Source of the DNA: Promethearchaeota archaeon
GTDB lineage: Archaea > Asgardarchaeota > Thorarchaeia > Thorarchaeales > Thorarchaeaceae
Direction of reading: 5' to 3'
Assembly: GCA_014728035.1 (NCBI GenBank)
Contig: WJMJ01000108.1
Location: 1-64,000, forward strand
Length of the DNA stretch: 64,000 nucleotides
In this document: positions 1 through 64,000 of the stretch, piece by piece
Layout: every line of letters begins with the position of its first letter
Numbering within the stretch: the stretch's first letter is position 1
Made by a program: the position numbers and the translations under genes
The notes under the pieces: generated by a model
Database searches by the model: none
Told to the model about the DNA's origin: nothing
Seen by the model: the letters and a program-made list of their open reading frames with translations, nothing else

Positions 1-3
1 GAA

Positions 4-3000
4 TTGAACTCAACTGCCTATTTCATAAATGTTCGATGGGGTCAAAATGCGTCGTGGGATGTCGGATTCTTTGACCGTGATGGAAACGGAAACGAAACCT
101 ATGCGATACCTCTATCAGACATTTACTGGGTAAACTATACAGTTTACATGGGTATTACCCCAGTTGCATTTGGCACATGGAATAGTAGTGCATATGATTG
201 GGTTACAAAGACTTCATCTATCAACTTCACCATGATTGTTGATACTGATTATTGGTTGCTAAATGCGTCTGATACTCCTTATGTCATTAAGGTGTGGGCA
301 CATGCAAATCCTGCAAATTACGAAGATCCAACTGAACTGACAATATACTTAACTGTCGTAAACGCTCAGACTTCCCAGGATGACTTTGACACCTATAGTA
401 TAAATGACTACTACAAAACTCACACTGACCACACATTCTGGTTGAAAGACATTACAAATTCAGAGAATGTAACAGAGCTTTCCACCTATACATGGACCAT
501 TAAGAAAGGTACTACTTTGCTTAGAAGTGGTTCTCTATCCGAAAGTGGTGCTATCTATACCTTATCATCATCTGCCCTCTATGGTTTGAGTGTTGGTTCC
601 TATACACTTACGATTGTCTTGAATAAAGAGAATTACAATGGACAGACGATAACTATCGATTTGGTTATTGATGAAGTACCAATGGATGTAGTTCTTACTG
701 GACCATCTAATTATGAATGGTCTCCAGTTGCAGATTCGTTCACTTTTGAGTACGAAATATACAATGGAACTGATCCTGGTCTAACAGGAATATCAGTGAC
801 TGTATATTGGATTAACAATGTTACTGGACAAGTTTACCTAACCCAGACAGCAACGCTGTCACAGACTGGTGGGGTGTACGAATATGCATTCAATAGAAAC
901 CTTCTTCCAGTTGGCAGTTGGCATATCAATGTCACCTGCAAAAAAGCAAATTATGAGTTTGCGTGGATGACAGATAATTACTTTGTAGTTTCGGTAGCTA
1001 ACACAGACCTCAATGCAGAACCACTAGGAAGTGGCAATGTAATTGTTGACTGGGGTGAATCTCTCTATTTCGACCTTGTATACAACAGAACTGATGGTAC
1101 TGGATTAGCTGGTGCAAGTTACTCTCATAACTGGAATAAGACTGTAACAGTAGAATATCTTGGAAGCGGCACTTACCGATTTCAAGTAAATACTCTTGTT
1201 GAATCTGGTGATTATACCTTGGAGGTAACAATGTCCTTGGCTAATCATGAGTCAGCAGATATTCTATTGAACATAACAGTTCGAATTCCATTATTCATAG
1301 AGACTGAATACGGATCAGCTGAGAGCCCTCTCCAAGCTTACTGGACACACACTTTTGATATCGAGATTATCCTTCTTGACCAGTCTCGTGAGAATGAACC
1401 AGTTGATGGTGCAACTGTAGCATACAACTGGTACATGGAATTTGTTGTTGACCAATCAGGTACTCTTAATCCGGGAGGAAATGGAATTTACAACATAACT
1501 CTCAATGCATTTGATGCAGTTCCAATGGATGATGATCTTTATGCCATCACCATAACTGCAACAAAGGCTGATTCTACAACTGCGATAACAACTATCTTTG
1601 TCAGAATCAATTCTGTACCTAACGAGATCGTACTAGATAGTCAGTACTTCGAGCAGTTTTATGCTGATATTTTCGACGTGACCTTCTATTGGAACAATAC
1701 TCTTGATGGTAGTCCAATCGATAACCCCGACAATCAGCTCTATGAACTCTTGAGTAGTTCCACTGAGATTACCGATTTATCTAATCTGGGTGGTGGCTGG
1801 TACAGTTTCACTGTTGACACAAAGGCTCTGAACATGAATGCTAATGAGCAAGGATCAGTCTATGTTATTCAAATCACATTGGAGAAATCTGGATATTCAG
1901 ACCATGTACTAACAACAGTAATTGTGTTGGTTCAGGAAACTGATGCATCTTTAGTAATTGATCCAATTGGACATGTGAACTGGACTGATGACTTCACAAT
2001 CACAGCATCTCTATATGATGACCTTCATGGCGGATTGATTTGGCTGAATGCAGAAGTCACTATTACTTGGGGTACCTATGCTTGGGATATGACCAATAAT
2101 GGAGATGGAACTTTTGAGCAACAGCTTACCTCTGATGAATGGTTTGCAGCATCTTTGAGTCCATACAACTTGACTTTCACATATACTCTACCAAACTATG
2201 TCGATAGTTTCAACATGACCTCGTTATACATCGATCCTATTGAAGGTGAATGTATCAAGGTGTCACCGAGTCAAGACTCACCGACCTACAAGTGGTCTGA
2301 AACATTTAATCTACAAGTTGAGGTGAATCGGGTCTATCTTGTAACAGAAGCTCTTGAGGATGTTTACGTCTATTACATCTGGAGTGGGTATACAACTCAA
2401 TATCCATTGACTTTCTTACCTAGTCCAAATGACTATGCTGTTACAGTAGACACCTCACAAGTACCTGCTGGGGTCTATAATCTAATTGTTAGAGTGGAGA
2501 ATGAAAACTACACAATCTCGGACCTTGTGATACCTGTCACAATAGCAACTGTGGACACTTCACTTACACCAAACGAAAATGTTTACACTGCAACTTACGG
2601 TGTTACAGGTATTGATGTGATTCTAGAGTTTGAGGTAGACGATCTTCAAGTTTCCTTGTCTGGTGCCTTGTCGGGTGCAAGCATTACAATGATGTATGCA
2701 GGTGAGCCATTCACCGCAACCTACAGGCCTGCAAGTGGAACTTACCTTATGAACTTCAACCCCTCTCTGATGTCACTGGATTATATTCCTGGTGTGTTCA
2801 CCCTGAATATCACAGCAGTGCTACAGAATTATACCTCAATTACTATACATCCAACCTTGGAAATCTATGCTGACACTGCCTTGGTCGGACAAGATAGAGT
2901 TGTTGAAGATGGAACCAGTTTCTTATTGGTTTGGGAGTTCAGAGACACATCATCAGATGTACCAATGACTCCAACTGTAACTGGACTGACCATGACTCTC

Positions 3001-4023
3001 ACAACACCGCAGACGAGCTTCAATCTGGATGCTTTTACGTTTAATGGAACTCATTACTCCATTCGACTAACAACATCTCAGATTGGAATAATCCGGTCTG
3101 CACCATATGAGCTAAGTATCACTGCATCTGCTCCGATGTATCAGAATCAGACCTCTACTGTTCGGGTCACAGTATCTGAACCAACTATTGACATTCTTGG
3201 TACTGGATTCAGAATACCTGTGTCTACCCTTCAGACTATCTTAATTATGACTGGTCTGTTTGTAGTCGTTGGTATTGCAGTGGTTGCTGTTCAGAGATGG
3301 AGAGTTCCATTCCACATAAAACAGATTAACGGAGCAATCAGCGATATTGAGAACGGAAAAACCGCCAGTGTAGAAGGTATATCTACCATGGGCATGGTTG
3401 TATCTGACATTCTCGCTCCTGGTCTAGCTGACTTGGACATCACTGCTCCAGTAATCGACGAATTCATTGAGGAGCCTTACGAGGATCTCCTTACTGATGA
3501 GACCGATGACCTTCTTGGCGAACTCGATGCTCTTGATGACATCAGCACTGAAGGTACTGACTTTGTAGACACTGGACCCTCTATTGAGGATGAATTGACT
3601 GCTGAGTTAGAAGCAATAACTGTCGATGAGGTTGATGCAGATACAGAAGAGATGGTATCTGACGAATCTGATATTTCAGAGGAAGCCGAGTCTGAAGATG
3701 TAGATGCTGAAGTTATTGAAGAGGAACCGGTCGAAGACATAGTCGAGTCTGATTCTTCTGAAGAAGCTTCAACTGAAGCAGAAGACATGGATGCAGAGTT
3801 AGCTGAAGACGAGCCTACTGAAGGCACAGTGGAATCTGAACCTGAATCTGTTGATGAAGATGCAGAAGAAACTGTTGTAGAGGAAGAACTAGTCGAAGAG
3901 GAAGTGTCCAGCGATACTGAGGAATCAGAAGCTGATGATACAACCTCTGAAGATGATGAATCTTCTAGTGAAGACGATGACTCCGAATCGGAGGATTCTG
4001 AAGAGGACGAATCAGAAGAATAA
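4..4023 (+). CDS. Giant membrane-anchored cell-surface glycoprotein (Ig-like beta repeats, C-terminal TM, very acidic cytoplasmic tail); probably 5'-truncated by the window edge
   Basis: Frame is open from base 1. Thr/Tyr-rich beta-strand repeats ending in motifs such as G.Y.(L/I).(I/V)...K..Y. Many N-x-S/T sequons. Hydrophobic helix ILIMTGLFVVVGIAVVAV followed by QRWR, then about 190 aa of Asp/Glu/Ser-rich tail. Confidence 0.8.
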   Translation: MNSTAYFINVRWGQNASWDVGFFDRDGNGNETYAIPLSDIYWVNYTVYMGITPVAFGTWNSSAYDWVTKTSSINFTMIVDTDYWLLNASDTPYVIKVWAHANPANYEDPTELTIYLTVVNAQTSQDDFDTYSINDYYKTHTDHTFWLKDITNSENVTELSTYTWTIKKGTTLLRSGSLSESGAIYTLSSSALYGLSVGSYTLTIVLNKENYNGQTITIDLVIDEVPMDVVLTGPSNYEWSPVADSFTFEYEIYNGTDPGLTGISVTVYWINNVTGQVYLTQTATLSQTGGVYEYAFNRNLLPVGSWHINVTCKKANYEFAWMTDNYFVVSVANTDLNAEPLGSGNVIVDWGESLYFDLVYNRTDGTGLAGASYSHNWNKTVTVEYLGSGTYRFQVNTLVESGDYTLEVTMSLANHESADILLNITVRIPLFIETEYGSAESPLQAYWTHTFDIEIILLDQSRENEPVDGATVAYNWYMEFVVDQSGTLNPGGNGIYNITLNAFDAVPMDDDLYAITITATKADSTTAITTIFVRINSVPNEIVLDSQYFEQFYADIFDVTFYWNNTLDGSPIDNPDNQLYELLSSSTEITDLSNLGGGWYSFTVDTKALNMNANEQGSVYVIQITLEKSGYSDHVLTTVIVLVQETDASLVIDPIGHVNWTDDFTITASLYDDLHGGLIWLNAEVTITWGTYAWDMTNNGDGTFEQQLTSDEWFAASLSPYNLTFTYTLPNYVDSFNMTSLYIDPIEGECIKVSPSQDSPTYKWSETFNLQVEVNRVYLVTEALEDVYVYYIWSGYTTQYPLTFLPSPNDYAVTVDTSQVPAGVYNLIVRVENENYTISDLVIPVTIATVDTSLTPNENVYTATYGVTGIDVILEFEVDDLQVSLSGALSGASITMMYAGEPFTATYRPASGTYLMNFNPSLMSLDYIPGVFTLNITAVLQNYTSITIHPTLEIYADTALVGQDRVVEDGTSFLLVWEFRDTSSDVPMTPTVTGLTMTLTTPQTSFNLDAFTFNGTHYSIRLTTSQIGIIRSAPYELSITASAPMYQNQTSTVRVTVSEPTIDILGTGFRIPVSTLQTILIMTGLFVVVGIAVVAVQRWRVPFHIKQINGAISDIENGKTASVEGISTMGMVVSDILAPGLADLDITAPVIDEFIEEPYEDLLTDETDDLLGELDALDDISTEGTDFVDTGPSIEDELTAELEAITVDEVDADTEEMVSDESDISEEAESEDVDAEVIEEEPVEDIVESDSSEEASTEAEDMDAELAEDEPTEGTVESEPESVDEDAEETVVEEELVEEEVSSDTEESEADDTTSEDDESSSEDDDSESEDSEEDESEE

Positions 4024-4025
4024 AC

Positions 4026-4066
4026 AAGGAATGGTGTGAATGGGTCTGATCCCATTCCCCATTCTT
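4026..4066 (+). terminator. Stem-loop just after the stop of the surface-protein gene
   Basis: GGAATGG..GAATGGG-tctgat-CCCATTC.CCATTCTT. Confidence 0.5.
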
Positions 4067-4253
4067 CTACTATATTGAAAATGAGATTATTAGGATTACA
4101 ATATGGTGATACAGCGATGGTTGAATATAAAGAAATCAAAGACAAACAACATACCCTAAAATTCCAATACCGAGTAGTTCAACTTGGGACCTATATTCCT
4201 ACACCGTCTTGTGTGTCATCAAAAAAGAAAATGGGTGCCGGAGTGACGTTTAG

Positions 4254-5135
4254 ATGATTCGTGAGATTCATATATTTAAAGATGGAGAAACACTCTTTGA
4301 AGATATAATTATTCCAAATGATGACCTTGATTCAAATGCGGTTATGATGCTGGTTTCGTCATCAGCAAAAAAACTCCAGGAATGGAAGATAGATAATCTG
4401 GAGATTGAACGTTACAGGTACATGTATTTGAATAGCCACGACACCCAGTTCATTGTTACTATGGACCGTCAGGCATCAACTCGAAAGGTCCACGAGGCTC
4501 TTATGGGTCTTGTTTCAAAATTCATGGAAGATTATGAAGATTTGCTAGAAAGTGGTGCGTGGAAGTCTACAGACTTCTCATCTTTTGGTACCCACTTTAG
4601 AAAAATTGTTGGCAGAATTCCTGTCAAAGTTTGTCTTGCTGGACATGGTGGTACGGGTAAGACTACTTTGCTTGAACTTGCTACCCTCCCATCACAGGGA
4701 CCCCCTCAGGATTACGTTCCTACATTCTTTGGAGATAAAGCTTTGTTACGGGGGAATTTTGACCCTTATGTGTTCAGTATGTTCGATTTAGGTGGTCAGG
4801 ATCGTTTTGTTCAGGAATGGGGGAAAATTATTCGTTCTGGAAGTATGGTCGTAATAGTTAGTGATTCGACTAAGGACAATATCGCATGGACAAAACGGGT
4901 TGCTTATCCTGTTCTTAAAGCAGAACTCCCATATGCACGAATCATAGCTGTTGCAAACAAACAAGATTTGAAGGGAGCACTTTCACCTGAAGAAGTTACG
5001 AAACGCCTTGGAGTACCTGCTTATGGAATGCAGGCAAATCGTCGGGATTTTAGAGAGCGTTGGTTGGAACTTCTCAGAATGCTAGCATTTGAAGAGATTG
5101 ATTTTAACTTAGTGGGAGATATTGAGGTGGATTAA
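4254..5135 (+). CDS. Longin-domain-fused Arf/Ras-like small GTPase
   Basis: G1 GHGGTGKT, switch I PTFFG, G3 DLGGQ, G4 NKQD. The N-terminal ~120 aa has a longin-type beta-beta-alpha-beta-beta-beta-alpha-alpha pattern ending DFSSFGTHF. Confidence 0.85.
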   Translation: MIREIHIFKDGETLFEDIIIPNDDLDSNAVMMLVSSSAKKLQEWKIDNLEIERYRYMYLNSHDTQFIVTMDRQASTRKVHEALMGLVSKFMEDYEDLLESGAWKSTDFSSFGTHFRKIVGRIPVKVCLAGHGGTGKTTLLELATLPSQGPPQDYVPTFFGDKALLRGNFDPYVFSMFDLGGQDRFVQEWGKIIRSGSMVVIVSDSTKDNIAWTKRVAYPVLKAELPYARIIAVANKQDLKGALSPEEVTKRLGVPAYGMQANRRDFRERWLELLRMLAFEEIDFNLVGDIEVD

Positions 5136-5696
5136 ATGGTCGATATGAGTGACATTACAAAGAGCGTCATTAGCGAAGAAGAACGTACTCGTTTAATGAA
5201 TGAAATTGACCGTATCAAAAAACAACTTGACAGTTTCAAATATGGTTTGGAGTTCGAAAAATTCGCTGAAGAGATATTCAAAACCATTAATCGACAAACA
5301 GTAGCCATCAAAAAACTTCAAGAAACGATGGATACTATTACTACCCGACTCGAATCTCTTGAGAAGAGGTTCAATGAAGGAATTAAGGTTCATGTTGCAG
5401 GAATGGACGAATCGGAAATTGGTGAGTCTCAGATTATACTTGAAGACTCTTCTGATAATGAGTCCACAACTGAAACTGATACATCAGCGGCAGAATCGAA
5501 AGAAGAACTTGAGAAAATTGCAGCTGAAATTAGACTAAAAATTGCAAGACTATTTGAGAAGGAATCCGAGTTTGAAGAGATGGCCATGACTGATCCTGCT
5601 AGTGCTGAAGAGTACTACGAAAAAGCAGAGGTCGCGGGTCAAATGCGAGAGAAGTTGGAAAGCCGGCTCAAAGAAGTAGAAGGACTTATGAAATAG
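5136..5696 (+). CDS. Coiled-coil protein with a C-terminal helical hairpin (hypothetical)
   Basis: ATG directly abuts the GTPase TAA. Two heptad-rich segments are separated by an acidic Ser/Thr linker. Confidence 0.75.
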   Translation: MVDMSDITKSVISEEERTRLMNEIDRIKKQLDSFKYGLEFEKFAEEIFKTINRQTVAIKKLQETMDTITTRLESLEKRFNEGIKVHVAGMDESEIGESQIILEDSSDNESTTETDTSAAESKEELEKIAAEIRLKIARLFEKESEFEEMAMTDPASAEEYYEKAEVAGQMREKLESRLKEVEGLMK

Positions 5697-5708
5697 AGGT
5701 GGAGATCC

Positions 5709-6077
5709 ATGGGATTATTTGATCGATGGAGACGAAAAGAAAAGAAAAAGACAAAGACCGTTGTTAAAGGTCGCGAAATAATGAGAGTTGAGGCTCCAGA
5801 ACGTAAGCCTAAGACTGAAGAAGTTGAGAAGACTCCTGAATCTAAGGAGAAGATTGCAAAACTAATTGCTGAATATCAGCGTTTAGTTGAGAGGCGTGAA
5901 GAGCTTCAAAGAGAACGAAGTGAACTTACCCGTCGTCTAGATAGCGGAGAGTTAACAGCAATCCAATTCAGAAAAGAACTGATGAATCGGATTCAGGAAG
6001 CCGCCAGAATTACTGACGGCATACGTGAAACATCTACAGCACTCATTGAATTGGGACATCCTGGAGTAGCAGTATGA
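5709..6077 (+). CDS. Small coiled-coil protein with a basic amphipathic N-terminus and a C-terminal hairpin (LDSGELTAIQFRKEL)
   Basis: GAGGTGGAG RBS upstream; N-terminus MGLFDRWRRKEKKK; heptad repeats. Confidence 0.75.
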   Translation: MGLFDRWRRKEKKKTKTVVKGREIMRVEAPERKPKTEEVEKTPESKEKIAKLIAEYQRLVERREELQRERSELTRRLDSGELTAIQFRKELMNRIQEAARITDGIRETSTALIELGHPGVAV

Positions 6078-6088
6078 GGTGCTGTTAA

Positions 6089-7555
6089 TTGCCTGAAGAA
6101 AATGGGGATTCCGATTTAGGAGAAGTTCCTGATTTAGAAGCCGAAACCAAACGTCTTATGGAAGCAGCTATGGCGAGGAGTCTCGGTGACTCGAAAGAGG
6201 AGAGCCCTTTTCCTGAATCTGCAGAAATAGATGTTCCTGAAGAAGAGGCCACTCTAAAAGAGGATATATCTCCCAGTCCTTCAACTCGGGAAGAAGAAGC
6301 ATCAGTAATTGATGAAACCTTTCAACGAATTGAATTTCGAGTTGTTGATTTATTTGCATCTATTGAAGACAGTGTCAAAGCTACTGGACCCTATGTTCAA
6401 GAGCAAGCTGATGCAATAATGCAATCCCTGAAAAAGAAATTCCAAGCTATGGGCCTTGGAGTATTTGCAACAAAGGCAATAAAAACAGTCAAAGACGAAC
6501 TGGATTCTGGGCTGGACCCGGAGCAGTTACACTCACCAATATATACTGCTATCCATGAGAGTCAAGAAGCTGCAAAAGATATTTTGGAGAAAGCTTCTCG
6601 AGGGGCAATTAGAAATGTAGGCCGGTCAACAAGCTCACTTCAAGGTAAAATAATACAAATGTATTCTCGACTTAATGAGGTTGATATTCAGCTTGAGCAA
6701 GAACGAGTTTCAGCACGACGATGGCGAGCGAAAGCTAGAGAAATGGAAGAACGCCTTCGAATGAAAGATGAAACTATTGTAGAACTTGAACAAGATATGG
6801 AACGTCTTCGTGAGCTCTACAGTGATATGTCTTCACAACTTGATGAACGGGGCCAAGAAATCTCAGTTCTGAAAGGGTCGTTACGAGAGGCAGAAACCGA
6901 ATTGAAACAGCAAAAAGAACTGATCAGTTCTCTTGAAGATGCTAAAGATTTGACAGATGATTATGAGGCAAAAATGAAAGAGGTGGCAAGCCTTTCCGGT
7001 ACAATATCTGAGCTTGAGGATCGCATTGCACAAAAAGATGAAACCATTGAATCTTATCAGCAACAGATTGTAGGTTTGAATGAGAAGATTGGCGAGCTCG
7101 AGTGGAAGATTATTTCCATGAGCGATGAGCTTTCTACCAAACGTGGTCTGGACGATTCTCACGAAGCTGAGATAATAGCTCTCAATGAGCAAATTGAAGA
7201 GCTTAAAGCACGATGGGATATGCTTTATCAAGTGTCAGAGGACGAACCAGCATTCAAAGCCTATTTCCTCATTGCTGACAAGGAGTACTCTTGGCTACCA
7301 TTACAACATATCTCTCAGGCATTAGGAGTTCCTACAGTCCTTTTGAGACGTAACCTCCAAAAATTCGTTGATATTGGCCTAGTTGAGATTGAAGATGATA
7401 AGATTCGTCCGAAAAGCATCAAAGAGGTTATCAAAACAGAACCTCTGGGAGATGAAGAATCCTCTCTTGAAGATACTGAATCTGATGAAAACCCTGAACA
7501 ACTTGATGCATCTGAAGACTCCGATGAAGAGTTAGAAGATCCAAAACCCGAATGA
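6089..7555 (+). CDS. Long coiled-coil protein with a C-terminal winged-helix domain
   Basis: GAGGTG RBS and TTG start. Acidic disordered ends, ~190 aa coiled coil, wHTH-like LQHISQALGVPTVLLRRNLQKFVDIGLVEIED. Confidence 0.75.
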   Translation: MPEENGDSDLGEVPDLEAETKRLMEAAMARSLGDSKEESPFPESAEIDVPEEEATLKEDISPSPSTREEEASVIDETFQRIEFRVVDLFASIEDSVKATGPYVQEQADAIMQSLKKKFQAMGLGVFATKAIKTVKDELDSGLDPEQLHSPIYTAIHESQEAAKDILEKASRGAIRNVGRSTSSLQGKIIQMYSRLNEVDIQLEQERVSARRWRAKAREMEERLRMKDETIVELEQDMERLRELYSDMSSQLDERGQEISVLKGSLREAETELKQQKELISSLEDAKDLTDDYEAKMKEVASLSGTISELEDRIAQKDETIESYQQQIVGLNEKIGELEWKIISMSDELSTKRGLDDSHEAEIIALNEQIEELKARWDMLYQVSEDEPAFKAYFLIADKEYSWLPLQHISQALGVPTVLLRRNLQKFVDIGLVEIEDDKIRPKSIKEVIKTEPLGDEESSLEDTESDENPEQLDASEDSDEELEDPKPE

Positions 7556-7567
7556 GGAACGTATACT

Positions 7568-7909
7568 ATGACTCGCTCAATGTCAGAAGTAATGAGATTT
7601 CTAGAGAACTATACCTTAGCTTGGCATCATTGGTTGCTTATCCTTTCTCTTTTGAAGCTTAAAGGATCTGGATCTAAGGGACAAATCTTTCCTGTTTTTA
7701 AGAAGGAAGGATTCTCACCTCACGCAATCGAAGGGATATTCAAACGAGATCTAATTGAACTTGGTGAAGCTATAGAGGTTGAAGGTGATATTGATGAAAT
7801 CAAAGACTCCACCATGATTTATCTATCCGAAGATCCAAAATTCAGGAAGTTCATTAAGAAGCATTTGAAATCAGTAGTACGCACTCTCAAGACAAGGACT
7901 CCCACATGA
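7568..7909 (+). CDS. Small winged-helix-like protein
   Basis: GAGGA RBS. Helix-helix-helix-wing pattern (IFKRDLIELGEAIEVEG...IYL). Last gene of the operon. Confidence 0.65.
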   Translation: MTRSMSEVMRFLENYTLAWHHWLLILSLLKLKGSGSKGQIFPVFKKEGFSPHAIEGIFKRDLIELGEAIEVEGDIDEIKDSTMIYLSEDPKFRKFIKKHLKSVVRTLKTRTPT

Positions 7910-7958
7910 GTCCAAGTCTTCTTTCTCTCACAATATTTTTCAATACGTTTTCTCTACA

Positions 7959-8294
7959 ATGAGTGGGGATTTCATGAAAGAATCAGCTTCCCGTTGTTCC
8001 GAATGTGACAGAACGGTTTATCCTCCTCGAGCATTCTGTCCCTATTGTGGCCCTGCTATTGATGCGGTTTATGAGGTTGAATTGGGTTCTGAAGGTGTTA
8101 TTCTTAGCTACACTGTTTCCCAAATGCCTCCCGACGGTTTTGAACCCCCTCTTGTTCTTTCGCTGGTAGAAACCTCTAGTGGTGCATCTATCCTTTGTCA
8201 TGGTGAGGAAAGTGTAATTGATTCTCTTGAAATAGGGCTCTCTGTTCGTATCCATAAGGGTGAAGATGGACTATTTCATTTCACTCTAAAATAA
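7959..8294 (+). CDS. Zn-ribbon/OB-fold protein (DUF35 family)
   Basis: CSEC..YPPRAFCPYC rubredoxin-like ribbon followed by the G.ILSYT OB fold. Confidence 0.85.
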   Translation: MSGDFMKESASRCSECDRTVYPPRAFCPYCGPAIDAVYEVELGSEGVILSYTVSQMPPDGFEPPLVLSLVETSSGASILCHGEESVIDSLEIGLSVRIHKGEDGLFHFTLK

Positions 8295-8370
8295 GATGGT
8301 GTTGGGAGTGCCCATATTTTGATGGACACACCCTTTGCACAATTCAACTAGGGACCGAAGTTAATCTCCA

Positions 8371-8408
8371 GTATCACGTAATAGTATTACATAATACAAA
8401 TATTAACT
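8371..8408 (+). promoter_or_regulatory. 27-bp imperfect palindrome (candidate operator) abutting a TATA-like box upstream of the RHH gene
   Basis: GTATcAcGTAATA-G-TATTACaTaATAC (8371-8397) followed by AAATATTAAC. Confidence 0.5.
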
Positions 8409-8469
8409 CTTTGGTTGCATACATAAACCTTAGATGTGTATTATTGTAAGAGAGTATGAGCTGATTTTC

Positions 8470-8814
8470 ATGGCTGAAGAAGAGCAAGTTACGGACTCAG
8501 AAAGTTCGGGAATAACTTGGATGGAGGAACTAAGGTCTCGTTTCTCATCAGATGGGTTTGGATTGAGAAAACGAGAGATATCTGTGATGACCCGAATGAG
8601 TTCTGACATAGTGGAGATTCTGGATGCACTAGTAGAGCTCGAGATATTCAAGAGTCGGTCTGAAGCTGTGGCAGCATTTGTTGAAAAGGCAATAGCTGGG
8701 CGCAGACAACTTTTTGAAGAGATTCGAAATCAAGCAGAAGAGATTGTATTGAAACGAGAGGCTGCGAAGAAGCTAGCTTTCGAAGCAATGCGAGAAGATA
8801 TGAAAGAGTCTTGA
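8470..8814 (+). CDS. Ribbon-helix-helix (CopG/MetJ-like) transcription regulator
   Basis: SVMTRMSSDIVEILDALVELEIFKSRSEAVAAFVEKAI matches the RHH pattern. Likely start is MAEEE at 8470 (the ORF track starts at 8434). Confidence 0.75.
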   Translation: MAEEEQVTDSESSGITWMEELRSRFSSDGFGLRKREISVMTRMSSDIVEILDALVELEIFKSRSEAVAAFVEKAIAGRRQLFEEIRNQAEEIVLKREAAKKLAFEAMREDMKES

Positions 8815-8874
8815 ATTTTCACACTCAGTTACTAATTTAAGGGTTCTATTCAGTGAACAAGACTGGTTATCAGC

Positions 8875-10044
8875 ATGACAGACTATCTAAATACTGCTCT
8901 ATGGACTGAGGATGAAATCAAGTTTCGTGAAGAAGTACGTGAATTCTGCGAACGAGAAATTGGTCCAATAGCGGACGAGATTGATCACGGCCCTTATCCG
9001 AAGGATATTTTGAAGAAGATTGGTGCTGCTGGATACATGGGTGTACTCCATGAAGAATCAGTTGGTGGTTCTCATAGAGGTCTCTCCTATGAGATCATTG
9101 TAGCTGAAGAGATTAGTGCAGTTAATGGGGGCCTCGACATGGCCAGAATGGCTTCCACTACTCTTTATGGGATGCCAGTCAGCAAGTTTGGGACTCAAGA
9201 ACAGAAAATCAAGTACCTCAAACCAATCGTTGAAGGCGAGAAGATTGGATGTATTGGGATTACTGAACCTGATGTTGGTTCTGATACTGCGGGAATGAAG
9301 ACGCTAGCTGAAAAAGATGGTGACGAATGGGTAATAAATGGTGAAAAACGATTTATCACCAATGGCAGTCAAGCTGACTATATGGTCTGTTTTGCAATTA
9401 CCGACCCGTCTGTCAATTCCAAGAAAGGAATGTCTGCCTTCATTGTTGACACCAAAACAGATGGATTCAGTGTTGTCAAAGATCACGACCTACTTGGAAT
9501 GAAATCAGCTCGTGTGTCTTGGCTGAAGATGGAAGATTGTCGTATTGGTTCTGATATGCTCCTTGGTGAACCAGGTGATGGATTCAGAATTCTTATGGAT
9601 GAATTGGATAGCGAACGGACTGCAATTGCTGGAGAAGCAATCGGATACGGCCGAACTCCTTTTGAGGTTTCTGTGAAACATGCCAATGAGCGAGAACAAT
9701 TTGGTCGTCCTATCAAGATGTTCGAAGGAGTCAGTTTCAAAATATCCAATATGGCGATGAAGCTTGAAGCAGGAAGAGCACTGACGCTTGCAGCTGCACG
9801 AAAATATGACAAAGGTGAACCAATCACTCGTGAAGCCTCTATTGCAAAATTATATGCCACCGAAGCAGCAATTGAAATTACCAATGATGCTCTTCAAATC
9901 CTTGGTGGTTCTGGATATACTACTGATTATCCTGTTGAGCGATTCCTACGAGATGCACGACTAATGACTATTGGTGGAGGAACTGCTGAAATTCTACGGT
10001 TCCTTATCCAACGAGAAGTCTTTAGACAATTCTATCCAAAATAG
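8875..10044 (+). CDS. Acyl-CoA dehydrogenase
   Basis: ITEPDVGSD, NGEKRFITNG, REQFGRPI, QILGGSGY, RDARLMTIGGGTAEI. Confidence 0.95.
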   Translation: MTDYLNTALWTEDEIKFREEVREFCEREIGPIADEIDHGPYPKDILKKIGAAGYMGVLHEESVGGSHRGLSYEIIVAEEISAVNGGLDMARMASTTLYGMPVSKFGTQEQKIKYLKPIVEGEKIGCIGITEPDVGSDTAGMKTLAEKDGDEWVINGEKRFITNGSQADYMVCFAITDPSVNSKKGMSAFIVDTKTDGFSVVKDHDLLGMKSARVSWLKMEDCRIGSDMLLGEPGDGFRILMDELDSERTAIAGEAIGYGRTPFEVSVKHANEREQFGRPIKMFEGVSFKISNMAMKLEAGRALTLAAARKYDKGEPITREASIAKLYATEAAIEITNDALQILGGSGYTTDYPVERFLRDARLMTIGGGTAEILRFLIQREVFRQFYPK

Positions 10045-10075
10045 TAAGGCCAGAGGGGAAATCCCCTCTTCCCTT
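10045..10075 (+). terminator. Stem-loop after the acyl-CoA dehydrogenase
   Basis: AGAGGGGA-AA-TCCCCTCT flanked by TAAGG/CCTTA. Confidence 0.55.
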
Positions 10076-10230
10076 ATCTTACAATAGTTTTTGCTCGCTC
10101 AACTTGTTTTTGCACCTAATACAGAATTGATAGTTTAAGATTTCTAGAATATCCAATGCTTTGTACTCAATTCAGCTACCGCATTTAGAGCAAGTATCAA
10201 TCGATGAAGGCACAAGTACTGAAGAATACT

Positions 10231-10265
10231 AAAAAGAGATAGGGAGGGGGAATACCCCCTCTGTA
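10231..10265 (-). terminator. Stem-loop plus U-tract after the 593-aa gene
   Basis: Minus strand GAGGGGG-TATT-CCCCCTC...CTCTTTTT. Confidence 0.6.
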
Positions 10266-12047
10266 TTATGGATTCTTTGCAATAGCAACGATTCTGAACT
10301 GTCCACTTATTTCCCGCACTGTAGCAGTGAAATTGTCACCTGCTTGGAGGTTTAGCAAAGTATACCAGTCAGTCTGATTCATCCAAATCCTAGTTCCCTC
10401 AAGATATGGGAATGTAGCATTATCTGTACCTAGAACAATGTAGGTGTTTCCATCGTACACATAAGATGAATGATTTGTTACGTTGGCAGTTATAGTGAAA
10501 TCTTGGTCTGTTTCCTCATCAATAATTCCACCAAATAATGCAACATATTGTTCTCTGGTTGCTTTGACAAGGTCTTCTCCAGTGTGTACATCCGTGAGTT
10601 CTAGATGATACTTGTCCACATTCGATGCATCAACCATAGCTAATGCATGAAGACGCATATCAGATATGTAGAAATCCTCTGTATCATCGTCATAGTATCC
10701 TCTAGCCCAATAAATTGGACAATACCATGTCCATTTGGTTAATGTCGAATTGATTTGCACTGGATACAGCAAAGGCATCGCACCATAGTAGAAACCTTCG
10801 GTAGGGTCTGGAAGCTGTCCTACTAAGTTTGCAGCTGCAGCATCTCCACTAAGATATCCAAAGGAACTTAGGTCGTGATAGTAAACGGTGTCTTTTGTTG
10901 CTCGAAATACTCCTGCTAAAGACCTTGAATTCGTAACTGGATGTACTGCAATAAAGGCCTCAACTTTGGAAGAGTCAGGATTTACAATGTATCTTGTATC
11001 TTCAGTCATTTCAAGTCGGTCATTAGATGGAGGTATTACCCAAAGAAATCCACCTGCAAAGAGATCGAATCCATTAGCTCGACGATAGCTGCCCCATCGT
11101 GAAACTTGGCGTTCTAACCATTCTTCAGCATAAGCTTGTGTAATCCAATCTGGTGTTTCCTCAATGCTTTCATACGTTATTGAAGTGCCATTTTCGAAAT
11201 ACACTCGGGGTCCAACAGCTCGTTCGACAAAATCGAATCCAAGAGGAGTTCTCGTTTGGACATAGACCATTTCGTTTGATGGAGTCCAAGTTGGATAGGC
11301 ATATTGGTATGCCATAGTCATATCTTCAAGATAGTTGCTGAACTGGATGTTCTTATCCCAGAATAGACCTTCTCCAACAGGAAGAGTTGTCTGATTTATT
11401 AGGACTGGGTCGATATTTTGGGGATCATTTGCATCCACCACTATGAACCCTTTGATGAAGTTTTCAGCCAACACATTTGTCGATACAACAGTACACACCC
11501 AAACAAGTCGCCCTTGATATGTGGTTATGTGCGCAGCAGCAATTTCAACATTTGAACCAAAGGATGAACTTCGTTGATAGGCAACATAACTGGCATATTC
11601 TGAAGTTACCAATCGAACCATATGATCCGGAATCGGATTTGCAAATAGTGGTTCATTGGTTTCAACAATCATATCATCAAAATACTCAGCATTCGCCACA
11701 TCAGAGGTCCAAGAGATTGCACCTGCAAAGACTGGGACAAATAGGATGATAAGAAGACCCAAACAGGTGAATGGCATTCTCATTCCCCTCATGGCTTGTT
11801 CCAAGTCCATTGGTCTGAAGCCACTTTGGATCATGAGGAGAAGTCCAAAGCTCATTATCAATCCTATTATCGCCCAAGGCAATGTGGTTAATGCTATGAC
11901 ACAGATTACTGCCCATGCAATAGTTCCCCAAATCAATCTGATTGGAAGCCACTTGAGAAGATTGCTTGGCCGAAGCATTCCTTCTCTATATGGTAGGGGA
12001 ATCACATGAACAATAAGTGAGACTAAGAGAAATGTCATTACATTCAT
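10266..12047 (-). CDS. Membrane protein with several N-terminal TM helices and a large extracellular domain (hypothetical)
   Basis: About four hydrophobic segments in the first 110 aa; N-glycosylation sequons; 593-aa ORF. Confidence 0.7.
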   Translation of the reverse strand: MNVMTFLLVSLIVHVIPLPYREGMLRPSNLLKWLPIRLIWGTIAWAVICVIALTTLPWAIIGLIMSFGLLLMIQSGFRPMDLEQAMRGMRMPFTCLGLLIILFVPVFAGAISWTSDVANAEYFDDMIVETNEPLFANPIPDHMVRLVTSEYASYVAYQRSSSFGSNVEIAAAHITTYQGRLVWVCTVVSTNVLAENFIKGFIVVDANDPQNIDPVLINQTTLPVGEGLFWDKNIQFSNYLEDMTMAYQYAYPTWTPSNEMVYVQTRTPLGFDFVERAVGPRVYFENGTSITYESIEETPDWITQAYAEEWLERQVSRWGSYRRANGFDLFAGGFLWVIPPSNDRLEMTEDTRYIVNPDSSKVEAFIAVHPVTNSRSLAGVFRATKDTVYYHDLSSFGYLSGDAAAANLVGQLPDPTEGFYYGAMPLLYPVQINSTLTKWTWYCPIYWARGYYDDDTEDFYISDMRLHALAMVDASNVDKYHLELTDVHTGEDLVKATREQYVALFGGIIDEETDQDFTITANVTNHSSYVYDGNTYIVLGTDNATFPYLEGTRIWMNQTDWYTLLNLQAGDNFTATVREISGQFRIVAIAKNP

Positions 12048-12113
12048 TAATTTACACCTATGAAGATGTCTTGGTATCTTGATATCGCGGAGAGGCTTAA
12101 AGCTTCTGTGTGG

Positions 12114-12626
12114 CTAACAAGAACGGTTTGATTGATTGCGAAACCATTCTATAGCTCCTCCTGCTATCAATATTTCTTTGACAATTTTAGGAAATGGTGG
12201 AGTTCGAAACTGTTTTTGCTTGGAGGGAATGGTTAGTAATCCTCTATCAATATCAATTTGAACAGTATCTCCATCATCTATGAACTCCAATATACCCGGT
12301 ATCTCAATGGCTGGAAGTCCCAGATTGAATGCATTTCTATAGAATATTCTTGCAAACGATTCTGCAATAACAGCTCGAATACCTACTTCAGTAATCACTC
12401 GAGGAGCTTCTTCTCTTGATGAACCCCCGCCAAAATTCTTTCCCGCAACAATGACATCTCCATCTTTTACAAGTTTCACGAATTCTGGTCTGGGAATTTG
12501 TAACGTGTGTTTTGCCATCTCCTTGTAATCTAGTAGAGTCAAATATTGTCCTTGGATAATTTGATCTGTATCTATATCATCTCCAAATATCCAAGCTCTT
12601 CCAGATATTGGCTCAAATGAACTCAC
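12114..12626 (-). CDS. leuD: 3-isopropylmalate dehydratase/homoaconitase small subunit
   Basis: GDDIDTDQII, GKNFGGGSSREEAP, AESFARIFYRNAFNLGLP. GTG start at 12626 lies just after the leuC stop. Confidence 0.9.
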   Translation of the reverse strand: MSSFEPISGRAWIFGDDIDTDQIIQGQYLTLLDYKEMAKHTLQIPRPEFVKLVKDGDVIVAGKNFGGGSSREEAPRVITEVGIRAVIAESFARIFYRNAFNLGLPAIEIPGILEFIDDGDTVQIDIDRGLLTIPSKQKQFRTPPFPKIVKEILIAGGAIEWFRNQSNRSC

Positions 12627-12627
12627 T

Positions 12628-13893
12628 CTAAAACCTCCTTGGGTCTGAAATTTTCCCATGGATTGCACTAGCTGCTACTGTAGCTGGTGAAGCCAAGAAT
12701 ATCTTTGAATCTAAATGGCCCATTCGTCCCCTGAAATTTCGGTTCGTACTTGAGATTGCTATCTCTCCTTTTCCGAGGACTCCAAGATGTCCTCCGACAC
12801 ATGCTCCACAGGTCGAGTTAGTAACAATTCCTCCTGCTTCCATGAAGATTCGAATATAGCCTGCTTGAAGCGCTTGAATGTATGTTTCTCTACTTGCTGG
12901 TGTAATGATAAGCCTAGTGTGTGGAGCGACCTTCTTTCCCTTCAGTATTTTTGCAGCGATAGCTAAATCTTCCAGTCTTCCATTTGTACATGAACCAATG
13001 AAACACTGATCTACTTCTATATCTTCAACTTCTCCTACGGGTCTACCATTTTTTGGGCTGTGTGGTATCGCTACCATCGGCTCTAATTGGTTTGAATCCA
13101 AATCATATGCTATATGTTCGATGTACTCAGCATCCTCATCAGGTTGAGTTTCTTTCCATTTCGCATCAGGAGCATGGTTATGTAGCCATTCCTCGACATG
13201 TTCATTTACTAGCATTGGAGAACATTTTGCACCCATTTCGACACTCATGTTACACAAAGTCATTCTTGATGCAATTGTCATGTTATCGATTGTGGAACCG
13301 TGAAACTCCATTGACTTGTACGTAGCATATGACGAACCAAGATCAGAAATGATTTGCAAGATTAGGTCTTTACTCATGGTCATTTCCGGTAATTCCCCTT
13401 CGATTGTAAGCTTGATTGACTCTGGAACTTTAAGCCAACAACTTCCGGTTGCTATGATGATTGCACTGTCAGTAGCAGCCAATCCTGCTGAAAACGCATT
13501 GAAAGCTCCATATGTTGTTGAGTGCGAGTCGCTGCCTATAATCAAATCACCGGGTTTTACGAGACCTTTCTCTGGGAGAACTTGATGACATATTCCACAA
13601 TCCACATCACAGAAATGCTTGATCTTATGCCTTTTGACAAATTCACGATTTCTTCTATGAATCTCGGCACTATCGATATCAGCTGCTGGAGCCCAGTGGT
13701 CATTTACCACGAGGATTCGTTCTGGATCCCATACCTTTTCTACACACATTTCCTCAAGAACCGGAATTATTCTGGACCCTAGAACTTCATGAACCATAAG
13801 CAGGTCCACAGAAGCTTCAACTATTTCGCCAGCAGTAGCTTTTCCGTCTTCTGTGTGTGAAGCCAATATTTTTTCAGCAATTGTCTTTCTCAT
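12628..13893 (-). CDS. leuC: 3-isopropylmalate dehydratase/homoaconitase large subunit
   Basis: GICHQV, GSDSHS, IGSCTNGRLED, CGACVG, STNRNFRGRMG, ASPATVAASA. Confidence 0.92.
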   Translation of the reverse strand: MRKTIAEKILASHTEDGKATAGEIVEASVDLLMVHEVLGSRIIPVLEEMCVEKVWDPERILVVNDHWAPAADIDSAEIHRRNREFVKRHKIKHFCDVDCGICHQVLPEKGLVKPGDLIIGSDSHSTTYGAFNAFSAGLAATDSAIIIATGSCWLKVPESIKLTIEGELPEMTMSKDLILQIISDLGSSYATYKSMEFHGSTIDNMTIASRMTLCNMSVEMGAKCSPMLVNEHVEEWLHNHAPDAKWKETQPDEDAEYIEHIAYDLDSNQLEPMVAIPHSPKNGRPVGEVEDIEVDQCFIGSCTNGRLEDLAIAAKILKGKKVAPHTRLIITPASRETYIQALQAGYIRIFMEAGGIVTNSTCGACVGGHLGVLGKGEIAISSTNRNFRGRMGHLDSKIFLASPATVAASAIHGKISDPRRF

Positions 13894-13896
13894 TGA

Positions 13897-15051
13897 TTAC
13901 TTCCCCAGAGCTTCTATTACGGCATCTCCCATTTTTTCAGTTGATGCAGGACTAATTTTTTCCCATTTTCCACGACATAAATCATACGTTCTGATATGGC
14001 CCTCCTTCAGTACTGATTCAACAGCATTCTCAATTGCACGTGCAACTTGTAAAGCATGTCGATCTGATTTGGCATCTGCAATCCACTTAAACAACATGGC
14101 CCCAGCTAGTATTGAAGCAACAGGGTTCGTATCATGTTTACCGTAATGTTTGGGAGCAGAACCATGTACTGGCTCAAATACCGCTTTCTTATCGCCGATG
14201 TTTCCAGCTGGTGCCATCCCCATTCCACCTTGGATTGCTCCACCGAGGTCTGTGATTATATCTCCAAACTCGTTTGGTGCTACAACAACATCATAATGCT
14301 CTGGTTCTCTTATACACCATTGTGTCCATGCATCAACATATGCAAAATCCTGTTGGACTTGGGGGTAGTCAACAGCAATTTCTTTGAATACTTTACGAAA
14401 TAATCGACATCCTGCCAAAAGATTGCTCTTATCCACACACGTAACTCTTTTTGTAGCATCAATCGGTGCGCCATGCCTCTGTTTGGATATTTCAAAAGCA
14501 TATCTGCAAACCCTTTCTGCCCCTTTTCTTGTAATCATCCTAACATCTACAGCAAGTTCCTGTTCTCCTCCCCTTTCAATGGCACCTCTGATTGGTGCAT
14601 ATAGCCCTTCAGTATTTTCTCTAACTATTATCATATCGATGTCTTCACTCGTCTTATTTGCAAGGGGAGTTGGTACTCCCTCAAAGAGCTTAACGGGTCG
14701 TACATTTGCAAAGAGGTCAAGTTCCATTCTAAGTCCGATTACCACATTATATCCTGCAAGATTCCCATCAGGTAACCGAACTGGTTTTCCATCCGGTCCA
14801 ATAGCACCAATTGCTCCCAGTAGAATTGCATCCGCTTCGTTCTTAACGAAGTCCTCTGTTTCTTCTGACCATTCTCTATTGTGCTTGAGATAATGTTCTC
14901 CTCCACATTCAAAAGAATGAAACTGAACATTTGGCCCTCCGACTTTTTCTATTGCGGATTCTATGACCTTCATAGCTATAGGAATGACTTCTCTTCCAAT
15001 ACCGTCACCAGGAAGGGTTGCAATTTTGTACTTGGAGCTCAATATTGTCAC
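13897..15051 (-). CDS. leuB: Isopropylmalate/homoisocitrate dehydrogenase family
   Basis: [45 protein letters not shown]. Confidence 0.88.
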
Positions 15052-15393
15052 CTAATAGCTACCTAACCATCCAAGGTCTTTTCCAGAATCATCTATGATA
15101 TTGACCTTGGTGTCAAAGCGTTCACCATCAAAATATCTGCTCTCACAATGGATTGTAAATTCTCTATTACAAGTAGTGCATTTGACTCTGTAATCTTCAA
15201 CGACTTGTTCCTCTCCTTTTCCCTCTAGATTAGAACTATTGGTCGTCTTTTCAACAAGTGTAAGTTCAGCTCCTTTACAGTCATAAGTACACTCTTTCAG
15301 AGGAATACCTTCCATACCTCTTCTGCCAAGTGCTACAAAGACCTCTTCTGGGAGTTCATCTAAGGTTGATTCCTGAGACATATATGTCACCAC
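15052..15393 (-). CDS. Small Cys-containing hypothetical protein, first gene of the leu-type operon
   Basis: CTYDC and CTTC pairs. Its stop directly abuts the leuB GTG. The start may be 15381. Confidence 0.7.
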   Translation of the reverse strand: MVTYMSQESTLDELPEEVFVALGRRGMEGIPLKECTYDCKGAELTLVEKTTNSSNLEGKGEEQVVEDYRVKCTTCNREFTIHCESRYFDGERFDTKVNIIDDSGKDLGWLGSY

Positions 15394-15447
15394 ATCTAGT
15401 AATAAATCACCATTAGGGATAAATGAATGGTTTGTTATCTATCTTGT

Positions 15448-16350
15448 ATGCGCCTTGTAACATATTCCCGGTTAGGAGTACCATCTATTGGTGTTGAATT
15501 AGAGAAAGGAATCTTAGATATTCCCGAAGCTGCATCTCGGTTTGGAAGGCAGTATCATATTCACGGACACAGCTTTCCACATAGCATTCTGGATCTACTT
15601 CGGTGGGACTCGGGAATTGAGGTTGTCAAACAAATTGTGTCGAGTTACCATAAAACACCTCTTGATGAAAAGCCAATGCTCTACAACAAGTCATCCATCT
15701 CGTATGAAGCACCGATACAACGCCCAGGAAAAATCATTGCCTTGGGTCTTAATTACCGTGACCATATTGAAGAAACCGGACGAGATATACCTGACTTTCC
15801 TGTAATTTTCGCGAAATTCCCCTCGTGTGTGGTAGGCCCAGACACAGAAGTGAAGGTACCCGAAGTAACAAAACAATTAGACTGGGAAGTTGAGTTAGGT
15901 ATAGTAATGGGTCACTTGACTAAGAATGTTGAACCAGAGAATGCTTTAGATAAGGTGGCAGGATATACAATCATTAATGACTTGAGTGCAAGGGATCTGC
16001 AACACTCAGAAGGTCAGTGGGTCCGAGGCAAATCGCTTGACGGCCTATGTCCAATGGGTCCAAGTATTGTCACTACAGATGAGCTTGGAGACGCGTCTGG
16101 ATTAAGAATGCACACCAAGGTAAATGGAGTTACAAAGCAAGAATCCAACACTTCCAATCTGCTTTTTGGAACAAAGGAGATAGTTTCATTTCTCTCCAAG
16201 TCTTTTTCACTCGAACCTGGAGATGTCATTGCTACAGGTACTCCCTCTGGAGTTGGATTTGCCAGAGACCCTCCAGAGTTTCTTAATCCTGGAGATGAGG
16301 TTGAACTTTACATAGAGAAGATTGGTTATTTACGTAATCGAATTGTCTAA
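15448..16350 (+). CDS. Fumarylacetoacetate hydrolase family protein
   Basis: GKIIALGLNYRDH, DWEVEL, NDLSARD, GKSLDG, TGTPSGVG. Confidence 0.92.
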   Translation: MRLVTYSRLGVPSIGVELEKGILDIPEAASRFGRQYHIHGHSFPHSILDLLRWDSGIEVVKQIVSSYHKTPLDEKPMLYNKSSISYEAPIQRPGKIIALGLNYRDHIEETGRDIPDFPVIFAKFPSCVVGPDTEVKVPEVTKQLDWEVELGIVMGHLTKNVEPENALDKVAGYTIINDLSARDLQHSEGQWVRGKSLDGLCPMGPSIVTTDELGDASGLRMHTKVNGVTKQESNTSNLLFGTKEIVSFLSKSFSLEPGDVIATGTPSGVGFARDPPEFLNPGDEVELYIEKIGYLRNRIV

Positions 16351-18644
16351 AGATTTGTAAAACCTAACCTGACTGTGTTTCCCCGTCTGAACGGTCCCTT
16401 AATCGAGACCACTTCGGGAGCGAGGATATTGAACTTTCTACGTTTCTCTCCTACGTATGCGACTTTGGGTTTCCATGCTTTACTGAAAACAAAAAATATA
16501 CTCTCATTTTCGGTTTCATCTCTAGTAAGAGTTACTTCTAATTCATTTGTATGAGAGTTCCATTTTTCGTCCTTAAGTTCAATAGCACCCTGAGTAAAAT
16601 GCATTGAAGTGCTTAGAACAGTGGGAGTATCAGATTCTGGTTTTAATAGAAGTAATCTATGAGTATGTGGCTGAAGCTGGTTAATTTCTAGACTATATTC
16701 CCATAGGCCTTCATATTCTTGATTCCAGAAATCGAAAACATGTTGTGGTATATCTGATGATAATTGCAAATCCTCAAATTTTACCGATACATCAATCGCT
16801 TTCTCACAGAGATTGAATACGCCTAAAATAACCCAATCTCCTGCTGGCTTCTTGATTGGAAGATAAAATAGCCGGGGTTCAGGTTCTACCAATAGGTCTA
16901 CAGCCATTCCTCCATTCTTGTATGGTGGAAGAATCTTGTCAACAAGTCGAAGTCTCTCCTTATCCACATCTTCCATACGGTCACTAAGAATCACTGCTCC
17001 GCCACTCAGAGCTACCACTGACACCCACATCAAAATTTCATCAAGGGTAAGCTCATTATCTTCCTGTCTAACAAGAATACAGTCCGGGTCATTTATCCAT
17101 AATCTTCCATGTTGATGTGCCCGTGTGATAGTATTGATAGTTGCCTCGTATACGCCACCACCCCAGTCATATCTCCAAGCTGGTGCAATATCAGTTCCGA
17201 TTCGCATCATATTTACAAATCCGATACAAGACCCAATTGGAGCTCCGCATCCAAGGATAAGATCATCTCCAACAGACTCCCGAATAGCTTTCATTCCCTC
17301 TCTGAAAGCTTCTGCGCGAGTCATAGTTTCATCATTTCGGATGCCAATTGTTGTTGCGTGATAGAGAAAATCAATTTTCCAATACTCGAACCCATAGGAT
17401 TTCAATCTGGCAAAAGTACGCTTGATATGATTGATGACTTCTGGATTCGTAAGATCAAAAGCATAATATTTTCCTAACCAAAGTGGATTTTCCTCTACAG
17501 CAATAGGTTGGCCCTCCTCATTTTGGATAAACCAATCTGGTCTTTCTTTGTATATACTGGAATGTTCTGTTGCAATAAATGGAGCGACCCATAATCCTGC
17601 TTTGTATCCCTTTTGGTGAATCTTCTCAGCTAGGTCTTGTAGACCATTTTGAAATCTATCATTCTCATACCAGTCCCCTACTGTAACTTGATATCCGTCA
17701 TCTATCTGGATCCAATCTATTCTTTTTGAGAAATATTGTGTCAGGAATTCTGCATTCTTCAGAATCTCTCCTTCATCAGGCATGGTATAATAGAAATACC
17801 AACTGCACCATCCTACCGGTGATTGCTCCCACAGAATTGCATCCATTCTTCTTGCAGTGAAATCGATGTAATTCTCTAAATCTCTTAGTGGTTCTTCAGT
17901 GGCTATGCACACAAATTCCTCAGAAACCATTGTTTCGTTTCTTCTTAGAGTTCTGTTATCCGCTTGACTCTTTGCCACAACTTTAGCTAGTCTTTGTTCT
18001 GCATTTTCTCTTCCAAGAAATATGATTTTTGTAAGTTGATGAGCATGGGTTGCAAAACCTAAAATCAGTGATTTATTGGTATTTTTATTAATTAGAACCG
18101 AATAGAAATTACTGATATTATCTCCTTCTTGAATACTAGCTGCTTGACTCAAATCCCATGATTGAAATCCTTGTTTGAAGTACATCAAGTCGGAGCCGTT
18201 CCAGCCTGTGAATACTTTCTTGGAGTCAGTTACAGGTATAACTAGTGGATCGATAGATTTGATTCCAATCTCATCTTCGTGGTTGTTTTTTATGTGCGTG
18301 ATGCAAGTGAAACCTGCAAAATTCTTCAAGAAGCTAAATCGGATATTGAGTTCTAATTGTTTGGTGGAATCAAATAATCGAAATACTACAGCTTTTCCTG
18401 AACGCTTCTCATCTTCGAAATCAATGGAACTGAATGAACGATAGGTCAGTTTTGAGGAGTCGTAGACTTCTTTATCTGTGTGGACAACTATTTTCGCATC
18501 TGAGAAGTATCTGGTTTTTCCTGCTGAAGAAGCAAAATCAAAAGTACCTAGCGGAATGCTGTATGTAATACTAATCAGTCTGGTGGATATTCTAATTGCA
18601 TCTTCTGAAATATCCAGCTTACACCAGTTTTCCTCTGAAGTCAA
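16347..18644 (-). CDS. Alpha-galactosidase-like glycoside hydrolase (GH36/GH27 clan D)
   Basis: GWCSW, QIDDG, nucleophile motif KIDF, RIGTD, NDPDC. Confidence 0.85.
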   Translation of the reverse strand: MTSEENWCKLDISEDAIRISTRLISITYSIPLGTFDFASSAGKTRYFSDAKIVVHTDKEVYDSSKLTYRSFSSIDFEDEKRSGKAVVFRLFDSTKQLELNIRFSFLKNFAGFTCITHIKNNHEDEIGIKSIDPLVIPVTDSKKVFTGWNGSDLMYFKQGFQSWDLSQAASIQEGDNISNFYSVLINKNTNKSLILGFATHAHQLTKIIFLGRENAEQRLAKVVAKSQADNRTLRRNETMVSEEFVCIATEEPLRDLENYIDFTARRMDAILWEQSPVGWCSWYFYYTMPDEGEILKNAEFLTQYFSKRIDWIQIDDGYQVTVGDWYENDRFQNGLQDLAEKIHQKGYKAGLWVAPFIATEHSSIYKERPDWFIQNEEGQPIAVEENPLWLGKYYAFDLTNPEVINHIKRTFARLKSYGFEYWKIDFLYHATTIGIRNDETMTRAEAFREGMKAIRESVGDDLILGCGAPIGSCIGFVNMMRIGTDIAPAWRYDWGGGVYEATINTITRAHQHGRLWINDPDCILVRQEDNELTLDEILMWVSVVALSGGAVILSDRMEDVDKERLRLVDKILPPYKNGGMAVDLLVEPEPRLFYLPIKKPAGDWVILGVFNLCEKAIDVSVKFEDLQLSSDIPQHVFDFWNQEYEGLWEYSLEINQLQPHTHRLLLLKPESDTPTVLSTSMHFTQGAIELKDEKWNSHTNELEVTLTRDETENESIFFVFSKAWKPKVAYVGEKRRKFNILAPEVVSIKGPFRRGNTVRLGFTNL

Positions 18645-18779
18645 TGTATTTTCTCCTCGTTGTGAGAAGTCTACCTAACAACCTCTTATGCTTTACCAAG
18701 TATAAATTCAACTCTATACTTCACTAATTCATAAGAGGATTGCTAGTTGTCTTGCATATCATTAGTCCCTTTATTCCAC

Positions 18780-19313
18780 CTAAAGCTCCATTGCCCTTTT
18801 CTCAGCCTCAGCTGCTTTTTCAAATTCGAAGAGTTTCTTATGTGCTCGAGTTAGTAACTCCCACGCCTCACGGTCTTTTGGAACTAGTTCAAGATAGTGT
18901 TTGATGTAACGCTTTGTTGCTGTCCAATCATCCAACGCTTCGCAAGATTTTGCTGCATAATAGAGTGCTCTTTTATGGTCCTTTTTGGGCCCGATAAGCA
19001 CATCGAATTTTTCCAATGCTTGTTTGTATTCTTCATCTTCATAAAGCATCATAGCATGCTCTAGGATTATTTCTTGCTCATGATAATCTGTGATGTTTCC
19101 AGCATACTCTCTCTGCTGGCATAATGCAATACAACAAACAATCCCGGAAGAAACCATAATTGAAAAGCCAAGGTATAGATTTGGATTGCCTGGGATGTAG
19201 TTTCGGCCCGATAACCATGCTAACAAAATTCCTACCAAGATAGCAACAACAGCAAGAATAATTGATAATTTCACTCGTGATATCTTTTTTGGTGCAGCTT
19301 GATCCTCTTCCAT
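18780..19313 (-). CDS. Two-TM membrane protein with C-terminal TPRs
   Basis: Two hydrophobic helices, then ALYYAAKSCEAL..A and PKDREAWELLTRA. Likely start is MEED at 19313 (the ORF track gives 19388). Confidence 0.75.
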   Translation of the reverse strand: MEEDQAAPKKISRVKLSIILAVVAILVGILLAWLSGRNYIPGNPNLYLGFSIMVSSGIVCCIALCQQREYAGNITDYHEQEIILEHAMMLYEDEEYKQALEKFDVLIGPKKDHKRALYYAAKSCEALDDWTATKRYIKHYLELVPKDREAWELLTRAHKKLFEFEKAAEAEKRAMEL

Positions 19314-19374
19314 AGAAAACACCTGATATGGTTGTACATAACCACTTTTAGATTTGATGAATAGCGTGATTTTT

Positions 19375-20016
19375 CTACTCGGTTTCATCTTTAATCTCTG
19401 AAATCTTCTTCATCTTTTTTTCAAGCTCTTTTTCTGTTTTAGCTGATTCCAGATGATCTCTAGAGATATGTATCCAATCATGAATCTTTGAAGCCAGTGT
19501 GGGTTGGAGCTGCATTGCAAGTTCTGCAAATGCTACTGCTCGCTCATGGTGTCCTTCAATAAAATGTGCATTTGCTTTATTGTATAATGCTTCAGGGTAA
19601 TTTGGTTGTAACGCCACAGCTCTAGTATACGCTTCTAATGCTTTTTCTCCATTTCCTAATCGTGAATATGCGGTTCCAAGATTATTCCAGGCTTCTGCAT
19701 CATCATCCTTTATCTCAACAGCTCGTTCAAGACATTCTATTGCTTTCTTGAATTGACGTAATTCATAGTGTAAAGTCCCTTTGTTGAACCAAATTTCAAA
19801 TATCCTGTTGTCTATGGCAAGAGCTTCTTCATACGCCTTGAGAGCATCCTCGCCTCTTTCCACCTGAGATAATGCATATCCAAGATTATACCACCCTTCC
19901 AGATAATCCGGATATGACTCTACTAGACTCTCAAGTTCTGCAATTGCTTGATGGATAGAATTCGATTGAATAAGTGCAATTGCCTCAGTTAATCGATCTT
20001 CCCTTTCTTTAGTCAT
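19375..20016 (-). CDS. Tetratricopeptide repeat protein
   Basis: Four to five canonical TPRs (WYNLGYAL, WFNKGTL, AWNNLGTAY, ALYNKANA). Confidence 0.92.
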   Translation of the reverse strand: MTKEREDRLTEAIALIQSNSIHQAIAELESLVESYPDYLEGWYNLGYALSQVERGEDALKAYEEALAIDNRIFEIWFNKGTLHYELRQFKKAIECLERAVEIKDDDAEAWNNLGTAYSRLGNGEKALEAYTRAVALQPNYPEALYNKANAHFIEGHHERAVAFAELAMQLQPTLASKIHDWIHISRDHLESAKTEKELEKKMKKISEIKDETE

Positions 20017-20067
20017 AATAATCGCATGGAGCCACTTACAATGGCTCCAATAAGCATTTTGAACCGA

Positions 20068-20487
20068 CTATTCTGTAGAAGCTTTTTGACGAGCGATTAT
20101 TGAGAGAATAGCTCCAAAACCTCCAACTGAATACAATATTGCACCAAAGAAGTCCAGTGCAGCACCAAAACCAGAAACGTAGATTGTTTGAATAATTCCA
20201 ATAATCATTCCTATCAATCCCATCCCTGCTGCAATACCAATGATGAACTTTCCTATTCCAACTCTCTCTGTTGTTAGAAGAAAGCCACCTAGGATTACTC
20301 CAATTCCACCAAGGATTGCTATGACTCTTAGCACCCAAAGTAATATTGTGATAATCGGAGCAATTGGCTCTGGAATAACATCTACTTGACCAAGTAGGGC
20401 AAAAATCCCTATGCTTCCTACTGCATCAGCAGCAATTAGTAATACTCCGGAGATGATACATAGTATGAAAGAAGTCTTATTTTTCAT
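20068..20487 (-). CDS. Gly-rich small membrane protein (about 4 TM)
   Basis: Hydrophobic GxxxG-rich helices; likely start MKNK. Confidence 0.7.
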   Translation of the reverse strand: MKNKTSFILCIISGVLLIAADAVGSIGIFALLGQVDVIPEPIAPIITILLWVLRVIAILGGIGVILGGFLLTTERVGIGKFIIGIAAGMGLIGMIIGIIQTIYVSGFGAALDFFGAILYSVGGFGAILSIIARQKASTE

Positions 20488-20520
20488 GCAAGCACCAAAT
20501 ATCAGTATCAATTATCTACC

Positions 20521-21390
20521 TTATTTCTCTTGTTGCTGGATTAATGATTCAATAGGAATTTTTTGAGGTGTTCTCTTTTCATAGGTTGATACTGTTTCAA
20601 CACCGATTTCTTGTAGATATGTTAGAACACGTTGAATTCCATTTCCAATCATTTCTGGATAGTGTGCATCTGACCCAATTGTTATGATATCAATTCCTCT
20701 AGCAATCAAAGATTTGATAAGCGAACCTGTTGGCATCGGGTCAGTCAAGTTCTTTCTCCAAGATGATGTATTCACTTCGAAAGCCACTTTCTTTGTTCTC
20801 ATAGCATCTGACAATTGTTCAATATGGGGTTTCCAGATGTTGAATATTTCTTTCCCGTAATATTGCTCTCCGTACCTTCTGTATAGATCAATGTGAGCTA
20901 GAATGTCAAACAATTCCGTATCGACACAGTTAATCAGATATCCATAATAACGCTCACCAAGTTGTGAGAGTGTGTATTTTTGGAATACTTTGTGTGATTC
21001 CTTTTCGACAGAGATAGCATGATGGTCAAAGAGATGAACTGATCCCAAAATCACATCAAAATCGGTATCAAAGAATTGATCTGGTAGATTTTCTCTAATT
21101 CCTGGATAATAATCAACTTCTATTCCTAGTTTGACTCGTAATCCTTGTTTTCTGTATGTTTCATCAGCTTGTCGAACTGATGACTCGTAGTGAACTAACC
21201 AATCATTACTCTGGACATCAACTTTCTTATCGTCCACCATAACATACGCATCATCCCGTGTTAGGTCACTATCTAGGTGAGTTGTAAAACAAATCTCCTT
21301 CAATCCATTTTTCAAAGCAGATTGGCAGAACTCATCAATTGTTCCTCTTGCATCTGATGAATAGTTTGGGTGGATGTGATAATCAATCAT
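20521..21390 (-). CDS. PHP-domain histidinol-phosphatase (HisJ/HisK family)-like
   Basis: DYHIH, GIEVD, LGSVH, LAHID, EVNTS, GSDAH. Confidence 0.85.
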   Translation of the reverse strand: MIDYHIHPNYSSDARGTIDEFCQSALKNGLKEICFTTHLDSDLTRDDAYVMVDDKKVDVQSNDWLVHYESSVRQADETYRKQGLRVKLGIEVDYYPGIRENLPDQFFDTDFDVILGSVHLFDHHAISVEKESHKVFQKYTLSQLGERYYGYLINCVDTELFDILAHIDLYRRYGEQYYGKEIFNIWKPHIEQLSDAMRTKKVAFEVNTSSWRKNLTDPMPTGSLIKSLIARGIDIITIGSDAHYPEMIGNGIQRVLTYLQEIGVETVSTYEKRTPQKIPIESLIQQQEK

Positions 21391-21445
21391 TATCTTAATT
21401 TCAAAAAGAATCCAATATGGCTTTGACTATAGGTGAAAACTTGGA

Positions 21446-21483
21446 TAAAAGAAAAAGGTGTAGTAGTAGAAACTACTACTACA
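21446..21483 (-). terminator. Perfect 11-bp hairpin plus U-tract after the Lys-rich gene
   Basis: TGTAGTAGTAG-3 nt-CTACTACTACA (21459-21483), then CCTTTTTCTTTT on the minus strand. Confidence 0.65.
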
Positions 21484-21489
21484 ATTTCA

Positions 21490-21705
21490 TTACTTTTTCT
21501 TTTTCTTTGCTTTTGCTTTTGCTTTTTCCTTTGCTTTTTCTTCTTTAATCAGATCTTTGAAAGCCTGATCGTATTCTGCAATCTTGGCAGCTTTCTCTTC
21601 CTTGGTGATTAATTTCGCCTTGGCGAGAGCGCTGATTCCAGTCTTGAATTCCTTATGCATTACTTTTAGTTTGTCAGATTTGGTTAGTTTGGGCTTTTCT
21701 GCCAT
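21490..21705 (-). CDS. Small very basic Lys/Ala-rich protein (71 aa)
   Basis: MAEKPKLTK...KEKAKAKAKKKKK; GGAG RBS upstream; its own terminator. Confidence 0.7.
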   Translation of the reverse strand: MAEKPKLTKSDKLKVMHKEFKTGISALAKAKLITKEEKAAKIAEYDQAFKDLIKEEKAKEKAKAKAKKKKK

Positions 21706-21820
21706 TTCCCAACAACTCCGTTTTTTCCGCAAAAATCTTCAAAAAACTTTTTGCGTGTTTGTATTCTAGAAACAAAGTTGAATAAAAAGAAAACTCATTC
21801 GTATTCAAAATTCTCATTTT

Positions 21821-23056
21821 CTACATTTTTGAAATTGTTGTTTCTTTAGAAATTATTTCTTCATCTTGTTTCACTGTATTAGTATCCCTCAAAAAGACAG
21901 ATACAATTGTTGCTAGTCCTGCAGTCAAAACTAGAAAGAGAATTGATGTTTCAATTCCATAAAAATCTCCGATTGCTCCAAAGATAATTGGTGCAATTGC
22001 TCCCGGTAAAGCACCAACTGAGAATAAAAGCCCAAATGCAAGTCCTTGTGCGTCTCGCGGTGTGACTTCTGTAAGATAAGCTGTATTGGGTGGCACTCCT
22101 AAAAAGAAGAAGAAACCTATTCCAATCAGAATTGCCAGTAAAACGATTGGTTCAAGTGGAAAATACAGAAATCCGAGGCATATCGTAGTTAGTCCTGCTG
22201 AAATAATTAGAAATGGAACTCGTCTACCAACGCGATCTGATAGTGGTGCTGAAATGACTTCTCCAACCAATCCTGCAACAAGCATTACTGTCGTTAGAGA
22301 ACCTGCCCATACCGGTTCATAACCATATGATTCTACCAAGTAAAGTGGCATTAGAAGAGTTGTACAGCGAAAGGGCATACCACGTAGACCCATTGAAAGA
22401 ATCGATAGTGCATAGTCTCTAGTCCACCCTTCTGGTCTGTTGTCTTCTTCTGTTTCTCCATCGCGAAATTCTCCAACACATGTTTGATTTGAATACCTCA
22501 TTAACCCAGCTATTGGGAAAAAGGATATGACTCCGATTATCCCTAGTAGGAAAAGAGAATCTCTCCAATTTCCAAGAAGGATTAATAGAGTTGCACCTAA
22601 GATTGGTATGATTGCCATACCTACTAAACCCCCAATTGCTTGCATTCCCGTTGCTTTTGCCCTTGCTCCACATGGAAATTTTTCAGAGAGGGCTGGAAAT
22701 GCACTAGGATGGTATCCTGAAGCACCTGTTCCCAGTAACAACATGCATATCGTGATGAAGACAAATGAAGTTGCAAAGCTTGTAAAGAGAATAACAATAG
22801 CTGAGAGAATCACACTTGAAGAAATGAAGAAATCTCTCCAACCTTTGTCTCCAAGATATCCAACCATCAGGTGTGATATGGTCATGGTGATTATTGCTGC
22901 ACTAGTTACAATCCCTACTTCAGTGTAATTTAGTGTAAGCTCGTCCCGAATTAATGGTAAAAATGGAGATAGAGCCCCAGTATACATATGATTCAATAAA
23001 TGAGCAGCCGTACATGCGATAAGAACTGCATAGGAAGCCCTTGTAATTCTCGACAC
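21821..23056 (-). CDS. MFS transporter
   Basis: About 12 TM helices; motif A variants GYLGDKGWR and PLSDRVGRR. Confidence 0.9.
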   Translation of the reverse strand: MSRITRASYAVLIACTAAHLLNHMYTGALSPFLPLIRDELTLNYTEVGIVTSAAIITMTISHLMVGYLGDKGWRDFFISSSVILSAIVILFTSFATSFVFITICMLLLGTGASGYHPSAFPALSEKFPCGARAKATGMQAIGGLVGMAIIPILGATLLILLGNWRDSLFLLGIIGVISFFPIAGLMRYSNQTCVGEFRDGETEEDNRPEGWTRDYALSILSMGLRGMPFRCTTLLMPLYLVESYGYEPVWAGSLTTVMLVAGLVGEVISAPLSDRVGRRVPFLIISAGLTTICLGFLYFPLEPIVLLAILIGIGFFFFLGVPPNTAYLTEVTPRDAQGLAFGLLFSVGALPGAIAPIIFGAIGDFYGIETSILFLVLTAGLATIVSVFLRDTNTVKQDEEIISKETTISKM

Positions 23057-23163
23057 GGGTTATACCCACTTTCTTGTTATGAATCAGGAATCAAAAGATG
23101 CATATGTTAAGTCTAGTGATTAGTACATTTAGTTGAAAGTTGATGAAGAAGTAGAGATATGAA

Positions 23164-23263
23164 GCTGACAACCGAGGTAGATACCTCAGTTATCAGCAAT
23201 GCCGATTTCGACTCGGTAATTTGATTGTACTTGTAATTAGGAAACTAGCTTTAAAAACTTCCG
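23164..23263 (-). ncRNA. Candidate small RNA or structured leader with its own BRE/TATA
   Basis: Minus strand: CGGAAG-TTTTTAAA (23263-23250), then a CCGA/UCGG hairpin, then the 15-bp hairpin GCUGAUAACUGAGGU-AUCU-ACCUCGGUUGUCAGC, whose two G-U pairs form only on the minus strand. Confidence 0.45.
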
Positions 23264-23271
23264 AATGAACG

Positions 23272-23299
23272 CAAACAAGGTGTAATCGAGCACACCTTG
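23272..23299 (-). terminator. Stem-loop after the S8 protease
   Basis: Minus strand CAAGGTGTG-CTCGAT-TACACCTTG-TTT. Confidence 0.55.
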
Positions 23300-23307
23300 A
23301 ATTCTTA

Positions 23308-25284
23308 TCAAATCAGACCAGTTATCCATTGAACTATTTGTAAAGCTAATACCGCATTGTCTTGTGAGCCATATTGATTCAACATTCCCCAGTTATCAAT
23401 AAAGAAATTGGTACCAGTGACAACCATTCTTCCTCCTGAAACATGTGTGTTACTTACCATCACTGCTCGACTCTGTATAGTCGCAAGTTTTTTGGCTGTT
23501 CCAGTTCCTGATGCAGAAAATGGAGCTCCCGCAAAGTCGAATGAACTCACACCGTCCATGATAGGATCACTGGCGAGATTAGAAACAACTACAGTTCCGT
23601 CCAAACTTGGAACAACATCACTGGCAAGTTCTAATCCTGCCCATGTAAGAAACTCATTCAAGCTAGCGATATCGACACTCTTGTTCGATAATGCCGCGAT
23701 AAATAGGCCTCCACCATTCTCGTAGTAATTTTGGTAAACATCAATTTCTGCTGTTGTGAAATTTTTCGAGAATACAAATCGGTCTGTTGAGAATGAGTCA
23801 TCCACATCCCAAGTACAGGGATCTAACATTATTATCGCATCGTATCTGGCGAAGTTACTCTCTGTTATCTCGCTTCTATTTGATATTTGTTCAACTGAGA
23901 TCGAGTTACTTACAAGTTCCTTGTAGAATTCTCGAAATTGTCCATATTTCGTATCAATGCTCCATGTTGAATGTGTAATGTCAAAAGCAACTCTTGCATT
24001 TGGAGTCACCACTGTGAATTCTATAGATAGAGTTGCATTACCAAGGTCATCTGAGAAGAAAGCAAATTCTGCATCGAAAGAGTTTGAACCTGTAGTAGGC
24101 ACATTAATCTCTAGATCAACAAAGCCAGACTGATTTATGTAGATTGTATCTGGCATGTCGAAGATTTCTGGTGTAGAACTTGCAATATTGACATCGAATA
24201 TTCCTGCCCCACCACAGAACAAGTGAATTTTGAATCGATATCGATCACCATAGAATAACCGCTCATAATCGATAGGCAGATAGCTAGGATGTGCATATGC
24301 TATAGATGGAACTTCTTCCCCGTCTGTATTTTCAGAGATGAGTTCAATCGACCTAGCAATATTCATCCTGCCTGCTCCAACAATATATTCTTCATAATTG
24401 AGAGGCTCAGCTCCTTGAAGCAAAGCTGCAACAATCATTCCTGGTGTGTATGAGATGTTATTATCAAGACAGAAATCAATCATCTCCACAACGCCTCCTG
24501 CAACTCTTGGAGCAGCAAAACTAGTTCCGTAATAGCGATATGACCCTGATTGGATATAGCCGAGTGTTGCTATATCGGGCTTCATATAGAGTTTTGATGT
24601 TGGACCATGACTTGTGAAACTGGTAGGTGTCCCATCTGAATCGAGAGCTGCAACTGATATACATTTTTCAAACACGCTTGGTGAAGATATACTCGTTCCT
24701 GCAAACCCGTCATCTCCTTCATTTCCGCCAGATGCTACTACAACAACTCCACGATCAAAAGCCCATGAAATCACATCTTCCAAACTGTCATTGAATGATG
24801 GAGATGCACCTAGACTGAGGTTAATCACACTGCAGTTTTGTTCAACAGCCCATTCTATCCCAGCTATAACACCTAATGTTGTAGCGGTTCCTTCATTATC
24901 CATGATTTTCCCATTCATAATTTTAGCACCAGCGAACTCTTCGAGAACCGCTTTTGCTACCAATGTCCCGTGGGGATTTCCATCGGGCTTGCTATCTTCT
25001 GTAGTAACATCCGTGTATGAATATCCATTCTCTGGATTGATAAAGCTCTTCTCCACAACTATTGAATTCTGTAGAGTGAAATCAGGGTCAATACCAGTGT
25101 CAAGCACAGCAACTCGAACCTCTGACTCTGCACCAAATTGAAATCCGTCAAAGAGTCCTAGCATTATCACAATCCCCGTCGAGAGGACAAGCATCACTAT
25201 AATCAGGCCAGCTGCTATTTTTTTCCCACTCGATGAAGAGGAATGGACTGCAGGTTGATCATAATCCCAATAATTAAACATCAA
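23308..25284 (-). CDS. Membrane-anchored subtilisin-like (S8) serine protease with a C-terminal domain resembling site-1 protease
   Basis: Catalytic triad VLDTG, HGT, GTSFAAP; oxyanion GN; N-terminal TM; C-terminal alpha/beta domain RVAFDITH...GGGLFI...LNEFL. Confidence 0.88.
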   Translation of the reverse strand: MMFNYWDYDQPAVHSSSSSGKKIAAGLIIVMLVLSTGIVIMLGLFDGFQFGAESEVRVAVLDTGIDPDFTLQNSIVVEKSFINPENGYSYTDVTTEDSKPDGNPHGTLVAKAVLEEFAGAKIMNGKIMDNEGTATTLGVIAGIEWAVEQNCSVINLSLGASPSFNDSLEDVISWAFDRGVVVVASGGNEGDDGFAGTSISSPSVFEKCISVAALDSDGTPTSFTSHGPTSKLYMKPDIATLGYIQSGSYRYYGTSFAAPRVAGGVVEMIDFCLDNNISYTPGMIVAALLQGAEPLNYEEYIVGAGRMNIARSIELISENTDGEEVPSIAYAHPSYLPIDYERLFYGDRYRFKIHLFCGGAGIFDVNIASSTPEIFDMPDTIYINQSGFVDLEINVPTTGSNSFDAEFAFFSDDLGNATLSIEFTVVTPNARVAFDITHSTWSIDTKYGQFREFYKELVSNSISVEQISNRSEITESNFARYDAIIMLDPCTWDVDDSFSTDRFVFSKNFTTAEIDVYQNYYENGGGLFIAALSNKSVDIASLNEFLTWAGLELASDVVPSLDGTVVVSNLASDPIMDGVSSFDFAGAPFSASGTGTAKKLATIQSRAVMVSNTHVSGGRMVVTGTNFFIDNWGMLNQYGSQDNAVLALQIVQWITGLI

Positions 25285-25463
25285 TATTGCCTCAAGCTTA
25301 ACAGAATCTTAGTCCGAAGTTAATTGAATTTATCGAAACAAGCTGAAAAGACTCAAAAGGTGTACAATTATCTAACGGATGTACTATACGCATAAATCAG
25401 TTGATTACAATTTCATTTATCTGCTGTGATTCCATTCGATAAATCACACTCTGAGGGACAGCG

Positions 25464-28391
25464 ATGATTACCGAGGAAAAACCCACTACAAAAAATGGAG
25501 AAAAATTCCATACACTCACATTGAATGAAACTTTTCAACAACTTGATAGTGATCCCAATACCGGACTCGCTGCCGAACAAGTAAAAGAAAGACAGCAAAA
25601 GTATGGTCCGAATGCGATTCCCAAAGTAAAAGGCTCATTTTGGAAGGTGTATCTCGCTCCGATTCTCAATTGGCTAATTAACATCTATTTGCTTAGCTCT
25701 GTTGCCTTAATCATTCTCGCAGTAACTGCACCACCAAATGAGAGTAACCAACTAGCACAAGCAGCGGTTTGGTTGGCTGTAGTGGGTGTGAATTGTATCG
25801 TCGCAATATTTCAACAAGTTCGGGCTCAAAAGAAACTTGAAGCTTTGGAGAAGCTTTCTGCTGGAGAGTCACGAGTTCTTCGTGATGGGCACCAGATGAA
25901 AGTGGACCCTTATGATATAGTCCCTGGTGATGTGATAATCCTCGAACAGGGTGATAAGATTCCAGCGGATGGAAGACTTATCCAGTGTTCAAATTTCACA
26001 TCTAATGAAGCATCCCTTACAGGTGAGAGTGTTCCCGTCACAAAGAATAGTGATGTTACAGTAGCAGAAGATGCACCTTTAACAGATATGGAAAATATGG
26101 TATTCTTTGGAACTTATGTTGCGACAGGAACTGCAAAAGCCATAGCAACAACCACTGGCGGTAATACTGAAATTGGAAAAATTCAAGGCACCCTTGAATC
26201 ACTAAATACTGGTGATATTCCTCTTAGAAAGAAAGTGAATCTACTCGCTAAATTCCTCGGAATTGCATCTATTGGTCTGATGGTAACATCAGTTTTGTGG
26301 GTTCTGATAATTGCTCCTTTCATTTATCCCTCTCTAGAGGCACCCACTTTCACTGAAGCATTAACTTCTGGAATTACTAAAGCAATGACCATAATGCCAA
26401 TCAATATTCCTCTACTCACAACCATTGTCTTATTGACTGGCGTTCTTGCGATGGCTAAGAAGGGAGTGATTATCCGAGACCTTTCTGCTGTAGAGAGTTT
26501 GGGTCGAGTTAGTGTTATTTGCAGTGATAAGACAGGTACCATGACTCGTAATCAAATGACTGTGACAATAGCTTGGGACACCGAAAATTTCTACACCGTA
26601 AAAGGTGCGGGTTATCAACCTGAAGGCAAAATCTACCGGATGAAAGACGATTCTCTTATGGAAAATATTGAAACAGAAGATGCGGTTCTTGTCAGTGATG
26701 TATTTGCCTGGAAGGGTTTGTACCGAATGATGCTCTGTGCTGGTATCAATAATGACGCAGAGATTGTTCAGAAAGAACTTCCAGGACAAGGTACTATATG
26801 GATGCCACTCGGTGATCCAACTGATGCTGCGCTCTTGACCTTTTTCAGAAAAGGTGGGATTGATGAAGCAGACGTGAAGGAGAAATACAAAATTCTTCGT
26901 GAGTTTCCATTTGAATCGGAACTAAAAAGAATGTCCAAAGTCTGTGAAGTGGATGGGAAGAAAGTTGCTTTTACTAAAGGTGCAACTGAAGTGATTCTAC
27001 CCCGATGCACACACATTGGAGACAATTCCAGTGCTCGAAAATTAACTCAAGAGGACATTAAGCAAATACAAAGCATTACTACCAAGTATGCAGAGAAAGG
27101 ATACCGAGTTATTTCACTTGCTAGAAAGGACATGTCTACAACAAATAGTGACATGGACCGAGATGCTGTTGAATCGAATTTGGTTTATCTCGGATTTACT
27201 TGTATTGTCGACCCTCCACGAGATGGTGTGAGAGATGCAGTAGATGACTGTCATAGTGCTGGCATTAATGTTATCATGATCACTGGAGATGCTGCCGCCA
27301 CTGCAAAGACTATTGCAAGCAATCTCAATATTTTTGGGCCTGATTCAATAGCGGTTGAAGGTAGCGAAATTGAAACACTCTCTAATGAAAATTTCTTGAG
27401 AGTTAATGTGTTTGCACGAGTTAACCCTGAACATAAACAGGTGATAGTCGAACGATATCAAGATGATGGCAAAGTTGTGGCAATGACCGGAGATGGAGTG
27501 AATGATGCTCTTGCTCTGGCTATGAGTGATGCTGGTATTGCAATGGGAATTACTGGCACTGATGTTGCAAAAGAAGCAGCTGATATTGTAATTACTGATG
27601 ATAGTTTTGAATCAATAGTTACGGGTGTTCATCAGGGACGTGGTTTGTTCAATAAGATTAGAATGATGATATACTTCTATATAGCGATCAATCTGTTCGA
27701 GAGTATAATTTTCTTTGGTGCAATGTTCTTTATGCCCGACGTAATCAATTTCCTCTCACAATGGCAGAGTCTGTATCTTGTTGTCACGACACATTCTTTC
27801 CCTGGTCTAGCATTGGTCTTTGATAAGACCTCACCCAAAGCAATGGAGGAAAAGCCTCGAGATAGTCAGGAGATTATAACTAGGCCAATTGCGAAGTTCA
27901 TGGCAATTAATGTGGTTCTTATGGTTATAGGTGCAGCTACATTATTCACACTCACCCTTTGGGAAATAATCCCTATGAACATTGATAATTATGGTGGATT
28001 CTATCTTGATGCAGTTAATCCTGTGACTGATGAATTCTACATGGAAATCGACTCTTTTGCGAAAGCTAGAACCATGTTACTCACCATTATTTTGCTTCTG
28101 GAGAGCTCATTGGTTTTATTAATCCGAAGAATAAACATGCCAGTTTCTAAGGGAATTCGCGAACCTGGAATTATCCGATATGTGATACTCCTCGGACTTA
28201 TCTATTTAGCTCATTTATTGCTCATGTACGTTCCAATCGCACAAGCAATTCTAGCTCCATTGGGATTGAACTTCTTCTTCATTCCTCTGAGCATGTTAGA
28301 TTGGATTATCTGCATCCTGTTTGCAGCACCCACAATTATTGGTCTTGAGATCTATAAACGATATTTGCGTGAAAAGGATGAATCATTATAG
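25464..28391 (+). CDS. P-type ATPase (P2-like scaffold, atypical M4 motif)
   Basis: PADG, TGES, DKTGT, KGA, DPPR, TGD, TGDGVND; about 10 TM helices. Confidence 0.93.
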   Translation: MITEEKPTTKNGEKFHTLTLNETFQQLDSDPNTGLAAEQVKERQQKYGPNAIPKVKGSFWKVYLAPILNWLINIYLLSSVALIILAVTAPPNESNQLAQAAVWLAVVGVNCIVAIFQQVRAQKKLEALEKLSAGESRVLRDGHQMKVDPYDIVPGDVIILEQGDKIPADGRLIQCSNFTSNEASLTGESVPVTKNSDVTVAEDAPLTDMENMVFFGTYVATGTAKAIATTTGGNTEIGKIQGTLESLNTGDIPLRKKVNLLAKFLGIASIGLMVTSVLWVLIIAPFIYPSLEAPTFTEALTSGITKAMTIMPINIPLLTTIVLLTGVLAMAKKGVIIRDLSAVESLGRVSVICSDKTGTMTRNQMTVTIAWDTENFYTVKGAGYQPEGKIYRMKDDSLMENIETEDAVLVSDVFAWKGLYRMMLCAGINNDAEIVQKELPGQGTIWMPLGDPTDAALLTFFRKGGIDEADVKEKYKILREFPFESELKRMSKVCEVDGKKVAFTKGATEVILPRCTHIGDNSSARKLTQEDIKQIQSITTKYAEKGYRVISLARKDMSTTNSDMDRDAVESNLVYLGFTCIVDPPRDGVRDAVDDCHSAGINVIMITGDAAATAKTIASNLNIFGPDSIAVEGSEIETLSNENFLRVNVFARVNPEHKQVIVERYQDDGKVVAMTGDGVNDALALAMSDAGIAMGITGTDVAKEAADIVITDDSFESIVTGVHQGRGLFNKIRMMIYFYIAINLFESIIFFGAMFFMPDVINFLSQWQSLYLVVTTHSFPGLALVFDKTSPKAMEEKPRDSQEIITRPIAKFMAINVVLMVIGAATLFTLTLWEIIPMNIDNYGGFYLDAVNPVTDEFYMEIDSFAKARTMLLTIILLLESSLVLLIRRINMPVSKGIREPGIIRYVILLGLIYLAHLLLMYVPIAQAILAPLGLNFFFIPLSMLDWIICILFAAPTIIGLEIYKRYLREKDESL

Positions 28392-28403
28392 TTGGATTGA
28401 GAA

Positions 28404-30353
28404 ATGTTAGTGCAAGCTCTGGATATAGACACAATCATATCCTTTGCACTAGCTTCTATTCTTTTTCTGGTTCTAGTAGGTAGCGTGTATATGCGGATAC
28501 AACAAATCAGAAGACGACGCATTAGAAAATTAGAGAAACTCCTAGTAAACAACATGACACTTTCAGTTTCAGAACTTGCTTCTCAATTAGATACCAAACC
28601 CATTCCAATTCAATCAGTTCTTTATGCAGCTCAAAATGCTGAAAATGCAATATTGAGTTTTAGCAAAACTTCAGTTGTATCTTCAACCTTGCTGATTCGA
28701 CGACTCAAAAACCTCCTAATAGACAACTCCGTTATTCATGTGGTTAAAGAATCTACAATGTGGGATGTCCCAGAGAGAGTCATTGAAGATTATGTTGAGA
28801 TGATAAGCGAAAAAGAAGGTCTAGATGTTGTACAGACTGAGGATGGCGATTTCATTCTGGTACCAGAATTCAAAGAGCGCATGAGAGAAGTACTTGGATT
28901 GCAAGGTCGAATAAACATCACTTCTGAAGCACAACGTCTTAGAGTTAAGAGATTCGACCTTGTCAAGCTCGTTGAACGTTGGGGTTGGAACCTTATAGAA
29001 ATGGGGGATGGGTTTCTAGTTTCTTCTGATTGGCTAAAGAAAACACTAGAAAGATCTATGGAACGAACGGGGTATCTTGAACCTAGCAAAGAAGCTAGCA
29101 GGCTATCAGTTTCCGAAAGAGATATCCTTGAAGCCATGAGGCGATTTGGATGGTCTACTATCACTACAACCGATAATAGATTGCTTCCAGTCCATGCAAT
29201 TGCTGACCGCTTAGAATCCCTACTTGAATTAGAAGGATATCTTAATCCTGTAGAAGAGGCAAAGAAGCTACACATTGACCAGGATGAATTGATGAAGATT
29301 GTTCGAAGAACAGGAATGAAATTCTTTGTTGATGATGACGGAATCATCGTGACATTTGAATATCTGAAGAATCGGGTCTTAGATGATTTAGCACTTTCTG
29401 GAAAAATTGAAGTAAATGAGGAAGCAGATACACTGGGAGTCAAAGTCAGTGTAATCACAACCATTCTACGAAATGCGGAAAAAGTTCGAAAAATTGGAAG
29501 AGGAAAATATATTTCAACCACAAGATTGCGTCAATGGATATTGGACTCTTTTTCTGAAGATGGAATTCTGAATGTGGATTCCGTTGAAATGGAATGGGGT
29601 ATTACTAATCCATCTTTAAATCTCATTCTCAAAGAATTTGGGATAAGAACTGTTGCAACACGTGATGGTAATCATTTATCTCTGTCATGGATTAGAACGA
29701 AGATAATGGGGTCATTGGAGGACGGCAAATCTGTAGATCCTTTAGACTTGGTTGACGAACTGAATATCTCGTTTGGAATCGCACAGGCACTACTAGCTCA
29801 AATTGATGCAGAAGCAATTATGAATACTATGGGCGCTTTGGTTCCAGTATCAAAGTTGCAACGTGAATTCAGTAAGATTTACAATTCAAAAGGCGTCCTT
29901 GACCCTAGTAAAGAAGCCAGAGAACGGATGTTGGACCCATCAGATGTCATTCAAATCATTAAGGGAATGGATCTTGATGCATTGATTGGAAAGAATGATA
30001 CCTTCATCTCAGTGGGAACAATCTTTCGGTTGGTGCGTTGGGCTCTAAAGAATAATGGTATATATGATTTAAGAGTCGCTGCAAACCGGTTGAACGTAAA
30101 CTATTCAGAATTAACAGAAAGAATAAGTCCTCTCCTTAGAGAGTCTGATTTTCTTATCAAGAAGGCAGGCGTAATTGTGACTGATGATTGGGTTAGCAAA
30201 TTACGAAAAAAGGCTAAGAGTTTAGGAAGGATAAATGTTACTACTTTTTCCAAAGAACAGAGTATCAGAAGAGGTGCAATGATAGAGTTACTGAGAAAGT
30301 TCTTGCAAGGTGCTTATATTCCTCGTTCTGACGTTTACATGGTCCGAAGTTAG
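28404..30353 (+). CDS. N-terminally anchored tandem winged-helix repeat protein (UFL1/DDRGK1-like)
   Basis: TM helix followed by an RRRR stop-transfer, then about 11 repeats of ~48 aa with the pattern G.(I/L)....A..L.(V/I). Confidence 0.7.
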   Translation: MLVQALDIDTIISFALASILFLVLVGSVYMRIQQIRRRRIRKLEKLLVNNMTLSVSELASQLDTKPIPIQSVLYAAQNAENAILSFSKTSVVSSTLLIRRLKNLLIDNSVIHVVKESTMWDVPERVIEDYVEMISEKEGLDVVQTEDGDFILVPEFKERMREVLGLQGRINITSEAQRLRVKRFDLVKLVERWGWNLIEMGDGFLVSSDWLKKTLERSMERTGYLEPSKEASRLSVSERDILEAMRRFGWSTITTTDNRLLPVHAIADRLESLLELEGYLNPVEEAKKLHIDQDELMKIVRRTGMKFFVDDDGIIVTFEYLKNRVLDDLALSGKIEVNEEADTLGVKVSVITTILRNAEKVRKIGRGKYISTTRLRQWILDSFSEDGILNVDSVEMEWGITNPSLNLILKEFGIRTVATRDGNHLSLSWIRTKIMGSLEDGKSVDPLDLVDELNISFGIAQALLAQIDAEAIMNTMGALVPVSKLQREFSKIYNSKGVLDPSKEARERMLDPSDVIQIIKGMDLDALIGKNDTFISVGTIFRLVRWALKNNGIYDLRVAANRLNVNYSELTERISPLLRESDFLIKKAGVIVTDDWVSKLRKKAKSLGRINVTTFSKEQSIRRGAMIELLRKFLQGAYIPRSDVYMVRS

Positions 30354-30447
30354 AATATACATAATAATCGAATATTGTGTATTTACCATTGAAATTCTAT
30401 ATATAGTACTCCATCCTTCTCAATTATGGAGAATTACGTTGGCTAGA

Positions 30448-31296
30448 ATGACCACATATCGTATTCGTCAGATGAAGAAAAAGGGGAAGAAGATTGTTAT
30501 GCTGACTGCCTATGATGCACCCTCAGCATCAATACTGAGTGATGCAGGTGTTGATATCATCCTTGTGGGTGATTCAGTGGGTAACTCTTTGTTGGGGTAT
30601 GAAAGCACTATTCCAGTTCGTCTTGAAGATGTTATCCATCATTGTGCCGCAGTTGCACGTGCAAAACCAAACTCCTTCATTGTTGGTGATATGCCTTTTA
30701 TGACCTACAAAGTGAGTGTCGAACAAGCACTCAAGAATTGTAGTCGCATGCTGCAAGAGGGATCTGCAGAAGCTGTCAAGATAGAAGGTGGGAGCCCCTG
30801 TATTGTAAAAACAGTAAAAGCTGTGGTCGATGCGGGTATTCCTGTTATGGGTCATATTGGGTTAACCCCTCAAAGTGTGTATGAGTTTGGTGGATACCGA
30901 GTTCAAGGTCGAACAGCTGATGCTACTGAAGAATTAATCGAACAAGCACAAGAGCTGGAAAAAGCTGGTGTATTCTCACTTGTTATTGAACTAGTTCCCT
31001 CCGAATCTGCAAAACTAATTACCGAGTCTGTAGACATTCCTACAATTGGTATTGGAGCGGGTCCATTTTGTGATGGACAGGTCTTAGTCTTATGGGATAT
31101 GCTAGGTCTCTTTGAAGATTTCAAACCAAAATTCTTGAAAAAATATGCTGATATTAGAAAAATAATCCGTGATGCTGTTTCCAATTACGCCTCTGATGTT
31201 AGAGAGGGAACATTTCCCTCTTTCGAACATAGTTTTGAGATGTCTGAAGAAGAATCAGGACGTCTCTATGGGCGAAGTCAACCTTCCAAAAGGTAA
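30448..31296 (+). CDS. panB: 3-methyl-2-oxobutanoate hydroxymethyltransferase
   Basis: MLTAYD, LVGDS, DMPF, VKIEGG, GHIGLTPQ, GIGAG, DGQVLV. True start is about 30439-30448. Confidence 0.95.
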   Translation: MTTYRIRQMKKKGKKIVMLTAYDAPSASILSDAGVDIILVGDSVGNSLLGYESTIPVRLEDVIHHCAAVARAKPNSFIVGDMPFMTYKVSVEQALKNCSRMLQEGSAEAVKIEGGSPCIVKTVKAVVDAGIPVMGHIGLTPQSVYEFGGYRVQGRTADATEELIEQAQELEKAGVFSLVIELVPSESAKLITESVDIPTIGIGAGPFCDGQVLVLWDMLGLFEDFKPKFLKKYADIRKIIRDAVSNYASDVREGTFPSFEHSFEMSEEESGRLYGRSQPSKR

Positions 31297-31316
31297 CTTC
31301 TCTCTAGTTGTGATAT

Positions 31317-31529
31317 CTATTCTTCTTTCTTCTCCAGAGTATTATTTAGAGCATCTACCAGCTTATCCGCTTCTATCCCATGTGCAACAGCGCCTTGTTC
31401 AATACTCTCAAATTGTGCAACTGCACATCCATAACAATGGAGACCCCATTCCATAAATGTGCCAGCTGTTTCTGGCCATTTTCTTACAACTTCTGCTATT
31501 TTCATGTCTTTCGTGATTGTTTCTGCCAT
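31317..31529 (-). CDS. DUF1858 domain protein (hybrid-cluster-associated redox disulfide domain)
   Basis: ITKDMKIAEVVRKWPE...GLHCYGC...ESIEQGA..HGI. Confidence 0.85.
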   Translation of the reverse strand: MAETITKDMKIAEVVRKWPETAGTFMEWGLHCYGCAVAQFESIEQGAVAHGIEADKLVDALNNTLEKKEE

Positions 31530-31657
31530 TACTCTCACCAATTAACAATAGTGAATCATGTCTAATTCTTGCGCGAGCCCTAATAAGCATTAGCTTAGGA
31601 ACTTAGCTCGAACTATCTATTTCTATCCGATTAACAGTGAAGGCAATTTGAATATAG

Positions 31658-32080
31658 CTATAATACCATATGTTCGAGACCCTTATCTCTAAGAACCTCT
31701 GGAAATACTTTGAATAGAGGTTTAATTTTTGATAGCAACCCTAGTGCTTTTGGGATGGAACCATCCATTTTTACTTGTCTACGAGCCATAGCAATGGTCG
31801 TGTTCAATTTTCCTTGCCAGAATTTGTTAGTAGTTTCTGATGTACTCCAAACAGTTATTTCTGGTTCAACATCTGAGTCGAAACTAAGACTACCAAGTTC
31901 ACCATTCGGTCCTGGGTTTGAAAAATCTATTGTGACATGGACTTCAGGTTGTTCGATATCAAAACGAACTACGATACCTGATTTAGCCAGTTTTTCCATA
32001 ACTTCTTCTTCCTTCTGAACACGAATCCAGAATTCACGAAACACAGCTTTCAATTGATCAGAACTTTCGAAATATGGCAT
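31658..32080 (-). CDS. SCP2 sterol/lipid-binding domain protein
   Basis: FWQGKLNTTIAMARRQVKMDG is the SCP2 C-terminal signature. Confidence 0.85.
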   Translation of the reverse strand: MPYFESSDQLKAVFREFWIRVQKEEEVMEKLAKSGIVVRFDIEQPEVHVTIDFSNPGPNGELGSLSFDSDVEPEITVWSTSETTNKFWQGKLNTTIAMARRQVKMDGSIPKALGLLSKIKPLFKVFPEVLRDKGLEHMVL

Positions 32081-32191
32081 AATATGTTCATCATCCCACT
32101 CGTATATTACAGTACAGCTGATAATTATATATCAGTAAAAGATGTTTCGAATAGTTGTATAGGGGGACAATATCTCTACGGATGAGAAGAA

Positions 32192-34351
32192 ATGACTTTG
32201 CAAGTGCTCTTCGTTGATGACGATTCAAATACACGTCTCATTGCAACAAAAATGTTGGAAAAATATGGTAGTTTAGAGGTCACCACCGCTGAGTCTGGAG
32301 AAAAGGCATTAGAATTTCTAAGAAACCGAGATTTTGATGTCGTTGTTACAGATTATGAAATGTTTCCAATGAATGGTCTTAAATTACTCCAAACGATTCG
32401 AGAAGAGAATGAGATTTTGCCGGTCATTGTATTTACTGGTAGGTCTCGTGAAGAAGTTGTTATTCAGGCACTTAATCTTGGAGCTACTCACTATGTGAAA
32501 AAGGAGGGGAATCCCAATGTGCAATATACCGAGCTTGCCCATATAATAGAAAATTCCGCAGAGCACACTAAAACTTTGAAAGAACTCATCGTATCACAAC
32601 AAAGATACAAGCATCTCGCAGAAATTATCGAAGCTATGGTTTTCATTATGAGCGATAATGATGTATTCCTTGAATATTATGGTTCTTCTACTGCTATACC
32701 TTTTGTACCTCCTGAGAAGTTTCTTGGAAAACACGTATCTGAAGTACTTCCTGACCCATTACAATCAATGTTTCTACAAACACATCAGCTTGTTCGAAAT
32801 GATGGACAAACAAGGTATCTTGAGTACGATTTAGAATTAGCTGACGGTGTTCATTGGTATTCTTGCAGCATATCTCTTCATCCAGATAAAACAAGTATTT
32901 TGAGTGTTGTTCGAGATATTACTGAATGGAAACAGTCTCAAGAAAAATTGAGGAAGATTGATGCAAACTTCCGCCGGATTATAGATGAATCCCTTCAAGG
33001 TATAACAATTATCTCGTTAGAAAGCATACAGATACTCTATGTAAATTCTGCAATGGTTGATATCACTGGCTATTCAATTCAGGAACTAATGCACCTTACA
33101 AGTGAAGATATGTTTGGGACAGTACATCCTGAAGATCGACACAAACTTTCAGAGCAGATACAGAAACGAAAACAAGGTCTGAAAGTTCCCAATAGATATC
33201 AATACCGGTTGATTAACAAACAGCAACAAGTGCGCTGGCTAGATGTTGGCATTTCAGAGATTACCTTTGAAGGAAAACCCGCTATATTGGCAAGTCATCT
33301 AGATATAACTGACCGGAAACGTGTATCTGATACTCTAATAAGAACGGAAAGCTGGTTCACTCAGTTTGCAGATAATATCGATGAGGCTTTCTGGATTACT
33401 GAATTGAATCCACCATTCGAAACAATCTACTTGAGTCCAGGATTTGAAAAAATATACGGTGTGAGTTCTGAGGAGGCTAAAACAAATAGCAGTGTGTTTA
33501 TGGATGCGATTCATCCAGAAGATAGAGAAAAAGTCTTTCTCCAGATTCAAAATCATTTCAATGGGGGAGAAAGTTATGATACTGAGTATCGTATCATAAA
33601 AGAAAATGAGATTCGATGGATTCGTGCCCGTGGATTTTATGTTCGAGATGATGATGGCACAATTATCCGTAGTATTGGATTTGCTCAAGATATCACTACT
33701 CATAAAATAATTGAATTGAATCTGAGAGCACAGCGTGAGGAACTCAGTGATTTTGCTCACATGATTGGACATGACCTACGTGGTTCTCTTAGTAACATTG
33801 TCGGGCTCGTACAATTACTCAAAGATAAGCATGACCCCGATTTCCTTGAACGAATTGAAACTATCTCTTACGATGCATTGCGAATATTGGACAAATCAAT
33901 TAACTTAGCGGATGCTGGTTTAGTGATTGGAAACAAAACTGAAGTAGATTTGAATGCTCTTATCGATTCAATTAGAAGTACAGTAATACCTCCATCTATA
34001 GAATTCCAACGTGATGACCTTCCCAACATCTTATGCGATAGAGAACGTATGGTCCAACTTGTTCAAAATATGTTTCTTAATGCTGTTGAGCATGGACAAC
34101 CTAAAATGATTCAAGTTCGGGTGATTGATGCACCGAATCATTATGAACTTCATTTCATAAATGATGGGAAACCAATTCCTCCCGATGTTAAAGAGGTCCT
34201 ATTGGAAAAAGGCTACTCACGAGAATTGGGACGGGGAAAAGGGATTCAAATAATAACGAAAATAGTTTTTGCCCATGATTGGTTAATCTCTTTGGATTCG
34301 AATGGGATAACTGCCTTCAAAATAGTTATCCCTAAAACTCAAACTTCATAG
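32192..34351 (+). CDS. Hybrid sensor: REC + three PAS + histidine kinase
   Basis: VDDD...VVTDYEM receiver; PAS/PAC motifs HPEDR (twice) and RDITEWK; H-box HDLRGSL; N-box NAVEH. Confidence 0.9.
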   Translation: MTLQVLFVDDDSNTRLIATKMLEKYGSLEVTTAESGEKALEFLRNRDFDVVVTDYEMFPMNGLKLLQTIREENEILPVIVFTGRSREEVVIQALNLGATHYVKKEGNPNVQYTELAHIIENSAEHTKTLKELIVSQQRYKHLAEIIEAMVFIMSDNDVFLEYYGSSTAIPFVPPEKFLGKHVSEVLPDPLQSMFLQTHQLVRNDGQTRYLEYDLELADGVHWYSCSISLHPDKTSILSVVRDITEWKQSQEKLRKIDANFRRIIDESLQGITIISLESIQILYVNSAMVDITGYSIQELMHLTSEDMFGTVHPEDRHKLSEQIQKRKQGLKVPNRYQYRLINKQQQVRWLDVGISEITFEGKPAILASHLDITDRKRVSDTLIRTESWFTQFADNIDEAFWITELNPPFETIYLSPGFEKIYGVSSEEAKTNSSVFMDAIHPEDREKVFLQIQNHFNGGESYDTEYRIIKENEIRWIRARGFYVRDDDGTIIRSIGFAQDITTHKIIELNLRAQREELSDFAHMIGHDLRGSLSNIVGLVQLLKDKHDPDFLERIETISYDALRILDKSINLADAGLVIGNKTEVDLNALIDSIRSTVIPPSIEFQRDDLPNILCDRERMVQLVQNMFLNAVEHGQPKMIQVRVIDAPNHYELHFINDGKPIPPDVKEVLLEKGYSRELGRGKGIQIITKIVFAHDWLISLDSNGITAFKIVIPKTQTS

Positions 34352-34398
34352 GACGCAAACCCGGAAAACTTCATTACCTCTCATTCCACATGGTATTT

Positions 34399-34956
34399 AT
34401 GACCGGACAAATTGCGGATTCTTTTCTTGTTGATGGAGATGAGTATCGTCTTGTTGGAATAAGCGGAGAAGGTCTTTTTGACCCACAAGAGTACAAACTA
34501 CAACCATATTCAAGATGTACCGCATGCTGGCGTGGTTTTTCTCTGGAGTATGATATTAGAGACGGTACTTTGGTTCTCACAAAATTGTACATTAATCTCA
34601 AAGAACCAAAGACGATTCAAGGGATTCAACCAGTTTCAGCACAGGATGACTTTGGATTTTTTGATTACGTATATCACTTAGATATTGAGATTCCATTTAC
34701 AGGAACAATTTTGCTTGGAAAGGACATGATTCCTGAAATGTATGTTCACATGGGCTTTCAGAGAGCTATTGCTTTTCGCACAGTATATGAGTTTGAGTTT
34801 AATGATGGCAAAGTCACTAAGAAAAGAGATCTTTCTGAGAAGATGAAACAGAGAAGAGAGACCGACCCGACTGAAGGCGCTGCTCCAAAAAAACCACAAA
34901 GCACCAAAGAATGGATTGCTGATACATTTTCATTAGAATATGATCCAAAAGAATAG
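34399..34956 (+). CDS. Conserved hypothetical protein
   Basis: MTGQI.D...CTACWRGF..EY.I; globular composition. Confidence 0.7.
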   Translation: MTGQIADSFLVDGDEYRLVGISGEGLFDPQEYKLQPYSRCTACWRGFSLEYDIRDGTLVLTKLYINLKEPKTIQGIQPVSAQDDFGFFDYVYHLDIEIPFTGTILLGKDMIPEMYVHMGFQRAIAFRTVYEFEFNDGKVTKKRDLSEKMKQRRETDPTEGAAPKKPQSTKEWIADTFSLEYDPKE

Positions 34957-34963
34957 TATATCA

Positions 34964-35872
34964 CTATTTCATTGCCTTTTCCAATATCTCTACAATCTCC
35001 ATATGTCCCTTGATTCTCGCATAAATGAGTGCTGTACGACCATTATCTTCGTCATCTGACTCGATTGCTGTTTTTGGATCAGCTCCTGCTTTTAGAAGTG
35101 ACTCTACGATTTTGAGATAACCTTCTCGTGCTGCAAACATCAGGGCAGTTTCAGAGTAGCCTGTTGTCATATTTGGGTCTGCTCCATTTTCAATAAGAAA
35201 TTCTACAATCTCCAAGTGTCCTCCAGCTGATGCTTGAAAGAGTGGAGTCCAACCTGCTCGGTTTGTAGAATTTACATTAGCTCCTTGTTTTATCAATTCT
35301 CTTACTGATTCTGTCTGTCCTCTTAGTGAAGCCCATATCAATGGAGTCATACCTCTCCCGTCGATGACTTCAAGATTTGCTCCGTTTTTCAAAGCTTCAC
35401 TCATTCTATCTAAATCTCCAGAATAAGCAGCTATGACTAATTCTCCATCAGCCTCTTTTAGATCCTCGATGGATGGTTCTGCATTGAATGCTCGATATTT
35501 ATACAACATTTCAACAATCTCTGGTTTTCCAGTATATGACATCTTTGCAACTGATATGATATCCATCAGTAACCTACTAGGGACTTTTTCCACCTTTCTG
35601 AGAAGAAACGATACTATCTGTGTTTGACCATCTCGCGCGGCAAGATGCAATGGTGTCATGTCTGTGCTGTTCATTGCTAAGATATCTGCTCCTTTTTCGA
35701 CTAATAATTCTACAATCTCAAGATGGCCTTTGCTTGCAGCATTATGTAATGCGGTATTTTTGAAAAAATCATCAGTAGCAATCATAGATGCTCCCATTTC
35801 AATTGCTTCTTGAACATCATCAATCTGACCGTTTTCTGCCGCAGATAGCAGCATATCATTAACATCAGTCAT
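34964..35872 (-). CDS. Ankyrin repeat protein
   Basis: TALHNAASKGH, TPLHLAARDG, TPLIWASLRG, TPLFQASAGGH, TALMFAAREG, TALIYARIKGH. Confidence 0.93.
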   Translation of the reverse strand: MTDVNDMLLSAAENGQIDDVQEAIEMGASMIATDDFFKNTALHNAASKGHLEIVELLVEKGADILAMNSTDMTPLHLAARDGQTQIVSFLLRKVEKVPSRLLMDIISVAKMSYTGKPEIVEMLYKYRAFNAEPSIEDLKEADGELVIAAYSGDLDRMSEALKNGANLEVIDGRGMTPLIWASLRGQTESVRELIKQGANVNSTNRAGWTPLFQASAGGHLEIVEFLIENGADPNMTTGYSETALMFAAREGYLKIVESLLKAGADPKTAIESDDEDNGRTALIYARIKGHMEIVEILEKAMK

Positions 35873-36011
35873 CTCATGCACCAACATATAGCTTGTATTA
35901 ATACTCAAACTCTCTTATCCTTTGTGCGAGAGTAACTTTCATATCGAAACCAACAATAATCATTCTTCAAATAACAACATTGTAAAAGCTAATATTTTCG
36001 AGCGTGGATAT

Positions 36012-36236
36012 ATGTCATCAAATTCAGTATTTCTTGGTCGATTCGAAAAGGCATGTGAATTGTTTGAGAATGAACAAATCGACAAGGCAAAAGAGATACT
36101 CCAAACCTGTATTGATGAAAGACGTTCTCTTACTGAAGAATTACTACGCAAATATCTGGATTCAATAACTGATGTGAAAATCAAGCATTATATCATTCAC
36201 ATGTACATTCAAAATTATGATAGTTTTTCTAGATGA
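36012..36236 (+). CDS. Short helical hypothetical protein (possibly a fragment)
   Basis: 74-aa ORF from the ATG at 36012 with TPR-like FEKACELFENEQIDKAKEIL. Confidence 0.4.
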   Translation: MSSNSVFLGRFEKACELFENEQIDKAKEILQTCIDERRSLTEELLRKYLDSITDVKIKHYIIHMYIQNYDSFSR

Positions 36237-36298
36237 TGGTACACTACTCAATGATGGTAAGCGAATAATCTATTAAGATTTGGAATTAGTGTGAAATA

Positions 36299-37762
36299 AT
36301 GACCGTCCACCAATACTCACGCATTTCTATTTTCATGATTGTTCTATTATCAAGCTCGTTATGTATTTCGGATTTTTGTTTTCTTGTATCTGGATATAGC
36401 TTGGTTCAAGAACCTCAAACATTCTATGTATCACTATCAGGGAACAATGAAAACCCAGGAACTGTTGATCAACCTTGGAGAACACCATCCTATGGTGTTA
36501 GCCAATTAGATGCAGGTGACACTTTGATTATTCTTGCTGGAGAGTATCATCTTGATGGTGCATTACATTTTGAGACCTCTGCTAATAATGAAGCACCTAT
36601 TACTCTTAAGGGGCAAAATGCCATTCTGAATGCAGGTGGCCTCTCAAACGATTACGCTAATCGCGATGCAATTTTTCTAGATTATGTTGATTACATCAAC
36701 ATCGAGAACATAACAGTTCTAGATGCTCCTCGTTCTGGCATCCGTATCAGTTGGTCAAATCATGTTACTATAACAAATTCAACTTTCGGCTCAAATGGCA
36801 AATGGGGTATTTTCAGTGACTTTTCAGATCACACAATTATTGATTCCTGTGAAACTTATGGTTCTGGTGAAGAGCATGGTATCTATCTTAGCAATTCTGG
36901 AGACTATCCTATTGTTCGAAATTGTCTAGTTCATGATAATTATGCTAGTGGAATTCAATTCAATGCTGATCCTCTAATGGGCGGAGATGGGATTATCTCT
37001 AATGGTCTAATTGAGAGTAACTATGTCTATCGCAATGGGGACGGAGGCGGTGCAGCCATCAATCTGGCAAGTGTTAGGGATAGTGTAGTTCAGAATAATC
37101 TGCTCTTTGATAATGCTGCTGGTGGTATTGCATGTTGGGATGATGGAAATGAAGGTACAAACTATGGATGTAAAGATAATATATTTGTCAACAATCTTGT
37201 AACCTTTGAAGAGGGCGTGGGGCGAAGTGCATTACAGATGATTGAAGGAAGTACAGGCAATATTGCTCTAAATAACATATTGATTGCAGGAGATAGTGGG
37301 GATTACGCTTTGGAAATCGATGCAACCTCCTCAATAACTTCTGACTACAATATTTTTTATCATCTTGAATCTATAGACATAATTTGGAATGATGAACAAG
37401 GCATCACATTGGATGACTGGCAGGAATTATCCAATGACCTCCACTCTAGTTTATTTGAGCCGTCAATTTTGTTTCAGAACTATTTGCTTGATAATTACCA
37501 TCATGCAAATGAGAGTCCAGCAATCGATATGGGAACAGAAAACTATGCTCCCGTACGTGATATTGATGGATTTCCTCGTCCTTACAATGAAGAAGTCGAT
37601 ATTGGTCCTTATGAGTACAGTCCATTCGGATCATCAACAGCACCTTATGATTCTACTACATCTTCTAAGATTCCTACAGACCTGCCTCTTACAAACCTCT
37701 ATGTTGGTTTGATACTACTAGGTGTCCTCTGCACTTTAGCATGGTTCCATTATAAAAGGTGA
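36299..37762 (+). CDS. Secreted, C-terminally anchored right-handed beta-helix protein (polysaccharide lyase-like)
   Basis: Signal peptide; FYVS..GN..NPGT..QPWRT; Asn/Gly parallel beta-helix repeats; SPAIDMG...DIGPYEY; C-terminal TM. Confidence 0.85.
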   Translation: MTVHQYSRISIFMIVLLSSSLCISDFCFLVSGYSLVQEPQTFYVSLSGNNENPGTVDQPWRTPSYGVSQLDAGDTLIILAGEYHLDGALHFETSANNEAPITLKGQNAILNAGGLSNDYANRDAIFLDYVDYINIENITVLDAPRSGIRISWSNHVTITNSTFGSNGKWGIFSDFSDHTIIDSCETYGSGEEHGIYLSNSGDYPIVRNCLVHDNYASGIQFNADPLMGGDGIISNGLIESNYVYRNGDGGGAAINLASVRDSVVQNNLLFDNAAGGIACWDDGNEGTNYGCKDNIFVNNLVTFEEGVGRSALQMIEGSTGNIALNNILIAGDSGDYALEIDATSSITSDYNIFYHLESIDIIWNDEQGITLDDWQELSNDLHSSLFEPSILFQNYLLDNYHHANESPAIDMGTENYAPVRDIDGFPRPYNEEVDIGPYEYSPFGSSTAPYDSTTSSKIPTDLPLTNLYVGLILLGVLCTLAWFHYKR

Positions 37763-37859
37763 CTTCTACTAGAATGTGCTTTACATAGGCTAGTTCCTAG
37801 TCTACAAAACTGAGTTGAACTGAGAAATCACCAGTCTTAAGATCCGCATGGACTATTTT

Positions 37860-38420
37860 TCATTTCACATCTTTCCCTTGATTTTTCATTGCTTCATAGA
37901 CGTAAACAATATTGAAACCATGGAATCTCTCAATAATGGTGCTGTCTTGGTTATTTGCTTTTTTCCATGTCTTGCAAGCTAGCTCTAAATCTTCTTTCTT
38001 AATCAAGTATAACAGACCAAGTTGTCTCCAAAGGTCCGGATTCTGACTATTCTGAGGATATGATATGGTTTTTTTCCATATACGGAATTATCTCATCAAA
38101 CTTGCTTAGTTGCTTCATGCAATTATATATGAACAAGTCCAATAAGCAATTAAAACGTTGGAACTTGTAAATTTCTGATGCAATTTGCTTTAGAGTTTCA
38201 TTATCTGCTGAATTAAGGGAATTACGTATTTTTAGTATTATTTCAAGTGCTTACTGTATCTTTGTTTGATAACCTAATGCGATACCGTGATTGAAGAGAA
38301 CTCTAGCTTGTGTCCATTGATCAAGTATATCACTACTGTTCATATTTCTCCAATATACTGATTTCCTTTTAATAATATTAACAGGCACCTGGAAAATCAT
38401 GACTGGGCCAAGATTATACA
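37860..38420 (-). pseudogene. Degraded TPR-protein gene
   Basis: Manual translation: ..QARVLFNHGIALGYQTKIQ*ALEIILK..FDEIIPYMEK, a frameshift in an A7 run, then TISYPQNSQNPDLWRQLGLLYLIKKEDLELACKTWKKA..DVK*. In-frame stop at 38251-38253. Confidence 0.6.
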
Positions 38421-38728
38421 AATGCATTTTTTACTCTGAAGTGGTATTCTTTTTCCAGTTATTCTAAGGTTGTGGGCTGCTGCAAGCATGTGAAAATGAA
38501 TTCATATCGGAAAATTCAGCTCATTTGTTCTGGTGGACTGAAATATTGATTTCAGATTCTTGGTCAAGTAACAAATCTCTGTATTCTTTCTGTATTTTGA
38601 GTATTGATTTCGAACCATTATTCGTTATTTTTTCTTTTAGCCGAAGCTGTTAAGTACCAGATAGGAACGCTGTTTCGCAGTATCGACTGTCCTGCTGGAC
38701 ATCGATTTTAGGAAATAACGTGATAATA

Positions 38729-39991
38729 ATGAGCCGAAAAGTTTGCATCGCAGGTGGTGCTGTAACTCCTTTCGACTATCCCATGCATATCACTCCTGAA
38801 GGAATGATTGCTAACGCAATTGTTGAAACTCAGGAAGACGTGCCTGATTTTCATTTGACTGACCTTGAATTCATGGTCTATAGTCACTTCTCAGTTCACT
38901 TTGGTAAGCAACTTTGTCCAGAGTGGATTGTACATGATCATCTGGGATTAGTAGGATTACCCCATGTGCGAATAGAAAACGGTGGCAACACAGGAGGTTC
39001 CGCTTTGTACGGAGCTTTTCTAGCAGTAAAATCTGGTCTATTTGATGTAGTTGGTGTTGCTGGCTGGGAAACAATGGACAATGTAACACAATCTCAGGGC
39101 TCCGAGTTCATCGCTCTTGCTTCTGATACGCGATATGAAGCCCTAGCTGGGGGAATATACCCCATCTATTATGCTGCTATGGCGTACAAGTTTATGAAAG
39201 AGCATGATCTCACAGAGGAAGATTTTGCACTTGCTGCTTTGAAGAACAGAAACTATGCTGCAGATAATCCAAAGACACAATGGTATCGAGGCGAGTATAA
39301 GAAATACAAACGCGACCTTACTGTTGATGATATTATGGAAAGCAGATTGATCAGTTACCCTCTGAAGAGATATGATTGTTGTCTTATGAGTCGTGGTGGA
39401 GCTTTTGCTCTTGTCACATCAGAAGAATGGGCAAAGAAACACGCACCAAATAACTATGTTGTTATCGATGGTGCGGGTCTAAGTAGCTGTACCATTCGTG
39501 CTGGTGACCGACTAGCATTCCCCAATTGGGATAAGATGTATGGTAAGGGATATCCTGACATGACTGAATTCGCAGCATGTCGTCGTTCTGGTGAGGTTGC
39601 TTATGATATGGCCGGAATCGAGTACAAAAGAGCAAAGAAGGAGATTGATGTAGCTGAGATACATGATGCATTTAGCTCATCTGAGGTACAGATCTATAAA
39701 GCACTCCACTGGTGTGATTCGGATGACATGAAAGAATTCATTCGAGAAAAGCAGACCTTCATGGAGGGAGAAGTGCCAACTAATGTGGGAGGTGGACTCA
39801 TGGGTTACGGTCATCCTGTAGGTGCAACCGGAATCATGTCAGCCATCGAATGTATGTATCATCTTAATGACACTGTTCCAAAGAAACACTTGAGTTCCAA
39901 GACTTATGTCAAAGACGCACAGACTGGACTTGTAAACAGTCATGCTGGTACAGGTACTAGCATTTCAAACTTCATTCTAAGGAGGCCATAA
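38729..39991 (+). CDS. Thiolase-fold protein (SCP-x/archaeal type) lacking the N-terminal catalytic Cys
   Basis: HDAF, GHPVGATG, CCLMSRGG. ENGGNTG sits where EAACASG is normally found. Confidence 0.85.
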   Translation: MSRKVCIAGGAVTPFDYPMHITPEGMIANAIVETQEDVPDFHLTDLEFMVYSHFSVHFGKQLCPEWIVHDHLGLVGLPHVRIENGGNTGGSALYGAFLAVKSGLFDVVGVAGWETMDNVTQSQGSEFIALASDTRYEALAGGIYPIYYAAMAYKFMKEHDLTEEDFALAALKNRNYAADNPKTQWYRGEYKKYKRDLTVDDIMESRLISYPLKRYDCCLMSRGGAFALVTSEEWAKKHAPNNYVVIDGAGLSSCTIRAGDRLAFPNWDKMYGKGYPDMTEFAACRRSGEVAYDMAGIEYKRAKKEIDVAEIHDAFSSSEVQIYKALHWCDSDDMKEFIREKQTFMEGEVPTNVGGGLMGYGHPVGATGIMSAIECMYHLNDTVPKKHLSSKTYVKDAQTGLVNSHAGTGTSISNFILRRP

Positions 39992-39994
39992 GCA

Positions 39995-40654
39995 ATGACT
40001 GACCCAAGACTACATGATATCCCCGATGAAGTAAAGTGGGATGTAAAACATTCTGACAAGTTCCGTGGGAATGTTAAGGAAACTGGTATTGGTTTCATGG
40101 GTTATGACTATGACAGTGAGACCGAACAGTTCAAAGTCTATCTTCACTATGACCAGCTCTACTATTGGAAATATGCTGAAGTTTCAAAGCTTGGAAAAGG
40201 ATTCATTGATGGTGAATTCTGGGGAACTAAATGTCCCAAATGTGGTGACAAGTTCTTCCCACCTAGAGTGAATTGCTGGAATCTTGATGACAATCTTGAG
40301 AAGACAGAATGGATCAAGCTAAAGCAAGAGGGTATTGTTCACACCTTTACTATCGCTGGTTGGAGTGGAAAATCTTCACTGAAGCGTCTACCTTTTGTCC
40401 TTGCCTATGTCGTTGTTGATGGTTGCAAGACTGCAATTGCTAACGAACTTCGTAACATTGACCCATGGGACGCAGAATTTGGCATGCCTGTCAAAGTTGT
40501 CTGGAAGCCGGAAGATGAGCGCCAGGGTACAGTAACTGATTGGTGGTTTGAGCCAGCTGATGGCTGGGAACCTACCGTTGGTGATACTCCTGAGAAAGAG
40601 CGAATGAAAGAGCTTTGTGCACCCGTCTATGAATGGGTCAAGACAATGGATTAG
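39995..40654 (+). CDS. Extended DUF35 (Zn-ribbon/OB-fold) partner of the thiolase
   Basis: KCPKCG..FFPPRVNC, EGIVHTFT, GMPVKVVW; 3-bp gap from the thiolase. Confidence 0.85.
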   Translation: MTDPRLHDIPDEVKWDVKHSDKFRGNVKETGIGFMGYDYDSETEQFKVYLHYDQLYYWKYAEVSKLGKGFIDGEFWGTKCPKCGDKFFPPRVNCWNLDDNLEKTEWIKLKQEGIVHTFTIAGWSGKSSLKRLPFVLAYVVVDGCKTAIANELRNIDPWDAEFGMPVKVVWKPEDERQGTVTDWWFEPADGWEPTVGDTPEKERMKELCAPVYEWVKTMD

Positions 40655-40670
40655 CATCTGTATAAGATTT

Positions 40671-40703
40671 GGTGGTCATAAGACCACCTATCATTTCTTT
40701 TTC
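40671..40703 (+). terminator. Stem-loop plus U-tract
   Basis: GGTGGTC-ATAA-GACCACC...TTTCTTTTT. Confidence 0.6.
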
Positions 40704-40734
40704 GTAATTGATTTCTATATAGTAATAGAACGTC

Positions 40735-41193
40735 TTAATATGCAGTACCTGTCCAAGGCCCTTTGTATTCTAGCGCAAACACGATTGCTGCTATCATTGC
40801 AATAACACCCGCAGCAAATCCCGGAATTAGATATACCATCAAGTCTCCTAATCCTTCACCAAACATAGCTGCAACTATAATTATCCCTATACCAGCACAT
40901 ATCCCACAACATGGTGTCGCTTGAACTCGCTCTCCCGTATCTCGCGTATAGGATGTTATGGTTTCAGTACCGTCGTAATTGTTCGTTCTGATGATTGTTG
41001 TATCCATAACTGCTGAAAGACCACCCACATACGCCATAATCATCACTAGGAACATGACCAAAGCAAAACCTCCCGCAGCTAGGGCTCCAATTCCGTCATC
41101 GAATCCGAATCCGCTTATACCAGCTTGGATAATTAGTAACAGTCCTGAAACAAAGAATAGTATTGCACTATTCCTTGAACCTTTCATCTCCAT
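40735..41193 (-). CDS. Four-TM membrane protein
   Basis: Hydrophobic helices; PCCGIC; likely start MEMKG. Confidence 0.7.
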   Translation of the reverse strand: MEMKGSRNSAILFFVSGLLLIIQAGISGFGFDDGIGALAAGGFALVMFLVMIMAYVGGLSAVMDTTIIRTNNYDGTETITSYTRDTGERVQATPCCGICAGIGIIIVAAMFGEGLGDLMVYLIPGFAAGVIAMIAAIVFALEYKGPWTGTAY

Positions 41194-41331
41194 GTTATTC
41201 CTCTCAGACACATTATTGATACATTCAGTCATATATTTGTTTCATTTTTACAAAATATCCAAAATCGTCAAAGCAGCTGCATCAGTGGGAAAAACATAAT
41301 TAGTATTAGGCTATCGATTAGCAGAGGATAG

Positions 41332-42939
41332 GTGGTTTGTTTGGTACGCGAACTGAAAATCGGAATGGCCCATATGAAGGAGCTATCAGGTCATAAGGAA
41401 TTACCAAAAGAACGTGCGTATGTTACAGATTTGTTGATAGTGGAACACGAAAAGGGGTCCCAATCTGCTGTCAAGAAATTGAGTGTCGTGGGTCTTCCCT
41501 TTTGGATTGTCCAAACAAGCTCTTCAACTTCAGTAATTCTCGCACCTTCCCAAGAAACTGGTATCGATTTCACTTATACTGAAGGCTCTCATATTTCTGA
41601 GATTCGCCGGATTCTAAGAAGTGAGGTTACGGAACCAAGTACCGTCAAAGATGCTGCAGATAAAATAATTGTAACACTTACAAGTTCGTCTACAACCACT
41701 GAAGTTATCCCAGGAATGGTTGACCCTTCTTTGTTTTTATCTGTTAGAGATTACATAACTCCAGCATCAATCGAGGAAAAAGTTCCCTTAATTGAAGGCT
41801 CGATTACTTCTCAAGATGCCTTGAATGCAAGCGAGAAATTTCAAAATATGCGAGATTCATTGAAGATGAAAGTCGATGAGCTAGAGGCTTTGAGAAAATT
41901 AGCAAACGAAGTTCTTGGAGGACAACACTCTGTTATTGAGAACATTATTGCGACAGAACAACGCAGATACAAACCACAACTTGAAACCATGAAAGAGAAA
42001 CTCGATATGGACATTAAATCGCTAAGAAAGAAGAAGGATGACAAACTCTATTCTTTGGGCGAAGAACGGATGATGAAGCTTCGAACCAAGTCAGTCGAAT
42101 TCTCTCGACAACTATCAAGTATTGAGAAGGTTCTTGATGTCATGGTGCAGCTGACAAAAGACACTCGGATAGATATTAGCAAGAAGGGTGATAAAGTTAG
42201 AGAAGCTGTGGGTCGATTTTCTGAACTCTCAAGCAGCCTTAAGGAATATCATGAGAGCATTCCTGATATTCTTTCAGATCTCGATGAGGAGAGCAAGAAA
42301 CTCATTGAAGAAGTTGAAAAGATAGAAAATGAATTCCAAAAGAAACAAGAGTTGATCGAGTCGGAATTTGAGAAGGATTCCGCAGATAAACAAGCAAGAC
42401 TGGAACAATTCGAGAAAGACATGAAAACAAAATTCGAAGAACTGGAATCGACTGAAAAAATTGTAGCAGAATCTGTAATGAAGGTAGATGAAATTCTAGA
42501 AAAGCAGATATTTGACATTCAAAGTGATTTACTAAAAATAACTGCTAAATCATTAAACAACTCTGATATCCCTGAAGTAGCACCACTAACTCGTTTGACC
42601 GTTCATTGTTTGATTATGGTTCTACCAGATAACTCCATGAAATTATTTATTCCGTATTCCGTGCCCGATGATAGACTTGATTCGTCCTTGAAATATCAAC
42701 CAATTGATAGAAAATTCGATGAATCTCTTGTTTCATATTTTGAGAAATGGAAAGAACAAGACTCCAAGTTCTTACAAAGCCTGAATGAATCTATCAAAAC
42801 AGGCCATATTTTCGATTTAGCGAAAATTGATACACTATTCCACGATGGTTTAGATAAACTTCAGATGACTCAACACCTGAAAGATGGCACAAAAGATAAG
42901 ATAGAAGCTATCTGGAACCGATATCACGATTCATCTTGA
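41332..42939 (+). CDS. Large coiled-coil protein with globular N- and C-terminal parts
   Basis: Heptad-rich central region (about aa 160-405) flanked by beta-containing segments (LPFWIV; LTVHCLIM..LFIP). Confidence 0.75.
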   Translation: MVCLVRELKIGMAHMKELSGHKELPKERAYVTDLLIVEHEKGSQSAVKKLSVVGLPFWIVQTSSSTSVILAPSQETGIDFTYTEGSHISEIRRILRSEVTEPSTVKDAADKIIVTLTSSSTTTEVIPGMVDPSLFLSVRDYITPASIEEKVPLIEGSITSQDALNASEKFQNMRDSLKMKVDELEALRKLANEVLGGQHSVIENIIATEQRRYKPQLETMKEKLDMDIKSLRKKKDDKLYSLGEERMMKLRTKSVEFSRQLSSIEKVLDVMVQLTKDTRIDISKKGDKVREAVGRFSELSSSLKEYHESIPDILSDLDEESKKLIEEVEKIENEFQKKQELIESEFEKDSADKQARLEQFEKDMKTKFEELESTEKIVAESVMKVDEILEKQIFDIQSDLLKITAKSLNNSDIPEVAPLTRLTVHCLIMVLPDNSMKLFIPYSVPDDRLDSSLKYQPIDRKFDESLVSYFEKWKEQDSKFLQSLNESIKTGHIFDLAKIDTLFHDGLDKLQMTQHLKDGTKDKIEAIWNRYHDSS

Positions 42940-43039
42940 TCTAATGGAGTTTTCAGAGATTTGCTGCTTGGTTGACTGTCACAGACGTTTCGCTTACGAT
43001 TTCCAATAGCCTTAAGAAAAGATATCAAAGTAACTTCGT

Positions 43040-43711
43040 ATGGAACTTCTACTCTATGGAATAGTATTCTGGGTATTTGCAGTTCTTTCAACTGTATTGA
43101 AGACCATCACGAAGGAAGCTGCAACATGGAGAACGATAATTAAAGTAACTCCTGCTATTCTTGGTGTGATTTTTGTTTTTCTTAATCGCCCGTTCGATAC
43201 AATCTTCTATTCTCTGTTGATGATAGCACTTGCATTTTGTGCGTTGGGCGATGCTGGAATGGAGGTCAATATTCTTCCCGGATTAGGATTATTTCTTATC
43301 TCTCATATTATTTACACTTTGAATTTTCTAACGTATGGTTTTTCTTTTGGGATTGGCACTATTCCAATAGCTCTACTATTTATTTCAGTTAGTATATTGA
43401 TGGTATACATTTTCTTTTATCAGCGATATCTAAAAACTGCAGATGAACCAGCACAAGCAGAAATGTTGAGAGCTGTGATTTTCTATGCATTTGCAATTTC
43501 ACTCACACTGAGTAGTTCTCTTTTCCTTTGGATGTCTTCTGGTATAATTCTTGGGTCTATCCCGTTCATTGGAGCAGTTTCATTTGTGATTTCAGATTCA
43601 CTAATTGGCATCCGAGAGTTTCACCACTCATTTCGATTTGCAGAGCCAATAATTCTTACTACCTACTATTTGGCCATTTTTCTTCTATCGATGTCGGTCT
43701 TAGTATACTGA
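43040..43711 (+). CDS. YhhN/TMEM86 lysoplasmalogenase family membrane protein
   Basis: ALAFCALGD..GLGLFLISHIIY, FVISDSLIG, TYYLA. Confidence 0.85.
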   Translation: MELLLYGIVFWVFAVLSTVLKTITKEAATWRTIIKVTPAILGVIFVFLNRPFDTIFYSLLMIALAFCALGDAGMEVNILPGLGLFLISHIIYTLNFLTYGFSFGIGTIPIALLFISVSILMVYIFFYQRYLKTADEPAQAEMLRAVIFYAFAISLTLSSSLFLWMSSGIILGSIPFIGAVSFVISDSLIGIREFHHSFRFAEPIILTTYYLAIFLLSMSVLVY

Positions 43712-43718
43712 AGCCGAA

Positions 43719-44366
43719 TTAACCTGTGATTGATGAGAAAATCCAAATCATAATGACAACAACGATTCCTGCTGCAAGGGTCTTGATTCCATAAACAAAT
43801 ACATTGGTTCTGGATACTTTTCCTAAGAAGAGTCCTAGAGCGAACAGTATTATCATTCCAGAGATAACTGACAATACGAAAGCAAGGTCAATCGCGAGAC
43901 CTGCTACTACTAATATTAGAGGAATAGCAGTTGCTAGACCCGAAAAGAATGGTGATAGTCCGTTAATCAAGGAAACCACAACAGTCGTTGTTTTAGATGC
44001 ACGAGCTATTGCACTTCCATCTAATCTGCTAAGAAGTGACTTCTCCAATTCTTCGATATCTCTTTTTCGTTCTGCTCCTTCTGTCAAATAAGATGAAGTG
44101 ATCCCCGATACAAACATAGCAAAACAAGTTGCGAAAATCGATAATATTGAGGTTTCATAAATCAATAATGGATCTTGAAAATTCAGTGAAATCAGCCCTC
44201 CCATTATAATTCCCAATACTGGCAGAACTCCATCAAAGGCATTCATAGCAAGATATCTTCGAGCAATCTCAGTACCCTCGGCAAGTGCCAATTGTGCCAT
44301 GACGCGGTCGAAAAAACTACAGGATTCATCCATTGGGAATTGTGCACATTCATTATTGTCAGACAA
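43719..44366 (-). CDS. VIT1/CCC1 family membrane transporter
   Basis: ARRYLAMNAFDGVL, MFVSGITSSYLTEGAER, LFALGLFLGKVS. Confidence 0.8.
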   Translation of the reverse strand: MSDNNECAQFPMDESCSFFDRVMAQLALAEGTEIARRYLAMNAFDGVLPVLGIIMGGLISLNFQDPLLIYETSILSIFATCFAMFVSGITSSYLTEGAERKRDIEELEKSLLSRLDGSAIARASKTTTVVVSLINGLSPFFSGLATAIPLILVVAGLAIDLAFVLSVISGMIILFALGLFLGKVSRTNVFVYGIKTLAAGIVVVIMIWIFSSITG

Positions 44367-44473
44367 AATCGTTCTCCAGTTCTATAAGCACAATAACCCC
44401 ATATCTTCTTTTTGTAATCGCAAATTGATGAAAATACCTATATCTTTTCATAGATATTTAATTTCGAGTGAGA

Positions 44474-45100
44474 ATGAAAAGAGCAACTTTCTTCCTAGTA
44501 CTATCTACTCTGCTTGCTAGTTTCATCATCGTGACTTCAATATACAATACCTGGAAGACCGATTTGGAAATAAATAGTTATGTTGTAAGCCAATCAGATG
44601 GTCCAGGAGCGCAAATGGATATCACTGCTGATCTCATTGCTAATCACTCGTATCTGGTCCGTGTTGGCTTCTCAGATGAAGGAGGAAGTACTGCTGTGGC
44701 CGATGGATACGTCACAATTCTGCTTGATGGAGTCGAGGTGAAGACTGAAGCTCTCTATGATTACGATTATGATGATGTAGATGAGGACGATCATGAGCCA
44801 GAAGCCTCCGCATTTGCGCAATTGTATTATTGGATCTATCCAGCATCAAATCAAACTCTCTCAATAATTGGTGAAAAATATCGTGGAGATACTTGGTTCT
44901 TCACACTCTACGAAGATATGCCAGAGCACTTACTTGGTGATCGTACACTTCATGCATTGATGTTAGGTTCTGGTATGCTATTGCTTGTGGCTACTTTCAT
45001 AGGTTATGTTTTAGTAGATATTATGAACAAGCAAAAGGAGAAAGAGAAAGAACAGGAACAAAAACACGATTCTGAGCTCGGTGTAGAATATTATGAATAA
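44474..45100 (+). CDS. Two-TM membrane protein with an acidic extracellular loop
   Basis: N- and C-terminal hydrophobic helices; DYDYDDVDEDD. Confidence 0.7.
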   Translation: MKRATFFLVLSTLLASFIIVTSIYNTWKTDLEINSYVVSQSDGPGAQMDITADLIANHSYLVRVGFSDEGGSTAVADGYVTILLDGVEVKTEALYDYDYDDVDEDDHEPEASAFAQLYYWIYPASNQTLSIIGEKYRGDTWFFTLYEDMPEHLLGDRTLHALMLGSGMLLLVATFIGYVLVDIMNKQKEKEKEQEQKHDSELGVEYYE

Positions 45101-45181
45101 ATATTGAACTACATTTACTCGCTGATTTTGAGAGATTTGTTTATCTAAAATAATATTGGAGCTTATCTACTTGGTGTTCAA

Positions 45182-46030
45182 GTGAAATTCGGAATAAATA
45201 CTCCTAATTTTGGATGGTCTGGTGATGTAGATCTTTTTGTAGGTCTAGCCTGTGATGCTGAAGATGCTGGCTGGGATGGTTTCTTTTTATGGGACCATCT
45301 CCTTGTTTTCGAAAATGATATGCATGTGCCTTTCGTAGATCCATGGATTACATTAACAGCAATTGCATGTAGTACCGAAAAGATTTGGCTTGGACCGCTA
45401 ATCACTCCTCTTCCAAGAAGAAGGCCTTGGAAGGTTGCTCGTGAATCTGCCACTCTTGATCATTTGTCAAAAGGACGGCTTATTCTTGGTGTTGGAATTG
45501 GTGCTCCTCCTGAAGTTGAATACGGGAAATTTGGAGAAGAAATAGACGCTAAGGTTAGAGCTGAAAAACTGGATGAATGTCTTGATATCATTACAGGCCT
45601 TTGGACCGGGAAGCCATTTTCATATTCTGGTATACATTATCAACTGGACGAGATGACATTCCTTCCTATGCCTTATCAGAAATCAGGAATCCCTATTTGG
45701 GTCGGCGGAAGTTGGCCTTACAAAGCGCCATTTAGAAGAGCAGCTCATTACTCCGGCGTAGCTCCTGTTCATTCAAAGTGGCCTGAAACTCTCAAGCTTG
45801 AGTATCTCAGAGATTGTCTTGATGTAGTAAAGGCTGAACGTAAACATCTCAAAGATTTCGATATTATTGCGTTTGGTGAAACATCTGGAACTGATATTGA
45901 TGCTGATAGGAAGAAATTGGATGAATGGAAAAAAATGGGAACAACTTGGTGGATAGAAGATATTCATGGTTATCGGGCTGAACTAAGTGATTTACGAGAA
46001 CGTATAAGATTAGGCCCACCAAAGTTATGA
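45182..46030 (+). CDS. Luciferase-like (LLM class) flavin/F420-dependent oxidoreductase
   Basis: GWDGFFLWDH, DPWITL, RRRPWKVARE.ATLDHLSKGRL.LGVG, PIWVGG. Confidence 0.9.
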   Translation: MKFGINTPNFGWSGDVDLFVGLACDAEDAGWDGFFLWDHLLVFENDMHVPFVDPWITLTAIACSTEKIWLGPLITPLPRRRPWKVARESATLDHLSKGRLILGVGIGAPPEVEYGKFGEEIDAKVRAEKLDECLDIITGLWTGKPFSYSGIHYQLDEMTFLPMPYQKSGIPIWVGGSWPYKAPFRRAAHYSGVAPVHSKWPETLKLEYLRDCLDVVKAERKHLKDFDIIAFGETSGTDIDADRKKLDEWKKMGTTWWIEDIHGYRAELSDLRERIRLGPPKL

Positions 46031-46087
46031 TTCGAAATTAGAGTTTATTCTATGCAGAAGCATATGGGAAAAAGAGGTTTTCCAAGC

Positions 46088-47932
46088 CTAATCTTTTCGA
46101 ATAACCATTGCAAGAACAAATACCAATCCAATCACACCATAGATTTGAAGTGATGGCAAAATCTGCACCATAGCGCTATCTGGAACTGTAGGATTAGATC
46201 CGTGCTGAAGTTCGTAAATATTTGACCACCCATCACCATCCAAGTCCTCATCGGCATCGTTGACTAATGGGTTAAGACCATATTGCCATTCCCATCCATC
46301 ATACATCGAATCTTGGTCTGTATCTCGATTAAAAGGATCTGTTCCTGCAAGATACTCGTATGCATTTATGAGACCATCAAAGTCATAGTCTGCATTTGCG
46401 TCATACACATTTGGATCCAAGCCCATTTGAATTTCCCATGAATCCGGTATGGAATCATCGTCTGAATCACTTGATTCATGGTCTGTATGGTATATGTAAA
46501 TCTCATCATAATCTGAAATTGAATCATTATCGGAGTCTATTGTAGTTAAGTCAGTATAGTCTGTCGTATCATCAGTTTGACCAGTGTCATCATCGGGACG
46601 GAATGCATTCGTCCAAGTCTCAGTTTCGTCTAGAATTCCATTTCCTTCTATATCACTATCATATTCCATTGCAATCGTATAGAACACATTGCTATTCATC
46701 GAGTTATGGACGATAACTTTGTACGTTCCTTTTAATGGCGTGCTGAATACCGACTCGATCTCATTGCTTGTCGTTACGGTCATTTCAGGTGTTATTCTTT
46801 GACCTGTAGGTCCTATCAATTCAATACTTGAACTTCCAAATTCGTCCCATGAGCTTGATACCGTCAGATTTGTTGGAGCAGTGATTTCTACCAGCATATT
46901 CTTTTGAGAATTCATGCCGATATTTCCGAGATGTTTCTCTTGTATCCGTTGTTGATGAGTGCCGCCTACAACGAAAGCTATTGCACTTCCCATTGAAGCC
47001 ACAGCCTCTGTGGCAAGAGTATAATCATAAGCTGGATTGTCCCATGTATCGGTTGGTCTGTGATATGCGGTGTCCTTTGCGATTCCTGATTCAAACACAT
47101 TTAGTATACCTCGATATCCATTTCCAATGAATGAGAAATGGTCAGAACGTCTCCAAAATGAAATTTCAGATGAGGGCATTTGCGTTGTGACTAAATTTCC
47201 GTAATTATGGTTCATCACTCGCACTAAATTTGCCCACATCTTTGAGTAGTGGTATGAAACTGATGAATCATAACCAAGAATCACTTTTTCATCTTGAGGA
47301 GCAGCATTATCTGGAAACAAGATCATATCGATGTTGATATATACTAAAATGCTGATTTCTTCACTTCTGAATATCTTTGCCACTTCATTAGACCCCACCA
47401 GTCCAATCTCTTCTGCATTCCAAGCGCAGAAATAAATATCTAATGGCCATGAATATGCTGATAATACTCTTGCTAATTCGAGTGCTGTTGCCACTCCGGA
47501 GGCATCATCATTTGCACCTGGTGCTCCTTCAACCGAATCATAGTGCCCTCCTATGACTATTGAAGGCCCATCCGCTCCATAAGTTCCACTAAGTTTGCCA
47601 ATGACAGATTCGCTTGGCCCCCTGACTGAAACTTCAATTCTCCCTGCACTTACCTCATTTAGTTTCTCAATGATGTAGTTCTTTGCCTTAACATTATTAT
47701 CAGAACCAAATGGCCTTGGTCCGATTTCAGAAAGATTCCTGACAAAACCTAGATATGACCTCTGAGATACTGCCTCGTATACTTCTTTAGCTCTCTCATT
47801 TGTGTAGGATGGACTATGTTCGAATACCAAATCCTTTTCGAAAACTCGTCGTGAAGTTCTATCATTGATAGAGATTGGTGTAAGTAACAATAGAATTAAT
47901 GGAACAATGAGATAGAACTTCTTATCGATCAT
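46088..47932 (-). CDS. Membrane-anchored M28 metallopeptidase with Ca-binding DxDxDG (TSP type-3-like) repeats
   Basis: GGHYDS, GANDDASG, AEEIG, NIDM, SDH, YH; about five D.D.D(S/G)..D..E repeats; signal peptide and C-terminal TM. Confidence 0.88.
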   Translation of the reverse strand: MIDKKFYLIVPLILLLLTPISINDRTSRRVFEKDLVFEHSPSYTNERAKEVYEAVSQRSYLGFVRNLSEIGPRPFGSDNNVKAKNYIIEKLNEVSAGRIEVSVRGPSESVIGKLSGTYGADGPSIVIGGHYDSVEGAPGANDDASGVATALELARVLSAYSWPLDIYFCAWNAEEIGLVGSNEVAKIFRSEEISILVYINIDMILFPDNAAPQDEKVILGYDSSVSYHYSKMWANLVRVMNHNYGNLVTTQMPSSEISFWRRSDHFSFIGNGYRGILNVFESGIAKDTAYHRPTDTWDNPAYDYTLATEAVASMGSAIAFVVGGTHQQRIQEKHLGNIGMNSQKNMLVEITAPTNLTVSSSWDEFGSSSIELIGPTGQRITPEMTVTTSNEIESVFSTPLKGTYKVIVHNSMNSNVFYTIAMEYDSDIEGNGILDETETWTNAFRPDDDTGQTDDTTDYTDLTTIDSDNDSISDYDEIYIYHTDHESSDSDDDSIPDSWEIQMGLDPNVYDANADYDFDGLINAYEYLAGTDPFNRDTDQDSMYDGWEWQYGLNPLVNDADEDLDGDGWSNIYELQHGSNPTVPDSAMVQILPSLQIYGVIGLVFVLAMVIRKD

Positions 47933-48105
47933 ATCCTTCCTGACTAATTTGTTTTGAACTCTTGAAATGCTTTTGGTCTAAGTAATTCTACTTTCATTTC
48001 TATATCTATTGCTATATTTGCCAAGCTTATCGAATATTTGGCAAGTATTGATAGAAAAACGCAATTAATATCTGTATAAGACTAGAACTATTTGAGAACT
48101 TATCT

Positions 48106-48729
48106 TTGGTGAACTTATTGGTTAGTACTAATTGGACTATCTTCATACAAACCTTCTTTGAAGATCCATATATGATGTGGCGAGAAGGAATCGATCCTAC
48201 CATTGCTGGAAAACTACTAGAAGAAGAGAGAAAGCAAGCTGAAAAAATGCTTATTGATTCCATGGTTGAAGGAGACCCTTTTGCTGTAATGGGGCTCAGA
48301 GAAATGCATTCCGAACAAGCAATACCGATTATGAAAGACCTGCTTCGGAAAAGTCATCCGCTTGTACGGATTGAGATAGCAATAGCTCTGAATAGAATGG
48401 AAAATACTAGCAAGTATACCTCACATATCATTGACGTATTGCAAAATGGTGGACATTGGAGTATCCGAATGACTGCTGCTCGGAAAATCCGTGAATTTCG
48501 GAGCAAAATGGTAGTAGGTGCTCTTTTCAACAGTATGTTTGACCCAGAATATCTTGTGCGGATACATTCAGCGGAATCACTTCTTTACATCCATGGATTG
48601 AAACCTGACATTCAAAACTATCCTAAGATTGCAGAAAAAATACATACAAAGTCTGGGTGCAATAACGAAGCTCGATTCAAAGAAAGCATCAGACTTTTGA
48701 AGAAACTCTTTGAAACTACTGAGAAGTAA
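48106..48729 (+). CDS. HEAT-repeat protein (paralog 1)
   Basis: VRIEIAIAL, IRMTAARKI, DPEYLVRIHSAESL. Confidence 0.8.
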   Translation: MVNLLVSTNWTIFIQTFFEDPYMMWREGIDPTIAGKLLEEERKQAEKMLIDSMVEGDPFAVMGLREMHSEQAIPIMKDLLRKSHPLVRIEIAIALNRMENTSKYTSHIIDVLQNGGHWSIRMTAARKIREFRSKMVVGALFNSMFDPEYLVRIHSAESLLYIHGLKPDIQNYPKIAEKIHTKSGCNNEARFKESIRLLKKLFETTEK

Positions 48730-48742
48730 TGGTGATGAAAGG

Positions 48743-49366
48743 ATGCCAAGTGACTGGGATTATTTTATGGATAATTTCTTTGGAGACCCCTACATGATGT
48801 GGCATGATGGTATTGACCCAACAGCCGCCGCTAGATTAACAGGAGAAGAACGTGCTAAAGCGGAAGATATGCTAATCGAGTCCCTAAAAGAGGGTAGCCA
48901 TTATGCTGCTCGGGGCCTAGGTGAAATGAAATCACAGAAAGCTATTCCCATATTGAAAGAAATATTATCAAAAAGCCAGAGACATCTGAAAATAGAGACC
49001 GCAGCTGCTTTGAATCAAATTGAGAATACAACAAAATATGTAAAGTATATCACAGAAATTCTCACAAGTAATGCTCATTGGTCCACAAAAATTGTGGCTG
49101 CAATGCGGTTAAAACGCTATAAAACTCAGGAAGCTATTGATGCTCTCTTTCAAGGGATGTTAGACCATGATTATCTAGTAAGAAATCATTCTGCTGAATC
49201 ATTACTTCACATTCATGGATTTCCAGCTAGTATATCAGAGTACAAAGAGATATTCAAATTGATTATTCATGATTTTGATGATTCTTCCAAAGAAACAATT
49301 GCTAAATCTCTAAAAGTGTATAGAGAGGCAGTAAGGCAACTGAAAGAACTAATGGGAGTTACTTAG
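48743..49366 (+). CDS. HEAT-repeat protein (paralog 2)
   Basis: Collinear with the upstream gene (FF.DPYMMW..GIDPT; D..YLVR.HSAESLL.IHG). Likely start MPSDWD. Confidence 0.8.
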   Translation: MPSDWDYFMDNFFGDPYMMWHDGIDPTAAARLTGEERAKAEDMLIESLKEGSHYAARGLGEMKSQKAIPILKEILSKSQRHLKIETAAALNQIENTTKYVKYITEILTSNAHWSTKIVAAMRLKRYKTQEAIDALFQGMLDHDYLVRNHSAESLLHIHGFPASISEYKEIFKLIIHDFDDSSKETIAKSLKVYREAVRQLKELMGVT

Positions 49367-49589
49367 TTCAATTTCGATGTTAATATTTCATGTAATATGA
49401 TTCCACTTCTTTGCTTAGAACCATAGGTCTTAGGAAAGTAATCCTGCTCTGAGGATAATTCTAAGGAAATCGGTAGAATCTAAATCGCTAGTATATCAAA
49501 ATAACTCTTAACAATATAATCTCCATCTTCAGTTTTGGAATCTATCATCTCCAACGAATAGCAATATTACAACTGGATGAGATATCTTA

Positions 49590-51143
49590 ATGGATGAGCT
49601 TACATCAATATTAGCAGAACAATCAGTTCTTTGCCATATACAAATTACTGCAAATCATATCAGCTATGTAAATTCGGCTTTTGCAAAATTAACAGGTTAT
49701 TCGTGTGAAGAGTTGAAATTAATGAGTAGTGCTGATTTACAGGATCTTGTTCATCCATCATATCGAAACTTACATCCTTGGTGCATCTCGGATGAATTCG
49801 TCAGCACTGAACCCAATCATCAGGAATTTGTTCTCATCAGAAAAGATGGTTGTCTTGTTGATGTTGAATCCTTTTCAAAGACTATTTTCGATGATGGAGT
49901 GAAATCTGTAGTTACCATATTATTCGATATCTCAGAGCGGCATAGATTTGAACAAGCCAAAGATGCCATGCTTGATATCACAAAGGAAGCTACTGAAACC
50001 ATTTCAATCGCCTCTTTATTGAAGAAGATACATACCCATCTATACAAGCTGATAGATGCTTCCAATTTCTATGTTGCACTCTATGATGAAAAGACTGCTC
50101 TGTATTACTTTCCTTATGCAATAGATGACCAAGATGATGATTTTTCACCTCAGCCGCTTAAGGGAAGTCTTACTGACTATGTTCGTCGAACTGGAAAACC
50201 TATGCTGATTGATGACGAAAAACATCGAGAACTCGCTGAAAGTGGTGAAGTCGGATATGTTGGACCTGATTCTCCATTATGGATGGGGGCACCTCTCGTA
50301 ACACGAACTGGAATCATCGGTGTTGTAGCTGCTCAATGGTATCAGGTACCTACGAAAGGGCACAAAGCTGATTTAGACTTGCTCTCTTATGTTTCCAAGC
50401 ATATCGCTTGGGCAATTGAGCGAAAACGTGCTGATGCCTTCCTACGTGAGAGTGAACGGAAATATCGTACCGTTTCAGAACGAGCATTGCTTTACTTAGA
50501 TCTAATGGGGCATGACATCAGAAATCAACTACAAGTGGCTGTTGGGGCTACTGAACTTCTGAAGCTAAAACATCATGAAACCGATTTTATCAGCACATTA
50601 GATATGATTCTCTTAGCGTTAGAGAATTGCCTTTCGGTGATATCACAGATCAAAGCAACTGAGTATCTTATGGATTTGGAACTAACTCAGACCGAAATTG
50701 GAAAGATTTTGAGAGAGTCAGTCGATTATATGCTGCAGAATTATCCTCAAGTTGAAATCGATTTAAAAATCCCCTCTGACGAGTTTTATATATGGGCAGA
50801 TCGTTTCTTAGGCCTTTTGTTTCGAAACATTATGGAGAATGCAGTAGTTCATAACAACTCAAATCAGATTCGATTATGGGTTTCTCTGAAACAAGAACAT
50901 GACGGGTACAGTATTACAATAGAGGATAATGGGCCTGGAATACCCAAGAAAAGAACCTCATTACTCTTTGATAAAAAACGTCGATATGGTGGAGTTGGGC
51001 TTCATCAATCAAAACATATTGTTGACAAATACAATGGAACAATTGACATCATCAACTGTACTGAAGATATACCAAAAAGAGGGACTAGAGTGAAGATTTG
51101 GTTTCCTATGATGAGTCACTCTGATTCAATGACTGATATCTAA
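49590..51143 (+). CDS. PAS-GAF sensor histidine kinase
   Basis: YVNSAF.KLTGYS PAS; GAF (SWMGAPL-like LWMGAPL); HDIRNQL; ENAVVH; EDNGPGI; GVGL. Confidence 0.9.
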   Translation: MDELTSILAEQSVLCHIQITANHISYVNSAFAKLTGYSCEELKLMSSADLQDLVHPSYRNLHPWCISDEFVSTEPNHQEFVLIRKDGCLVDVESFSKTIFDDGVKSVVTILFDISERHRFEQAKDAMLDITKEATETISIASLLKKIHTHLYKLIDASNFYVALYDEKTALYYFPYAIDDQDDDFSPQPLKGSLTDYVRRTGKPMLIDDEKHRELAESGEVGYVGPDSPLWMGAPLVTRTGIIGVVAAQWYQVPTKGHKADLDLLSYVSKHIAWAIERKRADAFLRESERKYRTVSERALLYLDLMGHDIRNQLQVAVGATELLKLKHHETDFISTLDMILLALENCLSVISQIKATEYLMDLELTQTEIGKILRESVDYMLQNYPQVEIDLKIPSDEFYIWADRFLGLLFRNIMENAVVHNNSNQIRLWVSLKQEHDGYSITIEDNGPGIPKKRTSLLFDKKRRYGGVGLHQSKHIVDKYNGTIDIINCTEDIPKRGTRVKIWFPMMSHSDSMTDI

Positions 51144-51215
51144 TCTATTGTACAAGATTCTAACTCCCACAATACTTTTCTCGTTGAACATCTCCCTTTT
51201 GCAAGGGTACATCTC

Positions 51216-52883
51216 GTGAAATTTGCAATGGCACAGGTCAACTCGATTGTTGGCGATATTGAAGGAAATACCACTCGAATTATCGAATACATTGAGAGAG
51301 CGAAGAGCCAAGGAACGGATATTATTGCATTTCCAGAGCTTGCAATTACTGGGTACCCTCCTCAAGATCTGTTGTATGAACGTTCTTTTCTAGAAGCAAA
51401 CAGGCAAGCTCTAGACAATATTTTGCCCTACTCAAAGGACATAGTCGTCATAGTTGGGTTTGTCGATTTTGATTCGGACCATCTATTCAATACTGCTGCT
51501 GTTATGAACGATGGTAAGATTGTCGCTTATGTTAACAAAACCCTCTTACCAACATATGATGTGTTTGATGAGGAACGATACTTTGAATGTGCCAAGGAAA
51601 AAGACATCAAACCTGTCCTCGTAGAAGTGAATGATACCCGACTACATCTAGGAGTTGAGATTTGTGAAGATTTGTGGGATAAGAAGTATCCAATCAAAGT
51701 TACGGACCTTCTTGTAGAACGTGGTGCCGATCTAATCATCAATATTTCTGCCTCTCCTTTTCATATCAAAAAGCGATTTGAACGTGCGGAATTGTTAACT
51801 GAAAAAGCCAAAAAAAATCGTGTCCCAATTTTCTATGTCAATTTGGTGGGTGGACAGGATGAACTTGTCTTCAGTGGTCTTAGTACAGCCATTGATTCTG
51901 CTGGAAATGTAATGGCATATTGTAAGCAGTTTGAATCAGATTTGGTTGTTCTTGATTTCGATTTGGAATCAGGAACAGGTCCTATTACTGAACTGCCTCC
52001 TTATCACGAAGAATCTGAGATGTATAATGCACTTGTTCTTGGCATTCGTGACTATTTTCGTAAGACTGGATTTGAACGTGCAATCCTTGGGTTGAGTGGT
52101 GGTATTGACTCCTCTATCACTGCATGCATAGCTGTTGATGCGCTAGGTAAAGACAATGTGATTGGGGTCTCAATGCCCTCTAAATATTCAAGTGATCATA
52201 GTAAATCTGATGCTGAGAAATTAGCTGAGAATCTAGGAATCCGTTTTCTAAAATTCTCCATTCAGGATATTGTTGACTCCTATCATCGTACACTTGAAGC
52301 CCCGTTAGCACAAATCCGTGAATCCTACGGGATTAGCATACAGCAAGACGACCCTGTTGCTGATGAGAATATTCAACCTAGAGCTAGAGGAAATTGTTTA
52401 ATGGACTTCTCAAACCGTCTTCGAGAGCTGAAGATTTTAGTTCTTAATACTGGAAATAAAACCGAGCTGGCCTTGGGATACTGTACTCTTTACGGTGATA
52501 TGACTGGTGGTGTAGGCGTCATCGGAGATGTCAGCAAACTTGAGGTCTATAAATTATCACACTATGTTAATGAACGGGAGAGCCGAGAGGTCATACCTGA
52601 AGGCTCTCTGAAAAAGAAACCCTCTGCTGAATTGAAATTCGACCAGTATGACCCTTTTGATTTCGATATTGTGAGCCCAATGGTCGATGAAATTGTTGAA
52701 AACCGCAGAGGAAAACAAGAACTAATTGATTTAGGTTATCCTAAAGATGTAGTTGAAGATGTATATAGACGTGTTCGTCAATCTGAATATAAGAGATGGC
52801 AAGCGCCACCCTGTATTCGGGTGACGCGTAGATCTTTCGGTATGGGTTGGAAGATGCCTATTGTAAATTGGTATCGTGAATAA
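51216..52883 (+). CDS. nadE: Glutamine-dependent NAD+ synthetase
   Basis: Nitrilase domain FPELAITGYPP/EICED; synthetase GLSGGIDS, ENIQPR.RG, TGNKTE, GYCTLYGD, PSAEL. Confidence 0.95.
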   Translation: MKFAMAQVNSIVGDIEGNTTRIIEYIERAKSQGTDIIAFPELAITGYPPQDLLYERSFLEANRQALDNILPYSKDIVVIVGFVDFDSDHLFNTAAVMNDGKIVAYVNKTLLPTYDVFDEERYFECAKEKDIKPVLVEVNDTRLHLGVEICEDLWDKKYPIKVTDLLVERGADLIINISASPFHIKKRFERAELLTEKAKKNRVPIFYVNLVGGQDELVFSGLSTAIDSAGNVMAYCKQFESDLVVLDFDLESGTGPITELPPYHEESEMYNALVLGIRDYFRKTGFERAILGLSGGIDSSITACIAVDALGKDNVIGVSMPSKYSSDHSKSDAEKLAENLGIRFLKFSIQDIVDSYHRTLEAPLAQIRESYGISIQQDDPVADENIQPRARGNCLMDFSNRLRELKILVLNTGNKTELALGYCTLYGDMTGGVGVIGDVSKLEVYKLSHYVNERESREVIPEGSLKKKPSAELKFDQYDPFDFDIVSPMVDEIVENRRGKQELIDLGYPKDVVEDVYRRVRQSEYKRWQAPPCIRVTRRSFGMGWKMPIVNWYRE

Positions 52884-53573
52884 TCATGCTCCAAGAATTA
52901 TCGTTTCGATGAGCAGGTGGAAGAATGAGGTGTTACCCATGTATATGACCATTACCGAGAAAGCGGCTAGTACATAAGCAAACACACTTCGTTCAATCAC
53001 AATGTCATATGCTACATGCGCTGTGATTCCAAGAATGACTTCTGGCAAAATGATGTATATTGCCACTGGGCCAATCATCGCAACATTTTGAGCATACCAT
53101 GAAGGAAGCATCCACATTGTTGCTTCTGCGGATACAAAGATGAACAGTGATAATATTGCTACAACTAGATAAGACATCATATAGGAATGTTTCTTCTGAA
53201 TCTGCCTGCCAATAAACACGATTGTGAATATCGGAATAGTCCAGAGTCCTGCCATATATCCTGATACTGGACCTATTTTGAAAAGTCCGTCCGCTGGAAA
53301 CACTAACACTTCAAGCTCGGATGCTAAAAACCAATCCGGAAATATCATGAATAGACTCACCAGGAATGAAAACGACCACAATGCGATCCAATCACGATGG
53401 CCCCAATAATATCCTCCAATTGGAATCATTAGATTGTAGGCTACTACCAGAAAAAACAATCGCGGTCCAATATCTATTCCTATTGGAAGAATCAGAGCAA
53501 CAGCAGCAAAAATAGCGAACAATCCATGAAGGACCAACAGGTCTCGGATATGTGGTTCTTTAATCATCTCCAT
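52884..53573 (-). CDS. Multi-pass membrane protein (hypothetical)
   Basis: About 7 TM helices; PDWFLA..L.VLVFP. Likely start MEMIK at 53573. Confidence 0.7.
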   Translation of the reverse strand: MEMIKEPHIRDLLVLHGLFAIFAAVALILPIGIDIGPRLFFLVVAYNLMIPIGGYYWGHRDWIALWSFSFLVSLFMIFPDWFLASELEVLVFPADGLFKIGPVSGYMAGLWTIPIFTIVFIGRQIQKKHSYMMSYLVVAILSLFIFVSAEATMWMLPSWYAQNVAMIGPVAIYIILPEVILGITAHVAYDIVIERSVFAYVLAAFSVMVIYMGNTSFFHLLIETIILGA

Positions 53574-53734
53574 CTTATCATCTCCTCTTTGCCAGATGAA
53601 TACGTATCTATGCAAGATTCTAGCGAAAACCGACTCATAAATTATGGCATTATTTAGAGTAAACATACTTATTTTGCTTCGTGATGGTGTATTTTTCAAA
53701 TATCTGTTTTTAGATAATAACGAGGAAGTAAGCA

Positions 53735-54628
53735 TTGTCAGAAAAACTTGGTCAATTAGACTGTATTTTTGTCGTTGATAATACAGGCTCCATGGGGCCA
53801 TATATTCAAACAGTTCAAGAAAAGATTATTGAAATTATCCGTACAATAAAGAAAGAGGAATTAGTACATCGGCTCCGAGTTGGAGTGGTATCTTATCGAG
53901 ACCATCCTCCTGAGGAAAACACTTTCGTCGTACAATTCCATCATCTCACAAATGATACAAAGAAGATTGAGGAAGCTGTTAGAAGCATGTCTGCTAGTGG
54001 TGGTGGAGATGGACCAGAGGCGGTAGCAGATGGTATTGAGGCTGCCATGAGAATGGAGTATTTGTCAGATGCTGCTAAAGTTATGATTCTTATTGGAGAT
54101 GCTCCGCCGCATGGTGTTGAAGATAGTGATAGATGGAGGAAATGTCCTGAAGGGATAAGTTGGGAGATGGAGATACAGAAGGCATTTGAGAAGGGAATAG
54201 TCATTCATTCAGTAGGCTGTTTCCCTGAGATTGCAAGATATCAAAATGCGGTCAAGACCTTTGAAACGATTGCAAGAACCACAAAGGGGAATTTCTTCCC
54301 TCTCAACAAAGCAGAACTTCTAGTCGAACTAATCACTGGTATTGCCGTGGAGGAGGTAGACAAAATAGCTATCCAGCAGCAGATTCTTGAGGACCTCGGG
54401 GTAAGTGTTGATGAGCTTCCTGCTGATGAAGAACTCACCGCTGATAAGATTGCAGCATTAGCAGTTCGACTTAGATCAAAAGGTGTAACAAGACGTGCAG
54501 TTCATCACACTGTAGATATGTCTGCCGCAGCAGGCGCTCCTAAAGCAGAAACTGTTGAAGTTGCTGAAAAAGAATTGGATGAAGAAGACGTGAAAGAAGC
54601 AATCCGTCAGCTTCGGAAGAAAAGATAA
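53735..54628 (+). CDS. von Willebrand factor A (vWA) domain protein
   Basis: MIDAS DNTGSM, YRDH, GGGDGPEA, IGDAPPHG. Confidence 0.88.
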   Translation: MSEKLGQLDCIFVVDNTGSMGPYIQTVQEKIIEIIRTIKKEELVHRLRVGVVSYRDHPPEENTFVVQFHHLTNDTKKIEEAVRSMSASGGGDGPEAVADGIEAAMRMEYLSDAAKVMILIGDAPPHGVEDSDRWRKCPEGISWEMEIQKAFEKGIVIHSVGCFPEIARYQNAVKTFETIARTTKGNFFPLNKAELLVELITGIAVEEVDKIAIQQQILEDLGVSVDELPADEELTADKIAALAVRLRSKGVTRRAVHHTVDMSAAAGAPKAETVEVAEKELDEEDVKEAIRQLRKKR

Positions 54629-54641
54629 TCTACTTTAATTC

Positions 54642-54664
54642 AGGTTCGTATCATATACGAACCT
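54642..54664 (+). terminator. Perfect 10-bp hairpin after the vWA gene
   Basis: AGGTTCGTAT-CAT-ATACGAACCT. Confidence 0.55.
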
Positions 54665-54760
54665 TCCTATATTCTAACAATCTTTGAAGAATTTCACGGG
54701 AAATGATACTCGAGTAAGATTCAATTTCACCTAGTAGCTGAATATGTCGAGAACCATAAA

Positions 54761-54929
54761 GTTGGTGGTTTCGGTCCGCAGAGCAACTGGTAGGAGGGGG
54801 GAGTTTTCCTCGTGGACAGGGAATTCCTGTTCATATACGATTTTGACCACAATGAGGGCATGTTCCACCTTCCTCTCGTATTGAGAAGAGGTTTACAGAA
54901 ACTAGGTGCCCTGCAGCCTCGACCACCAC
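54761..54929. ncRNA. Candidate ~170-nt structured RNA (or miniature inverted-repeat element)
   Basis: 88 of 170 bases are GC, against 27 of the next 100. The ends pair over ~30 bp and there are internal hairpins. No credible protein. Confidence 0.55.
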
Positions 54930-55032
54930 TATAATTCATGCATATCTTCCTAATATCTTCTTTGTTTTATTGTATATTTTCCACTACCGTATCATTCAAT
55001 TCATCAAAAGAATATGGTAATGTGGTAATCAT

Positions 55033-55473
55033 ATGACTGAGGAACACAGGTACGAGTTAGAAAGTGAGTTTGTCAGAGAAAAGATTGTTAGAATATCGAT
55101 TTCTGGCAAACCCGAATTCGAGGTTGCGACTCCACCAGATTTCTGGGAAGATTCTCCTAAAGGAATGTTGTCTCCTGAAGATCTGTTCTTAGCATCAGCA
55201 GTTTCTTGCTACGGAGTGTCTCTCTCTGGAGTTTCAAAACGATATCATGCAGATTTTATTTCCTTTAAGATATCAGCTCATGGGCATTTGAAGAAAGGTG
55301 ATTACGGTTGGGAATTTGCTGAGATTACTATAGAAGTAATTATTACAGTTCCCACATCAAAGGATAAGAAGAAAATGGAGAAGGCAGCAGATCGTGCACA
55401 CAAGTATTGCGTTGTTTCAAACTCCATGAAATGCCCAGTTCATCTGAATGCAGATGTGATTATTGAAAATTAA
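55033..55473 (+). CDS. OsmC/Ohr family protein (paralog 1)
   Basis: SPEDLFLASAVSC ... AHKYCVVSNS. Confidence 0.88.
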   Translation: MTEEHRYELESEFVREKIVRISISGKPEFEVATPPDFWEDSPKGMLSPEDLFLASAVSCYGVSLSGVSKRYHADFISFKISAHGHLKKGDYGWEFAEITIEVIITVPTSKDKKKMEKAADRAHKYCVVSNSMKCPVHLNADVIIEN

Positions 55474-55532
55474 CAGTTACCAAATGTAACAATATTTAAG
55501 TTAAGGATAACTTAGCAGTCATGGTTTAGGTT

Positions 55533-55967
55533 ATGACTGAACACAAATATGCATTGCAAGCTGAAACTACAGATGACCATATTGTTACCGTATCCATGGA
55601 GGGAATGGATGATTTTGAAGTAACGAGTGCGCCTGACTGGTATCCTGATGCCAAAGAAGGATTATTTTCTCCGCAGACCATGTTTGTTTCTGCATCAGCA
55701 TCCTGTCTTATCTTGTCTGTTTTCAAGGCTGCAAAACGTCTTCACACTGACTTCAAACACATTTCAATTGATGCATTAGGAACTATGGGCGAAAATGATG
55801 ACGTCTGGTCTTTTGCTAAGATTGAACTTAAGGTAAAAGCAGTAGTAGAAAATGAAGGTCAAATAGATAAGATCTCCAGAGCAATTGATTTGGCTCATAA
55901 GACTTGCCCAATTGCCAACACATTGAAGTGTCCTACTATTATCAATAAGGAGATTATTGTAGGTTAA
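55533..55967 (+). CDS. OsmC/Ohr family protein (paralog 2)
   Basis: SPQTMFVSASASC ... AHKTCPIANTL. Confidence 0.85.
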   Translation: MTEHKYALQAETTDDHIVTVSMEGMDDFEVTSAPDWYPDAKEGLFSPQTMFVSASASCLILSVFKAAKRLHTDFKHISIDALGTMGENDDVWSFAKIELKVKAVVENEGQIDKISRAIDLAHKTCPIANTLKCPTIINKEIIVG

Positions 55968-56021
55968 TCGTAATCAATGAGGATGCCAGATTTACTTTTG
56001 ACAAACGATTGTTCTCTGGCA

Positions 56022-56411
56022 TCATTCATTATTTTCTTCAAGTTGTGGTAAAGGGATTTCTGCGGTAAATTCGTTTCCACAAGTACAGCTGAGACCAACA
56101 GACCATTTCTTCGGAACTGGTACCTTGAATTCTTCAATGACTTCTTTTAGACTGTTTCGAATTCCTGATATGAGTCTAACGTAGGCACCGGATAATCTCT
56201 GCACTTCTTCTGCGAAATCCAAATCTGAAATGAAGTACTGGAACGCTTCTTTGCATTCTGGACAAGTAGTCAGAAGCATGTTAGTATGATCTTGGCATTT
56301 TTCGCAAATTACTTCAGAACGGGTCATTTCTGGTGCTATAGCTACATCAATTGTGTGATGAATTTTATTTCCACACACACTACAATACTGTCTAAATGAG
56401 AACTCTGGCAT
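56022..56411 (-). CDS. Multi-Cys zinc-binding protein
   Basis: CSVC, CEKC, CPEC, CTC. Confidence 0.75.
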   Translation of the reverse strand: MPEFSFRQYCSVCGNKIHHTIDVAIAPEMTRSEVICEKCQDHTNMLLTTCPECKEAFQYFISDLDFAEEVQRLSGAYVRLISGIRNSLKEVIEEFKVPVPKKWSVGLSCTCGNEFTAEIPLPQLEENNE

Positions 56412-56510
56412 CTTTTTTTCTCCTATCCTAGTAAGTAAGCAAGCCCTCTAAAAGTATAACGTATATGAATTTCGAGAATTGTTATATGGTATTACCCTTG
56501 CTAAATCAAT

Positions 56511-57122
56511 ATGGAAACTCAACCAAATACAGATGGAAAAATAGAGAACCAGCTCAAGTCTTTGTTTGAAGATAATAAAGCATGGGGGGTTCTCTGTCTT
56601 GTTCTATCCATTATCCTTTGTTACTACTGGGGAATTAATTCCTTACTTACTGAAGTTCCAATCATAATAGTACTTGGTTGTGTTGGTGGCATCGTCCTTT
56701 ATACCCAGTCTCTTCCGTATTGGAGAATCACTTCTTCCAGGAACCACTCAAAATTGTTTATCAAGAGTGCATATTCATGGACGAATGCTATCGATGTAGC
56801 AATCGGTCATTCAATTTCTTTTACCTTACTCTGGTTTGTAACTCGCAGTGGTTTTCTAGAACCCTATCCCGCCCAAGTGGTCGGAACCATTGCAATCATA
56901 TTGTATGTGTTAGTTGTCCCTCTACCATTATTTCTTAGCAGATTGCCAAGAGTTTCATTTTTCAAGACTACTGCAGTAATTGAATATTCCGAACAATCAA
57001 TCATTGTAGATTCTTATGATATTCATCCATTTGATAAGCTTGCTAAAGTTGAGTCTCCAAAGAGAATATTGCATGACTTTCTCATTACGAAGGACCTCGA
57101 AAAAGATAGACTGCAATCCTAA
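56511..57122 (+). CDS. Four-TM membrane protein (hypothetical)
   Basis: Hydrophobic helices; 203-aa ORF. Confidence 0.65.
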   Translation: METQPNTDGKIENQLKSLFEDNKAWGVLCLVLSIILCYYWGINSLLTEVPIIIVLGCVGGIVLYTQSLPYWRITSSRNHSKLFIKSAYSWTNAIDVAIGHSISFTLLWFVTRSGFLEPYPAQVVGTIAIILYVLVVPLPLFLSRLPRVSFFKTTAVIEYSEQSIIVDSYDIHPFDKLAKVESPKRILHDFLITKDLEKDRLQS

Positions 57123-57130
57123 GAGAGATG

Positions 57131-57847
57131 TCAGACTCTCTTCTCAAGAACACCAACATAGAGACCTGCTTCTCCATCGAATTTTCTCTTGATTGTCCAT
57201 CCTGCTTGGTTAGCAATCAATTCCATATCTTTCTCATCAACCATTAATAGGCTGAACCAATCCCCAATTGCTTCTTTGTATCGGATTCTTATTGTGACAT
57301 ATCCTGGTGGTAGATTCTGTTCTCGGTTCTTTTGATGGTATTTTATGTGTGCTTCGTTATCTGTGCTTTCTGGGTTTCTGCTACAAGCTAGAATAATTGC
57401 ATTATCTGTTGATATTCTATAAATGTCCTTTAACATTTTTACAATCTTATGGGTCTCGCCAAGGATTCCAAAATTATTCCCAAATAGCACAATTGTGTCA
57501 AATGTATTCTTTGGATAATCCATTTCAGCAGCTGACATAAGACTAACGTTTTGCAAGCCTCTTTTCTTACATGCTTCTATTGCAGACGGAGAATTATCGA
57601 TACCTGTTCCCTCAATTCCAATCTTTTTGAGATATTGTAATACGCGTCCTGCACCACAACCAATATCGAGTACTTTCCCTCTTGCCAATTTTATTGCGTT
57701 TCTCTCACAACTGAACCAATCTTGTATTGGAGCTGAATATTGCTTGACTGAACCTTTTGTCGTGTATCCATCATCTCGTTCAATTTCATATTCATCTTCG
57801 AATCCAGACAGTGCATCTTCCATAATCTTTCCAAAGACATCTTGCAT
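57131..57847 (-). CDS. Class I SAM-dependent methyltransferase
   Basis: VLDIGCGAG, GIDNS, FDTIVLFGNN. Confidence 0.9.
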   Translation of the reverse strand: MQDVFGKIMEDALSGFEDEYEIERDDGYTTKGSVKQYSAPIQDWFSCERNAIKLARGKVLDIGCGAGRVLQYLKKIGIEGTGIDNSPSAIEACKKRGLQNVSLMSAAEMDYPKNTFDTIVLFGNNFGILGETHKIVKMLKDIYRISTDNAIILACSRNPESTDNEAHIKYHQKNREQNLPPGYVTIRIRYKEAIGDWFSLLMVDEKDMELIANQAGWTIKRKFDGEAGLYVGVLEKRV

Positions 57848-57898
57848 ACGGATAATCTACTTTTCTAAAAAATAAAGATGTCCATATTACAGTAGAAA

Positions 57899-59164
57899 TC
57901 AGATGGTATCAAATACAATCGCCCAGAATTCCCGCTCAGACACTCCAGTTCTCAGCTCCTGAAGATCCTCTTTTATTGTATCAAATTGGTCTTTTGATTG
58001 TCCTTTTTTCAAATCTTCATGAGTTATTTTAACACGATCTGTTATCTGTCTGATTTCTTCTTGGGTCGCACTAATTCCTCCCATCTTGAGGAGGTACTCT
58101 ACGAAATGTCGTCCTACAAATTTTCCAAGATGGAACTCTCGTCGGCGTCCTATTCTAGTTGGGCTTATGGGCTCATATGTCATAGAATGAGTCAATTGCC
58201 CATGAGAATGTATTCCGCTAGAATGAGTAAATGCATTGTCACCAGTTATTGCTTTATGAAGGGGTAATGGCACCATGAAGTGCTTTTCTACGAGTTTTGA
58301 TAATCTGTAGATCTTTTCCGTATCGATTCCCGTATCAACCTGATAGAGTTCTTCTATGGACATGACAACTTCTTCGAATGCTGCATTACCAGCTCTCTCT
58401 CCGTATCCGTTGACACATACATGTGTATAGGTCGCTCCCTCTTCAACAGCAGCGAGTGTATTTGCACATGCTAGTCCAAAGTCATTGTGACAATGCACTG
58501 CAATGGGTACCTTGTATTTGCTCTTCTTCCAAAGTTGACTCTTGATTTCTCGCATTATGTGTTTCATAACCAATGGTCTAACAAATCCAACAGTATCTGC
58601 CACGCAGATTTTGTGTGCACCAGCATCTATCGCGGTTTTATACGCTTGGCAGAGAAAATCAATATCACTTCTAGTTGAATCTTCTGCAATGTAATCAATT
58701 GTCACTCCATGCTCTTTCCCATATTCAACGCATCTAGCCAAACGTTCAAGCATATCTTCTCTTGTCATTCGGAGCTGATATTTCAGTCTAAAATCTGAAG
58801 TAGCGATGAAGATGGGAATTTCCTCTACTCCTGCATCTATGCATGCGTCAATATCAGAAATGACTGCACGAGCAGGTGCACCAACTATGGCTTTTTCCAA
58901 CCCCTCTCGTGCAATCGTTGCAACGGCTTTTTGTTCTTCTTCACTGACAGCAGGAAATCCTACTACAACAATGCTTGTTCCAATCTCATCTAGCATTTTA
59001 GCTATTTCGATCTTCTCATCAATCGTAAGAGCAACACCGGGAGTCTGTTCTCCATCACGGAGTGTTTCATCCCAGATATGAATCCTCTTGGGTAGCGAAT
59101 CCGGTCGGGTTTCTCCTACCCGGTTGTAATTCACTGCTAAACCTGCTTTTTCGAGATTTTCCAT
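57899..59164 (-). CDS. DRE-TIM synthase (homocitrate/2-isopropylmalate/citramalate family) without a C-terminal regulatory domain
   Basis: DETLRDGEQTPG, ADTVG, HCHNDFG, GERAGNA, HSSGIH; ends at 421 aa. Confidence 0.88.
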   Translation of the reverse strand: MENLEKAGLAVNYNRVGETRPDSLPKRIHIWDETLRDGEQTPGVALTIDEKIEIAKMLDEIGTSIVVVGFPAVSEEEQKAVATIAREGLEKAIVGAPARAVISDIDACIDAGVEEIPIFIATSDFRLKYQLRMTREDMLERLARCVEYGKEHGVTIDYIAEDSTRSDIDFLCQAYKTAIDAGAHKICVADTVGFVRPLVMKHIMREIKSQLWKKSKYKVPIAVHCHNDFGLACANTLAAVEEGATYTHVCVNGYGERAGNAAFEEVVMSIEELYQVDTGIDTEKIYRLSKLVEKHFMVPLPLHKAITGDNAFTHSSGIHSHGQLTHSMTYEPISPTRIGRRREFHLGKFVGRHFVEYLLKMGGISATQEEIRQITDRVKITHEDLKKGQSKDQFDTIKEDLQELRTGVSEREFWAIVFDTI

Positions 59165-59211
59165 TGTGTCGAACTTCCCAGAGTCTGTCTGATATATCCT
59201 ACCGTTCGCCT

Positions 59212-59760
59212 TTATTCAAATCGGTATATACCTACTTCAGGAAGCTTCTTGATTCCTTCATCCAATGCAGAAATTTGTTTCTCATATTCTGCTTTGTCAA
59301 TTGAACCTGCATCAAGGGCTTTCTTTGCTTTTCCCTTCTTGTAGTCTAATCTTGCATGTTCATTGTGAATCAATCTTAGAGAGGTTTCAATTACTGGTTT
59401 AGCTCCAACTTTTTCACCAATACCTTCAAGCATTGGCTTCCAGCATATTTCCTCGATGTGCCAAGCATATTCGAGTCCTCTCTCCCGGATTCGATTCCAG
59501 AGGGGACAATCTCTGACTTTGATTGTTGATTGTTCAAGCTCTGTATCAAGACCTATTGCAGTAAGGAGGGTGTGAGCAATCTTTGCTGCTGAATTTGCAC
59601 CTTTCCCTTCAGCATCTTCAGCTGCTTCGGATCCCATTTCTTTGAAACCACGCATATATCCATCGTACATGGATAGAGGTCCAGTATTATCTCTGAGTCC
59701 CCACCACATGCCATCAAGCACTGTTACGAAGGCTTTTCGAAGAGTTTCTAATTCACTCAT
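59212..59760 (-). CDS. V4R/Bet3-like small ligand-binding fold protein with a C-terminal SHOCT-like hairpin
   Basis: LDGMWW, IKVRDCPLW...EEICWKPML, LDAGSIDKAEYEK. Likely start MSELE. Confidence 0.55.
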   Translation of the reverse strand: MSELETLRKAFVTVLDGMWWGLRDNTGPLSMYDGYMRGFKEMGSEAAEDAEGKGANSAAKIAHTLLTAIGLDTELEQSTIKVRDCPLWNRIRERGLEYAWHIEEICWKPMLEGIGEKVGAKPVIETSLRLIHNEHARLDYKKGKAKKALDAGSIDKAEYEKQISALDEGIKKLPEVGIYRFE

Positions 59761-59765
59761 TATGA

Positions 59766-60509
59766 TCACTCCTTTACTTTGAATGGTTTTCCCCACTTAT
59801 TCAGAAAAGCTACCTCTTCTGGTGGTTGTCTTGGTGGACCAAGTGTTCTCTCAAACTTTGGGTATCCTACAGTTAAACATAGAATTGGTTTCCAATGTGG
59901 TAGAGGAACATCTAGCTTTCTACTAATCTCTTCTATATCATCAAAGTGGTCTAATTGCACTGATGAAACACAAGTTCCCAACCCCAAGGATGCGGCTGCA
60001 AGTGCCATGTTTTGCATCATCATGGATCCAGCTATCACCGCATGTCGTGGACCAGACCACCCATAAACTCCTCCTGTTCCTCGCAGGGTGGGTTGAGAGT
60101 TACCAACATGGGTTTGGTCAATGCACAGAACTAGTAATACCGGAGCTCCAAATGTTTCTGGTTCGCCTTTGATGTATTCGAACCTTGCTCCAGAAATAAG
60201 AATATCAATAGTTCTTTCGCGTGATGCTTTGGATCGGATATAGTCCAATCTTCGTTCAAGTTCTTCTCGAGGTGTTGCACGACCGAATAATAGGATTGTT
60301 CTATCAACGGCTTTTTGCCCGATGAATTTCTGTAATTCCTTGTCTCGTACAACTACTACACGCCATGGCTGTTGATTTTCAGCACTGGGCGCGTAGCCAC
60401 CTGCTTCAATTATCTTATGGATGAGTTCGTCAGAGACATCCTTTTCGGTGTCATAATCCCGAATTGCACGTCTGTTCTTAATCATCCTGATGACTTCATT
60501 GTCTTTCAA
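59766..60509 (-). CDS. Nitroreductase family protein
   Basis: RRAIRDY, APSAENQQPW, QNMALAAASLGLGTC, VGYP. Confidence 0.9.
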   Translation of the reverse strand: MKDNEVIRMIKNRRAIRDYDTEKDVSDELIHKIIEAGGYAPSAENQQPWRVVVVRDKELQKFIGQKAVDRTILLFGRATPREELERRLDYIRSKASRERTIDILISGARFEYIKGEPETFGAPVLLVLCIDQTHVGNSQPTLRGTGGVYGWSGPRHAVIAGSMMMQNMALAAASLGLGTCVSSVQLDHFDDIEEISRKLDVPLPHWKPILCLTVGYPKFERTLGPPRQPPEEVAFLNKWGKPFKVKE

Positions 60510-60614
60510 AGATGGGTCTCTCCATCGAATGATGAATGACGTTCAAAGAATGCGGATTCTTAAGTTTGGCGGAAGCAGTCAACACTGATACCGCTAAATG
60601 TGATACTACTACTC

Positions 60615-60655
60615 AAAAATAAAGTGAAGAATCGAGCAGGCCAAGCCCGCTCGAT
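60615..60655 (-). terminator. Stem-loop plus U-tract after the second acyl-CoA dehydrogenase
   Basis: Minus strand ATCGAGCGGGC-TTG-GCCTGCTCGAT-TCTTCACTTTATTTTT. Confidence 0.6.
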
Positions 60656-60666
60656 ATCAATTATCT

Positions 60667-61869
60667 CTAGAATACTGGAGAATCTTTTCCGTCATACTTA
60701 ACATGGAAACCAGTATCAAGATTGATACTCTCTTTGAGGATTATTCCACCAGCAACAACTCTTTGTACCTGATTGGTTCCCTCATAGATCTGGAGTAATT
60801 TTGCATCTCGCATCAGTTTCTCTACTGGATATTCACTCAAGTAGCCATAACCACCCATGATTTGAACAGCATCAGTAGCGTTCTTCATGGCGGCATCAGA
60901 GGCAAAGAATTTAGCGTAGGATGAGTCCTTTGAAACGGGAAGGTCTCTATCTGCTAGCCATGCTGCATACCGTGTCAATAATCGTGCAGCTGCAACTCTT
61001 GAACCCATATCTGCAAGTTTGAAACTGATTCCTTGGAATCTACCAATTGGTTGTCCGAACTGATGTCTGATATTCGCAAACCTAGCAGCTTCATCAAGTG
61101 CGCGTTGGGCAACACCAGTTGCAATAGCTGCAATTCCAGCACGAGTTTTATCTAAGGTTTTCATTGCAATCTTAAAACCCTCTCCTTCAGCACCAACAAG
61201 ACAATCTTGTGGTACTCGAACATCTTCAAAGATGATTTCAGACTGAACCGAGTTTAGCTGACCCATTTTATTTTCAATATGACCTACCTTGACACCCTTT
61301 TTCTTGGGAATCATAAATACAGATAGTCCCTTGTGCTTCAGTTCTGGCTGGGTTGATGCAAATACGGTGAATAGCTCCGCTTGCGGGCCATTGGTAATGA
61401 AGCACTTCGTACCATTGATGACATACTCATCGCCATCACGTTCAGCACGAGTTGCTACACCTGCAGCATCAGAACCGGCTTTTCTTTCAGTAAGACAGAA
61501 AGCACCAAATTTCGCATCCTTTCCAGTAATGAGGGGTTGAACATATTTCTTGAGTTGGTCAACAGTCGCACCAATTACAAGTGGGGCAAAAGCTAAATTG
61601 TTACACATTATTGATGTTGCAATTCCTGAGCATCCATATCCTGTTGCTTCCGAAACAAAGGTTTCAGCCAACAGTGACATCCCAGGACCACCAGCTTCCT
61701 TCGGAATGTGTAAATTCATTAGTCCTGCTTCATAGGCCTTTTGAACCACTTCAGCTGGAAACTCGTTCTTCTTCTCAAGCAAATGTGCTTTTGGAGTAAT
61801 GTGCTCTTTTGTAAAAGCCTTAGCTTTTTCATAAAGCTCTTGTTCCTCTTTTGTTAGTGAGAAGTCCAT
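60667..61869 (-). CDS. Acyl-CoA dehydrogenase
   Basis: CLTERKAGSD, NGTKCFITNG, RHQFGQPI, QIMGGYGY, RDAKLLQIYEGTNQV. Confidence 0.95.
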   Translation of the reverse strand: MDFSLTKEEQELYEKAKAFTKEHITPKAHLLEKKNEFPAEVVQKAYEAGLMNLHIPKEAGGPGMSLLAETFVSEATGYGCSGIATSIMCNNLAFAPLVIGATVDQLKKYVQPLITGKDAKFGAFCLTERKAGSDAAGVATRAERDGDEYVINGTKCFITNGPQAELFTVFASTQPELKHKGLSVFMIPKKKGVKVGHIENKMGQLNSVQSEIIFEDVRVPQDCLVGAEGEGFKIAMKTLDKTRAGIAAIATGVAQRALDEAARFANIRHQFGQPIGRFQGISFKLADMGSRVAAARLLTRYAAWLADRDLPVSKDSSYAKFFASDAAMKNATDAVQIMGGYGYLSEYPVEKLMRDAKLLQIYEGTNQVQRVVAGGIILKESINLDTGFHVKYDGKDSPVF

Positions 61870-62035
61870 TGTAATTCCTCTGAGTGTCGAAATGTTTCGT
61901 GCTTTTTATGCCTTTGGCAGAACCTGTTTTCCAGTTGATTGGTGAGAAATGAAGCAAATTTGCTGGCATTATCAAACCTTTATATGCACACTTTTCATTC
62001 ATCGGGTATCCTACTTACGAGGTGTACAATAGAAC

Positions 62036-63208
62036 TTGCCACTAAAGACGACCAATATAGTAAGCGCAGCTCAAACAAAGTTTGGCAAACTGGAAGGGCT
62101 ATCGCTCCGAGAAATATTCTCTGAGGCCGTTGATAAGGCTACCGTGGGTGCTGGCGTTCCGAAGGAAGATATCCAAGCCGCATTCATTGGGACCTTTATT
62201 CCTGAGATGCTTGTTCATCAGGGTCACACAGCTCCTTTGCTGCTTGACTATGCAGGAATGAAGGGTTTGCCAGCAACTAGACACGAGGCAGCTTGTGCTT
62301 CTGGTGCGACGGCTTTACGTGCAGGGATAATGGCCATTGAATCTGGTATATATGATACCGTTCTTGTTGCGGGTGCTGAGAAAATGACATCAGTTTCAAC
62401 CAACAAGGCAACCGAAGCTTTAGCCGCTGCTGCAGATGATGAATTCGAATCAAGTATCGGTTTGACATTCCCAGGTGTTTTCGGTATTGCTGCTGTAGCT
62501 CACATGCAGAAATATGGAACCACTGAAGAAGATATGGCTCGGGTAGCTGTCAAGGCGCACAAAAATGCTTCAACCAATCCGCTAGCTCAATTCCAGAAGG
62601 AGATCTCTCTTGAGAAAGCTATGACTCCGCGATACATCGCTTGGCCTCTCAAGTTGTTTGACTGTTCTCCAATATCTGATGGAGCTGCTGCCTTAGTACT
62701 AACATCTAAGGAGAAAGCAAAACAATATACGGATACTCCTGTTCAAATTATAGGAACAGGGCAAGCTTCTGCATCAATGAATCTGTGTGGAAGAAAGGAA
62801 CTGACTTCCTTTGAAGCATCTGTATCTGCAAGCAAACAGGCATATGAAATGGCAAAATTGAGTGCTGATGATATGGACCTTGCAGTTGTTCATGATTGCT
62901 TCACTATTGCAGAGATTATTGCAAGTGAAGATATTGGTTTCTTCAAACCTGGTGAAGGTGCAAAAGCTGTACGAGATGGTGTGACTGCACTTGATGGTGC
63001 CAAGCCCATTAATCCAATGGGTGGTCTCAAGGCTGTTGGACATCCTGTTGGAGCTACTGGAGTTAAGCAAGCTGTGGTTCTTTACAAAGAGCTAATCGGT
63101 GAAGCTGGAGCAAATCAGGTACCAAATCATGACACAGGAATTATGCATAACTTTGGCGGAACTGGTGCAACCTGTGTTGTAAACATCATGAGGAGGGCTG
63201 ACGCATGA
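62036..63208 (+). CDS. Thiolase (archaeal acetyl-CoA acetyltransferase type)
   Basis: EAACASG, CSPISDGAA, HDCF, GHPVGATG. Confidence 0.92.
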   Translation: MPLKTTNIVSAAQTKFGKLEGLSLREIFSEAVDKATVGAGVPKEDIQAAFIGTFIPEMLVHQGHTAPLLLDYAGMKGLPATRHEAACASGATALRAGIMAIESGIYDTVLVAGAEKMTSVSTNKATEALAAAADDEFESSIGLTFPGVFGIAAVAHMQKYGTTEEDMARVAVKAHKNASTNPLAQFQKEISLEKAMTPRYIAWPLKLFDCSPISDGAAALVLTSKEKAKQYTDTPVQIIGTGQASASMNLCGRKELTSFEASVSASKQAYEMAKLSADDMDLAVVHDCFTIAEIIASEDIGFFKPGEGAKAVRDGVTALDGAKPINPMGGLKAVGHPVGATGVKQAVVLYKELIGEAGANQVPNHDTGIMHNFGGTGATCVVNIMRRADA

Positions 63209-63594
63209 GTGAAAAACCCACTATTGAACAATATAAGGCAAAGATCACTGAGCAAAAGTTTCAAGCATACAAATGCATTGGTTGTGGAGTTGTCATTACT
63301 CCCCCATCTGGCACATGTTATGGTTGTGGAAGTAGTGATATGGAATGGATTGACGTAAGTGGAAAAGGTACTCTTGTGTCCTTTACTGTTATCCATATAG
63401 CACCTGATGATTTCGCAGATGAAGCTCCATATTATGTAGCTATCATCGAATTAGAAGAAGGTAGTAGGGTAACCTGTCGATTAGACGGGTTTGATCCTCT
63501 GAAACCTGAGGAAATATCACTTGGGATTCCAGTAGTTCTAACATATATTACTGAGGAATCCGGTAGAACCTATTTGGCCTTTAAACCTGAATGA
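63205..63594 (+). CDS. DUF35 Zn-ribbon/OB-fold partner of the thiolase
   Basis: CIGC..PP..TCYGC, GKGTLVSFT; ATGA overlap with the thiolase. Confidence 0.88.
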   Translation: MSEKPTIEQYKAKITEQKFQAYKCIGCGVVITPPSGTCYGCGSSDMEWIDVSGKGTLVSFTVIHIAPDDFADEAPYYVAIIELEEGSRVTCRLDGFDPLKPEEISLGIPVVLTYITEESGRTYLAFKPE

Positions 63595-63598
63595 TTTT

Positions 63599-63642
63599 GA
63601 ATAGAGAGGACCTGTTCCTCTTTATTCCTACTTCTTTTTTTC
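63599..63642 (+). terminator. Stem-loop plus U-tract
   Basis: GAATAGAGAGGA-cctgt-TCCTCTTTATTC...TTCTTTTTTT. Confidence 0.6.
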
Positions 63643-63724
63643 TTAACAAGAATGTTGATAACTCTAGAATAAACCGATATAGTAGGTGCAACCAGTATTG
63701 AAGAAGTTTCGAGATATTCTGCAT

Positions 63725-64000
63725 ATGAATGTCGATCCAAATAATATGACATTTGAAGAATGTGCTTCAGGTCTCACAGCAAAATATGATAAAAAATTAC
63801 TCCATGAATATTTGCCCCGTACTAGCGGAGTATTATCTGCTGACAAATTATTAGTTCATACCCTTGGTGGGATGCTACCCGATGACATTGTTGCAGCTTT
63901 GAATAAAACGGAATTTGTGGGCGTGTTTGGAAGGGTTCTGAAGCAAGATAGAGTGAATGGAATTACCTGTCTTCAGTATCTCTATGTCTGGGATTACCAA
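63725..64000 (+). CDS. Hypothetical protein, 3'-truncated by the window edge (absent from the ORF track)
   Basis: Open frame MNVDPNNMTFEECASG...LQYLYVWDYQ running to base 64000. Confidence 0.6.
   Translation, partial: MNVDPNNMTFEECASGLTAKYDKKLLHEYLPRTSGVLSADKLLVHTLGGMLPDDIVAALNKTEFVGVFGRVLKQDRVNGITCLQYLYVWDYQ

Follow-up and report, generated by a model that had tools for sequence, protein, structure and literature searches.

Results

Five genes on the forward strand at 4254-7909 of the window (the whole 64,000-nucleotide stretch of DNA analysed) follow an open reading frame that encodes part of a giant surface protein. The features of the locus are as follows.

1-4023, + strand: C-terminal 1340 aa of the giant protein, a type-I surface protein of ~2350 aa; reading frame open at its 5' end
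3235-3291, + strand: single transmembrane helix of the giant protein, 19 uncharged hydrophobic residues (1079-1097 of the open reading frame)
3292-3465, + strand: conserved juxtamembrane cytoplasmic motif of 55 aa (RWRVPFHIKQI...LLAPGLADLD)
3466-4020, + strand: polyacidic cytoplasmic tail of the giant protein, by sequence composition
4254-5135, + strand: gene 1, longin-Arf-like GTPase, 293 aa
5136-5696, + strand: gene 2, cc186, 186 aa
5709-6077, + strand: gene 3, cc122, 122 aa
6089-7555, + strand: gene 4, cc488, 488 aa, TTG start
7568-7909, + strand: gene 5, wh113, 113 aa
7896-7913, + strand: 6-bp hairpin spanning the wh113 stop codon, with T-rich sequence after it

The five reading frames are separated by 0, 12, 11 and 12 nt and have GGAG, GAGGTG or GAGGA motifs 6-12 nt 5' of every start, which bears out the co-oriented gene set and GAGG-type ribosome-binding sites proposed in an earlier, sequence-only reading of this DNA. 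Such a motif is absent at the next three genes 3' of wh113 (7959, 8434 and 8875); together with the hairpin and its T-rich run, this suggests that the transcription unit likely ends near 7913. The set had also been placed directly downstream of the giant gene; in fact 230 nt separate the end of that gene from the GTPase, so that the two may be transcribed separately here.

On sequence and predicted structure, the product of gene 1 joins a genuine longin domain to a complete Arf-like GTPase, as the sequence-only reading had it. It matches Pfam Arf at 1.8e-12 (hmmscan), and in its AF2 model (pLDDT 89.5) residues 1-123 resemble the longin domain of VAMP7 (Z 16.1, rmsd 2.1, 116 aa) and residues 120-281 resemble Arf6 (Z 17.8). 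The G1 GxxxxGKT, switch-I T, DxxGQ and NKxD motifs are invariant in 18 orthologues, and identity among Thorarchaeota is 73-96%. The best structural matches of the GTPase domain are Arf6, Arf1 and ArfR; the SR-beta chain 2fh5_B (Z 15.7) is one of many equally scoring small GTPases, and MglA/MglB structures are also among the fold matches of the protein.

The remaining products are less familiar. The acidic, helical cc186 has a conserved N-terminal block, an acidic linker and conserved C-terminal helices (alignment A3), gives no family match by hmmscan and no PDB match by profile search, and is seen only at loci where the giant gene is present. In cc122 a conserved hydrophobic-polybasic N-terminus, MGLFDRWRRK, is followed by a basic linker (alignment A1) and a C-terminal helical hairpin (residues 38-117, Atlas model) with a SHOCT-like D-x-GE-L/I motif. 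The N-terminal motif is retained in distant homologues. In Thor sequences a shuffle test of the hydrophobic moment showed no significant amphipathicity of the N-terminus; the family numbers only 41 representatives in 1.8 billion proteins. The layout of cc488 comprises an acidic N-terminus, a helical domain with an invariant GLGVF, a coiled coil of ~190 aa (alignment A5), a putative winged helix (about 7229-7420) and an acidic tail. The coiled coil proposed for this protein is thus present, with SMC-type matches that are compositional and far below cut-off, while its winged helix is putative: the C-terminal region is conserved, with weak HTH matches (Rrf2 0.048, TrmB 0.07), and aligns with a 239-aa Atabeyarchaeum coiled-coil and winged-helix protein at E 2e-10. 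The winged helix proposed for wh113 was recovered in its AF2 model (pLDDT 89.7), which shows a single winged helix and a basic C-terminal helix; no Pfam HTH match was found in 16 members. Records of wh113 are Thorarchaeota-labelled only and fall into 233 clusters, all 'hypothetical' and none (0/233) with a Pfam domain.

The N-terminal 986 aa of the giant protein, with a signal-peptide-like N-terminus, sit at the end of contig C38; in a 2359-aa orthologue from the same genus, residues 1-987 align with the C38 part and residues 1017-2344 with the part in the window. The protein carries Ig-like domains (CarboxypepD_reg/SdrD_B), and its transmembrane helix has an equivalent in 12 of 12 other Thor giant loci. 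The 243-aa segment after the helix has a net charge of about -95 and a pI of 4.05. Thirteen Thor giants share a near-identical juxtamembrane motif in otherwise divergent tails, and the motif is recognisable in Atabeyarchaeia-family giants (IPFVIKKID / TPYIIKQIN); it is a candidate docking site.

The remaining gene of the locus, LWH390, encodes ~390 aa: a WD-x3-GP motif lies near the N-terminus, and of two winged helices of ArsR/TrmB type the second matches HTH_20 (8.9e-8), TrmB (4.4e-9) and HlyU structures (7e-5). In four long contigs it lies immediately next to the 5' end of the giant gene, and in the genome of the window the same adjacency arises where the end of C38 joins the start of C77. 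The motif (W10-D11-x3-G15-P16) has the same spacing as W33-D34/G38-P39 of C9orf72, reported in GAP-type longins (PMC12290439). No sequence method tried recognised a longin in this N-terminal domain. A paralogous trio, LWH368-GTPase-cc214, lies on contig C37.

Conservation of the neighbourhood, on which the sequence-only reading depended, is evident. The complete order is LWH390, giant surface protein, longin-Arf-like GTPase, cc186, cc122, cc488 and wh113; the gene order of the window is matched in 12 further Thor genomes, and at least 33 genomes preserve the order and content of the operon, far above chance. The giant gene is co-oriented upstream in 13 of 13 full-version Thorarchaeota loci, with gaps to the GTPase down to 8-16 nt in relatives. 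Two genomes (G134 and G108) jointly lack the giant gene, cc186 and cc488, and there LWH390 lies directly 5' of the GTPase. Among 61 family genomes wh113 occurs in 38, cc122 in 38 and both in 33, always at most 2 kb apart on one contig; neither was found in 18, of which 10 are at least 90% complete. The distribution of GTPase orthologues tracks these two, and in about 30% of family genomes no member of the trio was detected. In Ca. Atabeyarchaeum deiterrae and in a related MAG from its family the locus runs in the order giant gene, LWH374, the GTPase (38-39% identity), a cc122-like gene (E 1e-6 to 1e-8) and a coiled-coil and winged-helix gene.

Discussion

Taking the observed gene content, order and co-occurrence with the two folds and the conserved motifs, we see about an even chance that the five genes supply the cytoplasmic partners in a seven-gene Asgard module, restricted to certain lineages, whose centre is a giant type-I surface protein. 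The constant co-oriented position of the giant gene and its joint loss with cc186 and cc488 point to such a giant-centred module, and strengthen the tentative link to the surface protein made in the sequence-only reading. The reading we favour is a scaffold beneath the membrane, switched by GTP and coupled to the tail of that protein.

In this model the GTPase would be a GTP/GDP switch, and the longin domain that it carries would pair with the LWH390 N-terminal domain, after the longin pairs of eukaryotic GAP/GEF complexes; the WD-x3-GP spacing shared with C9orf72 is in keeping with this pairing. The hydrophobic-polybasic N-terminus of cc122 would hold the switch at the membrane, standing in for the canonical Arf amphipathic helix, whose place the longin domain takes. 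The giant-linked cc186 and cc488 may build an extended acidic coiled-coil scaffold, which, with the winged helices that cc488 and wh113 carry, would tie the GTPase core to the surface protein by its conserved inner tail. The net effect would be GTP-dependent anchoring, clustering or signalling of the giant adhesin-like protein; we infer all contacts between proteins and with the membrane, as well as the direction in which signals pass. Counting against the model are the LWH390 N-terminal domain, not recognised as a longin by sequence methods, and the change of its GP to GT in Atabeyarchaeia-family loci and one further Asgard family (L040); the cc122 N-terminus, not significantly amphipathic in Thor sequences; the HhH domain in some giant tails; the 230-nt gap in the window; and the resemblance of all the winged helices to DNA-binding regulators at least as much as to scaffolds.

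This last resemblance had been named in the sequence-only reading as the sign of ordinary regulators, and it holds in part: the closest folds of wh113 are the ORC1/Cdc6 winged helix, forkhead, ArsR and MarR. It would fit a surface-to-DNA signalling or DNA-tethering module, with the giant protein as sensor, the GTPase as switch, and LWH390, cc488 and wh113 as DNA-binding outputs or membrane DNA tethers. The actinobacterial conservon, in which a small GTPase is combined with a membrane sensor, a roadblock protein and an HTH-like protein, offers a precedent, and the regulator matches of LWH390, annotated in its sources as an ArsR-family regulator, the SMC/Rad50-type matches of cc488 and an HHH_5 domain (5.6e-12) in the cytoplasmic tail of the G027 orthologue agree with it. 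We nevertheless consider this unlikely, given that the winged-helix cores are acidic (pI 5.3 for wh113 residues 1-88, pI 5.7 for cc488 residues 381-445), that wh113 members lack Pfam HTH matches, that the HhH domain is missing from the giant tail in the window itself, and that the cc488 matches are compositional. An autonomous small-GTPase module, next to the giant gene through a shared variable genomic island and not a shared function, would account for the 230-nt gap, the loci without a giant gene and the synteny, here too, of flanking metabolic genes that have no obvious functional link; it is improbable in view of the joint loss of the giant gene with cc186 and cc488, the 8-16 nt gaps in some genomes, and the recurrence of the linkage, with the conserved tail motif, in Atabeyarchaeia-family loci. 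In eukaryotes the SRX domain of SR-alpha, a longin fold, pairs with Arf-like SR-beta, and strict linkage to a very large signal-peptide protein together with the SR-beta structural match could indicate a similar pair, with helpers, dedicated to a secreted substrate of ~2350 aa, for its membrane insertion, export or quality control. We give such a device a slim chance only: SR-beta scores no better than many GTPases, hmmscan found no SRP, Sec or chaperone domain in the module, and the GTPase, cc122, wh113 and LWH390 persist at loci without the giant gene.

The proposal of the sequence-only reading itself, a ubiquitin-independent, GTPase-gated ESCRT-I/II-like scaffold with Vps28-N-like (cc186) and Vps23/37-like (cc122) hairpins, cc488 as stalk and ESCRT-II-like winged helices, is very improbable. 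Its likeness to ESCRT-I/II is one of building blocks only (helical hairpins, a long coiled-coil stalk, winged helices), joined by two sub-threshold matches on C37: a cc122 paralogue to the CdvA coiled coil (6.3e-4), the CdvA hairpin being related to the steadiness box (Makarova et al., 2024, PMC10936438), and a 781-aa neighbour of the paralogous module to EAP30 (7.2e-4). The CdvA model, however, gives matches at the 6.3e-4 level in 10 of 14 control genomes. In all five products hmmscan gave zero matches at E<=1 to the Vps28, Vps23_core, Mod_r, EAP30 and ESCRT-II families; six-frame whole-genome searches with Vps28, Vps23_core, Mod_r and CdvA found nothing inside the window, and PDB profile searches of the operon products returned generic coiled-coil noise. 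The homology found no support in these searches, and none reproduced the resemblance of the hairpins to Vps28-N and Vps23/37. The genome's true Vps25, EAP30, Snf7 and Vps4 genes are readily recognised in a cluster on contig C44, unlinked to the operon; wh113 has one winged helix against the tandem pair of ESCRT-II; and the failure to find the module in about 30% of family genomes, including the 10 that are at least 90% complete, is odd for core membrane-remodelling machinery. The five genes show no kinship with ESCRT-I/II at the family level in any product. The accompanying remark that Thorarchaeota lack recognisable ESCRT-I is inexact; Hatano et al. (2022, PMC9192718) describe a lack of ubiquitin in these archaea and tested Thor ESCRT-I proteins.

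Comparison with known systems

The proposed sub-membrane scaffold recalls the eukaryotic longin-domain GAP complexes that act with Rag or Arf, namely GATOR1 NPRL2-NPRL3, FLCN-FNIP and C9orf72-SMCR8-WDR41 (PMC12290439), in its Arf/Rag-like GTPase with two longin-type modules (that of LWH390 putative), its proposed action next to a membrane protein and the WD-x3-GP spacing. It differs in that the GTPase itself includes one of the longins, LWH390 carries winged helices in place of DENN or NPRL C-terminal domains, and neither an arginine finger nor sequence homology was detected in the module. Recognition of cargo tails by Arf1 and its adaptors (AP, COPI sigma and mu-N longin) likewise brings longin-fold modules and an Arf-like GTPase together with a membrane protein whose tail bears a conserved motif, whereas the module has no adaptin trunk, appendage, mu-homology or coat domains and its GTPase no amphipathic helix. 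Vesicles are not known from the organisms that carry the module. Bacterial MglA-MglB pairs a small Ras-like GTPase with a roadblock/longin-type regulator, and the conservon (CvnA-D) operon adds a membrane protein and an HTH-like protein; the fold in the module is longin, not roadblock, its GTPase is Arf-like, not MglA-like, it has no histidine-kinase-type sensor, and no operon product matched Robl_LC7 or DUF742 (hmmscan).

Gene 1 is closest to the Arf-like ('ArfL'/Rag-like) GTPases with a fused longin domain that Asgard archaea encode (Klinger et al., 2016, in the summary given by PMC4917890; Liu et al., bioRxiv 10.1101/2020.10.19.343400; Tran et al., 2024, PMC10933270; Zhu et al., 2025, PMC11914678), which share the N-terminal longin and the C-terminal Arf-like G domain with its catalytic Gln. 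The fusion has been in print since 2016; these sources describe fusion proteins and no partner operon, and a literature search turned up no paper on this partner set. The set, a candidate undescribed module in the sequence-only reading, and the seven-gene module to which it belongs are apparently undescribed. While GTPase genes of MK-D1 generally lie outside operons with regulators (Tran et al., 2024, PMC10933270), gene 1 has a fixed set of neighbours.

Architecture of the longin-GTPase operon

The cluster comprises five co-oriented genes, which encode a longin-Arf-like GTPase, three coiled-coil proteins (cc186, cc122 and cc488) and a winged-helix protein (wh113).

Features of the five-gene operon
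4254-5135, forward strand: longin-GTPase ORF
5136-5696, forward strand: cc186 ORF
5709-6077, forward strand: cc122 ORF
6089-7555, forward strand: cc488 ORF, with a TTG start
7568-7909, forward strand: wh113 ORF

The ORFs are separated by gaps of 0, 12, 11 and 12 nt, and a GGAG, GAGGTG or GAGGA motif is found 5' of all five starts; the sequence-only reading, which had described closely spaced genes with GAGG-type ribosome-binding sites, holds in this respect. A hairpin at 7896-7913 spans the wh113 stop codon and is followed by T-rich sequence, and thus the five-gene transcription unit most likely ends at 7909. The three genes downstream (7959, 8434 and 8875) lack Shine-Dalgarno motifs and are probably leaderless, separate units. 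They encode a ChsH2/DUF35-type Zn-ribbon+OB protein (111 aa), a protein with a weak RHH match (126 aa) and an acyl-CoA dehydrogenase (389 aa, 8875-10044); the order of these genes (7959-10044) 3' of the operon is constant across Thorarchaeota. Upstream, the ORF of a giant surface protein stops at 4023, 230 nt before the GTPase gene; a 73-aa ORF at 4036-4257 within this gap was rejected as a gene, being unconserved even within the genus.

Gene 1 joins a longin domain to an Arf-like GTPase

The longin fold has the order beta-beta-alpha-beta-beta-beta-alpha(-alpha). An AF2 model of gene 1 built on 18 orthologues (pLDDT 89.5) has the N-terminal DSSP order E2-9, E12-18, H27-40, E46-51, E54-61, E64-71 and H76-100, and residues 1-123 superpose on the VAMP7 longin domain (4afi_B; Z 16.1, rmsd 2.1 over 116 aa), with a further resemblance to 2vx8 (Z 15.0). 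Residues 120-281 resemble Arf6 (Z 17.8), and the top Foldseek match is the Asgard protein GerdArfR1, followed by Arf1, Arl1 and MglA. At the sequence level the Pfam Arf family is matched at 1.8e-12 (47.5 bits, cut-off 22.3) and the Longin family only at E 0.13. The GTPase motifs GHGGTGKTT (G1), PT157 (switch-I Thr), DLGGQ182 (G3, with the catalytic Gln) and NKQD (G4) are invariant in the 18 orthologues, as is R72 in the longin domain, and GTPase identity across Thorarchaeota is 73-96%. On the evidence of the model and these motifs, gene 1 is a longin domain joined to an Arf-like small GTPase and displays the predicted hallmarks of both classes, as had been read from the sequence.

The helical and winged-helix partners

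No Pfam or NCBIfam family was matched above cut-off by cc186, cc122, cc488 or wh113. Matches of cc488 to SMC/Rad50 coiled coils are compositional only, and its conserved C-terminus gives weak wHTH matches. The cc122 family is tiny: a search of 1.8 billion proteins gave 41 representatives at E<=1e-3. Residues 38-117 form a helical hairpin in the Atlas model, and the sequence carries a conserved N-terminus, MG(L/I)FD-W-RRK, and a SHOCT-like D-x-GE(L/I) motif. The hydrophobic-basic character of this N-terminus is retained in distant members. Its hydrophobic moment is not significant by a shuffle test in Thor sequences (shuffle fraction 0.07-0.54) and is clearer in three distant homologues; a search for the N-myristoyltransferase PF01233 gave no match, and the control set was equally silent.

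The AF2 model of wh113 (pLDDT 89.7) has one winged helix and a basic C-terminal helix. Its fold neighbours are generic (ORC1 WH at Z 8.4, FOXN1, ArsR, MarR and JetB, with winged-helix matches at Z 6.4-8.4), no Pfam family was matched at E<=1 across 16 members, and all 233 of its sequence relatives are 'hypothetical' and without Pfam domains, the named ones being nearly all labelled Thorarchaeota.

A further protein, LWH390, recurs beside the operon; it has about 390 aa, a WD..GP motif and a double winged helix, and is annotated in the sources as hypothetical or as an ArsR-family regulator. Its second winged helix matches HTH_20/TrmB and HlyU, and Pfam searches of the N-termini gave no sequence-based recognition. 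Comparison by hhalign of LWH390 with the GTPase, wh113 with LWH390 and wh113 with cc488 indicated no relation, at probabilities <2% from shallow alignments. PDB profile and sequence searches with cc122, wh113, cc186, LWH390 and the LWH390 N-terminus returned only coiled-coil noise or ArsR-type winged-helix matches, and the neighbours given by protein-atlas look-ups and an atlas fold search were all generic, of wHTH or hairpin type.

The giant surface protein and conservation of the locus

The giant has a signal-peptide-like N-terminus, CarboxypepD_reg/SdrD_B Ig-like domains and a single TM helix. A juxtamembrane segment of ~55 aa (RWR-x-P-F/Y-x-IKQI ... LLAPGLA-x-LD) is conserved in 13 of 13 Thor giants and is recognisable in those of the Atabeyarchaeia family; the tail of the giants is polyacidic, with a net charge of -43 to -111. 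In the window's own genome the end of contig C38 holds LWH390 and the N-terminal 986 aa of the giant (L048:8002-10959), and positions 1-4023 of the window hold 1340 aa. The two parts cover residues 1-987 and 1017-2344 of a 2359-aa same-genus orthologue; this complementary coverage indicates that C38 joins C77, the contig of the window. The assembly break falls inside the giant gene (~2350 aa), and about 29 residues are missing between the two parts.

Twelve other genomes of this family share the order GTPase-cc186-cc122-cc488-wh113, with identities of 49-89% for wh113, 42-89% for the small coiled coils and 34-77% for cc488, the top of each range coming from the same-genus genome. Neighbourhood conservation, which had been put forward as a check on the module, is thus borne out, and so is the suggested genomic link to the surface protein: every full-version locus has a giant ORF on the same strand, stopping 8-350 nt before the operon, and this ORF is absent from two short versions (G134 and G108), which have only GTPase-cc122-wh113. 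On long contigs the end of the LWH390 gene directly adjoins the beginning of the 2340-2400-aa giant gene or overlaps it; in the short versions LWH390 directly precedes the GTPase. Locus L049 (G075:C1:1222000-1241000) has two tandem copies of the LWH390-giant pair, the first of 401 aa + 2199 aa and the second of 409 aa + 2370 aa, and one GTPase operon downstream of them. A third arrangement, with an LWH-type protein inside the operon, occurs in a sister family (G112), where the cc488 and wh113 homologues flank a 510-aa gene (L035:7958-9487) whose product is weakly LWH-like at its N-terminus (E 0.002).

Beyond Thorarchaeota, two genomes of one family, Ca. Atabeyarchaeum deiterrae and a related MAG, encode, in this order, a giant, LWH374, the GTPase (38-39% identity), a cc122-like protein (E 1e-6 to 1e-8) and a coiled-coil+wHTH protein that aligns to the cc488 C-terminus (2e-10). 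At these two Atabeyarchaeia-family loci a gene for a 181-183-aa Rab-like GTPase, at L036:7101-7649(-) and L037:4301-4843(+), adjoins the module, followed in L037 by a second longin-GTPase (338 aa). The genome of the window also has a paralogous trio (LWH368, GTPase and cc214) on contig C37.

Features of the C37 mini-module, L046 (G000:C37:127000-143000)
7791-8897, reverse strand: LWH-like protein, 368 aa
6952-7794, reverse strand: longin-GTPase, 280 aa
6018-6662, reverse strand: coiled coil of 214 aa, matching CdvA below threshold
9028-11373, forward strand: divergently transcribed neighbour, a coiled-coil protein of 781 aa that carries CarboxypepD_reg and matches EAP30 (tandem winged helix) below threshold

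Among the 61 family genomes, 38 gave wh113 and 38 gave cc122; 33 have both, always on one contig and within 2 kb. Neither was found in 18 of the 61, ten of which are at least 90% complete, and the GTPase orthologue is likewise missing from genomes lacking both. This patchy distribution indicates an accessory module, a status that suits a device serving a surface protein more than it suits core machinery for membrane remodelling.

The operon and the ESCRT machinery

The operon had been read as a possible GTPase-gated scaffold resembling ESCRT-I and ESCRT-II, with hairpins like those of Vps28-N and Vps23/37; in ESCRT-I, three hairpins make up a headpiece carried by a coiled-coil stalk. No ESCRT-I profile (Vps28, Vps23_core or Mod_r) was matched by cc186, cc122 or cc488 (hmmscan, E<=1), no ESCRT-I family is among the 25 most-matched families of 16 cc122 members, PF03997, PF09454 and PF07200 gave no match inside the window when run against the genome in six frames, and PDB profile searches were negative. 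EAP30 or ESCRT-II (Vps25) is absent from the matches listed for cc488 and was not matched by the other products at E<=1. ESCRT-II chains are not among the best 50 fold matches of wh113, an absence that does not in itself establish a difference. An ESCRT-II subunit is a tandem winged-helix pair, whereas the wh113 model has a single winged helix and one helix. In Asgard ESCRT clusters, ESCRT-II, ESCRT-III and Vps4 are genomically linked; the five-gene operon, in contrast, is unlinked to these genes, which cluster in its own genome on C44: Snf7, Vps4, Vps25 (3.9e-13) and EAP30 (6.9e-14). In this canonical locus (L047, G000:C44:168000-182000) Vps4 has the MIT, AAA and Vps4_C domains, and the N-terminus of the EAP30 protein weakly matches Vps28 (E 0.003).

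A single thread leads toward ESCRT-I, the sub-threshold CdvA match in the C37 paralogue; this was the best match of the CdvA model in the genome (E 0.005), with none in the window, and 10 of 14 control genomes also give matches at this level. The statement that Thorarchaeota lack recognisable ESCRT-I also needs amending, since what was reported missing is ubiquitin (Hatano et al., 2022; PMC9192718). With profile, six-frame and PDB searches negative and the real ESCRT genes on C44, the attractive ESCRT-I/II reading of this Asgard operon is unsupported and is corrected here.

A proposed scaffold beneath the giant protein

The reading best supported by our data is of a cytoplasmic scaffold, switched by GTP and coupled to the giant's inner tail through contacts that we infer. 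LWH390, the GTPase, cc122 and wh113 would form its core, and cc186 and cc488, which occur together with the giant, would be an accessory pair. The chief competing reading is a system for surface-to-DNA signalling or tethering, favoured by winged helices that resemble regulators and by an HhH domain in some giant tails; the winged-helix cores are acidic, which argues against it, and the HHH_5 domain is missing from the window's copy of the giant. Where present, as in residues 2228-2280 of L052:11193-18398 (G027; 5.6e-12), this domain lies within the cytoplasmic tail, and the orthologues that bear it share LSKKEL..L near the C-terminus.

The scaffold reading can be taken further, to a proposal that we consider improbable: that recognition by cargo tail, longin adaptor and Arf GTPase has a prokaryotic forerunner in this module. 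A longin/winged-helix adaptor would read a conserved motif in the giant's cytoplasmic tail, and the longin-fused GTPase, kept at the membrane in trans by cc122, would act as the switch for assembly of a coiled-coil lattice beneath the giant. If true, this would constitute a device for organising or sorting membrane patches in archaea that, to our knowledge, have no endomembranes. Eukaryote-like small GTPases and longin proteins number in the dozens in Asgard genomes, and we know of hardly any with a known partner or function. One such GTPase now gains a conserved, fixed set of partners and a proposed physical address, the giant's inner tail, and a vague 'eukaryotic signature protein' is made open to direct experiment. 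Literature searches found the longin-GTPase fusion protein and no description of its partner set; the fusion is already known, and the module with this set of partners is apparently undescribed.

Longin GAP complexes (GATOR1, FLCN-FNIP and C9orf72-SMCR8) present a heterodimer of two longins to the GTPase; they carry a GP motif that precedes the second strand, accompanied by WD in C9orf72, and an arginine finger for catalysis. The Thor LWH390 motif, W10-D11-x3-G15-P16, is spaced like the WD and GP motifs that PMC12290439 describes for C9orf72 among GAP-type longins, a likeness that we take as a lead only. P16 is replaced by T in the Atabeyarchaeia-family loci and in locus L040, which belongs to another Asgard family, and no arginine finger was assigned. 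The Arf family proper has an N-terminal amphipathic helix that is released upon GTP binding, whereas the N-terminus of gene 1 is a 123-residue longin domain with no amphipathic helix. The conservon and MglA-MglB systems combine a roadblock/LC7 regulator, a DUF742 protein and an MglA-type GTPase. Robl_LC7 and DUF742 were not matched by any of the five products; in contrast to those systems, the regulator fold here is a longin domain and the GTPase is nearest to Arf.

Follow-up and report, generated by a model that had tools for sequence, protein, structure and literature searches.

A membrane-anchored array of eleven UFL1-homologous winged helices in Thorarchaeota is predicted to form a UFM1-independent membrane scaffold

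In the window, the stretch of 64,000 nucleotides analyzed here, a forward-strand reading frame at 28404..30353 encodes a protein of 649 aa. The original prediction had taken this frame as genuine, and both the ORF list and the full-length orthologues, which show 29-68% identity to the 649-aa protein and occur in nine genera of one Thorarchaeota family, bear this out; the start codon is the first ATG past an in-frame stop. The gene lies behind a P2-type cation ATPase, from whose stop codon it is separated by a 12-nt spacer (28392-28403), exactly the gap that had been reported, and the two genes are probably co-transcribed. The ATPase had also been described as atypical, whereas Pfam shows an ordinary P2-type fold with all domains present. 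On the other side, 94 nt separate the gene from panB, and as this spacer carries the TATA-like TTCTATATATAG at 30396-30407, panB probably has its own promoter. The features of the locus, with the winged helices (WHs) numbered from the N-terminus, are as follows.

25464..28391, + strand: upstream P2-type cation ATPase (Pfam domains; PDB and NCBIfam relatives; adjacency kept in every orthologous locus)
28404..30353, + strand: coding sequence of the 649-aa protein (membrane anchor plus 11 winged helices), through the stop codon (ORF list; full-length orthologues)
28428..28493, + strand: N-terminal transmembrane anchor, residues ~9-30 (hydropathy scan; the basic stop-transfer stretch RIQQIRRRRIRK comes next)
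28506..28682, + strand: WH1, residues 35-93, membrane-proximal and net basic (model; charge table; structural alignment with 8b9x_A)
28683..28859, + strand: WH2, residues 94-152, a complete winged helix (HMMER alignment to 8b9x; hhalign)
28773..28961, + strand: best PF09743 (E3_UFM1_ligase) stretch, residues 124-186 (Pfam)
28860..30011, + strand: WH3-WH9, residues 153-207, 208-262, 263-317, 318-371, 372-426, 427-481 and 482-536 (model; hhalign matrix; charge table)
30012..30350, + strand: WH10 (residues 537-593) and WH11 (residues 594-649) (model; charge table)
30448..31296, + strand: downstream panB, ketopantoate hydroxymethyltransferase (Pfam PF02548, E 3.5e-115; synteny)

The membrane tether proposed for the protein is supported by its one hydrophobic segment, residues ~9-30, where the Kyte-Doolittle 19-residue mean reaches 2.47, and by the positive charges that follow, with RRRR immediately C-terminal to the segment. 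A hydrophobic N-terminal segment is present in 14 of the 17 full-length representatives, although the sequence of the anchor is poorly conserved (mean column identity 0.43). Residues 10-49 form one long helix in the AlphaFold2 model, and WH1 follows the anchor at a distance of ~20 residues and the basic stretch at one of about 5. As RIQQIRRRRIRK lies behind the hydrophobic segment, the positive-inside rule places the chain after the anchor in the cytoplasm. We propose a type-II-like single-pass topology, in which ~8 residues would lie outside the cell, followed by one transmembrane helix and a cytoplasmic WH chain.

The AlphaFold2 model (mean pLDDT 89.8) consists of 11 successive winged-helix units of the order helix-strand-helix-helix-strand-strand. 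This is the number of repeats originally counted, and all of the peptides on which that count was illustrated were located in the protein, at residues 141-172, 167-181, 222-236, 277-291, 332-346 and 607-621; the repeat period is 54-59 aa, with a motif spacing of 55, rather than the ~48 aa first given. Profile-profile comparison with hhalign, using repeat segments taken across 13 orthologues, revealed that repeats 2-10 are mutually related (probabilities as high as 98%, E-values for pairs as low as 4e-12), while repeats 1 and 11 are recognizable as winged helices from their fold alone and WH1 resembles none of the other repeats in sequence. These sequence comparisons indicate that the repetition in the array is not due to chance. 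As a BLAST self-comparison of the 649-aa protein found no internal repeats, the repeats appear to be old and divergent. The most conserved motif of the family, EGLDVV.T.DGDYILVPE.K.R.R..L.LQGR.D..SEAQRL, falls within residues 124-186. WH3-WH9 are homologous to each other and mostly acidic or neutral, while the C-terminal WH11 is basic (mean net +4.3). The chain stops with WH11 at residue 649, the model places every residue in the anchor or in a WH, and no Pfam domain was found beyond the WH array; sub-cut-off matches to MU2_FHA, TubZ_C, DUF948, ANT and HTH models differ between orthologues and were set aside. Across the family the pI is 5.1-7.7, the inner repeats are acidic and the whole array carries a net charge of -25 to +1. 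This charge predicts an array of protein-binding rather than nucleic-acid-binding character, which we count in favour of the scaffold proposed below.

An NCBIfam scan of the 649-aa protein gave no match, and a word-indexed homologue search returned the protein alone. The Pfam model E3_UFM1_ligase (PF09743), suggested in the original prediction as a check on a resemblance to UFL1, scored above its cut-off of 23.2 bits over the whole protein (24.0 bits), although no individual stretch exceeded 14.7 bits when the genome was scanned. The Pfam match is thus marginal for the 649-aa protein alone, and the case that its sequence makes for UFL1 rests on family-level profiles. PF09743 matched all 13 orthologues at E<=0.1 (best E 3.2e-13), and 9 of the 10 orthologues scanned individually, at 20.8-46.2 bits, were above the cut-off. 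The match was colinear in 8 of these 10, aligning positions 16-150 of the profile with residues ~120-260, and in 2 of the 10 the best stretch sat in the C-terminal repeats. When all PDB sequences were searched with the family profile, only UFL1 chains and 8b9x (E 7e-8), an engineered DDRGK1-UFL1 chimera, were recovered. Comparison with two eukaryotic UFL1 sequences by hhalign gave a probability of 96.2% and an E-value of 2.6e-9 over 236 columns, with archaeal residues 115-404 colinear with UFL1 22-283, and a profile search of 1.84 billion representatives recovered bona fide UFL1 proteins at E 1.8e-5 and 1.8e-4 (their own PF09743 E-values being 1e-77 and 4.5e-105). The model gave a concordant result, as the top Foldseek matches were UFL1 chains bound to the 60S subunit (8qfc_B, 3.3e-13; 8ohd_A, 9.7e-12; 9gy4_E, 2.4e-11), with UFL1 and the chimera on top. 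Taken together, the Pfam, PDB profile, hhalign and Foldseek results identify the WH chain as a homologue of the WH array at the N-terminus of eukaryotic UFL1.

SelB, named at the outset as a family that might fit the repeats better than UFL1 or DDRGK1, is the second-best structural class (VIA Z 7.2-8.1), and its chain 1lva trails UFL1 by 4 to 8 orders of magnitude in Foldseek (4.1e-5 versus 3.3e-13 for the full model; 4.0e-5 versus 2.2e-9 for a fragment). Matches to PCI, proteasome-lid, COP9 signalosome, ESCRT-II/Vps25, RPC82/RPC34 (RNA polymerase III), Z-alpha, MarR and FeoC proteins cover one or two winged helices at Z about 6-8.5, with Foldseek E-values of at least 2.5e-5 and low probability, and were dismissed as reflecting the generic fold.

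A layout like that of DDRGK1 and UFL1 had also been proposed, and one chain does carry, in this order, the anchor, WH1, an intact WH2 and a run of UFL1-type WHs. Residues 31-265 of the model align end to end with the chimera 8b9x_A (VIA Z 10.8, 228/256 residues, Foldseek 2.2e-9), with WH1 occupying the place of WH1' of DDRGK1, while the full model aligns with 8b9x one repeat further on, at residues 79-320 (Z 12.2). The structural register is ambiguous because the domains repeat, and since both alignments are found structure alone cannot fix it; the register at residues 31-265 is the one supported by sequence. The HMMER alignment crosses the DDRGK1/UFL1 fusion point of 8b9x ('NSLIAW|G|LSERN') and pairs W120 of the family with the DDRGK1 Trp, so that the partial winged helix of UFL1 (pWH) aligns with the second half of WH2, whose first half stands in for that of DDRGK1 (pWH'). 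As the UFL1 pWH matches half of a complete WH, the junction that is split between DDRGK1 and UFL1 is one continuous domain here: the eukaryotic composite domain, made of the C-terminus of DDRGK1 and the N-terminus of UFL1, is an uninterrupted WH2, and the order DDRGK1-then-UFL1 is found in one polypeptide.

The equivalence of the anchor, WH1 and WH2 to DDRGK1 is architectural and does not imply sequence homology of WH1, which has no sequence similarity to DDRGK1. The DDRGK motif lies in the wing of WH1', where Arg265 contacts UFC1, and the PTC loop of UFL1 occupies tRNA sites of the 60S subunit. The wing of the archaeal WH1 reads LSFSKTSVVS (family consensus LSF.G..VVS.P), and an alignment of the orthologues contains no DDRGK motif at this position. 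The suggested Pfam check for DDRGK was likewise negative, with PF09756 matching none of the 13 orthologues at E<=0.05-0.1; across the genome this model gave sub-cut-off matches (E of at least 6e-4) in other small WH proteins, and it also scores in 9 control genomes. The N-terminal alpha1 helix of UFL1 binds the E2 UFC1 (Makhlouf et al. 2024, PMC10937380) and has no counterpart here, as homology begins at UFL1 residue 22-26 and the archaeal chain upstream of this point consists of the first half of WH2, preceded by WH1 and then the anchor. The coiled-coil, C-terminal helical bundle and PTC loop of UFL1 are absent from the model and from the Pfam matches, and the model has neither the UFIM nor the long ribosome-docking helix of DDRGK1 between anchor and WH1. 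Every ligase-specific part is therefore lacking.

Genes for a UFM1 pathway are equally hard to find. No match to UQ_con, ubiquitin, CDK5RAP3 or Peptidase_C78 (UFSP) was obtained in this genome, which is 97.9% complete, and UFC1 was detected in 0 of the 77 family genomes; the UFC1 model scored in no control genome either. One ThiF-type E1-like gene is present, in a frame of 257 aa, a common size for MoeB/ThiF proteins. Ufm1 itself (PF03671) had no match in this genome or in any of 301 Asgard genomes, while Koestlbacher et al. 2026 detected Ufm1 homologues by structure in nine Asgard clades (PMC12962969); as PF03671 is blind to all of these Asgard homologues, its negative result is uninformative. 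The nine clades and the E1-like gene are what could be cited for a working E3-like ligase scaffold that serves a divergent, undetected Asgard Ufm1-like tag. We consider this highly improbable, given that no UFC1, E2, UFSP or CDK5RAP3 gene was detected, the unremarkable size of the lone ThiF protein, and a chain with no counterpart of the UFC1-binding alpha1 helix or of the UFC1-activating Arg of DDRGK. It is also very doubtful that the array binds nucleic acid, whether mRNA in the manner of SelB or DNA that it would tether to the membrane, in a role unrelated to that of UFL1. WH1 and WH11 are net basic, SelB WH2-WH4 superpose at Z 8.1, and single repeats superpose on winged helices of the Z-alpha, MarR, IclR and FeoC types (Z 7-8.4 over ~55 residues), but a Z of 7-8 for a single WH is the stated background of the structural tool, SelB falls well below UFL1 in Foldseek, sequence profiles find no SelB or DNA-binding family, and the whole array is acidic to neutral.

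Within one Thorarchaeota family, 23 of 76 sampled genomes carry the gene, and among 301 Asgard genomes it was found at full length nowhere else, a narrow spread that points to a lineage-specific variant and not to a conserved core factor. Its orthologues always sit between the P2-type ATPase and panB, with spacers to the ATPase of about 35 nt or less. Single-pass proteins are known to regulate eukaryotic P2 pumps (phospholamban, FXYD and beta subunits), and the archaeal protein could be an accessory or regulatory subunit of its neighbour, its WH rod serving as an adaptor in the cytoplasm. The adjacency at every locus in nine genera (spacers 12 to ~35 nt), the membrane location of both products and the unusual yet conserved M4/M6 signature of the ATPase are consistent with such a role, which is nevertheless unlikely. 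Five other genera carry an orthologous ATPase (62-67% identity) with panB next to it and no winged-helix gene, so the pump does not need the winged-helix protein. An anchor of 0.43 identity is unlike a specific helix-helix interface, and as the whole block from an S8 peptidase to a small 74-aa gene is syntenic, the adjacency may merely be inherited. For the C-terminal half of the ATPase, 13 loci that have the gene and 5 that lack it gave a star-like maximum-likelihood tree in which 9 of 15 forks are open, and the number of gains or losses therefore cannot be told from it. Complex prediction for ATPase residues 20-975 with anchor residues 1-44 scored 0.00 in two runs without controls, which is not evidence either way. 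Unlikely, too, is a ribosome-docking factor, the function put forward in the original prediction, in which the tethered array would bind the archaeal large subunit near the translocon, like the eukaryotic DDRGK1-UFL1 platform but with no UFM1 tagging. The closest solved relatives are 60S-bound UFL1 chains, all human WHs but WH1' touch the ribosome via eL13, eL36 and eL42 (PMC10937380), the anchor gives the array a DDRGK1-like topology, and the genome encodes an eL13 homologue (PF01294, 36.7 bits). By HMMER the eL13-contacting UFL1 residues Asn78 and Gln83 map to archaeal positions 171 and 176, within the invariant family motif G168-R169...E175; yet most orthologues have Asp instead of the Asn found here at position 171, and position 176 is occupied by Ala. 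The protein lacks what forms either end of the eukaryotic clamp, namely the UFL1 bundle at the C-terminus with the PTC loop, and the ribosome-docking helix of DDRGK1; CDK5RAP3 was not found in the genome, and the gene is missing from most Thorarchaeota genera and from other sampled Asgard genomes, which is odd for a general factor. Ribosome docking would be a specific case of the scaffold reading.

We therefore favour as probable that this membrane-anchored, UFL1-homologous WH array is a UFM1-independent membrane scaffold and not an E3 ligase; as no tagging machinery was detected, it would probably be a plain docking scaffold. We infer that it keeps at least one cytoplasmic protein partner at the membrane. 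The strongly conserved face of WH2-WH3 is the most likely contact surface, to which the basic terminal WH11 may add, and the scaffold and the P2-type ATPase encoded upstream are probably expressed together. UFL1 WH domains touch ribosomal proteins almost exclusively (Makhlouf et al. 2024, PMC10937380), and by analogy with these contacts the large ribosomal subunit could, speculatively, be such a partner. It is quite unlikely that the protein preserves an unsplit DDRGK1-UFL1 platform that docks large ribosomal subunits at the cell membrane via eL13-type contacts. If true, such a platform would have served to tether ribosomes to the membrane or to release them before UFM1 existed, and eukaryotes would later have split it into two proteins and added the tag.

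The origin of the eukaryotic scaffold and its role before UFM1 have been mentioned only in passing, as an open question (PMC10183829). The value of the present family in this respect is limited by its restriction to some members of a single archaeal family of uncultured organisms, by the many related Asgard arrays and by the published Asgard origin of UFL1 and DDRGK1. Asgard proteins with an 'E3 UFM1-protein ligase 1' domain have already been catalogued (Liu et al., bioRxiv 10.1101/2020.10.19.343400; Picchianti et al.), and like the Thorarchaeota protein they combine a UFL1-type WH array with no detected UFM1 pathway, a UFM1-independent role being deduced for them in the same way. The published examples are either fusions with Vps28/Vps23 or with adaptin/COPI appendage domains, or homologues that appear in trees with no further specification, and we found no description in the literature of a bare eleven-WH array on an N-terminal anchor that is confined to some Thorarchaeota and invariably placed between a P2-ATPase and panB.

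Several receptor-like proteins (P0019, P0022, P0028, P0047, P0049 and P0059) also place a homologous WH array within ~50-200 residues of a transmembrane helix (family-profile E-values from 8.5e-48 to 2.9e-5), but these have large extracellular PKD, Big or NosD beta-helix parts, whereas the Thorarchaeota family has almost nothing outside. SelB, which binds mRNA, shares the arrangement of four or more head-to-tail winged helices in its C-terminal WH1-WH4 (1lva, 2uwm, 2pjp); unlike SelB, the Thorarchaeota protein has an acidic array, no EF-Tu-like GTPase part and no sequence-profile signal linking the two. The nearest system is human UFL1 with DDRGK1/UFBP1, which form the winged-helix platform of the UFM1 ribosome E3 ligase (PDB 8qfc, 8ohd, 9gy4, 8c0d). 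UFMylation of ER-bound ribosomes needs the scaffold of DDRGK1 and UFL1, which share one composite domain. With this pair the Thorarchaeota protein has in common a homologous, cytoplasm-facing tandem WH array, the succession of N-terminal anchor, WH and UFL1-type WH run, and the wing motif DG-x-[FY]-I-x-x-P-E followed by a G-R-(V/I)-(N/D) strand. In contrast to the two chains and seven WHs of UFL1 and DDRGK1, it has one chain, eleven WHs and an intact pWH'/pWH domain. In this family the whole layout thus occurs naturally, in compact form, on a single chain without ligase parts. It offers a well-predicted construct (pLDDT ~90) for asking experimentally what such arrays bind, and its single-chain layout supports an origin of the DDRGK1/UFL1 pair by fission.

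The winged-helix gene opens at an ATG that is the first start past an in-frame TGA, and begins 12 nt past the stop codon of the upstream ATPase gene, as had been predicted.

28404..30353, + strand, ORF of the winged-helix protein, 649 residues

A Kyte-Doolittle scan revealed one hydrophobic segment in the protein (residues ~9-30), in agreement with the signal anchor originally proposed. An acidic tip of 8 residues comes before it and the basic RIQQIRRRRIRK after it, which under the positive-inside rule places most of the protein in the cytoplasm. All peptides quoted in the original prediction were found in the protein, and an AlphaFold2 model built from 13 orthologues (mean pLDDT 89.8; pTM 0.52, too low for the chain's overall shape to be relied on) contains a single long helix (residues 10-49) and then eleven helix-strand-helix-helix-strand-strand units in a row, that is, the eleven winged helices expected. 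Their period is ~55 aa rather than the ~48 aa first estimated, with G-x-(I/L)-(N/E/D) motifs spaced 54-56 residues apart. The units (WH1-WH11) were delimited from the model:

WH1, residues 35-93
WH2, residues 94-152
WH3, residues 153-207
WH4, residues 208-262
WH5, residues 263-317
WH6, residues 318-371
WH7, residues 372-426
WH8, residues 427-481
WH9, residues 482-536
WH10, residues 537-593
WH11, residues 594-649

Profile-profile comparison of the repeat segments revealed that repeats 2-10 are mutually related in sequence, with probabilities of up to 98%, and that only the fold identifies repeats 1 and 11 as winged helices. The array ranges from acidic to neutral across orthologues (pI 5.1-7.7, net charge -25 to +1), and its only basic units are WH1, next to the membrane, and WH11 at the far end. 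Conservation is highest in WH2-WH3, with the motif EGLDVV.T.DGDYILVPE.K.R.R..L.LQGR.D..SEAQRL.

The sole Pfam family to score past its cut-off was E3_UFM1_ligase (PF09743; 24.0 bits versus 23.2, residues 124-186). This match is marginal for the window's protein alone, no single stretch in the genome scan exceeding 14.7 bits; PF09743 matches 13 of 13 orthologues (best E 3.2e-13) and is colinear in eight of the ten scanned individually, with profile positions ~16-150 corresponding to residues ~120-260. When all PDB sequences were searched with a profile of the orthologues, the only matches were an engineered DDRGK1-UFL1 chimera (8b9x; E 7e-8, or 1.5e-8 with an N-terminal profile) and UFL1 chains (8c0d, 8qfc, 8ohd). 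Two bona fide eukaryotic UFL1 sequences, both obtained from a profile search of 1.84 billion representative proteins, were compared profile to profile with the orthologues, giving a probability of 96.2% (E 2.6e-9) and setting archaeal residues 115-404 in register with UFL1 22-283. In Foldseek, the top matches of the full model were 60S-bound UFL1 (8qfc_B, 3.3e-13; 8ohd_A, 9.7e-12; 9gy4_E, 2.4e-11), with the chimera at 3.1e-9. SelB, proposed together with other winged helix-turn-helix families as the alternative closest kin, was the next class and is far outscored at 4.1e-5. Taken together, these analyses all lead to UFL1. At catalogue level such kinship is already known from Picchianti et al. 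and from Liu et al. (bioRxiv 10.1101/2020.10.19.343400), who listed Asgard multidomain fusions that contain the E3 UFM1-ligase-1 domain.

The human platform is composed of seven winged helices, namely WH1' of the membrane-anchored UFBP1/DDRGK1, one composite unit to which DDRGK1 contributes its C-terminus (pWH') and UFL1 its N-terminus (pWH), and five of UFL1 (Makhlouf et al. 2024, PMC10937380). In 8b9x the artificial fusion reads NSLIAW-G-LSERNCIEIV..., where NSLIAW is from DDRGK1 and LSERN from UFL1, starting at residue 27. HMMER alignments cross this point without a break, pairing the archaeal KE(A/S)xxW-D(L/V)-xE..I..LVE with the fusion stretch and the nearly invariant W120 with the DDRGK1 tryptophan. 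In the AlphaFold2 model the equivalent stretch sits within one ordinary winged helix, WH2, in which helix 113-120 replaces the DDRGK1 half, and helix 124-138 with two wing strands replaces the UFL1 half; the anchor and WH1 lie upstream, in the same order as in DDRGK1. When residues 31-265 were modelled separately (pLDDT 91.7), the model could be superposed along its entire length on the chimera's four winged helices (VIA Z 10.8, 228/256 residues, model 1-235 on chain 0-255; Foldseek 2.2e-9). Owing to the repetition of the units, shifting the register by one repeat gives an equally good score (Z 12.2), and the register therefore rests on sequence and not on structure. These results sustain the predicted single-chain DDRGK1-UFL1-like layout. 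The Pfam DDRGK model gave no match to the protein, and at the sequence level WH1 shows no detectable similarity to DDRGK1.

Full-length orthologues (644-678 aa, 29-68% identity) were found in nine of the 16 genera sampled from the same GTDB family, the one on SHMX01000003.1 ('Candidatus Thorarchaeota archaeon isolate BC') being 68% identical, and the profile located the gene in 23 of 76 genomes of that family. The window's assembly has a completeness of 97.9% and a contamination of 8.5%. Among 301 genomes sampled across the phylum, the full-length form was not found in the other 29 families, which yielded partial matches alone, to different proteins bearing winged-helix arrays. The search of 1.84 billion representative proteins with the profile returned 69 matches, ~17 of them full-length orthologues. 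At every orthologous locus the gene has a P-type ATPase (60-85% identity) on one side and panB (74-90% identity) on the other, with ATPase-side spacers of ~35 nt or less. In five genera without it, panB comes straight after the orthologous ATPase within the same syntenic block, making this a clean presence/absence within a conserved block; resolution of the ATPase tree is too poor to count gains and losses. The panB side has a 94-nt spacer with a TATA-like TTCTATATATAG at 30396-30407, ~40 nt before the panB ATG (30448), and the longest panB ORF call (GTG 30310, overlapping the end of the winged-helix gene) is probably too long. As the 12-nt spacer is too short for a promoter and a TATA-like element precedes panB, the gene probably shares a transcript with the ATPase rather than with panB. 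The neighbours of the ATPase-panB pair, an S8 peptidase (23308-25284, -), a 74-aa protein (31317-31541, -) and a 140-aa protein (31658-32080, -), are arranged in the same order and on the same strands in many genera of the family, and the whole block is syntenic with or without the winged-helix gene. The ATPase (25464-28391, +) is of P2 type, with Listeria LMCA1 (E 2e-124), SPCA1 and SERCA as nearest PDB relatives; it scores far under all NCBIfam equivalog cut-offs, and its unusual motifs M4 'MPINIP' and M6 'TTHSFPG' are invariant in seven orthologues from six genera.

Homologous arrays were also found in other proteins from the representative-protein search. P0019, P0022, P0028, P0047, P0049 and P0059 are large receptor-like proteins with a signal or anchor and PKD/Big/NosD beta-helix ectodomains, in which a transmembrane helix is followed within ~50-200 residues by the array, while P0035 and P0044 carry it fused to TPR repeats. 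The UFL1-like array is thus a recurrent Asgard module, also in its membrane-proximal form. Paralogous array proteins of 620-770 aa are encoded away from the ATPase-panB locus in other Thorarchaeota genomes, and none was detected in the window's own genome at E<=1e-5:

G001:C6:93308-93961, winged-helix-array paralogue
G010:C65:10371-11180 (L027/L050), winged-helix-array paralogue
G014:C20:34606-35328 (L052), winged-helix-array paralogue

Searches of the window's genome for ubiquitin-type E2, ubiquitin, CDK5RAP3 and UFSP protease returned none, and one ordinary ThiF-type protein was present. UFC1 was not found there or in any of 77 family genomes, using a model that matched no control genome either. 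Ufm1 (PF03671) was likewise not detected in the window's genome, the 77 family genomes and the 301 Asgard genomes; as homologues have been reported for nine Asgard clades (Koestlbacher et al. 2026, PMC12962969), this model is blind to Asgard Ufm1, and a Pfam-negative result for Ufm1 in Asgard genomes, the window's included, does not amount to absence.

The acidic-to-neutral charge of the array speaks against a rod that binds DNA or RNA in general and fits the human case, where winged helices touch ribosomal proteins almost exclusively (PMC10937380). There, UFL1 Asn78 and Gln83 touch eL13, with which WH1 and WH2 of UFL1 are in contact (PMC10937380); in our alignment the WH2-WH3 motif spans these two positions, and an eL13 homologue is encoded in the window's genome (G000:C44:58999-59160, PF01294, 36.7 bits). 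We consider charge, motif and homologue to be leads to putative ribosome binding, not evidence for it, and the gene's restricted occurrence, together with the loss of the two clamp ends, makes a general ribosome factor less likely. That the protein is an accessory subunit of the adjacent ATPase pump has adjacency as the sole point in its favour, and is weakened by ATPase orthologues that exist without the winged-helix gene and by poor conservation of the anchor. We infer a UFM1-independent scaffold, which would keep protein partners at the membrane.

Our literature search found no published description of a bare eleven-winged-helix array carried on an N-terminal anchor, with an intact 'composite' winged helix. 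Relative to UFL1, the protein lacks the alpha1 helix, which is the UFC1-binding element, and the C-terminal bundle/PTC loop, the chain stopping at WH11. Relative to DDRGK1, it lacks the DDRGK motif, its WH1 wing reading LSFSKTSVVS, and the UFIM/long helix linking anchor and WH1. The analyses show a membrane-held, cytoplasmic chain of eleven winged helices that is homologous to the array of UFL1 and free of the ligase-specific parts.
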